A stretch of 37,224 nucleotides of DNA from a virus (taxonomy: Duplodnaviria > Caudoviricetes): the IMG/VR virus record IMGVR_UViG_3300037308_000183, positions 1-37,224 of that record; one strand, 5' to 3'. Of the stretch, positions 1 through 37,224 are shown one piece after another. A program made the translations under genes and the position numbers. The notes below the pieces were generated by a model that saw only the letters and a list, made by a program, of their open reading frames with translations, did not search any database and was not told the origin of the DNA. How positions within the stretch are numbered: the stretch's first letter is position 1; each line of letters begins with the position of its first letter.

Positions 1-213
1 ACCAAAGGCGACCAAGGTGACGGCAGTAACTACGGGCAGATCACCAACGTGCGACTGGCGGTCGGCATCAACGGCTACGGTCGGTGGCTGGTGCCGAAGG
101 TCCGCCTGCGGCGGTTCACCGGGGCGGCGGCCGAGGAGGCGCTCGACGGCGTGTTCTTGCAGGACATCATCGTGAGCCACTATGCCGCCGACTTGGAGGT
201 TGCCACGCGATGA
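1..213 (+). CDS. 3' end of a virion/tail protein (possibly tail tube or DNA-stabilisation protein), 5'-truncated
   Basis: Frame 1 is open from base 1 (TKGDQGDGSNYGQITNVRLAVGINGYGRWLVPKV...EVATR*); TGA at 211-213 overlaps the next ATG; function inferred from position only. Confidence 0.6.
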   Translation, partial: TKGDQGDGSNYGQITNVRLAVGINGYGRWLVPKVRLRRFTGAAAEEALDGVFLQDIIVSHYAADLEVATR

Positions 214-590
214 CGGCACCGTTCCGCCCAGAGGCTCGCCCTCTCGAACACATCGAACGAGTGCGCTGGCTCCGGGCGCTCGCGCAGATCGCGGACGCCT
301 CGACCGAATCGACGCTGTACGACTGCCCGCCGGGGCGGCTGGCGCGTGGGCGGGTGTTTGTCTGCAACCGCTCACCCTCGGCGCGGACCTTCAGCATCCG
401 CTTGCAGGAGAACGGGGCGGCGGACGACAACAAGCAGTACCTCGCCTACGCCTTCCCGCTCCCGGCGAACGACACCAACGTGACCGAGGAACTGACCCTG
501 ACGGCGGGCGACAGTATCGAAGTCCTCGGGAGCGCCAACGACGTGACCTTCCAGTTCATCGGCCACACCGAGCCGAAGGACACCCCGTGA
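210..590 (+). CDS. Hypothetical virion-associated beta-rich protein
   Basis: ATGA overlap with GGAGG upstream; MTAPFRPEAR...LTLTAGDSIEVLGSANDVTFQFIG. Confidence 0.75.
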   Translation: MTAPFRPEARPLEHIERVRWLRALAQIADASTESTLYDCPPGRLARGRVFVCNRSPSARTFSIRLQENGAADDNKQYLAYAFPLPANDTNVTEELTLTAGDSIEVLGSANDVTFQFIGHTEPKDTP

Positions 591-1153
591 CGATGGTGAA
601 GCACCCCGTCCCGCCACCGCTGGTGGTCCCGGCCAGTAGTGCGGCCGTGAGCTTCTCCTCGGGGGGGACGACGAACGACTACGCGGTCCCATCGGAAGTG
701 ACCTTCCTCGCCGCGTCGGTGTCGAGCGCAGGCGACCACACGATCACGGGGTTTGCTGGAGGCACGCCGGGCCGGGTGCTGGTCATCGCCAATCAGGGAG
801 GGCGTATCCTCCTCACCCACGCAGACACGGGCTCTGCCGTGGGGAATCGCCTGTCCTTGCTGACGGGCGCCACCACCTACCTGACCCCGTTCGGACGCGC
901 CGTCTTCGTCTACGACGACGTGACCAACGTCTGGTATCAGGTCGCCGGGTCTCTGCAGGGGAACGTGACGCTGGCGCGCACAGCCGCGAGCGGGGCGGGC
1001 TCCTACGGCGGTGGCGTGGGCGTCGTGAGTCTGCAGGACGCGGTGACGGTGCCGTCCTCCAATCCGACGGCGGGCGGGGTGCTGTATTCCGAGGCAGGCG
1101 CACTGAAGTGGCGGGGGTCGAGCGGGACGGTGACGCCGATTGCCCCAGCGTGA
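587..1153 (+). CDS. Putative tail fibre/tail-associated protein
   Basis: GTGA overlap; Gly/Ser/Thr-rich beta-type sequence ending in a fibre-like C-terminus (PSSNPTAGGVLYSEAGALKWRGSSGTVT). Confidence 0.65.
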   Translation: MTMVKHPVPPPLVVPASSAAVSFSSGGTTNDYAVPSEVTFLAASVSSAGDHTITGFAGGTPGRVLVIANQGGRILLTHADTGSAVGNRLSLLTGATTYLTPFGRAVFVYDDVTNVWYQVAGSLQGNVTLARTAASGAGSYGGGVGVVSLQDAVTVPSSNPTAGGVLYSEAGALKWRGSSGTVTPIAPA

Positions 1154-1181
1154 TTGACACGGCGACGACAGTCGCCACATT
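1154..1181 (+). promoter_or_regulatory. Possible sigma70-like promoter with a palindromic spacer
   Basis: TTGACA (1154-1159), 16 nt, CACATT; the spacer holds the inverted repeat GGCGAC-gaca-GTCGCC. Confidence 0.35.
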
Positions 1182-1202
1182 GCTGGCCGAGGGGGGTCGC
1201 AC

Positions 1203-2003
1203 ATGGGGTTCTTTCTCACGGATGCCGTGAAGGGCGTCGGCAAAGCCATCGGTGGCGCCGCCAAGGGCGCCTTCAACGTCGCCAAAAAGGTGGCGCCGAT
1301 CGCGTCGATGGTCCCGGGACCGTGGCAGGTCCCGGCGATCGCGTTCACGGCCGGGAACAAGGTCCTCGGGGGCGGGGGTGGCGCTCCGGCGCCCGGTGGT
1401 GGTGGCATCAACATTCCCGGAGTGGGCAACATCGACCTCGGGAAGGTCCTCGGTGGGGCTGGGGCCGTCGCCTCGGGGGTCGCGTCCGCCGCCCAGATGG
1501 GCGAAGCGAAGGGGGCGCTGGATACCGCCTCCCAGCAGTGGCAGGAGCGGAACGCCATGCGCGCCCCCTACCGGCAGGCCGCGACCAGCCTGATGGCGGA
1601 CGAGCGGGCGTGGAACGCGCCGGACATCTCGTCGGCGTTCGGCGATCCCACCAACCCGTTCGCGGCTGGGCGCACCTTCAACGCCAGCAAACTCCTCAAC
1701 CGTGGGGTGCCGCAGGGCCTGCAGGCGCTGAACAGCGCCACGCAGGGCTTCAGCCCGAAGAGTGGGAAGCCGTTGGCCCCTCCGGCGGTACGGGAGAAGG
1801 TGCCGCAGGTCGCGATGGACGTCCTGAAGCTCGTCAAGAACGCGAAGGCCAAGAAGGCCGAGCGACAGGCGACGGTCGAGCGAATGAAGGGGCGCCCCGG
1901 GTTCAAGACCGCCATGCGGGTCCAGAGTCTCCTGCCTGCGAAGAAGAAGGCCGCGCCCGCGATGGCCGCCGGTCACAAGCTGTACGGATCGATGCTGAGG
2001 TAG
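1203..2003 (+). CDS. Putative ejection/DNA pilot protein
   Basis: Gly/Ala-rich hydrophobic N-half, helical middle, Lys-rich C-terminus; first of a set of internal-virion-like genes. Confidence 0.6.
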   Translation: MGFFLTDAVKGVGKAIGGAAKGAFNVAKKVAPIASMVPGPWQVPAIAFTAGNKVLGGGGGAPAPGGGGINIPGVGNIDLGKVLGGAGAVASGVASAAQMGEAKGALDTASQQWQERNAMRAPYRQAATSLMADERAWNAPDISSAFGDPTNPFAAGRTFNASKLLNRGVPQGLQALNSATQGFSPKSGKPLAPPAVREKVPQVAMDVLKLVKNAKAKKAERQATVERMKGRPGFKTAMRVQSLLPAKKKAAPAMAAGHKLYGSMLR

Positions 2004-2006
2004 ACC

Positions 2007-3266
2007 ATGGCTACGCTCGCCGCGCTCAACCCGAAGATTCGTCCGCTGGCGGACGTGCCGATGATGGAGGCCGAGGCGCCTCCGGCGGCGACGCCCACTA
2101 CGACGACGCAGGCACCGGCCCCGCCGCCCATTCCGGCGCCGACGCCGACGAAGCCCATCCCGACGGCTCCGGCTCCGGTTCCTGCGCCGACGGCACCAGC
2201 GGCGGCGCCGCTCGCGCCGCAGACACCCGTGCCCCCGCCCGTGATCCCGCCGCCACCCATCGCGCCGACGGCACCAGCGGCCCCAGAGACCACGCGCCTC
2301 GCGCCGCTTCCGATCGGGGCGTCGCCGCTCGCGGGTTCGGGGATGACGGCGTTCGGCACCCTGACCCCGACCACGACCGAGATGGTGAACGGCCCGGGGA
2401 ACACCGGGCCGATCGGCGGTCCCCCGCCGGTCGAGGAGCAGAACGCTCCAGCCGCGCCGCCGAGTGCGTCCGCCGCGCCAGCAAGCTTCGGCGCGCAGGA
2501 CAATCTCATCGGGCGAGAGATCGGCCCCGAAACGGACCCCCGGGTGGCGCGCCTGCAGGATGCGATGGTGGCCGGAGCCGAAGGGCTGGGCACCACGCCC
2601 TACGACCAGTACGTCCGCTCGCAGGCCGAGGCGCTTCAGTCCGGGCCCGACCGTCGGCAGATCGCGCTCGACACCCTGAAGCTGTTCGATGAGCAGACCG
2701 CCGACGAACGGAACCGGGCGACCACGCAGATCGGCCGGGACGCCGCGCGCCTTGGGCGGCTGGGATCGGGGATGGTCACGACCGATCTCGGGAACCTCGA
2801 AGAGCGGCTCCAGACCGGCCGGAATCGGTTCATGAGCGGCTTGCTGAGTGACGTGGCGGGGCAGGAGCAGAGCGATCGGCTGGCGCGCCTCGGCGCGTTT
2901 CAGGACCTGCAGGAAGGCGAGTTCGGCCGTGGCCAGTCGCGCGTCGGTACGCTGGCGGACGTCCAGAACCTGCTCTACGGGCAGGGCGAGGCCGGTCGCG
3001 ACGAACTGCGCGGGGAGCGGGCGTACCAGCGGCAACTGTCCAACGAGGCCCGCGACGCGAACATCATGGAACTGGAGTTGGCCAACCGCCTGCAGAACGA
3101 CGAGTACGCGCGCATGGCGCCGCTCTGGCAGACGCTGGGTGGGGTCGGCTGGGATGGTACGGACTTCGATCCGACGCAGATCGAACGGGCCCGCTTGCTG
3201 GCGGAAGCGTCTCGCGCAGGACTGGGCACCACGGGGCAGACGGGTTACGCCACCGGAGGATACTGA
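2007..3266 (+). CDS. Putative ejection (DNA transfer) protein with Pro-rich N-terminus
   Basis: About 150-aa Pro/Ala/Thr tract, then a Q/E/R helical region with ARLGRLGSGM, resembling podovirus ejection proteins. Confidence 0.6.
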   Translation: MATLAALNPKIRPLADVPMMEAEAPPAATPTTTTQAPAPPPIPAPTPTKPIPTAPAPVPAPTAPAAAPLAPQTPVPPPVIPPPPIAPTAPAAPETTRLAPLPIGASPLAGSGMTAFGTLTPTTTEMVNGPGNTGPIGGPPPVEEQNAPAAPPSASAAPASFGAQDNLIGREIGPETDPRVARLQDAMVAGAEGLGTTPYDQYVRSQAEALQSGPDRRQIALDTLKLFDEQTADERNRATTQIGRDAARLGRLGSGMVTTDLGNLEERLQTGRNRFMSGLLSDVAGQEQSDRLARLGAFQDLQEGEFGRGQSRVGTLADVQNLLYGQGEAGRDELRGERAYQRQLSNEARDANIMELELANRLQNDEYARMAPLWQTLGGVGWDGTDFDPTQIERARLLAEASRAGLGTTGQTGYATGGY

Positions 3267-3269
3267 GCC

Positions 3270-4019
3270 ATGGGACTGGACCTCGCCACGCTGGCACAGG
3301 CCTTCGGCACTGGGGTCGGCGGATACTTGCAGGGGCGCACCGAGAAGAAGCGGTACGAGACCGAGCAGGCCGAGCGGAAGAGCGAGCGCGAGCGGGAGCA
3401 GGCGCGGTACGAGGACGAGCGTCAGCGGCAGACCGAGCGGGATGCCGTCGCCGCCGCCTCGGCCGAGTCGCTCAACCGCGCCCGGAACGCGGAGCAGGAG
3501 CGCTACGAGACCGAGCGGGCCGAGAAGGTGGCGGCGCGGGGATCGCGGGCGCGGGCGCTCGAAGAGGCCGTGATGCGGGGCGCCGCGAACGAGCAGGAGC
3601 GGGCCCAGATCGCCGCCGACCTCAGCAAACTGCCGGACGATGAGGCGGGGGTTGCCTATCTGGAGCAGGCGCTGGAGCGCCAGAAGGAGGGGCGCACCCA
3701 GCGGCACCAGATGGGCATGACCACGGCCCGAGCCACGGCCGACGAGCCGACGCGGCAGGAGCGCATCATGGCTCACGCCCAGCGGCTGGCACAGTCGGGC
3801 GAGATGACGCCGGAGGAGGCCTACGAGGAGGCGGTCGCCCTGTACGACCAGCAGGACCTGCAGGCCGCCGTCCGCGCGGTGCGCGCGAAGATCGCCTCGG
3901 GGGCGCCGCTCTCGCCACAAGAGAAGCGGGTCGCGGATGAGATGGGCCTGCTCCCACCGGAGGGCATCCCGGACGCCTTCCAGCAGGCGATCGTCAACCT
4001 CCGCACCCCGCCCCGGTGA
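3270..4019 (+). CDS. Putative ejection protein, coiled-coil
   Basis: N-terminal LAQAFGTGVGGYLQG followed by an E/R/Q-rich coiled coil. Confidence 0.6.
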   Translation: MGLDLATLAQAFGTGVGGYLQGRTEKKRYETEQAERKSEREREQARYEDERQRQTERDAVAAASAESLNRARNAEQERYETERAEKVAARGSRARALEEAVMRGAANEQERAQIAADLSKLPDDEAGVAYLEQALERQKEGRTQRHQMGMTTARATADEPTRQERIMAHAQRLAQSGEMTPEEAYEEAVALYDQQDLQAAVRAVRAKIASGAPLSPQEKRVADEMGLLPPEGIPDAFQQAIVNLRTPPR

Positions 4020-7000
4020 CCGCCCCGATCGACTGGCGCGCGGTAGACCGGGCCTTGGCTCGGCGCCGCCAGCGTCGCGAGGAGCGCGAGCCCGTCGCAC
4101 CCACCGAGGACGAGGGGCCGTCGTGGTGGGAGCGCAAGAAGCAGGAGTTTCTTGCTGGGATGGACGTAGGCGAGTCAACGGCTGGCGGGCTGGAGAGTAG
4201 TGCGCTGGCGACCGGCGCCGGACTGGCGTCCATTCCCGACCTCCTGATCCCCGATGACGCCCAGAACGCCGTCGCCCGGAGCCTGAACGAGTTCAGCAAA
4301 GGGCTGTCGCGGGCGGCGACCGAGCGGAAGAACCGGCTGGCCGAGGAGGCCATGGCCCTGCGGGAGGGCGAGGAAGCGCCGACCGGGTTCTGGGATGCCG
4401 TCACCCGGCCGCGCACGCTGGGGTACTTGGGTGGACGTTTGGGCGGGGACGTGGCGCAGTTCGCGGCCGGTGGGGCCGCCCTTCGCGGTGCCGGAGCCGG
4501 GCTGGGGATGACGCGCGCCGCCGGGACCGGGAAGCTGGCCGATGTCCTGCGGGCGGCCGGAAGCGTGGCCAGCAAGTTCCCGAAGACGGCTGGCGCCGCT
4601 GGCCGGATCGCCTCGGGCGCCGCCGCCTCCGTGCCGATCTCGGTGGCCCAGAGCCTCGGGGACCCGGAGGAGTCGGTCCTCCCGGCCTACGAGATGCTCA
4701 CCAAGAAGCCTCTCAGCCCCGGCATGGAGGCCGTGAACGAGAACCCGATCACCCGGGCGGCGTTCAACGCCGGAGTGGATGCGGGAATCGGCACCCTCTT
4801 CGAGGCCTTCCCGGCCATGGCCCGGGTGATGCGCGCCACCAAGGGCGAGAAGATCGCTCCGACAGGTGAGCGGCTGGCCCAGCAGGTCAAGCACGTCCGT
4901 TCGGCCGAGCGGCTGGGGAACATGGACCCGCTCGCCCGGCGGGTGATGCCGGGTCAGTTTGCTGAGACCGGGGTGCCGGGTCCTACGGCCCCCCTGAAGC
5001 GGCTGGCGCAGGTCGAGGAGCAGGGCGCGCAGGCGCGCCGGGTGGCCGATCTGGAGGCCGAGCCCTCCCGGTTCCCGGGCGAGGTCGAGGAGGCGCTGGC
5101 CAGCCACCGCGAGGGCGCCGAGCAGGCCGCCCGGGTTGCTGAAGCCTCCGCCGAGCGGGCCCGGCTGGCCGCCGAGGCCACTGCCCACCGCGAGGCCCTG
5201 CGGCAGGCCATCGAAGAACACTCGGCCCGCGCCGGGCAGGGGCTCCCGACCCCACGGCGGGGGCAGACCCACGCCCAGATTCGGGACGAGCAGATCGAAG
5301 CCGGGGTGGCGGCACGGGAGATCGAACCCCCACCCGCCCGGTCCCCGCACTACGCCGCCCAGCGGCTCCTGCCGCTCGGAGAGGCGCTAGGACTGCCGAA
5401 GAAGTGGCGGAAGGCTGTCCCACCCGCCGCCGCCGGGATCGGGGCTCTGGGGGCCTCCCAGCTTGCAGGAGACCCATCGGAGGAGATCGACCGCGCCGCC
5501 ATCGACCCGGCAACGGCCGCGATTCTGGCGGGCCTGCTCGGGGCGGGGGCCCTGAAGGCCGGGGCGAAGGGCGTGAAGCCCGCCGCCGCCGCCGCCGCGC
5601 GGGCCCGGGGGGTCGCGGAGCGGGTCCTGAAGCCCGCCATCCAGATCAAGAGCTTCCGGGGGAACCTGATCGATGAGGTCTGGACCGGGGAGAACCACCT
5701 CGACGCCGCCATGAAGGCGGTGCGGGACCTCAAGGATCGGGGCCTGCCGGTCACCCGGGAGATGCTGGATCAGGCCTACGATCGGGAGATGGTGGACGGC
5801 TTCCTGACCACGCACGGCCGGTTCGTGAACCGCCACGCGGCGGGCGAGATGGAGGGGATGCCCCACGCCACCTCGCTCATCTCCGAACAGTTGGAAGGGA
5901 CGGCGGAGGGGCGGGCGGCGTCGGCGCTGGAGCCGGAGCGGATCACCGGAGCGGCGACGATCATCACCCGGGTGCCTGCGCGGGCTCGGACCATGGTGGA
6001 CATCGACGAGGTGTTTACTGGGACCAGCCATCTGGAGTCCGGTCAGCGGGCGGCGCGGGTGCTGGGGATGAGCATGGAGGACGCCTACGCACAGGGCTAC
6101 CTGAAGGACGGCTTCCAGACCACGCGGCGGAAGTTCATCACTCGCGCGACGGCGCGGGACGTGGCCGAGATGTCCGGGCAGGTGGAGAAGGGCGCGTGGC
6201 GCGACAAGGAACTGGTCAGCGAGATGCTCGACTTCGGGCCGAAGCGGCCCGGCGCCATGCGCGCCGCCGCCAATGCGCCGAAGGAGATCGAAGCCAAGCC
6301 GGTACTGGTGCCGACGAAGCGCACAGTCGGCTACGGTACAGAGTTCGACACGGCCGACGCCCGGTCCTACGACCTCATTGATGAGCGCGGGCGCAAGGTC
6401 GCCACCGTCGATGCAGTTATCCGCAACGGGCGGGCCAATCTCGACATCGACCCGGTGGGCGGCTACGACGATACGGTCAACCGCTTCGGCCCCGGGGTCA
6501 TGCGGGACTTGCTGGAGCAGTTCCGGGCCATGAACCCCAACGTCCGGGTGCTGACGGGCGAGCGCATCACGGGTGCCGGTGGACTGGGCCCGGCCCGCGC
6601 CTCCGACATTCCACGCAACGTAGAGATTCCGCTTCCCGGTAAGGGGTCGCGTCCCAGCAAAGCGATGATCCCGCAGGAGTCGAAGACCGAGCGACTCATC
6701 CCGCGCTTGCAGGAACTGGACGAGGAGAACGTAGACGAGATCAACACGATGGTGATGGACGCTCTGCGGCCCGAGGGCGCCGATCTGGTGGCCGAGGCGG
6801 TCGGTATCCCCGGGCACCGGGTGGCGATCGCTTCGGGGCGCGGCCATTGGGGCAAACACCTCACGCCGAACACGATCATGGCGCTCCACCGGGACACGCC
6901 GGTCGAGAAGGTGCGGATGCTGGCGGCGGCGCACGGGATCGTGCAGGGCCAGCGGGCGCAGGTCTGGATGCAGATGGTGCCGGAGGGCACCGAAGGCGCC

Positions 7001-10000
7001 AGCAAAGGCTGGGTGATCCGCACGGGCGCGAACGCCGACCTGACGGCGTCCGAGTACCGCACCCTGACCGAGACGATCGACGGCGACGCGCGATTCGCGG
7101 CGCTCGACGGCTCGACGTTCACGGGGCGCGAGGCTATATTTAGGAACTTCACCGACACCCCGGACGACGAGTACGCCCGCCTGCTCACGGAAGCGGCGGA
7201 CGAGGCTGGTCTCGACGTGGGGATCGCGACCCGCCACTTCATCGGGGAGTACCTCGACGATGCCAGTGCGTTCGTTGGAGCTTTCGCCGGAGACCGAGGC
7301 GCGCTTGAGCGGGTACTTGATCTCCTCCGCACCCGGACAGGGCCCCTCTTCGAAAGCATCGGAGAAACCCTCGGAGACGCCGACGTCCCCACCCGAGTCC
7401 GCGACTGGATTCGACAGGTCGAAGACGCCGCCGGGCTCCGCCCCCGCGAAGTAATCCCCGAGCCCCGCTGGAGCGAGCGGGGCAGTATCCCGCTGGCCAA
7501 GGCGCGCTCCACCGAGCCGCGCGTCACCACGCCGAAGCAGGCGCCGCAGGACCTCACGACCCCTGCAGGGCGCGAGCGGTTGCGGGCGAGCGGCGTCAAG
7601 GTCAGCGATCGCATCGAAGTCCTGCACCGGCTCATCCGACGTGAGCGCGTGGCGCCGGTCGCCGATGACGCGACGTGGGCGGATCGCATTGCGCGCGGCC
7701 GGAGGCTGGGCCTGCGAGACGTGTCCCGGGCCCTGAAGATGGACCGGGTGCGTGACGCCATCCGCTGGTTCAAGGAGGACGTCCGCAAGCTGGACGACTA
7801 CGCCGTCGCGTGGCAACCGGAACTGCGTGACCCCAGCAAGATGACGCTGTTCCACGTCGTCGCGGCGCTGACGTCAGCGGGTCAGAACCCCACCGAGAAC
7901 CTGAAGATGGCGCTGGCGATCATGCGGCGCTATCACCGGACGGGTGACGTCAGGATGGGTCAGGTTGTCAGGACGGGCAAGGGCACCGGACGGCGACTGG
8001 ACTTCCGTCCCGGCGACGTGCCCGGCGCGAAGACGCAAGCCACGATCGGTGGGGCGCTGGAGAAACTCCAGACGGTGCTGGAGAAGTACCCGGGCGATCT
8101 CGACGCCGCCATGAAGCACCTGCTCACGCCCACCGTGGACGACATCGGGGTCCGCATGTACCCGACGTTCGAACTGTTCGGCGACAAGCTGGGTCGGTAT
8201 GCCTTGAACCTGAACGGCATCCACGACGAGGCGACGGTCGATCTCTGGATGATGCGGCAGTACCGCCGCTGGATGGGCGAGATCAAGGTCACCAAGGCCA
8301 ACACGGGTGGGGACGAGAAGGGGTATATCCTGCACGACGTGCCGACCATCGAAGAGAAGCGGGCGGTGCGGCGGATTCTCACGGACGTGGCGGACGCCCT
8401 CAGCAAACAGCAGGATAAACACTACGACGTCTCGGACGTGCAGGCCCTGCTGTGGTACTACGAGAAGGAACTGTTCGGGGACCCGCTGGGGTCCTACGCC
8501 GAATCCTTCCGCGACCTGATGATGAGGCACTACGATGAGCGGAACTTCACAGCGACCACCGTCGAGCGACTTGCCGCATCCCGAGGTACTCGAAAGGTTA
8601 GCAAGCCTCTCGGAGGCTGGGACGCTCCCGAGTATCGCCGACCTGAAAAGCGCCCTACGGTCACTGATGAGGCAGACGTTCTCCGCAACCTCCGAGGGCG
8701 CCCGCACATCATCGGCGCGGCCGGAGCCGTCGGCGCCGGAGCAGTCGCCGACCAGCTAATCGGCGACGAGGAGGAGGGCGAAGGTCCGACCGAGGCCGGG
8801 CTCGGGAAGAAGCTCGGGATCGCAGGTGCCGCCCTGCTGGGCGGAGGAGCGGCCCGGAAGGCGCTGGCGAAGGCCGCGCCCGAGGTGGCCCCGACGGTGC
8901 GAGTGCCGTTCCAGACGCCACGGGGGATGCGGACCATCGAACGGCGCGTGCCTCCGCACGCCCGCCCCGTGGGTAGGGTGGACGCCGCCGGATACAGCCA
9001 CCAACTGAAGAGCTTCCCGACGGCCCTGCGCCAGAAGGTGCGTGACGAGGCCGAGCGGCTGATCGCCGCCGGAGAATTGCCGCAGAAGCGGACGGTGGGC
9101 TGGGACGAGACGCGCGAGGTGGCCCGCAGGCTCAACATGGATGACATCATGCGCGCCGACCTGAACGGCGACGTGGATGGCACCACGCTGGCGGCGATGT
9201 CGAGCGTGTACCAGCGCAACGAGGACACGATCAGCAAGCTGACGGCGCAGTTGGCTGAGGCGTCGAGCCCCACGAAGTTCGACGAGAACCGGATGGTGGG
9301 CGCCGCGAACCAGTTGGACCACCTGCTCGACCAGCAAACGCAGTTGGTGAAGATGTTCTTCCCCCGCGTGAGCGAGGCCGGGCGCACCCTGAACACCCTG
9401 AAGATGACGGCGGGCCGGGGGCTGAAGCCGGAGAACGAGTTCCAGTGGCACGTCCGCCTGCGCCGGGTGGCTGGGCGCGACCTCCTGCCCGAGGAACTGG
9501 TGGCCCTGCGGCAGGCGCTGAAGCACGCCGACCACGCGAAGGTGCGGCAGTTGGCCGAGTCGCTGGTGAAGCCGATCCACTGGCTCTCGCCCGAGGCGAT
9601 CCTCACGCTCCGCAAGGCGGGCCTGCTGACGGGTCTGCGGACGCAGGCGCGCAACCTCCTGTCGAACACGACCGAGGGGGTCATGCGGCAGGGCGACGCC
9701 GGGGGTGCGGCGGTCCTCGACTGGCTGGCCAGCAAGTTCACGGGGGTGCGGACGACGGCGTTCGATCCGGTGGGGCGGATTCAGGCCTCGGCCCGGGGCG
9801 CCCGGCGCGCGTTCGGCAAGGACGGCACGTTCGCGCAGGTGATGCGCGGCGAACTGGGAAGCGATTACCTGCGGAAGCTGGACCTCCCGGCCGAGACGAA
9901 GATCGGCGGAGCCCCCGTCCGCCTCAGTAAAACGCTCGACAGCTACCAGAAGTTCATGTTCCGGGTGCAGGGCGCCGCCGACCAGCCCGCCCGACAGGCC

Positions 10001-11410
10001 GCCATCGTCGAGAGCCTGTGGGAGCAGGCGCGCGTGATGGCCCGGGAGCAGGGGGTCAAGGACGTCGATGCCTTCGTGAACCAGAGCATCGATGACGCTC
10101 TGAAGCAGATCGACGCTGTCCACAAGGACGGCATCCTCTCGGACATGGCGATTCAGGCGATCGTGGACGCCGAGGAGGCGGTGTTCCAGAACCGATCGGT
10201 GTTCGGCGACATCATGGGTGGCGCACGGGTCTGGCTGAAGAGCCGGGCACAGAAGCCCGGAACGCTGGGGCGTGGAGCCCGCATCGGTCAGCACGTCCTC
10301 GACTTCGTGGTGCCGTTCTCCCGCACGCCCGGGGCAGTCCTGTCGCGCGTCTTCGAGCGCACCCCGCTCGGCATGCTGGACGGGCTGATGGGGCTGTACG
10401 AACTGAACAAGGCGACCAAGCTGGGCTTGGACGCGGCCACACTGCGGCAGATGCAACGCGCGGCCAGCAAGCGCTTCGGGCGGGGGGCGACCGGCACGAT
10501 CGCGATCGCGCTCGGGGCGCTGGCCGCCAGCAAGGGCAAGGCCTCGGGACGGTGGCCCACGGATCAGGCCGAGGCGCAGAAGTGGATGCAGGAAGGCAGG
10601 CCCGAGGACGCGGTCCTCCTCAACGGCCGGTGGCGGAAGCTGACGGGGGTGTCGCCGCTCGGGAACCTGTTCGCCATCGGGGCGCAGATGTACCTCGACG
10701 CGAAGAACGGCGAGCAGGGGGTCATGGAGAAGGCGGTGATCGACCCGGCGATGACGGGCCTGCGGACGATCAAGGAGCAGAGTTTCCTGAAGGGCACCGC
10801 CGATCTCCTGAACGCCATCGAAAACAAGCGTGGGGAGCGGGAGCGCTTCGTGCCCACGCTGACGGGGTCGTTCGTGCCGACCATCGTCGGCGACTGGGCG
10901 CGGTTCATCGATCCCACCCTGCGCGACACCAAGGGGAGCGCATGGGATGGAGTGCGCGCCCGTCTGCCGGTCATCAGCTACAGCGTTCCGGTAAAGCTGG
11001 ACGAGTTGGGCAGGCCGAAGGTGCTGGAGCAGACGACGGCCGAGCGGGCAACGAGGCTCGTCGATCCGTTCATTTCCCAGACACCTCGGGGGGCACGCGA
11101 CCCCTTGCTGGGAGAGATGAACCGGGTCGGAGCCACCGTGCCGCGTCGCAACCGCGAGGCGGACGAAACACCCGAGGCGTTCCGCGAGCGCCAGCAGGAG
11201 GAAGGACGGGAACTGCAGGAGGCCATGGGCGAGTTGTTCGCCAACGGTCGGTATCGGCAGTTGTCGCCGGAGGACAAACAGCAGGCGGCCGAGTTCTTGG
11301 TGACCTCGGTGCGCTCGCGCTTGTCGCGTTCCCGCAAGAGTGGGAGGGCGGCGCCGGAGTCGTGGAGAGGATCAGTGGGACGGGCGATCGGCAAGGCAAG
11401 GCAAGAATGA
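4016..11410 (+). CDS. Giant multidomain (polyvalent-type) internal virion/ejection protein, 2464 aa
   Basis: Single long ORF with high GC3; GTGA/ATGA overlaps at both ends; Gly/Ala membrane-like segments, a duplicated small domain, an HhH-glycosylase-like block and an LPD38-like C-terminus (VVPFSRTP). Confidence 0.85.
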   Translation: MTAPIDWRAVDRALARRRQRREEREPVAPTEDEGPSWWERKKQEFLAGMDVGESTAGGLESSALATGAGLASIPDLLIPDDAQNAVARSLNEFSKGLSRAATERKNRLAEEAMALREGEEAPTGFWDAVTRPRTLGYLGGRLGGDVAQFAAGGAALRGAGAGLGMTRAAGTGKLADVLRAAGSVASKFPKTAGAAGRIASGAAASVPISVAQSLGDPEESVLPAYEMLTKKPLSPGMEAVNENPITRAAFNAGVDAGIGTLFEAFPAMARVMRATKGEKIAPTGERLAQQVKHVRSAERLGNMDPLARRVMPGQFAETGVPGPTAPLKRLAQVEEQGAQARRVADLEAEPSRFPGEVEEALASHREGAEQAARVAEASAERARLAAEATAHREALRQAIEEHSARAGQGLPTPRRGQTHAQIRDEQIEAGVAAREIEPPPARSPHYAAQRLLPLGEALGLPKKWRKAVPPAAAGIGALGASQLAGDPSEEIDRAAIDPATAAILAGLLGAGALKAGAKGVKPAAAAAARARGVAERVLKPAIQIKSFRGNLIDEVWTGENHLDAAMKAVRDLKDRGLPVTREMLDQAYDREMVDGFLTTHGRFVNRHAAGEMEGMPHATSLISEQLEGTAEGRAASALEPERITGAATIITRVPARARTMVDIDEVFTGTSHLESGQRAARVLGMSMEDAYAQGYLKDGFQTTRRKFITRATARDVAEMSGQVEKGAWRDKELVSEMLDFGPKRPGAMRAAANAPKEIEAKPVLVPTKRTVGYGTEFDTADARSYDLIDERGRKVATVDAVIRNGRANLDIDPVGGYDDTVNRFGPGVMRDLLEQFRAMNPNVRVLTGERITGAGGLGPARASDIPRNVEIPLPGKGSRPSKAMIPQESKTERLIPRLQELDEENVDEINTMVMDALRPEGADLVAEAVGIPGHRVAIASGRGHWGKHLTPNTIMALHRDTPVEKVRMLAAAHGIVQGQRAQVWMQMVPEGTEGASKGWVIRTGANADLTASEYRTLTETIDGDARFAALDGSTFTGREAIFRNFTDTPDDEYARLLTEAADEAGLDVGIATRHFIGEYLDDASAFVGAFAGDRGALERVLDLLRTRTGPLFESIGETLGDADVPTRVRDWIRQVEDAAGLRPREVIPEPRWSERGSIPLAKARSTEPRVTTPKQAPQDLTTPAGRERLRASGVKVSDRIEVLHRLIRRERVAPVADDATWADRIARGRRLGLRDVSRALKMDRVRDAIRWFKEDVRKLDDYAVAWQPELRDPSKMTLFHVVAALTSAGQNPTENLKMALAIMRRYHRTGDVRMGQVVRTGKGTGRRLDFRPGDVPGAKTQATIGGALEKLQTVLEKYPGDLDAAMKHLLTPTVDDIGVRMYPTFELFGDKLGRYALNLNGIHDEATVDLWMMRQYRRWMGEIKVTKANTGGDEKGYILHDVPTIEEKRAVRRILTDVADALSKQQDKHYDVSDVQALLWYYEKELFGDPLGSYAESFRDLMMRHYDERNFTATTVERLAASRGTRKVSKPLGGWDAPEYRRPEKRPTVTDEADVLRNLRGRPHIIGAAGAVGAGAVADQLIGDEEEGEGPTEAGLGKKLGIAGAALLGGGAARKALAKAAPEVAPTVRVPFQTPRGMRTIERRVPPHARPVGRVDAAGYSHQLKSFPTALRQKVRDEAERLIAAGELPQKRTVGWDETREVARRLNMDDIMRADLNGDVDGTTLAAMSSVYQRNEDTISKLTAQLAEASSPTKFDENRMVGAANQLDHLLDQQTQLVKMFFPRVSEAGRTLNTLKMTAGRGLKPENEFQWHVRLRRVAGRDLLPEELVALRQALKHADHAKVRQLAESLVKPIHWLSPEAILTLRKAGLLTGLRTQARNLLSNTTEGVMRQGDAGGAAVLDWLASKFTGVRTTAFDPVGRIQASARGARRAFGKDGTFAQVMRGELGSDYLRKLDLPAETKIGGAPVRLSKTLDSYQKFMFRVQGAADQPARQAAIVESLWEQARVMAREQGVKDVDAFVNQSIDDALKQIDAVHKDGILSDMAIQAIVDAEEAVFQNRSVFGDIMGGARVWLKSRAQKPGTLGRGARIGQHVLDFVVPFSRTPGAVLSRVFERTPLGMLDGLMGLYELNKATKLGLDAATLRQMQRAASKRFGRGATGTIAIALGALAASKGKASGRWPTDQAEAQKWMQEGRPEDAVLLNGRWRKLTGVSPLGNLFAIGAQMYLDAKNGEQGVMEKAVIDPAMTGLRTIKEQSFLKGTADLLNAIENKRGERERFVPTLTGSFVPTIVGDWARFIDPTLRDTKGSAWDGVRARLPVISYSVPVKLDELGRPKVLEQTTAERATRLVDPFISQTPRGARDPLLGEMNRVGATVPRRNREADETPEAFRERQQEEGRELQEAMGELFANGRYRQLSPEDKQQAAEFLVTSVRSRLSRSRKSGRAAPESWRGSVGRAIGKARQE
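7112..7140 (+). promoter_or_regulatory. Internal sigma70-like promoter inside the giant gene
   Basis: TCGACG-N17-TATATT; the -10 box sits on rare host-frame codons GCT ATA TTT AGG; nearly identical to the intergenic TTGACG-N17-TATATT at 23696-23724. Confidence 0.55.
7260..7454 (+). CDS. Nested +1-frame small protein (64 aa) within the giant gene
   Basis: GGGGAG 10 nt upstream of ATG; host-frame A/T-ending codons about 22/66 here versus about 2/60 at 6901-7080 (hand count); TAA stop. Confidence 0.5.
   Translation: MPVRSLELSPETEARLSGYLISSAPGQGPSSKASEKPSETPTSPPESATGFDRSKTPPGSAPAK
8535..8759 (+). CDS. Nested +1-frame small protein (74 aa) within the giant gene
   Basis: GAGG 7 nt upstream of ATG; host-frame A/T-ending codons about 27/76; helical core PEVLERLASLSEAGTLPSIADLKSALRSLMRQTF; TAA stop. 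Confidence 0.55.
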   Translation: MSGTSQRPPSSDLPHPEVLERLASLSEAGTLPSIADLKSALRSLMRQTFSATSEGARTSSARPEPSAPEQSPTS

Positions 11411-11754
11411 TCTACCGCTTCGGGCAGGTCCTGATGGCAGGTGTCGTCGGGATGGAGCTTCTGCAGGCCGCCGACCCGGTGGTCCATGTGCCGCTGACCG
11501 GGATGGTCCAGTGGCTCATCGTGGCGTTGCTGGGCATCGTGCTGTACATGCTCCGCGACCTGCACCAGCGGGCGACCAAGTGGCAGGAGTCGCTGGACCT
11601 TCGGGTGCGGGCACTGGAAGAGGCGTCGATCAAGCACGGCGAGCGCCTGAACATGTTCCCGTTCATGGCGCGACTGGATGAGGCGATCGACCACCGTCAC
11701 CGCCGGGACGCGGAGGCCACCGGCCACCAGCACCACCGGAAGGAGGAGTCGTGA
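11407..11754 (+). CDS. Membrane protein, lysis-associated or hypothetical
   Basis: ATGA overlap; TM segment QWLIVALLGIVLYML followed by coiled coil; adjacent to the holin. Confidence 0.65.
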   Translation: MIYRFGQVLMAGVVGMELLQAADPVVHVPLTGMVQWLIVALLGIVLYMLRDLHQRATKWQESLDLRVRALEEASIKHGERLNMFPFMARLDEAIDHRHRRDAEATGHQHHRKEES

Positions 11755-12176
11755 ATCTCTGGGGGGACATCGTGGGCGCTGTCATCAAGCCGATCGGGGC
11801 GATCATCGACAGCGTGACCACGACCGACGAGGAGAGGTCGCAGGCGAAGGCGCGACTGATGGCGATCCAGAACGACCTCGCCGAGAAGGTGATCGCCTAC
11901 GAGCGGACACTGGCCGAAGAGCAGGGCCGGACCATCCGGGCCGAGGCCACCGGGCACAGTTGGCTCCAGCGGAACTGGCGCCCGATCACGATGCTCATGT
12001 TCGCCTACATCATCTTCCACTCCTACGTTCTCCAGCCGGTGTTCGGGGTGCCCGCCGTCGTCATGTCCGAGCGACTGTGGGACCTGATGTCGATCGGACT
12101 GGGAGGCTACGTCATCGGCCGCTCGGCCGAGAAGATCGCTCCGCAGGTCGTCTCCTCCCTCAAGTCCAGCAAGTAA
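11751..12176 (+). CDS. Holin, GTA/3TM-holin-like
   Basis: IRAEA-x-HSWLQRNWRP motif, hydrophobic helices and GLGGYVIGRSAEK, typical of the 3TM holin family. Confidence 0.8.
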   Translation: MNLWGDIVGAVIKPIGAIIDSVTTTDEERSQAKARLMAIQNDLAEKVIAYERTLAEEQGRTIRAEATGHSWLQRNWRPITMLMFAYIIFHSYVLQPVFGVPAVVMSERLWDLMSIGLGGYVIGRSAEKIAPQVVSSLKSSK

Positions 12177-12231
12177 AAGCCCGCCTCAGCAAACGACCCG
12201 CGCCAGCGGGTCAACCACCCTCTCGTTGGCC

Positions 12232-12260
12232 TTGACAAACGTACTGGCGGGGGCGATCTT
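12232..12260 (+). promoter_or_regulatory. Putative sigma70-like promoter for the recombination/replication operon
   Basis: TTGACA-N17-GATCTT in the intergenic gap, preceded by the hairpin GACCCGC-gcca-GCGGGTC (12195-12212). Confidence 0.5.
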
Positions 12261-12386
12261 TCTGTCGGGCCCTCCAACCCGGTGCCGGGGCAAGCCGGGA
12301 TTGGCACGACGGTGAGTGGTGGCCCATCGGGTGTGGAAACGAGTTCCCGCGTCACCGTCGCCCCACCCACCCCTCAAGGAGGTTGC

Positions 12387-12887
12387 ATGACAGGTTCACC
12401 GTCTCCCACCGTGACCCGCACGGTGCGAACGAGTATCGCTGACCGGGCCAAGCAGGTGGCGACCGCCGTGCAGGTGCTTCGCGTCCGGGGCACGGACGAG
12501 TTCGGTGTGGCGGACATCGCCAACGAGATCGACCACCGGCTCCCCAGCGGCTCCCTGCACCGGGCGATCGACGCCTTCGTGGCGCTGGGCATCTTCACCT
12601 GCGTCACCCCCGACAAGCAACGGTATCGCCACTACCGGGTGGCGGACTGGGCGCGCCTCGACGCCCTTATCGCGGCACTGGACAGTGACCGGCGGGAAGA
12701 CGTCATCCTCTCGCTCATCACCGCCGCCTCGGGGGAGCAGACCCCGCCGCCCGTGCCGATGCTGAAGCCGGAGCAGGTGCGCTCGGTGCGCTGGTTCTTC
12801 CCGCGCTTCGTCTCCAACCGGAGGCTCCTGCAGGAGGTCCAGCGAGTGAGTGCCAAGGTGGATCGCCTGCTGGAGATGTGGGAATAG
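12387..12887 (+). CDS. Putative winged-helix DNA-binding protein
   Basis: AAGGAGG SD; FGVADIANEI..LHRAIDAFVALGIFTC..RHYRV fits a wHTH pattern. Confidence 0.55.
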   Translation: MTGSPSPTVTRTVRTSIADRAKQVATAVQVLRVRGTDEFGVADIANEIDHRLPSGSLHRAIDAFVALGIFTCVTPDKQRYRHYRVADWARLDALIAALDSDRREDVILSLITAASGEQTPPPVPMLKPEQVRSVRWFFPRFVSNRRLLQEVQRVSAKVDRLLEMWE

Positions 12888-13129
12888 TGCCCCGCCCCCG
12901 CACGGTGTCGTCCATGTGGACGACCCACACGATCGCCGACTACTTCGCGGCCGAGGGCAAGCGGATGGGGCTGACCACGCGGCAGTTGGGGCACACTCAG
13001 CAGTACGTCCGCAATCTGATCCGCGACGGGCGCCTGCCCGGGTTCCGGGTGGGGCGCGACCTCGTCGCGTTCGAACACGACGTGGTGGAGTTCGCCTGTC
13101 GTCAGTCCGAGGAGCGGTCCCATGGATGA
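12887..13129 (+). CDS. HTH_17/excisionase-like DNA-binding protein (start uncertain)
   Basis: QLGHTQQYVRNLIRDGRLPGFRVGR motif. Confidence 0.7.
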   Translation: MPRPRTVSSMWTTHTIADYFAAEGKRMGLTTRQLGHTQQYVRNLIRDGRLPGFRVGRDLVAFEHDVVEFACRQSEERSHG

Positions 13130-13499
13130 GAGCGATCCCCGCACCGCCTTCCACGCCACCGACGTGGTCATCACGACCACCGATCTGGAGGCGATCTGGC
13201 GGGTGCAGATGCTGTGCGCCTGCGCCATGGTCATCATGGCCCGCCTGAAGCGGAACCCGCAGGCGCTGGTGGTGGATGAGGACCTCAAGCACGTCTACGC
13301 TGTGGCGCTGGCCCGCACCGCCGCCATGGCGGGAGAGCGGGTGGCGCGGGGGGAGGACCCCTTCGGTGACGTGACCGGCGGCGGCGGCACCCTCATCGCC
13401 GAGACCGGGGAGATGGTGAAGATGATCGGTGCCCAGAGCGGGGAGGCGATCATCGCCTACTTCGAACGGCTGGCGAAGGCCCCGAGAGGTGACGCATGA
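13122..13499 (+). CDS. Hypothetical protein
   Basis: GAGGAG SD, overlaps its neighbours, typical codon bias. Confidence 0.75.
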   Translation: MDESDPRTAFHATDVVITTTDLEAIWRVQMLCACAMVIMARLKRNPQALVVDEDLKHVYAVALARTAAMAGERVARGEDPFGDVTGGGGTLIAETGEMVKMIGAQSGEAIIAYFERLAKAPRGDA

Positions 13500-14548
13500 C
13501 TGACACCTACACCGTCGAGCGGACAGAGGTGAGCGCCCGGGGCACCGGCATCGGCGGCAGTGACGTGGCGGCACTGGTGAACATGGACCCGTACCGCACC
13601 GCCTTCGACGTCTGGGAGGAGAAGGTCAACGGCGTGAAGCCGACCTTCGCGCCCGGCGCCAAGCGGTGGCTCGACCGGGGGCATCGGCTGGAGCCCATCA
13701 TCAACGCCATGTATCAGGAGTCCTGCGCCGAGAACGGGACGCGCGTGGTCGTGACCACCACGCCCCTGATGTACCGCTCCGCGAAGTGCCCGTGGATGGT
13801 GGCGCACCTCGACGGCACGGTCGAGGACGCGAACGAGGACGACGTCGGAGTGCTGGAGTGCAAGCATGCCAACCTCGCCCTCTATGCCACGATCAAGCGG
13901 GACGGCCTGCCGTACCACTGGCTCCTGCAGGTCCAGCACTACCTGTTCGTCACCGGCCGGGAGTGGGCGGACGTCGCCGTGCTGAACGCCGAGCGCTGGG
14001 AACTGCTGGTCGTCCGGGTGCGCGCCGACGACAAGCTCCGGCAGGCGCTGGTGGCGCTGGAGGCGGACTTCTGGCACAGCCATGTGCTGGCCAAGGCGCC
14101 GCCGCCCGTCGTGCCGGTGAGCCAGCCGGAGGTGCCGCTCCCGGCGGCGACCAGCGGGGTTCAGCAAATGACCGACCCCGCCTTCGCCAACGCGGTGCGG
14201 CTCTGGCTGGACGCCAAGGCCACCGAGGACGCCGCCGAGAGCCTGAAGGAGGCGGCGCGGGTCGAGATGCTGGCCGCGATCGGCCGTCGGCTGGGCGTCT
14301 ACGAGGGGGCCGGGGTGCGCGTCTACTACACGCAGGCCACCCGCACCGGCCGCTTCGACAAGGACGCCCTGCGGCGCCTCGGCGCGATCGATCCCATGGC
14401 CCTGCAACTGTGGGCGCAGGGGAAGCACCTCGACCTGCCGCAGTTGGAGCAGGTCATGCTGGACCTCACGCAGTTCGAACAGCCACCGACCACCTACGAA
14501 CAGTTGCGCGTCTACCCAGTCGCGCCCACCGCCAAGGGGGAAGCATGA
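13496..14548 (+). CDS. YqaJ-like viral recombinase exonuclease
   Basis: GIGGSDVAAL, HLDG, LECK and QVQHY motifs; paired with RecT. Confidence 0.92.
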   Translation: MTDTYTVERTEVSARGTGIGGSDVAALVNMDPYRTAFDVWEEKVNGVKPTFAPGAKRWLDRGHRLEPIINAMYQESCAENGTRVVVTTTPLMYRSAKCPWMVAHLDGTVEDANEDDVGVLECKHANLALYATIKRDGLPYHWLLQVQHYLFVTGREWADVAVLNAERWELLVVRVRADDKLRQALVALEADFWHSHVLAKAPPPVVPVSQPEVPLPAATSGVQQMTDPAFANAVRLWLDAKATEDAAESLKEAARVEMLAAIGRRLGVYEGAGVRVYYTQATRTGRFDKDALRRLGAIDPMALQLWAQGKHLDLPQLEQVMLDLTQFEQPPTTYEQLRVYPVAPTAKGEA

Positions 14549-15426
14549 GTACCGCCGTCGCCACGGACAAGCCGACGCTCAAGCAGATGCTGTTGGCCGC
14601 GCGTCCCAAGATCGGGGAGTTGCTCCCCAAGCACATGGACCCGAACCGCATCGTGCGGGGTGCCCTGCTGGCCGCGAGCCGGGACGCCAACCTGCTGAAG
14701 TGCCAGCCGCTGTCGGTCATCGAAGCGGTGATGCAGGCCGCGCAGTTGGGGCTGGAGATCAACAGCGCCCTCGGCTCCGCGTACCTCGTCCCCTTCTGGG
14801 ACAAGAAGTCGAACTGCTACCGATGCCAGCTAATCCCGGGCTACCGGGGGCTGGTGGACCTCGCCCGCCGGAGCGGCGCGGCCATGATGGTCGAGGCCCG
14901 GGTCGTCTACAAGGGCGAGGTGTTCAGCGTCGAGTTCGGCACCGATCCGAAGATCGTCCACAATCCCCGGTTCGACGGGGACCGGAAGGACGAGAGCATC
15001 GTCGCCGTGTACGCGGTCGCCACGATGAGCTTCGGGCAGGCGATCCCCGGGTCGCACATGACGGTGCAGGAGATCAGTCGCCAGTTCGAAGTGATGACCC
15101 TCAGCGAGATCGTCGCCATCCGGGCCCGGTCGAAGAGTGGCCAGAGCGGGCCGTGGGTCACCGACTTCGCCGAGATGGCGAAGAAGACGGTGGTCAAGCG
15201 GCTCATGAAGATGCTTCCGCTGTCGCCGGAGTTGGCCAACGCGATCGAACTCGACAACGCCGCCGAGGCCGGGCGCGAGGCGAACCTCGACGTGGACGTG
15301 GACCTCGACACGGGGGAGGTGCTGGGGCAGAAGACCCGGGAGTCAGTCGCCGAGTTGGCCGAGACCCTGCAGAAGGCCGAGCGCCAACTGCAGGCAGGGG
15401 AAGCGCAGGCCGGGACGGGTGACTGA
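14545..15426 (+). CDS. recT: RecT-family single-strand annealing protein
   Basis: AAQLGLE..GSAYLVPF, IPGYRGLVDLARRSG and PWVTDFAEMAKKTVVKRLMKMLP motifs. Confidence 0.92.
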   Translation: MSTAVATDKPTLKQMLLAARPKIGELLPKHMDPNRIVRGALLAASRDANLLKCQPLSVIEAVMQAAQLGLEINSALGSAYLVPFWDKKSNCYRCQLIPGYRGLVDLARRSGAAMMVEARVVYKGEVFSVEFGTDPKIVHNPRFDGDRKDESIVAVYAVATMSFGQAIPGSHMTVQEISRQFEVMTLSEIVAIRARSKSGQSGPWVTDFAEMAKKTVVKRLMKMLPLSPELANAIELDNAAEAGREANLDVDVDLDTGEVLGQKTRESVAELAETLQKAERQLQAGEAQAGTGD

Positions 15427-16100
15427 TGGCCGCGATCCTGCGGGTCAAGCACTGGGACGACTTCCAGCACTACAAGGCGGGCACGCACCTGAACGCGGCG
15501 CCGAAGTGGATCAAGTTGTATGCCCGCCTGCTGGACGACCCGGTGTTCGGCCAACTGACAGCCGAGGAGCGCTTCCTGCTCATCGCTTGCTGGTTGCTGG
15601 CGGCACGGATGGCGAACGCCATCCCTGCCTCGGTGCGCTGGATCGCCGGGCGCGCCGATCTCCCCGAGCCGCTGGTCGAGGCGGGCCTGCGGCGGCTGGT
15701 GGCGGATGGCTGGCTGATCCGCGAGACCATCGGCAAGTCTGACGCGGAGGTCGAGGCAACTCCGCCTCCCCCTCAGCGAGCGGACCCTGACGTCCCGCTG
15801 GAGACGGCGGGAGAGGCCGGTCCCCACCAGCGAGTGGTCCGCCTCTGCCACGACATCTGGGTCGCCCGGTACGGCGGCGCCCCGCCCGTGAAGAAGTGGG
15901 TGCGGGTGCTGGCTGGGTTGCTGGCCAAGCACTCCCCGGAGGAGATCGCCCGGGGGTTCGAAGCCTACTGCGCCGCGACGCAGGCTCAGTACGTCAGCAT
16001 GGATCGGTACGCCCAGACGATCGGGGACTGGCTGACGCACGGGGCGGCACCGTCCAAGCTGGGACTGGACCCGGCCCGGGTGATCGGAGCCCAGCCATGA
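15426..16100 (+). CDS. Putative phage replication initiator
   Basis: RVKHWDDFQHYK...WIKLYARLLDD N-terminus and wHTH-like segment; lies directly upstream of the helicase. Confidence 0.65.
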   Translation: MAAILRVKHWDDFQHYKAGTHLNAAPKWIKLYARLLDDPVFGQLTAEERFLLIACWLLAARMANAIPASVRWIAGRADLPEPLVEAGLRRLVADGWLIRETIGKSDAEVEATPPPPQRADPDVPLETAGEAGPHQRVVRLCHDIWVARYGGAPPVKKWVRVLAGLLAKHSPEEIARGFEAYCAATQAQYVSMDRYAQTIGDWLTHGAAPSKLGLDPARVIGAQP

Positions 16101-17107
16101 CCCCTCCCAGACGGCGGGAAACGGCCCCGCCTGCCCCGCCAGACGACGATCTGGGGGAGGGGGGTATCGACATACCCCTCCCGTTCGGCGACGCTCTGGC
16201 GGCGGCTACGGAGGCCGAGCGCATCCTGCAGGACACCCGGCCCCCGATCCCGTGGCACCTCGCGGACCTCGACCGCAACCTCATGGGCATGCGGCCGGGG
16301 TGGCTGGTGACGATCGGGTCCCGCCCGGCCAACGGGAAGACCACGTTCCTGACGAACTGGCTGAACCGGACCTACGAGCGGACCCGCTACCGGGTGGTGT
16401 ACGTCGCCACCGAGATGGCCCCGCCGACGATGTACCTGAAGTGGGCGGCGCACCGGACGCTGATCGAAGAGCATCTCGTCATGGCCCGGGACTGGCCCGC
16501 GATCGGCGCGGCCGGGGTGAAGCAGTTGGCGGACGAGATCACGGCGCTCTCGTCGCAGGCGGCGAGCGAGCGGGTGTGGTTCCCGGACCTGCCCAGTCCC
16601 CGCCTGTCCGATTTGCTGGACCTGATCGCCGACACCGTCGCCCACCACTACGACGTGCTGGTGCTGGACCACCTGCACCGGGTCGAGCCCGCGCCCGGGC
16701 AGGACGAGCGCAGTGCGATCCAGATGCTGTGCCGCACCCTGAAGAACGCCGCCGTGCGCCACAAGATGCTGGTGCTGGTGGCGGGCCATCTGCGGCGCGA
16801 GGACAGCATCTTCGACCGCTACTATCCACCGCACCTCGGTAGCTGGCTGGGGTCGTCGGCGATCGAAGGCGAGAGCGACCTGTCGATCGGACTGTACCGC
16901 CCCCTGCGCCCGATGACGGCAACGGACGAGCGCCGCATCCGCACAGGCGAGGTGCCGATCGGCGACTTCGTCATGCCGGACACGATGGGGGTGAAGTGCC
17001 TGAAGCACCGCTTCCGGGGGGACATGATCGATCGCGTCGCCCTGCTGTACTGCAAGGCCGGGATCGTCGGCAACTACACGGCGCGCCAACCTAGCATGGG
17101 GGTGTGA
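16097..17107 (+). CDS. DnaB-like (SF4) replicative helicase, essentially the ATPase domain only
   Basis: Walker A GSRPANGKTT, TEM, Walker B LVLDHLH, GSSAIEGESD and LKHR. Confidence 0.85.
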   Translation: MTPPRRRETAPPAPPDDDLGEGGIDIPLPFGDALAAATEAERILQDTRPPIPWHLADLDRNLMGMRPGWLVTIGSRPANGKTTFLTNWLNRTYERTRYRVVYVATEMAPPTMYLKWAAHRTLIEEHLVMARDWPAIGAAGVKQLADEITALSSQAASERVWFPDLPSPRLSDLLDLIADTVAHHYDVLVLDHLHRVEPAPGQDERSAIQMLCRTLKNAAVRHKMLVLVAGHLRREDSIFDRYYPPHLGSWLGSSAIEGESDLSIGLYRPLRPMTATDERRIRTGEVPIGDFVMPDTMGVKCLKHRFRGDMIDRVALLYCKAGIVGNYTARQPSMGV

Positions 17108-17553
17108 CGATGGGACTGGAGAGCTACGCGAAGGGGAAGGCCGAACAGCGGGCGGTCGAGAGCCTGTACCGTTTAGCTGGACTGTGGGTCTACACGCTGG
17201 GTCGTCCGGGGCTGGCGGCGGGGAAGCGTGGTAACCGGGGCACGATGCAGACGCCCGGGCTCCCCGATCTGCTGGTGCTGGGACCCGGGCTCTGCATCTG
17301 GCATGAGGTCAAGGCAGGGAAGGCACGGCTGTCGCTCCCCCAGCGCATCTTCGGGGTGCGGTGGCAGGCCGCCATGGCCCCCGTGGCCCAAGCCCCGGGG
17401 ATCACCTACCTGCGTGTGTACGGTGGCGTGGACGCGGCGCACTGGGCCCTCACCAAGGCCGGGTTGCGGGACGAGTTGGGAACCCTCTTCCCGATCCGAC
17501 TGGACCCGGGCGGCGCACTGCTGACAGAAGCGCTCCGTAGGAAGCGTAAATGA
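17104..17553 (+). CDS. VRR-NUC-like PD-(D/E)XK nuclease
   Basis: PGLPDLLVL...HEVKAGKARLSLPQ motif. Confidence 0.8.
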   Translation: MTMGLESYAKGKAEQRAVESLYRLAGLWVYTLGRPGLAAGKRGNRGTMQTPGLPDLLVLGPGLCIWHEVKAGKARLSLPQRIFGVRWQAAMAPVAQAPGITYLRVYGGVDAAHWALTKAGLRDELGTLFPIRLDPGGALLTEALRRKRK

Positions 17554-17677
17554 GCGGCTCCCGGTGGGGGTCGCCCCAGTCACGGCGACCCACCACCCAG
17601 ACCGTGCGCCCCTCCCAGCGGAGGCGCTCGGCGTAGAGCCCCAGCTTCGCGAACCGCTCAGTCCCGATGCAGGGCAT
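17450..17677 (-). CDS. Possible small hypothetical protein overlapping the VRR-NUC 3' end
   Basis: GGAGG SD; MPCIGTERFAKLGLYAERLRWEGRTVWVVGRR...; would be the last gene of the minus operon. Confidence 0.35.
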   Translation of the reverse strand: MPCIGTERFAKLGLYAERLRWEGRTVWVVGRRDWGDPHREPLIYASYGALLSAVRRPGPVGSGRGFPTRPATRPW

Positions 17678-18386
17678 GGCGCAGGGCCTCCCGGTGGGTG
17701 CGCCGCTGGGCCTGCAGTTCCCGGTAGCTGGGCAGGGCGCGCCGGAACATCGTCCCGAACTGCTCGCCTTTGCGCCCCCTCGCCAGCCGGTTGACCAGTC
17801 GCCCGAACTCATCGTCGTGGTGCGGCGGCACCCAGACCGGCGACCGGCACAGGAAGATGTGCCGCACCTGTACCTGCCAGAGCGCCGGGTCGGTGTCCTC
17901 CCACTTGCTGGAGTCGATCGCGCAGACCGGGCGCCCGTCGAGCGTCAGGTCCTTCCAGCGGGGGTACACCTGCGCCATCCGCATCTGCGGGAACGTCCAC
18001 TTCAGGCGCGTCACCCAGTTGCCGCAGTGCAGGGCCCTGCCCCTCGGCCAGCAGTCGTGGTGCGCGTCCAGTTGGATGACCAGCCCCGGGAGACCGTCGT
18101 CGCGCCAGCGCCGGGTGAAGAAGGTGTAGGCGTGGGCGTGACTGTCGGCGACGCCCAGCATCCCCGGCCCGAACGTCGTTCCCCGGGCCCGCAGTTCGCG
18201 GAGCAGGTGGCGCGGGTGAAAGTCGGCGTGGCGGAACGAACACTCGCGGTGCAGGTCCTGCGACCAGTAGCGGGTGAGCCACGCGAGCCCAGCAAACATG
18301 CCCTCCTTATCCTCGCGGTGCCCCCAGTCCCACGCCACCTCCTCGCGGCTCCAGAAGTCGAAGTCGATGCTGAGGTCAGCGATCAC
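17658..18386 (-). CDS. UPF0489/arginase-deacetylase-fold-like putative metallohydrolase
   Basis: LSIDFDFW, DSH, IQLDAHHD, HCGNW and FLCRSPVWVPPH motifs. Confidence 0.7.
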   Translation of the reverse strand: MIADLSIDFDFWSREEVAWDWGHREDKEGMFAGLAWLTRYWSQDLHRECSFRHADFHPRHLLRELRARGTTFGPGMLGVADSHAHAYTFFTRRWRDDGLPGLVIQLDAHHDCWPRGRALHCGNWVTRLKWTFPQMRMAQVYPRWKDLTLDGRPVCAIDSSKWEDTDPALWQVQVRHIFLCRSPVWVPPHHDDEFGRLVNRLARGRKGEQFGTMFRRALPSYRELQAQRRTHREALRHALHRD

Positions 18387-18552
18387 GGCGATCTCCTTCC
18401 CACTGCCAGAACAGAGCGAGCGTCATGAAGTAGGTGGCCCGCACCCAGTACAGGGTTTGCTGGACCGGGTCGTCCTCGACCAGCGCCATGACCAGCGCCA
18501 GCGACGCGATGAGTATGGTCACCACGACGATCCAGCGGGAGAGTGTGGTCAT
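18376..18552 (-). CDS. Small two-TM membrane protein (58 aa, absent from the ORF track)
   Basis: Hand translation MTTLSRWIVVVTILIASLALVMALVEDDPVQQTLYWVRATYFMTLALFWQWEGDRRDR; ATGA overlap with the upstream gene. Confidence 0.7.
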   Translation of the reverse strand: MTTLSRWIVVVTILIASLALVMALVEDDPVQQTLYWVRATYFMTLALFWQWEGDRRDR

Positions 18553-18923
18553 GCGTCCCCCGCGAGGTCGGTGAAGGGCCAGCCCACCATGCCGGTCACC
18601 ATCCGCTCGTACTCGGCCTTCCGCTCGGGCGTCTGCTCGCCGCTCGGGCTGAGACCGATCTCCTCCCCGGTGGCGGCGCGCCGGGCGCGGTAGAACTGGA
18701 CGTCGCCTGCGCGCACCTCGGTGATCTCATACGACCCGTCGCCCCGGAAGCCGATCATCAGCGCCATCGTGGCGGTCTCCAGCGTGATGTGCGCCAGCGC
18801 CTCGCGGTCTTGGATGGCGAGCATGACGGGGGTCGTCGGCGTTTCGGTGAAGAACTCGGCCTGCACGATGACTCCCTTGGCGGTGAGCGTCTCCTGCTTC
18901 ACTTGCTGGGCGCTGGCGGTCAT
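18549..18923 (-). CDS. Hypothetical protein
   Basis: GAGGAGG SD and ATGA coupling; MTASAQQVKQETL... Confidence 0.75.
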   Translation of the reverse strand: MTASAQQVKQETLTAKGVIVQAEFFTETPTTPVMLAIQDREALAHITLETATMALMIGFRGDGSYEITEVRAGDVQFYRARRAATGEEIGLSPSGEQTPERKAEYERMVTGMVGWPFTDLAGDA

Positions 18924-19150
18924 GCGTCCTCCTCTTCGGGGGTGATGAGGTCGGCGGGCGTGTAGCGGCGTCCGCAGGCGCCGCAGATGGCCCCGGCGGC
19001 GATCCACTGGTCGAAGGCGCCGGGGTAGTCGTGGGTGCGCGGCTCGTCCACCGTGATGACGGTGACCGCCTGCGTCGTGCCGCAGGCCGGGCAGGTAACC
19101 TCAGCGGTGTGGGTGGTGCGCTGGCCACCCGGGTAGCGTTCGGTCGTCAT
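18920..19150 (-). CDS. Small zinc-ribbon protein
   Basis: CPAC...CGAC; ATGA coupling. Confidence 0.7.
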   Translation of the reverse strand: MTTERYPGGQRTTHTAEVTCPACGTTQAVTVITVDEPRTHDYPGAFDQWIAAGAICGACGRRYTPADLITPEEEDA

Positions 19151-19356
19151 CGTTCGAAGCCTCCGATCGACAGGCGGCGCTGGACGGGGAGCGGCACGGC
19201 GGTGCGTCCGCTCTCCCAGCGTTGCCACGTCCGGGGGTTCACGCCGTACCACTGTGCCGCCTCGACCTGCGACATACGGGCGCGCTCGCGCCACGCGCGC
19301 ACTCGCTGGGCCATCGTGGTCGGCACGGCGCGGGCCACTGGGTAGCGGTCGGTCAT
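19147..19356 (-). CDS. XRE/Cro-family HTH regulator
   Basis: VRAWRERARMSQVEAAQWYGVNPRTWQRWESGRTAVP. Confidence 0.85.
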   Translation of the reverse strand: MTDRYPVARAVPTTMAQRVRAWRERARMSQVEAAQWYGVNPRTWQRWESGRTAVPLPVQRRLSIGGFER

Positions 19357-19559
19357 CGGAGCGCCTCCTTCAGCACCCCAGCCTCCACGCCGAACCGGGT
19401 GCGCTCGGCGGGGCTCATGGCGTTGCTGTCCTCCAGCAAGTCGGCGATCTCGGCGGCGACGTCGCACACCGGGCAGGCGCCCGGCTGGTGGTGCGGGTTG
19501 TGGTCGTGGTGACGCCGCAGGATCGCGGCGAGCGAGTGGAACAGGTGGTGGCGCATCAT
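19353..19559 (-). CDS. His/Cys-rich small hypothetical protein
   Basis: HHDHNPHHQPGACPVC; coupled to its neighbours. Confidence 0.65.
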   Translation of the reverse strand: MMRHHLFHSLAAILRRHHDHNPHHQPGACPVCDVAAEIADLLEDSNAMSPAERTRFGVEAGVLKEALR

Positions 19560-20356
19560 CAGCGGGCCTCCTCCTTGCGGAGCGACTCCAGTGCGTCGTC
19601 CGCGTTCTCGGTGACGTGGGTGTCGGTGAACCAGTGATCGATCGCCTGCTCGTCGCGCTCGCGAGCGGCGAGGAAGTCGTTCAGGCCCTTCAGCAAACCG
19701 GGCTGGCCCAGCAAGTCGGACCCGGCGTACACCAGCGACGGGTCGAGGCCCAGCACCGTCGCCTGCGACTCGGCCGTCGGCAGGATCGTCTTCGACTCGT
19801 ACCCGCCCTTCATCTCGTCCTTGCCGACGAAGATGTAGCAGACCGTCCAGCCACCGACGGCCATGCGGTGCTTCAGGTCGCCGACGACCACGTCGCGCAG
19901 GTACTCGTCCCCGGCGTACCCGTCGGTGATGACGACCAGCAGGTGGGCGGTGTTGCCCGCGAGGTTGTCGGTCTCGTTGCAGAGGACCAGCGCCTGCGCC
20001 ACGGCCGTGTAGAGCGGGGTGTTGCCGCCCGTCGCACGGGGCAGGTAGTCGGCGATCCGGTGGACGGAGGCGAAGCTCCGCACCGCCACCCCGTTCGTTC
20101 CCGGCATCCCAAGGTGCGAGTCGGCGAGGTTCGCGCCGCCGTTGTCGTAGGACGTCCCGAACGTGATCTGCGCCACGTTCACGGTGTCGTCCCGGTGCGC
20201 CGTCGCGTACTCCTGCAGGCGGTGCAGGATCGCGTTCATGGCCTGTGCCGCCTGCTGGGCCTTCTGGGGCGAGGCCGGGTCGCTCCGATCCGCCGGGCTC
20301 CGCATGCTGACCGAATGGTCCATCAGCAGGGTCACGTTGGTCGCCTTGTGTGCCAC
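19559..20356 (-). CDS. von Willebrand factor A domain protein
   Basis: MIDAS DHSVS, GNTPLYTAV and VVITDG motifs. Confidence 0.88.
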   Translation of the reverse strand: MAHKATNVTLLMDHSVSMRSPADRSDPASPQKAQQAAQAMNAILHRLQEYATAHRDDTVNVAQITFGTSYDNGGANLADSHLGMPGTNGVAVRSFASVHRIADYLPRATGGNTPLYTAVAQALVLCNETDNLAGNTAHLLVVITDGYAGDEYLRDVVVGDLKHRMAVGGWTVCYIFVGKDEMKGGYESKTILPTAESQATVLGLDPSLVYAGSDLLGQPGLLKGLNDFLAARERDEQAIDHWFTDTHVTENADDALESLRKEEAR

Positions 20357-20358
20357 GG

Positions 20359-21327
20359 TCAGGCCTCCAGTGCGTAGAGGTTCGCGGTGCCGACGTCCGC
20401 CAGCACGTTCCGCAGGAACGTCACGGTCTGGCGCGCCGTGCGGAGCCGGGGGATCACGATGTGCGCGTCCACCATGCCCGCTTGCTGGAGCGCGGGCAGG
20501 ACCAGCGCCGCTTCCGCCGCCGATCCCATCCCCGGGGTGCAGTCCCACGGGACCAGTTGGGTGCAGGCGAACCCCAGCGAGCGCCAGACGCCGATGTGCG
20601 CGGCCGTGGCGATCACCGTCTCCGGCACCAGCGCCTCCCCGGCCTCCTTCACCCGCAGGTGGATCGCCAGCAGGTCGTGCGTCCAGCCCCACGCAGAGGG
20701 GCGCTGGCGGCCCCACGAGTAGGTGTCGTTCTCCCATGCCGTCGCCACCATGCGGCGGTTCCAGCCCACGGCGCCGACGAGCGACAGGTCGGTGGCGTAC
20801 CCGGCGGGCTCCAGCAAGCTGGAGAGCAGGGTCATGGCGGCGCCGGTCCAGTAGAGGTCCTGCTGGGTGGCGTTGCCGTTCACGCCCCACTCGCCGACGA
20901 TGCAGAGCCGGGTGACGCCCGTCCGCACGGCGCGCCGGGTGGTGCGGAACATCTCGGTCGAGCCGCCGAACACGCGATCGACGCTGACCTCGTCGCCGTC
21001 GTCGCCCCACGCCCGCACCCGGCGGCGCGACTGCGGTGGCGGGACGAGGTCCTCCAGCCCCTCGGTGAGGCGCGTCAGGGCCTCCAGCCCCTCAGTCCAG
21101 CCGCGCATCACGACGTCCACGCCCGCCTGCAGGGACCGGACGCCACCCCGCCACTGCCGGTTCTCGGCGTCGCTCTCGCGGGCCATATCGCGCTCCAGCG
21201 CCATCCGGTTCACCCGGTTGACCTCGGGGACCGGCGCCTTCGGCAGGTCCAGTAGGTCGCCGATGGTCAGCGGCTGGACGATCACCCGGTCGCCGTCGCC
21301 GTCGAGGGGCACCAGCGGCGGAATCAC
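20359..21327 (-). CDS. Degenerate vWA-like partner of the AAA ATPase (DUF7192-like)
   Basis: DDGDEVSVDRVFGG motif followed by an alpha/beta region lacking an intact MIDAS; GTGA-coupled to the ATPase. Confidence 0.65.
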   Translation of the reverse strand: MIPPLVPLDGDGDRVIVQPLTIGDLLDLPKAPVPEVNRVNRMALERDMARESDAENRQWRGGVRSLQAGVDVVMRGWTEGLEALTRLTEGLEDLVPPPQSRRRVRAWGDDGDEVSVDRVFGGSTEMFRTTRRAVRTGVTRLCIVGEWGVNGNATQQDLYWTGAAMTLLSSLLEPAGYATDLSLVGAVGWNRRMVATAWENDTYSWGRQRPSAWGWTHDLLAIHLRVKEAGEALVPETVIATAAHIGVWRSLGFACTQLVPWDCTPGMGSAAEAALVLPALQQAGMVDAHIVIPRLRTARQTVTFLRNVLADVGTANLYALEA

Positions 21328-23372
21328 GCCGCCTCCTGCAGGGCCGGGACCTTGGCCTTCTCGGAGACGGTCCAGCCCGCCGTCAGCTTGCGCTCCACCT
21401 TCGGCTGGTCCCAGAGCCCGGCGGTCATGTAGCGCCACGACTTCAGGACGAACCGGGTGCTGACGTTCTGCGGGATGCGGTGTTCGTTCACGACGTCCCG
21501 GATCGCCCAGAGGCGGGCGAGGAACTGCTCGGCGCCCGGGCCCTGCACCAGCTTGCGCTCCAGCGCCCGGTCGTAGTCCATCTCGACCGTGCCGGTGCGG
21601 AAGCGGTCCATGGTGGCGCCGTCGATCGCGTTGCGGCCAACGTACAGCCGGTTCGCCCCGGTGCCCCAAGTGTTGAACGTCCCGATGAAGACGAAGTCCG
21701 GGTGCTGGCGCGCCTCGGGAGCCATGTGCCGGTTCGGGAGCCCGATGACCCCGTTCGCGAGGGCGCTGTTCAGGACCAGCAGGACGTTGGGGTCGGCGCC
21801 GTCCATCTCGTCGCCGATGAAGATGCCGCCGTTCTCGAAGAACTCGACGAACTTGGTGGGCAGGTAGCCCCACTTCCCGTCCACCGTGACCGGCAGGTAG
21901 CGCCCGGTGAGCGCCGTCTCGGAGATGCCCCCGGAGAGCGGCTGGACGAAGTAGGGCAGGCCCAGCACCTTGCCCAGTTGCATGGCGAGGTGCGTCTTGC
22001 CGCACCCGGTGGGCCCGATGAGGGCGACCGGGTCGCGCATCTGCACCGACTCCAGCACCTCGGCGAGGCAGACGTGGGCGTCGGTCACCGTCTGGATGAC
22101 GGCGCCCTCGCGGGTGATGACCAACTCCACCGTCCGCTGGATCGGCTTCAGGGCCTCGGCGACCGCCTCGTCCACCCAGCGGCGCACCCGGGTCTCGTCG
22201 GAGCCCTTGCGCGCCACGGCCACCCGGACGGCCCGGTCGAGCGACTCGGAGTCGATCGCCTGCGGCGCCTTGGCCATGGCGTTGCTGACGCCCTCGGCGA
22301 CCATGAGGGCGACGTCGGTGCGGGTGGGGCGCGCCTCCAGCCCCACCTTGGTGACCGACGTCAGGGCCTCGACCGTCTGCAGGGCCTCGGTCAGGGCGGG
22401 CTTCACCGTCGAGGCCGCGATCCCGCCGATCAGCACGGCGGCGGCGGGCCCCTCGGCGGGCGGCGCCGTCTTGCGGAGCAGGATGACGTCGCACTCGGCC
22501 TCGGTCTGCTGGGGCGCCTGTACGCCCTGCTGGGCCTCCTTCTGGGCCTTCAGCGACTGGGCGATCTGCTCCAGCGACTGCTTTTCCTGCTGGCCCTGCC
22601 CGGCGCCACCCTTGCCCTGCTTGCCACCCTTACCGCCCTTGCTGGACTTGCCGCCCTTGCTGGAGCCCCGCTCGTCCTGCTCGGGGTCCTGCCGATCCTC
22701 GCCGTCCTCGTCGGCGTCGTCCTCGTCGGCGTCGCCCTCGTCGGCGTCGTCCTCGTCGGCGTCGCCCTCGTCGCCCTCGTCGGCACCATCACCGTCGCCG
22801 GGGACGTCGTCGTTCAGCGGGGTCAGGTCGTCGTCGCCCTCGTCGGCGTCCCCGTCGCCCTCGCCCTCGGCGCCCTGCTCACCGGCCCCGGACCCACCGG
22901 CCCCAGACCCACCCGCCCCACGGTCCTCGCCCTCGCCCACGCCGCCCTTGCCGCCCGCCTTGGGGGCCGCGACGTGCTGGACCTGCCGGTCGTCGCCGCC
23001 CTTGCTGAAGGGGACGCCCCGGGGGCGGTTGCACCGCTCGTCCACGATGTTGGCATCGGGGAACTGCTGGGCCACTTCGGCGCGGGCCTTCTCCATGGCC
23101 TCGGCCTTGTCCTCGGCCTCGACCCGCACCTTCACGGTGCGGAGCCGGGAGCCGACCTTCACCTGCGCCGTGTAGGCGAAGGTGGCGACGTCGCCGTCGC
23201 GGACGGGGCGGGTGCGGGTCACGGGTTCGTCCTCCGGGGTGGTGGTCTCCGGGGTGCCCGCCACGCTGGCGAGCCAGTCCCGGTGCGCCTGCAGGGCGCG
23301 GTCGTAGGCCTCGCGGCCCATCTTCTCGGGGCCCGCCTTGGGCGGCGGGGCGTAGGGAACCCGGGGAGCCAT
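21324..23372 (-). CDS. MoxR/CbbQ/CobS-like AAA+ ATPase with long acidic/Gly-rich N-terminal region
   Basis: Walker A GPTGCGKT, Walker B FIGDEMD, and NTWGTGA..YVGRNAIDGATMDRF. Confidence 0.9.
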   Translation of the reverse strand: MAPRVPYAPPPKAGPEKMGREAYDRALQAHRDWLASVAGTPETTTPEDEPVTRTRPVRDGDVATFAYTAQVKVGSRLRTVKVRVEAEDKAEAMEKARAEVAQQFPDANIVDERCNRPRGVPFSKGGDDRQVQHVAAPKAGGKGGVGEGEDRGAGGSGAGGSGAGEQGAEGEGDGDADEGDDDLTPLNDDVPGDGDGADEGDEGDADEDDADEGDADEDDADEDGEDRQDPEQDERGSSKGGKSSKGGKGGKQGKGGAGQGQQEKQSLEQIAQSLKAQKEAQQGVQAPQQTEAECDVILLRKTAPPAEGPAAAVLIGGIAASTVKPALTEALQTVEALTSVTKVGLEARPTRTDVALMVAEGVSNAMAKAPQAIDSESLDRAVRVAVARKGSDETRVRRWVDEAVAEALKPIQRTVELVITREGAVIQTVTDAHVCLAEVLESVQMRDPVALIGPTGCGKTHLAMQLGKVLGLPYFVQPLSGGISETALTGRYLPVTVDGKWGYLPTKFVEFFENGGIFIGDEMDGADPNVLLVLNSALANGVIGLPNRHMAPEARQHPDFVFIGTFNTWGTGANRLYVGRNAIDGATMDRFRTGTVEMDYDRALERKLVQGPGAEQFLARLWAIRDVVNEHRIPQNVSTRFVLKSWRYMTAGLWDQPKVERKLTAGWTVSEKAKVPALQEAA
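22705..22764 (-). repeat. Four tandem 15-bp repeats encoding the acidic tract DADE(D/G)
   Basis: (T/C)CCTCGTCGGCGTCG x4 on the + strand, plus partial copies. Confidence 0.9.
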
Positions 23373-23653
23373 CAGCGGCTCACCGGGCTGTTGAGAGCGT
23401 CGCTGAGGCGCTCGGCCTCGCGGACGGCGGCGTCCACCGTGGTCATCGGGACCTTGGCCTTCTCCACGGCGCTGGCCAGCAGGTTGAGCATGACCATGAT
23501 CCGCTGGCTGGAGCGGTAGAGGGCGGCGCGCTCGCTGGACGTCAGGGCCTCGCCCTTGGTGATGGTCCGCTCGGTGATGGCGGTCATCTGGGCGTAGGCG
23601 TCGATCGCGCTCCGCAGGATGAAGACGTCGAGCATCGTGGTGGGGCGGGGCAT
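23372..23653 (-). CDS. Hypothetical helical protein, first gene of the minus operon
   Basis: GGAGG SD; MPRPTTMLDVFILRSAIDAY... Confidence 0.75.
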   Translation of the reverse strand: MPRPTTMLDVFILRSAIDAYAQMTAITERTITKGEALTSSERAALYRSSQRIMVMLNLLASAVEKAKVPMTTVDAAVREAERLSDALNSPVSR

Positions 23654-23695
23654 CGGGTGTTCCCTCCGGGTCGGTGGTGGTTGGTGTGGACCAAC

Positions 23696-23724
23696 AATAT
23701 AACCACGGCAGAATGTCGCGTCAA
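23696..23724 (-). promoter_or_regulatory. Strong sigma70-like promoter of the minus-strand (probably early) operon
   Basis: TTGACG-N17-TATATT on the minus strand in an AT-rich intergenic gap. Confidence 0.75.
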
Positions 23725-23794
23725 GGTTTGCTGTAACCCCCTTAGCTGACAACGACTTACAGACTCGACACTTTCGCGACACCATAACGACAGT

Positions 23795-23800
23795 TATACT
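23795..23800 (+). promoter_or_regulatory. -10 box for the packaging operon, possibly giving a leaderless transcript
   Basis: TATACT 6 nt upstream of ATG 23807; no SD; weak -35. Confidence 0.5.
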
Positions 23801-23806
23801 TGCGGC

Positions 23807-24532
23807 ATGGGACTCTGTCCGCATGGAGCGAACGCCGAGCTATGCCCGGCGTGTCTGGGGCTCACGTCCGAGGGATCGGCGACCCGTCGAGCAAGTGGGA
23901 ACGGGGACGTCGCCGCGCCCGGTGGTCACCCACGCAGTCCGGGGTCCCCGGGCGTGAGCCTCATGCCGCTGGTGGAGGACACCGGGGCCGCCCCTCTCAG
24001 CAACGGGGGGTGGGAGCGGTTCGCGCAGGGGCTGGCGGATGGCCTGAAGGTGGTGGATGCGTATGTGCGGGCCGGGTACGGTGGGGCCAGTCGCAACGCC
24101 GCCCGGGCCAACGCCAGCGCACTGGCCAAGGACCCCCGCATCACGGCCCGGGTCGAGTACCTACGGGCCGAGATCGCGGCCACCCATCTTCAGCGCCGGG
24201 CCCGGGTGGTCGAGGAGTTGGAGCGGGTGGCCTACGCCGATCCCCGGCAGGTGCTGGACTGGGGCCCGCAGGGGGTGACGCTGAAGGCCAGCGAGGGGCT
24301 CACGGACGAGGCGGCGTCGGCGGTGCAGAGCGTGAAGGAGACCAAGGACGGGGTGCAGATCACCCTGCATCCGAAGGTCCCGGCGCTGGCCAAGCTGGCC
24401 GAGATTTACCGGCTGGCCGAGGGCCCCTCCCAGCAAACGAACGTGATCGTGGTCGCCCCGGAGAAGAGCCCGTCGGTGGCCGAGTGGCTGGAGACGTATG
24501 GGCCCGGGGCGCCCGGGCGGGAGGCCGAGTGA
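23807..24532 (+). CDS. terS: Terminase small subunit
   Basis: ERFAQGL..AYVRAGY..ASALAKDPRITARVEYL, VVEELERVAYADP and KVPALAKLA motifs; start codon uncertain. Confidence 0.85.
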   Translation: MGLCPHGANAELCPACLGLTSEGSATRRASGNGDVAAPGGHPRSPGSPGVSLMPLVEDTGAAPLSNGGWERFAQGLADGLKVVDAYVRAGYGGASRNAARANASALAKDPRITARVEYLRAEIAATHLQRRARVVEELERVAYADPRQVLDWGPQGVTLKASEGLTDEAASAVQSVKETKDGVQITLHPKVPALAKLAEIYRLAEGPSQQTNVIVVAPEKSPSVAEWLETYGPGAPGREAE

Positions 24533-24795
24533 CTGACCCCAGTCTCAACCTCGACCAGTGGATCAAGGCCCAGCGGGCGAAGGTGTCGATGACCAGCCGG
24601 GCCGCGTTCGCGCAGGGGTGGTTGCTGGGCGCGTTCACGGCCGGGTTCGTCGTGCTGGTGGCGGTGAGCCTCACGGGCTGGCAGGCGGCGCTGGGGGTGG
24701 TGCTGGCGGCGGGCGTGGGGGCCATCACCTACACCCGAGGCTGGGGCGCCACCCCCGTGAAGCTTCCCCCGTGGCTGTCGCGGCGGCTCTGGTGA
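24529..24795 (+). CDS. Small membrane protein
   Basis: GTGA overlap; two hydrophobic helices. Confidence 0.7.
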   Translation: MTDPSLNLDQWIKAQRAKVSMTSRAAFAQGWLLGAFTAGFVVLVAVSLTGWQAALGVVLAAGVGAITYTRGWGATPVKLPPWLSRRLW

Positions 24796-25238
24796 GGGAC
24801 CAGACGGCCGAGGATCGGGAGCGGGAGCGGGCGGTCTTCGCGGCCGTCGGCGCCTGCTGGGGCCTGACCGCCTGCCAGTACGCCGGGGAGGCCAACCCGA
24901 TCGACGGGTATCTCGCCGATGGGGACCGGGTGGTGGCGCTGGTGGAGGTGAAGTGCCGCGACGTGCTGGAGGACACCTACCCCACGGTCTACCTGTCGGT
25001 GCGGAAGTGGCTGGCGCTGTTGCTGGGGTCGATGCAGGGGGGCGTCCTGCCGCTGTTCGTCGTCCGGTTCGACGACGGGGCCATTCGCTGGTTGGACGTG
25101 CGGACCCTGCCCCCGGGGATGCCGATGCTGGTGCGGGGACGGCGCGACCGGGGCTACGAGAACGATCGGGAGCCGGTGCTGGAGGTGCCCATCCCCCCCA
25201 TGGCGCCGCTGGACCGCCACCCTGACACAATGTCGTGA
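24792..25238 (+). CDS. PD-(D/E)XK-family nuclease-like protein
   Basis: PIDGYL...VEVKCR...YPTVYLSVRKW. Confidence 0.7.
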   Translation: MRDQTAEDRERERAVFAAVGACWGLTACQYAGEANPIDGYLADGDRVVALVEVKCRDVLEDTYPTVYLSVRKWLALLLGSMQGGVLPLFVVRFDDGAIRWLDVRTLPPGMPMLVRGRRDRGYENDREPVLEVPIPPMAPLDRHPDTMS

Positions 25239-25240
25239 AA

Positions 25241-25291
25241 TTGCTAGCAGGTTGCTAGACGAGTGCTAGCAGACGTCTAGACGAGTGCTAG
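25241..25291. repeat. Array 1 of 11-bp-periodic CTAG-core repeats (iteron-like)
   Basis: CTAG at 25244, 25255, 25266, 25277 and 25288. Confidence 0.9.
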
Positions 25292-25331
25292 AGCAGGACC
25301 CGAAAAGACACCGACTGCTTGCTGGAGATCG

Positions 25332-25472
25332 ATGCCTACTCTCTGCCCCCACTGCGGCAAACACGTCATCTGCCTCGTTTGTGCTTCACGATCGGCGGAC
25401 GCGATCGCTCTGCTCATCATGTACATGATCGGCTTCGCGATAGGCCTCATCATCGGGGCACTCTTGTGGTGA
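25332..25472 (+). CDS. Small CxxC-CxxC protein with C-terminal TM helix (46 aa, absent from the ORF track)
   Basis: GGAG SD; MPTLCPHCGKHVICLVCASRSADAIALLIMYMIGFAIGLIIGALLW. Confidence 0.6.
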   Translation: MPTLCPHCGKHVICLVCASRSADAIALLIMYMIGFAIGLIIGALLW

Positions 25473-25497
25473 GAGAGGACACGACACTGCGCCGTCA

Positions 25498-25588
25498 CTC
25501 TAGCAACATGCTAGCAACATGCTAGACACTTGCTAGCAATGTGCTAGCCTAGAAGAGAAGAGAAGAGACTCTAGCAGGGTGCTAGCAG
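25498..25588. repeat. Array 2 of 11-bp-periodic CTAG-core repeats with a purine tract
   Basis: CTAG at 25500, 25511, 25522, 25533, 25544, 25549, 25571 and 25582; AGAAGAGAAGAGAAGAGA at 25551-25568. Confidence 0.9.
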
Positions 25589-25614
25589 TCACCGAACATA
25601 GTGAGGTCGCTATC

Positions 25615-25842
25615 ATGGACGAAGGGCGGTGCCGATCCTGTGGGAAGCGCATCCTCTGGGCGCAGAGCGCCCTGACGGGAGCGCGGGTGCCGCTCGACCC
25701 CGAGCCGGTGACCAGTGGGGGAGGGTTCGTGCAGAACGAGCATGGGATGCTGGTCTGGACCACCAGCGGAGAGCGGCGCGCCTCGCACTTCGCGACGTGC
25801 CCCCAAGCGGCCGAGTGGCGCGGGAAGGGCGGGAAGGTATGA
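25615..25842 (+). CDS. Zinc-finger-like protein
   Basis: CRSCGKRILWA...PLDPEP...SHFATC. Confidence 0.75.
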   Translation: MDEGRCRSCGKRILWAQSALTGARVPLDPEPVTSGGGFVQNEHGMLVWTTSGERRASHFATCPQAAEWRGKGGKV

Positions 25843-26003
25843 CCGAGCGGATCGCCATCTGGATCGCCTACCATTTGCCACGGCGTGTGGTGTACTGGGC
25901 CACCATCCGACTGGGCGCCCACGCGACGACCGGGCCGTACAGCAAGACCGTGGTGCCCGCCCTGACGGTGGTGGATGCCCTGCAACGCTGGGACCGTGCG
26001 TGA
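25839..26003 (+). CDS. Small hypothetical protein
   Basis: ATGA/GTGA coupling on both sides. Confidence 0.65.
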   Translation: MTERIAIWIAYHLPRRVVYWATIRLGAHATTGPYSKTVVPALTVVDALQRWDRA

Positions 26004-27532
26004 CCGAGCGGGTGGCGTGGTCCCCTCAGCCCGGGCCGCAGACGGCCGCGATCGCCTGCCCGCTGGACGAACTGTTCTACGGCGGCGCCCGGGGCGGCGG
26101 GAAGACCGACTTCCTGCTGGGCGACTGGATGACCCACGCCACCAAGTACGGCCCCGATGCCAACGGGCTCATGCTCCGCCGCACCCTCACCGAGTTCACC
26201 GAGATCGAACGGCGGGCCCTGACGCTGTTTGCTGGGCTGGCAGTCTACAACGCCACCAAGCACACATTCCGGTTCTCCAACGGCGCCACCCTGCGGTTGA
26301 CGTACCTCGACAACGACGCCGACGCCATGATGTATCAGGGCCACCAGTACACTTGGATCGGGGTGGACGAGGCAGGCAACTTCCCGGCGCCGTCGGCGAT
26401 CGACCTCCTGCGCGGCACCCTGCGGTCCCCGGCCGGTGTCCCCTGCCACCTGCGGCTCACTGGCAACCCGGGCGGCGTCGGTCATCACTGGATCAAGAGC
26501 CGGTACATCGACCCGGCGGCACCGTTCCACGTCGTCCGCTACCAGCCCCAGCCGATCGAAGCCCCGCACCTCTGGCGGGAGGCGGTGTTCATTCCCAGCA
26601 AGCTGGAGGACAACCCCCTGCTGATGCAGGCCAACCCACGGTACGAGGCGGAACTGGCGGCGGCAGGCTCCCCGGCCCTCTACCGGGCGTGGCGGTTCGG
26701 CGACTGGAACGCCATCGTGGGCGCCGTCTTCGCCGAGTGGCGCTCCGAGGTCCACGTCCTGCCGCTGGCGTGGGCGTTGCCGCAGGGGTGGACCCTGACC
26801 GGCGGGATGGACTGGGGCTACCGCGCGCCGGGGTGCTTCCTGCTGATGGCCTGTGGTCCCGAGGGCGAGGTGTACGGGCTGGACGAACTGTACTTCTCCC
26901 AGCAAACGGCCGGGGACGTGGGCCGAGCGGTGGGCATGCTCTGTCGCGGCTGGGGGCCGGTGGCCCAGATCGCCGCCGACGAGCAGATGTGGTACAAGAC
27001 CGGGGTGGGGGCGCCGACGCTGGCCGAGGAGTGTCAGGAGGGCCTGCGCGCCGCCTTCGGAGGACAGGGCGGGCCGGTGCTGGTGGAGGCGACGCATGGC
27101 CGGGGCTCACGGCTGGCGAAGCTGGCGGTGACGCGGCGCTACCTGCGGGTGGTGACGGCGCCCGATGGGACGGTGCCGCCGTGGGGCCAGCCCCGCCTGC
27201 GGTTCCACCCCCGGTGTCGGAACCTCATCCGCACCCTGCCGTCGTTGCCCTACGCGCAGGGCCGGAACGGGCAGGCCGAGGAGGACGTGGACACCACGGC
27301 CGAGGACCATCCCTACGATGCGCTGGGGGCCGTGCTGATGGCGCGCCCGCCGTTGCCGGAGCCGTTGCTGGCCGAGGTGCCGACGAACCAGCACCCGGGG
27401 TTCGACCTGCGCCAGCGGAAGCGGGAGCGGCGGTACGAGCGGGCGGTCGATCGGATGCTGGGACGGCCCGGGGTGCCGCCCGAAGGCAGTGACGACGAGG
27501 TGGCTGGGTTGCGGCGAGTGGACGAGTGGTGA
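26000..27532 (+). CDS. terL: Terminase large subunit
   Basis: PQPGPQ, YGGARGGGKT, IGVDEA, TGNPGG, GMDWGY and EDHPYDAL motifs. Confidence 0.95.
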   Translation: MTERVAWSPQPGPQTAAIACPLDELFYGGARGGGKTDFLLGDWMTHATKYGPDANGLMLRRTLTEFTEIERRALTLFAGLAVYNATKHTFRFSNGATLRLTYLDNDADAMMYQGHQYTWIGVDEAGNFPAPSAIDLLRGTLRSPAGVPCHLRLTGNPGGVGHHWIKSRYIDPAAPFHVVRYQPQPIEAPHLWREAVFIPSKLEDNPLLMQANPRYEAELAAAGSPALYRAWRFGDWNAIVGAVFAEWRSEVHVLPLAWALPQGWTLTGGMDWGYRAPGCFLLMACGPEGEVYGLDELYFSQQTAGDVGRAVGMLCRGWGPVAQIAADEQMWYKTGVGAPTLAEECQEGLRAAFGGQGGPVLVEATHGRGSRLAKLAVTRRYLRVVTAPDGTVPPWGQPRLRFHPRCRNLIRTLPSLPYAQGRNGQAEEDVDTTAEDHPYDALGAVLMARPPLPEPLLAEVPTNQHPGFDLRQRKRERRYERAVDRMLGRPGVPPEGSDDEVAGLRRVDEW

Positions 27533-27948
27533 CCCTCGCGCTATGGTTGGTGGCGCAGGCAGGACGAACCCGAATGGGGAGGTGGATCATGCTGGGCTTG
27601 CTGGAGATGCTGTGCGGGCTGGCACCGAACGGGCTGGCCAAGATCGTCCGGGGGAAGCTCCGGGAGAACGGGCAGTTGCTGGACCCCGTCACCCTGCAGA
27701 ACGTGGCGTGGGCCGCGCCGCTGGCGCTCCCGCTGACACCGGGCACCTTCCCGGACCAGTACGCGCAGATCGAAGTCGAGGGGTGGCTGGAGGTGGAGGA
27801 CAAGGCGCTCGCACAGTACCTCGCCCTCACGACCTCCACCGAGGTGGCGCGTGGACGCGCGGCGCTGGCCCCGGTGCTGTCGGCGCTGGCCGTGATGCTC
27901 GCGGCCGAGGAAGCCGCCGCCGCCCCGACGACCACGGCGGTGCGCTGA
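27526..27948 (+). CDS. Hypothetical protein
   Basis: Coupled ORF with typical codon bias; start may be 27529. Confidence 0.65.
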   Translation: MVTLALWLVAQAGRTRMGRWIMLGLLEMLCGLAPNGLAKIVRGKLRENGQLLDPVTLQNVAWAAPLALPLTPGTFPDQYAQIEVEGWLEVEDKALAQYLALTTSTEVARGRAALAPVLSALAVMLAAEEAAAAPTTTAVR

Positions 27949-28193
27949 TGCCGCGCCTCCATCCCGAGACCCTCGCGGTCCAGCGGGTCCTGCGGGCCAT
28001 CCGCGACCTGTCGTGGGGCGCCAAGCTCCGGGTGCTGGACTTCGCCCGCAACCTCGCCGCCGACGAGGTGGGCACGGGCGGGACGCCGTCCGAGCCGCCG
28101 GATGATCTGGGCATCGGCCAGCAGGGGCTGTTCCCGGCGCGGGATGCCGTGGGACAGGCGGCGCTGAGGGGCACGGCCCCGGAGTTCCCGTGA
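27948..28193 (+). CDS. Hypothetical protein
   Basis: TGATG overlap; MPRLHPETLAVQRVL... Confidence 0.65.
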   Translation: MPRLHPETLAVQRVLRAIRDLSWGAKLRVLDFARNLAADEVGTGGTPSEPPDDLGIGQQGLFPARDAVGQAALRGTAPEFP

Positions 28194-28624
28194 GCCCGGC
28201 CGTGCTGGCCCCAGCCGGGTGGGAGAAGTTGGAGTCGTGCCACCCCCGGCTCCGCGAGGTGGTGCTGGCGGTGCATGCGTTCCACCCGGTGCAGGTCCTC
28301 TCCGGCCTCCGCACCGCCGAGGAGCAGGCCAAGCTGTTCATCGATGGCGTCACCAAACTGGACGGCGTGACGAAGAAGTCGAAGCACCAGACCGGCGCGG
28401 CGGTCGATCTGGCGCCCCTGCCGGTCCTGTGGCCGGACCAGCAGGGCATCCTGCGCGTCGAGGCCGAGCATCGGCTGAAGCGGTTCCACGTCATGGCCGG
28501 GGTGGTGCTGGGCATGGCGCAGGTGATGGGGCTGAACCTCCGGTGGGGCGGGGACTGGGACGAGGACTGGGTCTACAACGACCAGTCGTTCCACGACCTG
28601 CCGCACTTCGAGGTGGTGGAGTGA
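28190..28624 (+). CDS. Endolysin, peptidase M15 family (L-Ala-D-Glu endopeptidase-like)
   Basis: GLRTAEEQ, SKHQTGAAVDLAP, WGGDW and DLPHFE motifs. Confidence 0.9.
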   Translation: MSPAVLAPAGWEKLESCHPRLREVVLAVHAFHPVQVLSGLRTAEEQAKLFIDGVTKLDGVTKKSKHQTGAAVDLAPLPVLWPDQQGILRVEAEHRLKRFHVMAGVVLGMAQVMGLNLRWGGDWDEDWVYNDQSFHDLPHFEVVE

Positions 28625-28724
28625 CGGTGCATCGGGGGCCGGGACCGCAGTCCCCGTCGAGGGGGTGGTCACCAGCCAACGAAGAGCGGACCTCGCGCGG
28701 TGCAACGGCCGCCTCCCGGTCTCC

Positions 28725-28937
28725 ATGCGCTGGCTCGTCTGGTTGACGGTGCGGGAACGCCAGCCGGTGGCGGGCATCCCCGGGAAGCACCTGCTGGCCC
28801 GGGACGTGATGCTGGGGCACGTCGAGGCCCCGGACAAGTACCGGGCGGAGCGGCAGGCCCGGCATCGGTTCGTCTCTCTGCACAACCAGCCGCTCCGGGT
28901 GCAGAGTGAGGCGAGTTGGAGGTTGGATCAACCATGA
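28725..28937 (+). CDS. Hypothetical protein (start uncertain)
   Basis: MRWLVWLTVRE...VEAPDKYRAERQAR; stop overlaps the next ATG. Confidence 0.55.
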   Translation: MRWLVWLTVRERQPVAGIPGKHLLARDVMLGHVEAPDKYRAERQARHRFVSLHNQPLRVQSEASWRLDQP

Positions 28938-29134
28938 GCGAGCGACAGGCGAAGAAGGTGAACCGGGCGGTGCGGAAGGGGCTCCGCGAGGCGAAGCTCA
29001 CCCCGGACATGATCGGCGCCGCGATCGTGGAGACGGCGCTGGGGTGGCTCCGGCCCCGGCCGTGGTATGTGCCCCGGTGGCTGTGGAGCAAGCTGGTCTA
29101 CTTCGTCCTGCCGGGCTTGCCGCCCGAGGGGTGA
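28934..29134 (+). CDS. Hypothetical protein
   Basis: GGAGG SD and ATGA overlap. Confidence 0.65.
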   Translation: MSERQAKKVNRAVRKGLREAKLTPDMIGAAIVETALGWLRPRPWYVPRWLWSKLVYFVLPGLPPEG

Positions 29135-29137
29135 GCC

Positions 29138-29413
29138 ATGCGTGTCCGCCTGAAGCCGAACGAGTGCAACGCGGTCCAGTGGACCGGCGACAACTTGCTG
29201 GAGATGGGGGCGCTGGCCAAGGGCGACCTCAGTCCGTTCCGCCGACAGGGTCCGGTGCTGGTGGTCGAGTCGCCGACCGGCCCCGAGGAGGCGCGCCCGG
29301 GCGACTGGGTGATCGCCACCGACGAGGGGAACCTCTTCACCTGCGACGCCGAGACGTTCCCCCGGTGCTACGAGACGATCGGGGAGACACCCGTCCTGAA
29401 GCTCCACCACTGA
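29138..29413 (+). CDS. Conserved phage hypothetical protein
   Basis: KP..AVQWTGDN...GDWVI...GNLFTC..ETF...YE pattern, common in phage proteins. Confidence 0.75.
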   Translation: MRVRLKPNECNAVQWTGDNLLEMGALAKGDLSPFRRQGPVLVVESPTGPEEARPGDWVIATDEGNLFTCDAETFPRCYETIGETPVLKLHH

Positions 29414-29424
29414 GGAGGACGTCG

Positions 29425-29739
29425 ATGTTCGGACAGGGCGCGTTCGTCGCGCATTTGCTGGACGAGGTGGCCTACCTGCGGGAGCGGGTGCGGGTGCTGG
29501 AGGACCGGCTCTGGAGCGGCGTCCCGATGGCAATCGCCACCGCACCGGAGGCAATCGCCGTCATGCCCGCGCCCCCGCCGTTCCCCCCGGAAGTGCAGGA
29601 CGCGATTGACAGCCGGGCGGAAGAAGACCAAGATACACGGCGGTTGCTGGAGACGTTTGCCAAGGCGGCGCTCGTTGACCAGAAGCCCACGGCCGTGGCG
29701 GCCGCGATCCTCCGGGGCCAAGACGTGGACGAGGTGTAA
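29425..29739 (+). CDS. Hypothetical protein
   Basis: GAGGAGG SD; coiled-coil N-terminus. Confidence 0.7.
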   Translation: MFGQGAFVAHLLDEVAYLRERVRVLEDRLWSGVPMAIATAPEAIAVMPAPPPFPPEVQDAIDSRAEEDQDTRRLLETFAKAALVDQKPTAVAAAILRGQDVDEV

Positions 29740-32214
29740 GTGACCGACTTCGAAGTCGAATCCGACAAGGAAGTAGGCGCCCCACCCGAGGAGCGTGAGG
29801 ACGAGCCCAGCAGTTTGCTGGACCTAGCCGCGTTGCCCGAGGGCGAGGCCCGGGTCGCCAAGCGGGTCGTCGGCTGGTGGACCGAGCAGAACAAGCGGAT
29901 GCGGCGGATGGAGGAGGAGTGGCGCGTGAACCGCGCGCGGCGCCGGGGCATGGCGAACGTGAAGCTCATCAAGCGCTCCCTCGACACCGCCGACTACGAG
30001 GTCTGGGCGCCGCCGATGCTGAACTACACCCCGGCGACGTTCAACAAGGCCGATCGGCTCTGCCGCCGCGTCTGCTCCTTCTTGTTCACCGATCCCCCAC
30101 TCCCCGAAGCCGTCCCGGCCCGCGACGACGACGAAGCCCGCGACGCCGCCGAGACCGCCACCCGCATCCTGCAGGCCCTCACGTCCGACCGGGGCGTTGA
30201 TGACGTCCGCACGGCGCGCCGGGCCTTCGACCTCGCCTCGACGTTCGACTCCGGGTTCCGCTACCACTGGGTCGATCCCATGGGCGGCGGCACCCAGCCG
30301 GTCACGGTGCAGGCGCACCCGAAGGCCACCACGCTGGCGCAGTGCATGCCGCAGGTGGTGGACCCGGCGACCGGCCTGCCCTACGGCGGGCCCTACGAGA
30401 CCCGGTACGTCCGGGCGGACGGGACCCTCACGCCCGAGGAACACGCCACCGGGCTCCAGCGGCAGTTCCTGCCCGCGATCCGCACCGACGTGCTGTACGG
30501 CAAGAACGTGCGGCTGATGCCCGCCAGCGCCAACGACATCTGGGAAGCGGACGCCGCCATGGTGGGCTCGTTCCAGCGGGCCGGGGACCTCAAGGGCGCG
30601 TTCCCGAAGCTGGCCGAGATGCCGCCGGAGGAGTTCAAGCAGATCGTCGGCGAGCGGCCCGACGGCGCGCTCCGGTGCGCGGAGACGTGGCAACAGGCGG
30701 CGATCAAGGAGCAGGACGACGGCGAGGACGATGCGCTCGTCTGGACGATCGTCTTCTACCGGAAGCAGGGCGCGACCGAGATGCAGGGCGTCTACGCGGT
30801 CGTCGTCGGGAAGGACACGCTGGCCCATATCCAGCCGTGGTCGAACCCGAACAGCGACGAACCGCTGATGATCCCGATCGACCAGTTCAAGCAGTTCGAT
30901 GACGAGGACAACCCCTACGGTCGCGGCCTGATGCGGCAACTGGGCGGCGGCAACGAACTGCTGGCGCAGGGCTTCGACGCCGTCACCACGCACTTCCAGC
31001 GGACCAAGAACCGCCACATCTTCGTCCCGACGAACAGCATCGTGCAGGCGAAGCAACTGCAGAGCCCGACCCAGACGGTCATCCCGACGAACCCCGGGGG
31101 GAAACCCGAGTACGAGGATATCCCGCCCCTGCCCCAGCAATACTTCCAGTTCATCGACACGGTCATCAAGGAACTGAACGACGAGAGCGGCCTGCAGGAG
31201 GTGGCGCAGGGCGTCAACACGCCCAGCGTCCAGAGCGGCCTGCATGCCCGCCAGATCATCGAACAGTCGATCGTGGCGGTGAGCGACCTGCGGCAGAACA
31301 CCGAGCGGGCGCTGGTGCGAGGCTACCTGATCCGGCTCCAGTTGGTGAAGGCGTTCTTCTCCCTGCCGCAGGACCTGCGGTATCTGGGCGACGACGGGCA
31401 GTACAAGGTGGATCGCTGGACCAGCGCCGACCTGCGCGACGTCTCGGACGTGCGCGTCGGCAAGGGGTCCTTCACCCAACTGTCCCCGCCCGCCAAGGCG
31501 CAGGAAGCCGAGCGCATGTTCGCCACCCGGGATGCCAGCGGGCAGTCGTTGCTGAGTCTGCAGGAACTGAAGCACCTGATCCTCGGCAACGTCGGCGGGC
31601 TCATCGGGATTCAGGACGACCCGTTCCGCATGCGGGTGAAGCGCCAGTTGGCGACGTGGCAGGATGGCCCCGACGCCGAGAGCGAGATCGCCCTCGTTCA
31701 GCGGCGCATGGCGTGGGAGCAACTCAAGCTCCAGAGCGCGGCCCTCCCGCCCGAGCAACAGCAGGCGTTCCAGCAACAGGCGATGCAGATGCTGGACGCG
31801 CAGTACCCCCTGAAGAGCCCGTTCGATCGCCTGCCGGTGGACGAAGAACCCGCCGTGGCATCGATCCGGCACTTCGAGATCGCCCGGACGCTGGTCTCCA
31901 TCAAGAGCCAGCGCTATCCGGCCGAGTGGCTCCAGCTTTTGCTGAACGAGTACACGGCGATGCGAGGTGCCGCTGGCATCTCCACGCTGGAAGAGCAACG
32001 GCAGGCGCAGGCCCAGCAGGCCGAAGCGGCCCAAAAAGCCGAGGCCCAGAAGGCCGCCGCCAAGACGCAGGGCGAGCAGGTGAAGTCACAAGCCGAGGTC
32101 CAGAAGGCCCAGATCGAAACGCAGGGCCGGGTCCTCGAAGCGCAGGCCCAAGGTCGGCCGCAGGTGTCAGTGAACCTGACCGGCGAGGAACTGATGGCGG
32201 GCGCGGCGCTGTGA
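29740..32214 (+). CDS. Portal protein with long C-terminal Q/A-rich coiled coil (P22-like)
   Basis: 824 aa, upstream of scaffold and capsid; NKADRLC, PYGRGLMRQL and SGLQEVAQG...SG patterns. Confidence 0.8.
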   Translation: MTDFEVESDKEVGAPPEEREDEPSSLLDLAALPEGEARVAKRVVGWWTEQNKRMRRMEEEWRVNRARRRGMANVKLIKRSLDTADYEVWAPPMLNYTPATFNKADRLCRRVCSFLFTDPPLPEAVPARDDDEARDAAETATRILQALTSDRGVDDVRTARRAFDLASTFDSGFRYHWVDPMGGGTQPVTVQAHPKATTLAQCMPQVVDPATGLPYGGPYETRYVRADGTLTPEEHATGLQRQFLPAIRTDVLYGKNVRLMPASANDIWEADAAMVGSFQRAGDLKGAFPKLAEMPPEEFKQIVGERPDGALRCAETWQQAAIKEQDDGEDDALVWTIVFYRKQGATEMQGVYAVVVGKDTLAHIQPWSNPNSDEPLMIPIDQFKQFDDEDNPYGRGLMRQLGGGNELLAQGFDAVTTHFQRTKNRHIFVPTNSIVQAKQLQSPTQTVIPTNPGGKPEYEDIPPLPQQYFQFIDTVIKELNDESGLQEVAQGVNTPSVQSGLHARQIIEQSIVAVSDLRQNTERALVRGYLIRLQLVKAFFSLPQDLRYLGDDGQYKVDRWTSADLRDVSDVRVGKGSFTQLSPPAKAQEAERMFATRDASGQSLLSLQELKHLILGNVGGLIGIQDDPFRMRVKRQLATWQDGPDAESEIALVQRRMAWEQLKLQSAALPPEQQQAFQQQAMQMLDAQYPLKSPFDRLPVDEEPAVASIRHFEIARTLVSIKSQRYPAEWLQLLLNEYTAMRGAAGISTLEEQRQAQAQQAEAAQKAEAQKAAAKTQGEQVKSQAEVQKAQIETQGRVLEAQAQGRPQVSVNLTGEELMAGAAL

Positions 32215-32233
32215 TCCCCAACGAGGAGACGTT

Positions 32234-33370
32234 ATGAGCGAGCAGGACACGCAGGTGCAGGGTTCCGGCGACGACACGGGCTCCGAGGTCGAGCTTCTCG
32301 ACATCTCCGAGGCCGTGGATTTCGAAACCCTGCGGGCTCCCGCCGCCAAGAGCGACGGTGGTCAGCCTGCGCCCGAGACGGATGGTGCCGAAACGCCCAG
32401 CCCGGACGAAGCCGAGGCGGCGCAGGCCCAGCCCTCTGCGGATCAGCAGTCGCCGGAATCCACCCCCGCGTCGGACGACGAGACCGCGAAGTACCTCGCG
32501 CAGTTCCCCACGTTCAGCTACAAGGCGGACGGCAAGGAACATGAGGTGCCCGGGGCGCACGTTGCCGACAACGGCGTGTTCTTCACCCCGCAGGCCATGC
32601 AGTGGCTCCGGGACCAGTTGGCGACGGCCCACGCGCACAACGGGTCGTGGCAACGGGAACTGGCGAAGGCCAAGCGGCTCGGGCTGGACGAAGGCCAGCG
32701 GAGCGCGCAGGCGGTGGCGCGGCAGGCGGACGCGAAGGCGAAGGCCGCCGACGTCATCACGTCGAAGATGATGGAGTTGGCCGAGCAGGGCGAGGAAGCC
32801 GCGTGGGAGTGGTTCCAGAACTTCCGGGCGAACCTCCCTCGGCTGTTGGCGGAGGCCGAACGGGCCCAGACCAAGGCCGAGCGGGATGAGTTGGAGCAGG
32901 AGAAACAGGAGCGGCGGACGGGCGAGTTGAAGACTCAGCAGACCGCCGCCTTCGACCATCTCCTGCGGGAGTACGCCACGAAGTTCGAGGGCGTCGATGT
33001 GGCCCGGGTCCGGGCCCGACTGGAACGGCAGTGGGATGCGATGTTCCCCGTGGACGAGAAGACCGGCGAGGCGCTGGTGAACTACGGGCTCATCGAAGAC
33101 GAGTTCCAGTACGCGGCCGAGTTGCTGGGCGATGCGCGCACGGTGCGCGCCAGCGCCAGCAAGGCCACGGCCACCGGCCAGCAGAACGCCGCCGCCGTGC
33201 AACCCTCGTCTGCGCCCCCGGCCGTCGCGCCGCGCGCAGGCGCACGAGGGAAGCCGACCAGCGGCGGGATGCAGGGCCGGAAGTTCAAGACCCGCGAGGA
33301 GTTCGAAGCGTATCTCGCCAGCGGCAAGGCGGATGCCGAGGCGCTGGAGATGCTCAAGACACTGGGCTAA
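32234..33370 (+). CDS. Putative scaffolding protein
   Basis: Acidic disordered N-terminus, YKADGKEHEV, coiled coil; lies between portal and capsid. Confidence 0.7.
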   Translation: MSEQDTQVQGSGDDTGSEVELLDISEAVDFETLRAPAAKSDGGQPAPETDGAETPSPDEAEAAQAQPSADQQSPESTPASDDETAKYLAQFPTFSYKADGKEHEVPGAHVADNGVFFTPQAMQWLRDQLATAHAHNGSWQRELAKAKRLGLDEGQRSAQAVARQADAKAKAADVITSKMMELAEQGEEAAWEWFQNFRANLPRLLAEAERAQTKAERDELEQEKQERRTGELKTQQTAAFDHLLREYATKFEGVDVARVRARLERQWDAMFPVDEKTGEALVNYGLIEDEFQYAAELLGDARTVRASASKATATGQQNAAAVQPSSAPPAVAPRAGARGKPTSGGMQGRKFKTREEFEAYLASGKADAEALEMLKTLG

Positions 33371-33406
33371 ACTGGGCCGCGCGAGCGGCCAGAGGGAGTG
33401 TAGGAC

Positions 33407-34657
33407 ATGGCGACCGTGGCATGGAGCCCATCCACCTCGGGTTCCAATCTCGACAAGGTCTGGCGGATCGTGCAGTTGCAACTCCATCAGGCCTTCAACT
33501 TCAGCTATCCCGAGTGGAACGTCCTCTCGGACAAGATTCAGCGGATGCGGATCAACCTGTCCGCCCGCCAGATCATCCTCCCGCTCGACCTGCAGGAAGA
33601 CTACGGTGTCGCGTCCATCCCCGAGGGGGGCTGGGAAGCGGTGCCCGGGTCGCCGAACGTGGTCGAGGCGGTGCTGACGTGGATCACGCTGAACAAGCGG
33701 TTCGCCCTCACCCGGACGGCCAAGCAGTTGGACACGGGTGGGAACGCCGCCGCGATGGTGATGAAGCAGATCAGGTATCAGGGCATGAAGGCCGTGCAGG
33801 CCATCCAGCGCCGGGTGGCGGACTACATGTACGGCTTCTCGACCGCCGTGATGTGCAAGATCAACTCGGCCGCAGGTGCCCCGGCCTACACCATGAAGGA
33901 CCTGTACGGCAAGACCGGCCTCGGCACTGCGAGCATCTTCACGCCTCGCCTGTTCAAGGCCGGGGACCGGATCGCGATCCTCAACCCGACGGGTCCGGCC
34001 CTGCGGGCGGGCATCTACGCGATCTCCAGCGTGGTCGGTGACACCGTCACCCTCGGCGGCTCGCCGACGGGTGCGGCGGCCAACGACCTCGTCGTGTTCG
34101 CGAACAGCACCGAGGACGCCGACATCGCCCAGACCGACTACTCGCGCGGGCTGGTCGGCATGCTCGACGCGGCCGAGACCGCGTCGGTCCACTCGCTGTC
34201 CAACGCCAACTGGCTCCCGGGATACACGGACACGGCCAGCGGGCGCTTCGGCACGGTGGAACTGCGGAAGGGCAAGCAGGGCATCCAGAACAAGGGCGGT
34301 GGCGACCTCAACTTCCTGCTGATGTCGCAGGGGGTCGAGAACGACATCGTCGCCGGGCTCCGGGCGGGCGTGCGGTTCGCGGACGCCTTCAACATGGAGA
34401 TCGACGGGGCCGCGAAGGCCAAGGGCATCACGATCCTCTCGACCGAGCGGTGCCCGAACGGCTACGTCTTCGGCATGGACATCAAGAAGAGCGTGAAGAA
34501 GCTCGAACTCCTGTCCGGGCTGTCGGAGCCGGGCTGGGACGAGGCGGAGAAGATTCCGAACCGTGCCGGGTTCGTGTTCCCGATCGACTGGCCGCTGGCG
34601 ATGATCCACACCAACCGTGGCAACTTCGCCTACTGGTCGAACAAGACCGAGCAGTAG
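33407..34657 (+). CDS. Major capsid protein
   Basis: 416 aa following the scaffold, strong codon bias, stable hairpin downstream. Confidence 0.8.
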   Translation: MATVAWSPSTSGSNLDKVWRIVQLQLHQAFNFSYPEWNVLSDKIQRMRINLSARQIILPLDLQEDYGVASIPEGGWEAVPGSPNVVEAVLTWITLNKRFALTRTAKQLDTGGNAAAMVMKQIRYQGMKAVQAIQRRVADYMYGFSTAVMCKINSAAGAPAYTMKDLYGKTGLGTASIFTPRLFKAGDRIAILNPTGPALRAGIYAISSVVGDTVTLGGSPTGAAANDLVVFANSTEDADIAQTDYSRGLVGMLDAAETASVHSLSNANWLPGYTDTASGRFGTVELRKGKQGIQNKGGGDLNFLLMSQGVENDIVAGLRAGVRFADAFNMEIDGAAKAKGITILSTERCPNGYVFGMDIKKSVKKLELLSGLSEPGWDEAEKIPNRAGFVFPIDWPLAMIHTNRGNFAYWSNKTEQ

Positions 34658-34667
34658 ACCGCCACCG

Positions 34668-34695
34668 TGAGGGGTGGGCTTCGGCCCACCCCTCA
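34668..34695 (+). terminator. 12-bp hairpin with cUUCGg tetraloop after the capsid gene (no U-tract)
   Basis: TGAGGGGTGGGC-TTCG-GCCCACCCCTCA. Confidence 0.6.
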
Positions 34696-34712
34696 GAGAG
34701 GAGTGCAGGACC

Positions 34713-35003
34713 GTGATTTACAGGACTGCGGCGGTCGATCCCGCCAACGCCACGGCGGTCACGTCGGTCGATACGGCGGTGACCGTGCAGGGTGTGGACG
34801 TGGGCGACCTCGTCATCGCGTTCCCCCCGGCGACACTGGAGGCCGGGTTGGCCTTTCAGGCCGCATGGGTGAGCGCGAAGAACCAGATCACCGTGCGGAT
34901 CACCAACGCCTCGGCGGGCGCGATCAACGGCGCGTCGAAGACGTGGGAGTTCTACATCATCAAGAAGATGGGTGGGGTCTTCCCCGGAAGCCCGACCATC
35001 TGA
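34713..35003 (+). CDS. Putative capsid decoration/cement protein
   Basis: Small beta-rich protein (VTVQGVDVGDLV..AWVSAKNQITVRITN) directly after the capsid gene. Confidence 0.65.
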   Translation: MIYRTAAVDPANATAVTSVDTAVTVQGVDVGDLVIAFPPATLEAGLAFQAAWVSAKNQITVRITNASAGAINGASKTWEFYIIKKMGGVFPGSPTI

Positions 35004-35824
35004 TGCCCGTGCCGTTGTCGATGTACCGGCACGACTGGGAGCCACGCCCCGAGTGGCAAGCGATGCTCGACGCGATCGCGCCGCCTGCCACTCGGGTGCC
35101 GTGGCTGAAGCTCGTCTGGCTCGCGGGAGAGGTGTACGAACCGATCCAGCGCTGGGCGATCTATGAGATGATCCCCAACCTCGGCTTGCTGGGACCCAAG
35201 CGCCCCGGCGAGAAGCGGGAGGAGACCATCCTCGGAGAGTTCATGGATCACCCCCCACCCCGGTGGCGCGGGAAGTGGGTGGAGGACCCCGATGTCGCGG
35301 GAGGCAAGCGCTGGCAGTCGGAATCGCTGGTGAGCCGCCTGCAGTACGAACTGTTCCAGCAAACGCGGTGCGCGCCGTCCCTGCTCTGGATCGTGCAGGG
35401 CGCCAACGGTGGCCACCTCTACACCCTGCCGCCGCACGCGAACGCCGTATGGGAGCGGGAGGCGGGGCAGTCGTGGCCCGCGCCGGGCGACCTGCCCTAC
35501 GCGGAGCCTGACGTGCGAACCTTCACGGCGTTGCTGGAGCGGGACCGCCTGCGGCGCTGGGAAGAGCGGGTCGGTCACTGGGAGCGGCGGTACGGCGCCC
35601 GGGATGGATCGATCGACTGGGAGCGGGCCATCTACTCCAAGGGACAGACCCTGCAGGAGGAGATGATCGAACTCCGCCACTCGTCGATGCGCTGGCTCGA
35701 CGAGCAGATGTACCAAGTCCAGCAAACTCTCTCGCTGAAGGAAGCCCAAGAGGCTCTGGATCAAGCTCCCAGCGAGGACGGCGACCGCCCGGATGCGGTC
35801 TTTGACGAGGAGATGTTCGGATGA
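35003..35824 (+). CDS. Hypothetical protein
   Basis: TGATG overlap; MPVPLSMYRHDWEP... Confidence 0.75.
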   Translation: MPVPLSMYRHDWEPRPEWQAMLDAIAPPATRVPWLKLVWLAGEVYEPIQRWAIYEMIPNLGLLGPKRPGEKREETILGEFMDHPPPRWRGKWVEDPDVAGGKRWQSESLVSRLQYELFQQTRCAPSLLWIVQGANGGHLYTLPPHANAVWEREAGQSWPAPGDLPYAEPDVRTFTALLERDRLRRWEERVGHWERRYGARDGSIDWERAIYSKGQTLQEEMIELRHSSMRWLDEQMYQVQQTLSLKEAQEALDQAPSEDGDRPDAVFDEEMFG

Positions 35825-36390
35825 GCGCCCCCTTCACCGCTTCCATGCTCGACGGCGGCAACCTGTCCAGTCAGCCGGACTACCGGCGGAACTACAACGG
35901 CCGCGACGACTGGGGTCGGCTGTGGCTCCTGTGCGTGGACATCAAGTCCGGCGGGCTCGCGGCACCCCCGATCCCCGCAGGCTGGGACGATCCGCTCGCG
36001 GTCCCGGCGAAGTACATCACCGTGGACCAGCAGAACCCGAACCGGGTCATCATCGCCTACGAGCAGTGGGCCCGGGAGATGGAAGAGGCCACGAAGGTGT
36101 GGGAAGAGAAGCTCCACAACGAGGGCGAGGAACTGTACGGGCAGAAGTACGACCCGAACGAGGCCCCCGACACGCGCTTGCTGAAGCGTGTGGGGACGCG
36201 CCCGCTGGCGCCCGAGGTCATCCGGGCGGCGGGGAAGGGCGACCCCCGGTTCCTCGGCGTCGAGCCCCAGAAGGTGATCCCGGTCTCGGACGACCGCCTG
36301 ATGGCGCAGTTCGAGGCGATGCGGCAGGAGAACGAGCGTCTCAAGGCGTTGCTGGCTGAGGAGATGCTGGAGGTCGAGGAGACCCCATGA
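35821..36390 (+). CDS. Hypothetical protein
   Basis: GAGGAG SD and ATGA overlaps. Confidence 0.75.
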   Translation: MSAPFTASMLDGGNLSSQPDYRRNYNGRDDWGRLWLLCVDIKSGGLAAPPIPAGWDDPLAVPAKYITVDQQNPNRVIIAYEQWAREMEEATKVWEEKLHNEGEELYGQKYDPNEAPDTRLLKRVGTRPLAPEVIRAAGKGDPRFLGVEPQKVIPVSDDRLMAQFEAMRQENERLKALLAEEMLEVEETP

Positions 36391-36707
36391 TCGCGAAGCT
36401 TTTCCCACTGGCGGCGCTGAACGACGTCGCGGACCTCGGCAACGCCGACGCCGGGCTGGCCGGGGATATCACGTTTCAGGTCGTCGGGACGTTCACGGCC
36501 ACCCTGTCGTTCGAGGCCACGATCGACGGCACCAACTGGGTCGCGGTGCTGGCGACCAACCTGAACTCTGGCACGGCGGCGACCAGCACGGCGGCGGCGG
36601 GGCTCTTCCGCGTAGACGCCACCGGCTTCACCCGGTTCCGGGTGCGGGTCTCGGCGTTCACGTCGATCACTTCCTGCGCGGTGTACGCCACACCGACCAT
36701 CGGGTGA
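36387..36707 (+). CDS. Putative structural beta-sandwich protein
   Basis: FQVVGTFTATLSFEATIDGTNW...FRVRVSAFTS. Confidence 0.7.
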   Translation: MIAKLFPLAALNDVADLGNADAGLAGDITFQVVGTFTATLSFEATIDGTNWVAVLATNLNSGTAATSTAAAGLFRVDATGFTRFRVRVSAFTSITSCAVYATPTIG

Positions 36708-36711
36708 TCCC

Positions 36712-37224
36712 ATGCGACTTCCCGCGTGGCTTCAGGCGCTGGGAGGGGGCGGAAAGCCCTCTCCCAGCCCCGTGGCGCCCCGATCGGGCGCCACCCGTGC
36801 TCCCAGCACCCCCCGGCCCGGAACGACGTTCAGGCGGCTCTACGACCACGGGGCCCCGGCGGCCCAGTGGCTGGAACGACAGGAGACCTGTCCCCGCTGT
36901 CGGGGGGTCGGGACGGTCCTGAACGCCGCTGGGACGGGGGTCGAGCCCTGTCCGGGGGCGGTCCTGAAGGCCGATGGGCCACTCTACCACTGCGCCAAGG
37001 GGCGCCTGACGGTACGGGTGCCCCCGGTGCGCGGGGTGCAGGTTCTCGGCGCCCGGCGGCGCCAGCACTTCACCCCCGGACTGGTCGAGGGGGGACAGGG
37101 TGAGGGCTGGCTGTCCGTGCAGGGGGACCGGCTCACCATCCATGGCACCACCGTCAGCAACGGCCGGGAGCGCATCACGCCGGTCGTGTATCGCATCCTG
37201 CGGGCGCCGGGCTACTACTGCTGT
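36712..37224 (+). CDS. Hypothetical Cys-containing protein, 3'-truncated
   Basis: Hand translation is open to the window end: MRLPAWLQAL...CPRCRGVG...CPG...HCAKG...PGYYCC. Confidence 0.6.
   Translation, partial: MRLPAWLQALGGGGKPSPSPVAPRSGATRAPSTPRPGTTFRRLYDHGAPAAQWLERQETCPRCRGVGTVLNAAGTGVEPCPGAVLKADGPLYHCAKGRLTVRVPPVRGVQVLGARRRQHFTPGLVEGGQGEGWLSVQGDRLTIHGTTVSNGRERITPVVYRILRAPGYYCC

Follow-up and report, generated by a model that had tools for sequence, protein, structure and literature searches.

The question raised by this locus is whether two short open reading frames, both lying in the +1 frame inside one very large phage gene, are genes in their own right and, if so, whether each encodes a partner of the protein domain beside which it sits. 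The window, by which we mean the whole 37,224-nt stretch of DNA analysed, comes from a virus record with an estimated completeness of 54 %. The original prediction described two +1 ORFs, each with an ATG, a Shine–Dalgarno (SD)-like element and a TAA stop, and these were present as follows.

4016..11410, + strand: polyvalent-type giant gene of 2464 aa (open reading frame), which defines the host frame.
7260..7454, + strand: nested +1 ORF1, 64 aa, ATG to TAA, positional counterpart of the domain-1 peptide family.
7244..7249, + strand: SD-like element of ORF1, GGGGAG, spacer 10, −7.5 kcal/mol.
8535..8759, + strand: nested +1 ORF2, 74 aa, ATG to TAA.
8524..8527, + strand: SD-like element of ORF2, GAGG, spacer 7, −5.7 kcal/mol.
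About 8562–8678, + strand: ORF2 core, two-helix-like and conserved, with the motif LPHP...L..L...G.L (profile of 11 peptides).

The energies and spacers of both SD-like sites fall where those of most ordinary genes of the window do, and the SD of ORF2 lies where folding is weak (top 3 % for the gene). The nested stops are formed, as had been claimed, with the host codons GTA at 7451 for ORF1 and CTA at 8756 for ORF2; CTA is used only twice in the gene. The claimed loss of G/C third-position bias in the host frame was likewise apparent, with A/T-ending codons numbering 22/65 over ORF1 and 27/75 over ORF2, against 2/60 at 6901–7080 and 306/2465 gene-wide (binomial P=9e-7 and 1e-8, respectively, on a background of 11.1 % outside the ORFs). 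The two ORFs are the lowest-GC3 stretches of the giant gene. A sliding GC3 analysis found no other window of the same size that equalled their counts, the maxima elsewhere being 15/65 among 2133 ORF1-size windows and 16/75 among 2103 ORF2-size windows, and shuffling reached the observed count anywhere in the gene in 3/2000 cases for ORF1 and 0/2000 for ORF2. Three other +1 ATG ORFs of at least 25 codons occur in the gene, with A/T-ending fractions of 0.08–0.21. Serine, proline, threonine and alanine (S/P/T/A) make up 55 % of ORF1 and 53 % of ORF2 (43 and 47 % of the first 30 residues); because this share is high in both peptides, a clearly helix-like core is recognized in ORF2 only, and the proposal that both cores are helical rather than S/P/T/A shadow sequence is overstated where ORF1 is concerned.

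The giant protein is likely an internal virion (ejection) protein, judging by a match of its C-terminal part to PHROG 6651 'internal virion protein' (E=5.7e-13); a Pfam search of the protein returned zero matches. The nested frames are associated with two of its predicted domains.

6716..7435, + strand: domain 1, alpha/beta, two beta-alpha-beta (ferredoxin-like) units plus three C-terminal helices (AlphaFold2, pLDDT 87.5).
7736..8533, + strand: domain 2, predicted HhH-GPD DNA-glycosylase-like, related to Pfam DUF7178 (model pLDDT 74).
8186–8188, + strand: Lys1391, an invariant column of domain 2.
8240–8242, + strand: Asp1409, an invariant column of domain 2.

Proteins that contain relatives of domain 2 carry PF18760 and PF18857, the families ART-PolyVal and LPD38. 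One relative (P0164, 43 % identical) has domain 1 and lacks domain 2, and the order of domains in loci L002 and L010 is unlike that in L022 and L044. In its size, its shuffled domains and its virion-gene setting, the product resembles the phage polyvalent proteins, giant multidomain proteins whose genes lie close to virion genes and whose enzymatic domains are shuffled (Iyer et al. 2017, PMC5512222); the main text of that article contains the words 'glycosylase' and 'overlap' zero times, and it is not known to mention nested partner genes.

An alpha/beta domain at about 6720–7260 and an HhH-glycosylase-like domain at about 7757–8480 had both been anticipated, and both are recovered within the boundaries listed above. 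Domain 2 is internal, lying 985 aa before the giant protein's end. Its closest fold in a VIA structural comparison was a repair enzyme, the 8-oxoG glycosylase of T. maritima (Z 11.6, rmsd 4.1, 186 aligned), a score to be read with the caution that a Z below about 13 calls for in helical folds. The top 23 rows of that list were glycosylases or related folds and the first unrelated row stood at Z 5.2. The best Foldseek match (E=0.016) fell below the significance mark, and a PDB sequence search with domain 2 gave chance matches only. DUF7178 was found in 9/28 domain-2 members, and the Atlas score was 0.97; domain 2 has 3288 cluster representatives (50 % clustering) at E≤0.001. The Lys and Asp were invariant in 28/28 members, and the motif was found by pattern in 82/83 loci. 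The two residues are 18 positions apart, as in OGG and Endo III, and on the basis of this spacing may correspond to the catalytic pair. Domain 2 is predicted to adopt the HhH-GPD glycosylase fold, shared with OGG2/Endo III, with Lys and Asp as likely catalytic residues. HhH enzymes are known as weapons in phage–host conflict from the defence-associated Dag enzymes, as outlined in bioRxiv 10.1101/2025.10.29.685425; domain 2 differs from these and from OGG2/Endo III in being phage-encoded, within a likely virion protein, and without a sequence-level match to solved structures.

Domain 1 is a mobile module that also occurs in other giant proteins. Fold searches gave it no clear match (VIA best Z 7.3, rmsd 2.6, 72 aligned; Foldseek best E=0.004), nor was there a usable Atlas match, and none of these searches gave a sign of toxicity or an enzymatic nature. 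A SAM-AMP lyase row at Z 5.8 was rejected as too weak. Each ORF had been placed just downstream of its domain; this is correct for ORF2, but ORF1 overlaps the C-terminal part of domain 1, three helices predicted with confidence, and so does not lie in an inter-domain linker. Position right after a domain is not a general rule either, as there is a third nested family whose frames overlap the beginning of the domain.

Whether homologues of these domains keep a +1 ORF with an SD was one of the checks suggested with the original prediction, and the answer was affirmative. An internal domain 2 was followed by a +1 ATG ORF of at least 30 codons in 22/22 clusters (7.6 expected when the host protein was held fixed and codons resampled), and by one with an SD in 19/22 (3.0 expected). 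For domain 1 the corresponding figures, window included, were 28/28 (12.8 expected) and 24/28 (5.2 expected). The +2 frame at the same places gave 0/22 and 0/28. Held-out domain-2 clusters behaved similarly, 6/8 having a +1 ORF (2.3 expected) and 5/8 one with an SD (1.0 expected). At the level of single loci, a 30-codon ATG ORF was absent from 5/68 internal-domain loci, one of which (L036) has a free gene. In searches that began from the peptides and mostly returned already known contigs, 23/23 domain-1 peptide matches lay 6–7 codons behind domain 1 (three contigs being new) and 15/15 domain-2 peptide matches lay beside domain 2. Exceptions to the pairing of domain and peptide were L167 and L235, which had no nested peptide. 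L167, nearest to domain 2 among the relatives for which DNA was obtained (35 % identity), has an intact domain with Lys and Asp kept, a +1 frame interrupted by stops and, over its 5.7-kb locus, no match to the profile. Nothing was returned by single-sequence locus searches of IMG/VR with either domain, nor by searching phage records with domain 1.

ORF2 is very likely a real protein-coding gene under selection, on comparative sequence evidence. A profile of 11 nested peptides from other viruses matched it at E=5.5e-5 among 14,301 segments, the next match being at 2.9. Nucleotide identity at host codon positions 1/2/3 shifted from 0.53/0.68/0.39 in domain 2 to 0.39/0.48/0.58 in its tail, a flip that holds even with the alignment made on the host frame, and amino-acid identity in the tail was 0.34–0.39 in the +1 frame versus 0.21–0.22 in the host frame. 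ORF2 thus has an open frame and start signals wholly inside the giant gene together with selection across relatives. Against profiles of free-gene peptides it scored E=0.62 and 1.2, and a profile–profile comparison of free peptides with the LPHP peptides was not significant (E=0.084). No RNA sample was listed among the sequencing runs, and the matching contigs came from the probable source samples, alongside short pieces that carried too few variants in the ORFs to show selection.

ORF1 is probably also a real gene, with less certainty than ORF2. At the level of the domain-1 family the signal is strong, with nucleotide identity at host codon positions 1/2/3 going from 0.56/0.70/0.36 in the domain to 0.59/0.67/0.70 over the peptide region. 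A profile of the domain-1 peptide family matched ORF1 over its first four residues, and homology beyond these was not detected by profile search. A reading compatible with the others discussed below is that ORF2 is real and the ORF1 of the window a decayed or chance frame; we consider this unlikely, though a contingency to be reckoned with. It is favoured by the four-residue limit of the profile match, by the S/P/T/A content, by the finding that 17 % of codon resamplings that preserve the host protein yield an SD and ATG ORF there, and by the searches for close-relative DNA, in which neither metagenome whole-protein alignment nor window-first alignment gave loci for P0002 or P0164. Against it stand the A/T-ending codon excess, the agreement of both position and first four residues with the family consensus, and the following site just upstream, the only one of its kind in the gene.

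7112..7140, + strand: sigma70-like internal promoter candidate, TCGACG-17-TATATT, −10 box 125 nt upstream of the ORF1 ATG.

This is the sole consensus-like site within the 7.4-kb gene, it uses the gene's only ATA codon (among 91 Ile), and synonymous resampling produced a promoter site at this position in 0/200 cases. A sigma70-like site was present upstream of the domain-1 ORF in 18/28 clusters (5.3 expected), and, like the SD, it lies inside the domain-1 coding sequence. A scan of the gene found no promoter-like site for ORF2 itself, and the excess among domain-2 clusters was marginal (12/22 versus 8.0 expected, P=0.026).

The domain–peptide association also extends to loci in which the two are not nested. 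In loci where domain 2 closes its protein, the gene that follows is free-standing and encodes a similar peptide (L017, L019, L038, L039, L040, L046 and L063); with L036, the separated form is represented by eight loci; in L171 the peptide gene is linked to the domain in opposite orientation. The free-standing type comprises 475 called, unnamed proteins, and a profile built from 120 of them also matches copies in the overlapped and the embedded form, at E=5e-8 to 3.5e-3. Peptides of the G-x-[LM]-P type occur embedded, overlapped and separated, and this single type offers a direct view of how a nested gene originates. Several peptide types with no detectable relationship to one another are found behind domain 2. 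Pfam, PHROGs and PADLOC gave no name to either nested peptide or to the window copy of either domain. Taken at the level of sequence, the nested +1 ORFs go with particular domains and behave like the partner half of an effector-partner cassette, a small gene tightly linked to its domain across contexts other than L167 and L235.

Known systems share parts of this arrangement. In MuF polymorphic toxins of temperate phages (PMC5576092), a variable effector domain is followed by a small immunity ORF, much as in L017-type separated loci; there the toxin is C-terminal and the partner a separate gene, whereas in the present case most domains are internal, with a partner embedded out of frame, and Pfam found no MuF domain in the giant protein. 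Gene-within-gene Rpn toxin–antitoxin systems make a small inhibitor from an internal start within the enzyme gene, sometimes with a separate copy (commentary by Koonin, PMC10400984; see also Zhong et al., PMC10327210). RpnS, however, is in frame, is the toxin's own C-terminus and serves bacterial defence, whereas both ORFs here are in the +1 frame, unrelated in sequence to the domain and phage-encoded. The two-component spanins Rz/Rz1 likewise have partner genes that are embedded, overlapped or separated (PMC6139136), but they are membrane lysis proteins, and that study reports no family mixing the embedded with a second architecture, unlike the G-x-[LM]-P peptides. Small same-strand genes hidden in large ones are also known from comS (in srfA) and gndA (PMC11230408), which are single fixed cases, in contrast to cassettes repeated behind swappable domains. 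Searches of open-access literature returned nothing relevant on partner genes nested or read out of frame within phage polyvalent or ejection proteins, nor on DUF7178.

We lean narrowly towards the reading that the nested frames are the partner halves of shuffled domain–peptide cassettes and that each peptide binds and inhibits its domain. The effector–inhibitor pairs of the original prediction are supported in part, by the domain-tied ORFs, the selection on ORF2 and the glycosylase fold, and weakened by domain 1, which has no enzyme assignment, and by L167. Also counting against the inhibitor reading are L235, the loci with an internal domain but no 30-codon ORF, the variety of unrelated peptides behind domain 2, the poor scores of ORF2 against free-gene profiles, the short profile match of ORF1 and the marginal promoter signal for domain 2. 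Complex prediction for domain 2 and the ORF2 core gave 0.39 versus 0.02 for the best control, with at least 60 % of contacts agreeing between runs and a partner pLDDT of at least 63. We take this as weak support; the mark for a complex was reached by 116/157 solved pairs and 2/215 mismatched pairs, and at scores of 0.60 or below by just 18/157 solved pairs plus both mismatches. Domain and peptide identities were correlated (rho 0.56, 0/5000 permutations as high), which we do not count towards co-evolution, since linked relatives have it in common.

The peptides might instead be real cognate partners that do not inhibit, such as chaperones, activators, specificity subunits or packaging/ejection adaptors. 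We regard this as rather unlikely, while noting that co-inheritance and the complex score fit any binding partner, that nested genes commonly assist the gene that hosts them in its function (PMC11230408), and that the nearest fold of domain 2 counts against an antidote because a repair enzyme would need none. An activator or chaperone would have no obvious need for its own host-type promoter, and unrelated peptides behind one domain look more like immunity turnover than an obligate subunit. More improbable is that they act early and independently, in anti-defence, exclusion or regulation, never touching the domain and travelling in one cassette with it because its last codons contain their promoter and ribosome site. 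The signals within the domain-1 coding sequence and the peptide-free domain of L167 would suit this, and physical linkage alone would explain co-travel while the genes are embedded, but linkage is kept in the eight separated loci and even in the oppositely oriented L171, and the peptide searches, for all that they mostly met known contigs, found every match adjoining its domain. Alternative C-termini made by ribosomal frameshifting, yielding truncated giant proteins, would agree with the shared strand, the +1 frame and the position at domain ends; the conserved ATG with SD, the +1 stop 3 codons ahead of the ORF2 ATG (the open segment begins at 8526) and the similar free genes make this very improbable. 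Shadow frames of low-complexity linkers are scarcely credible: GC-rich genes often contain +1 ORFs (null rate 13–15 % per window) and the peptide tails are S/P-rich, but the codon-position flip, the exceeded resampling null, the held-out replication and the free-standing genes of the same type all speak against them.

Sequence comparison shows that the +1 ORFs with their SDs occupy fixed positions behind each domain, are conserved at the protein level and move with the domain in any domain order. If the inhibitor reading is correct, cassettes of domain and peptide would be shuffled among giant phage virion proteins, and ORF2 would act on a predicted DNA glycosylase/lyase, domain 2 being a putative HhH-GPD enzyme with catalytic Lys and Asp. 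The giant protein would be packaged and injected, and domain 2 may then excise bases from host, rival or modified DNA. Because the sigma70-like site is conserved, we infer that host RNA polymerase could transcribe the peptide gene from inside the giant gene, apart from late expression. The peptide would then be present ahead of new giant protein, silencing the injected copy and protecting progeny DNA, and might also block superinfecting kin. Such an arrangement may have arisen from a domain gene and its downstream partner, embedded by extension of the upstream frame and fusion to further domains. A broader version, in which ejection proteins are strings of effector–antidote cassettes with out-of-frame inhibitor genes under their own host-type promoters, forming an early-expressed layer, is advanced tentatively and is somewhat doubtful. 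Were it true, the peptides would include a new DNA-glycosylase inhibitor family, and nested peptides would flag which uncharacterised domains are weapons.

Nested frames of this kind are dropped by gene callers, which implies a widespread layer of small phage proteins absent from annotation. A cultured phage that carries the cassette, Octadecabacter virus BD1 (MW805363), also has a +1 ORF at the same place. Inhibition would account for a cell's ability to produce a virion protein rich in domains that attack DNA, and would provide a rule for pairing unknown domains with their regulators as well as candidates for the inhibition of HhH glycosylases.

The virus record that forms the window has 37,224 bases and is 54 % complete; its genes include those for the portal, the terminase small subunit, a helicase, recombination and lysis. 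Two of its features are listed here.

4016-11410, plus strand: giant gene of 2464 aa, the C-terminal part of which matches the PHROG 'internal virion protein'
19559-23372, minus strand, opposite to the phage strand: gene pair encoding an AAA ATPase (AAA_5) and a VWA-domain protein

Giant proteins holding relatives of the window's middle domain (domain 2, 7736..8533) carry PF18760 and PF18857, which we take to be ART-PolyVal and LPD38. Because of this context and the PHROG match, the window's giant protein is counted as polyvalent-type in the sense of Iyer et al. (PMC5512222), and we infer that it is packaged and injected. As originally noted, two +1-frame ORFs lie within the gene (ORF1, 7260-7454, 64 aa; ORF2, 8535-8759, 74 aa), each with an ATG, an SD-like site and a TAA stop, and the host frame loses its G/C third-position bias over both, with A/T-ending codons at 22/65 (ORF1) and 27/75 (ORF2) against a background of 11.1 %. 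Other windows of the same size in the giant gene reached at most 15 (ORF1 size) or 16 (ORF2 size) such codons, and shuffles attained the observed counts in 3/2000 (ORF1) and 0/2000 (ORF2) cases. The portrayal of the peptide cores as something other than S/P/T/A shadow sequence was overstated, since these residues make up more than half of both peptides, and ORF1 overlaps three predicted helices of the alpha/beta domain 1 (6716..7435) rather than a linker.

There is very probably a genuine gene at ORF2. We fetched the best 80 of 189 IMG/VR loci with domain 2 and two GenBank phages (83 loci with the window); the domain was internal, with at least 110 host residues beyond its QxxLW motif, in 68, and 63 of these had a +1 ATG ORF of at least 30 codons directly behind it. 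The domain-2 loci formed 28 clusters at 60 % identity, and after six with a C-terminal or truncated domain were left out, a +1 ORF stood behind domain 2 in 22/22 clusters, compared with 7.6 expected when the host protein was fixed and its codons resampled. An SD preceded it in 19 clusters (3.0 expected under the same null), whilst +2-frame ORFs occurred in 0/22. Because the search windows had been picked post hoc, they were applied unchanged to a held-out set, the best 80 of 141 JGI loci, 12 of which were less than 60 % identical to earlier loci; in the eight of these with an internal domain, a +1 ORF was found in six (2.3 expected) and an SD in five (1.0 expected). A profile of 11 nested 'LPHP' peptides from other viruses retrieved ORF2, the conserved core of which has the motif LPHP...L..L...G.L, at E=5.5e-5 from 14,301 six-frame segments, the next non-cognate match having an E of 2.9. 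When 11 loci of the LPHP type were compared by host codon position (1/2/3), identity changed from 0.53/0.68/0.39 within the domain to 0.39/0.48/0.58 within the tail, a flip that holds even with host-frame alignment, and amino-acid identity in the tail was 0.34 in the +1 frame versus 0.22 in the host frame. The flip likewise appeared in two other domain-2 peptide subfamilies; in the EAVRRV and YDQEFA subfamilies it was seen only with +1-frame alignment, and it was absent in the cluster without a nested ORF.

In both GenBank phages, unannotated +1 ORFs stand behind the same types of domain, at 6755-6994 in MW805363 (L001) and at 7136-7324 and 7805-8047 in MW202640 (L002). The annotation calls the giant protein of each phage a crystallin-motif protein, and one of the two phages has a named host.

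Judged by its distribution, the peptide is linked to the domain and not to a linker. In seven loci with a protein-terminal domain 2, plus L036, the next gene is a free-standing one of 56-84 aa with a similar pattern, L...G-x-[LM]-P...L, a type represented by 475 called proteins in a large database. A profile built on the best 120 of these matched overlapped copies (L018, L024, L050 and L056) and fully embedded ones (the L074-L082 group) at E 5e-8 to 3.5e-3, and an independent embedded copy in L127 matched the 7-gene profile at E=4.4e-4; one peptide type therefore occurs in three architectures. ORF2 is tied less strongly to the free genes, with E values of 0.62 and 1.2 against the free-gene profiles, 0.001 against a combined profile, and 0.084 in a free-gene to LPHP profile-profile comparison. 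Searches with domain-2 peptides alone returned 15 contigs, all already known for domain 2, and in 46 of the 80 JGI loci a profile match lay within 900 nt behind the domain. One more JGI locus has the following arrangement.

L171, minus strand, about 3330-3490: domain-2 peptide encoded by a gene of its own directly behind the domain, in opposite orientation

No nested ORF was found behind domain 2 in L235 or in L167 (2501-3223), the closest DNA relative among the loci fetched (35 %), which keeps the Lys and Asp of the domain; an upstream domain-1-like region of L167 nonetheless has its own +1 ORF with an SD. Several other peptide types behind domain 2 seem unrelated, which likewise counts against the pairing. 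The L127 contig, which at 5001-5900 has domain 2, an embedded peptide and a strong SD, is filed under an uncultured Thermoplasmatales genome and may be viral or mis-binned.

For domain 1, the AlphaFold2 model had a pLDDT of 87.5, and structure comparisons gave no clear fold match. After 44 further loci were added, 51 domain copies, that of the window among them, were grouped at 75 % identity into 28 clusters; a +1 ATG ORF lay at the domain end in 28/28 (12.8 expected) and an SD in 24/28 (5.2 expected). Most of the peptides share the consensus MPVRxMTxEExxxIFGNGLVLFGQK, over which position-3 identity rose from 0.36 to 0.70 (17 loci), and all 23 matches of a peptide-only search lay directly behind domain 1, three on new contigs. 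ORF1 shares its position and first four residues with this family; because the profile match stops there, we rate it a probable gene. The order of the two domains varies, 2 then 1 in L002 and L010 and 1 then 2 in L022, L044 and the window, and a peptide is kept at the end of each. A protein relative of the giant protein, P0164 (43 % identical), has domain 1 and lacks domain 2.

A third nested family departs from the originally proposed rule that such ORFs directly follow a domain, overlapping the start of another domain in 18/18 loci matched by its profile; it does support the idea of cassettes.

L012, L013, L015, L028, L030, L033, L037, L042, L043, L048, L049, L054, L055, L058, L073 and L109-L112, +1 frame: third nested family, core E-x-E-x-D-G-I-R-A-E-A-L-R-R-L
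L128:5281: further copy of the third nested family

The overlapped domain is unnamed (motif LAPLEGAP...GPDP), the overlap holds whatever is upstream, and the peptide is sometimes fused with a domain-1 or domain-2 peptide.

The only sigma70-like site of the 7.4-kb giant gene lies at 7112-7140 and uses its single ATA codon. A TTGAC-17-TATAAT-like site no more than 250 nt from the nested ATG was present in 18/28 domain-1 clusters (5.3 expected with the protein fixed), at exactly -58 in 10 of the 18, and was kept in the GC-rich L094, L097 and L098 (0.01-0.03 expected in each). The signal for domain 2 was marginal (12/22 clusters against 8.0 expected, P=0.026), and the window has no promoter-like site of the domain-2 peptide type; a single internal transcript could serve both ORFs there.

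Domain 2 is predicted to adopt an HhH-GPD glycosylase fold. Its AlphaFold2 model (pLDDT 74) best matched the T. maritima 8-oxoG glycosylase (Z 11.6, rmsd 4.1, 186 aligned), rows 1-23 of the ranking all belonged to glycosylases or to folds related to them, unrelated structures starting only at Z 5.2; Foldseek ranked the same family first, without significance (E 0.016). Lys1391 and Asp1409, judging by their spacing presumably the catalytic pair, are invariant in 28/28 aligned members, and a pattern found the motif in 82/83 loci, the sole miss, L002, in fact showing it. The family has 3288 representatives and overlaps Pfam DUF7178 (9/28 members).

At the sequence level, these comparisons show a cassette-like linkage of domain and peptide and selection on the peptides. 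Complex prediction for the ORF2 core with domain 2 scored 0.39 against 0.02 for the best control (contacts agreeing in at least 60 %, partner pLDDT at least 63), where the mark was reached by 116/157 solved and 2/215 mismatched pairs, and at 0.60 or below by 18/157 solved pairs and both mismatches; this weakly supports binding. The reading we narrowly favour is that injected domain 2 would excise bases from DNA and that a separately transcribed peptide would inhibit it, which would set the timing of the injected copy and shield progeny DNA while late synthesis proceeds. A peptide that partners the domain without inhibiting it would suit the predicted contact equally and is a rather unlikely alternative. 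Somewhat less likely again is an independent passenger gene. Entry into the +1 frames by frameshifting, set beside the SD sites and free-standing genes, is very improbable, and an artefact, set beside the resampled expectations, is scarcely credible. Inhibition of an injected domain by its peptide would work similarly to MuF toxin-immunity pairs (PMC5576092) and to Rpn intragenic antitoxins (PMC10400984), but the pair belongs to neither group. Rz/Rz1 spanins show the same three architectures as the peptides here, and the spanin survey reported no family combining the embedded form with another architecture (PMC6139136). Searches of the open-access literature, the main text of PMC5512222 included, turned up no account of polyvalent proteins with out-of-frame partner genes.

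Elsewhere in the giant protein, window 5630-6250 encodes a tandem pair of similar short domains (about aa 540-625 and 650-740), with no nested ORF with raised A/T behind them; the second weakly matches PHROG 839. A small alpha/beta domain at 6350-6600 precedes domain 1 and ends in a G-x-R-x-T-G motif, and P0164 appears to be without most of it.
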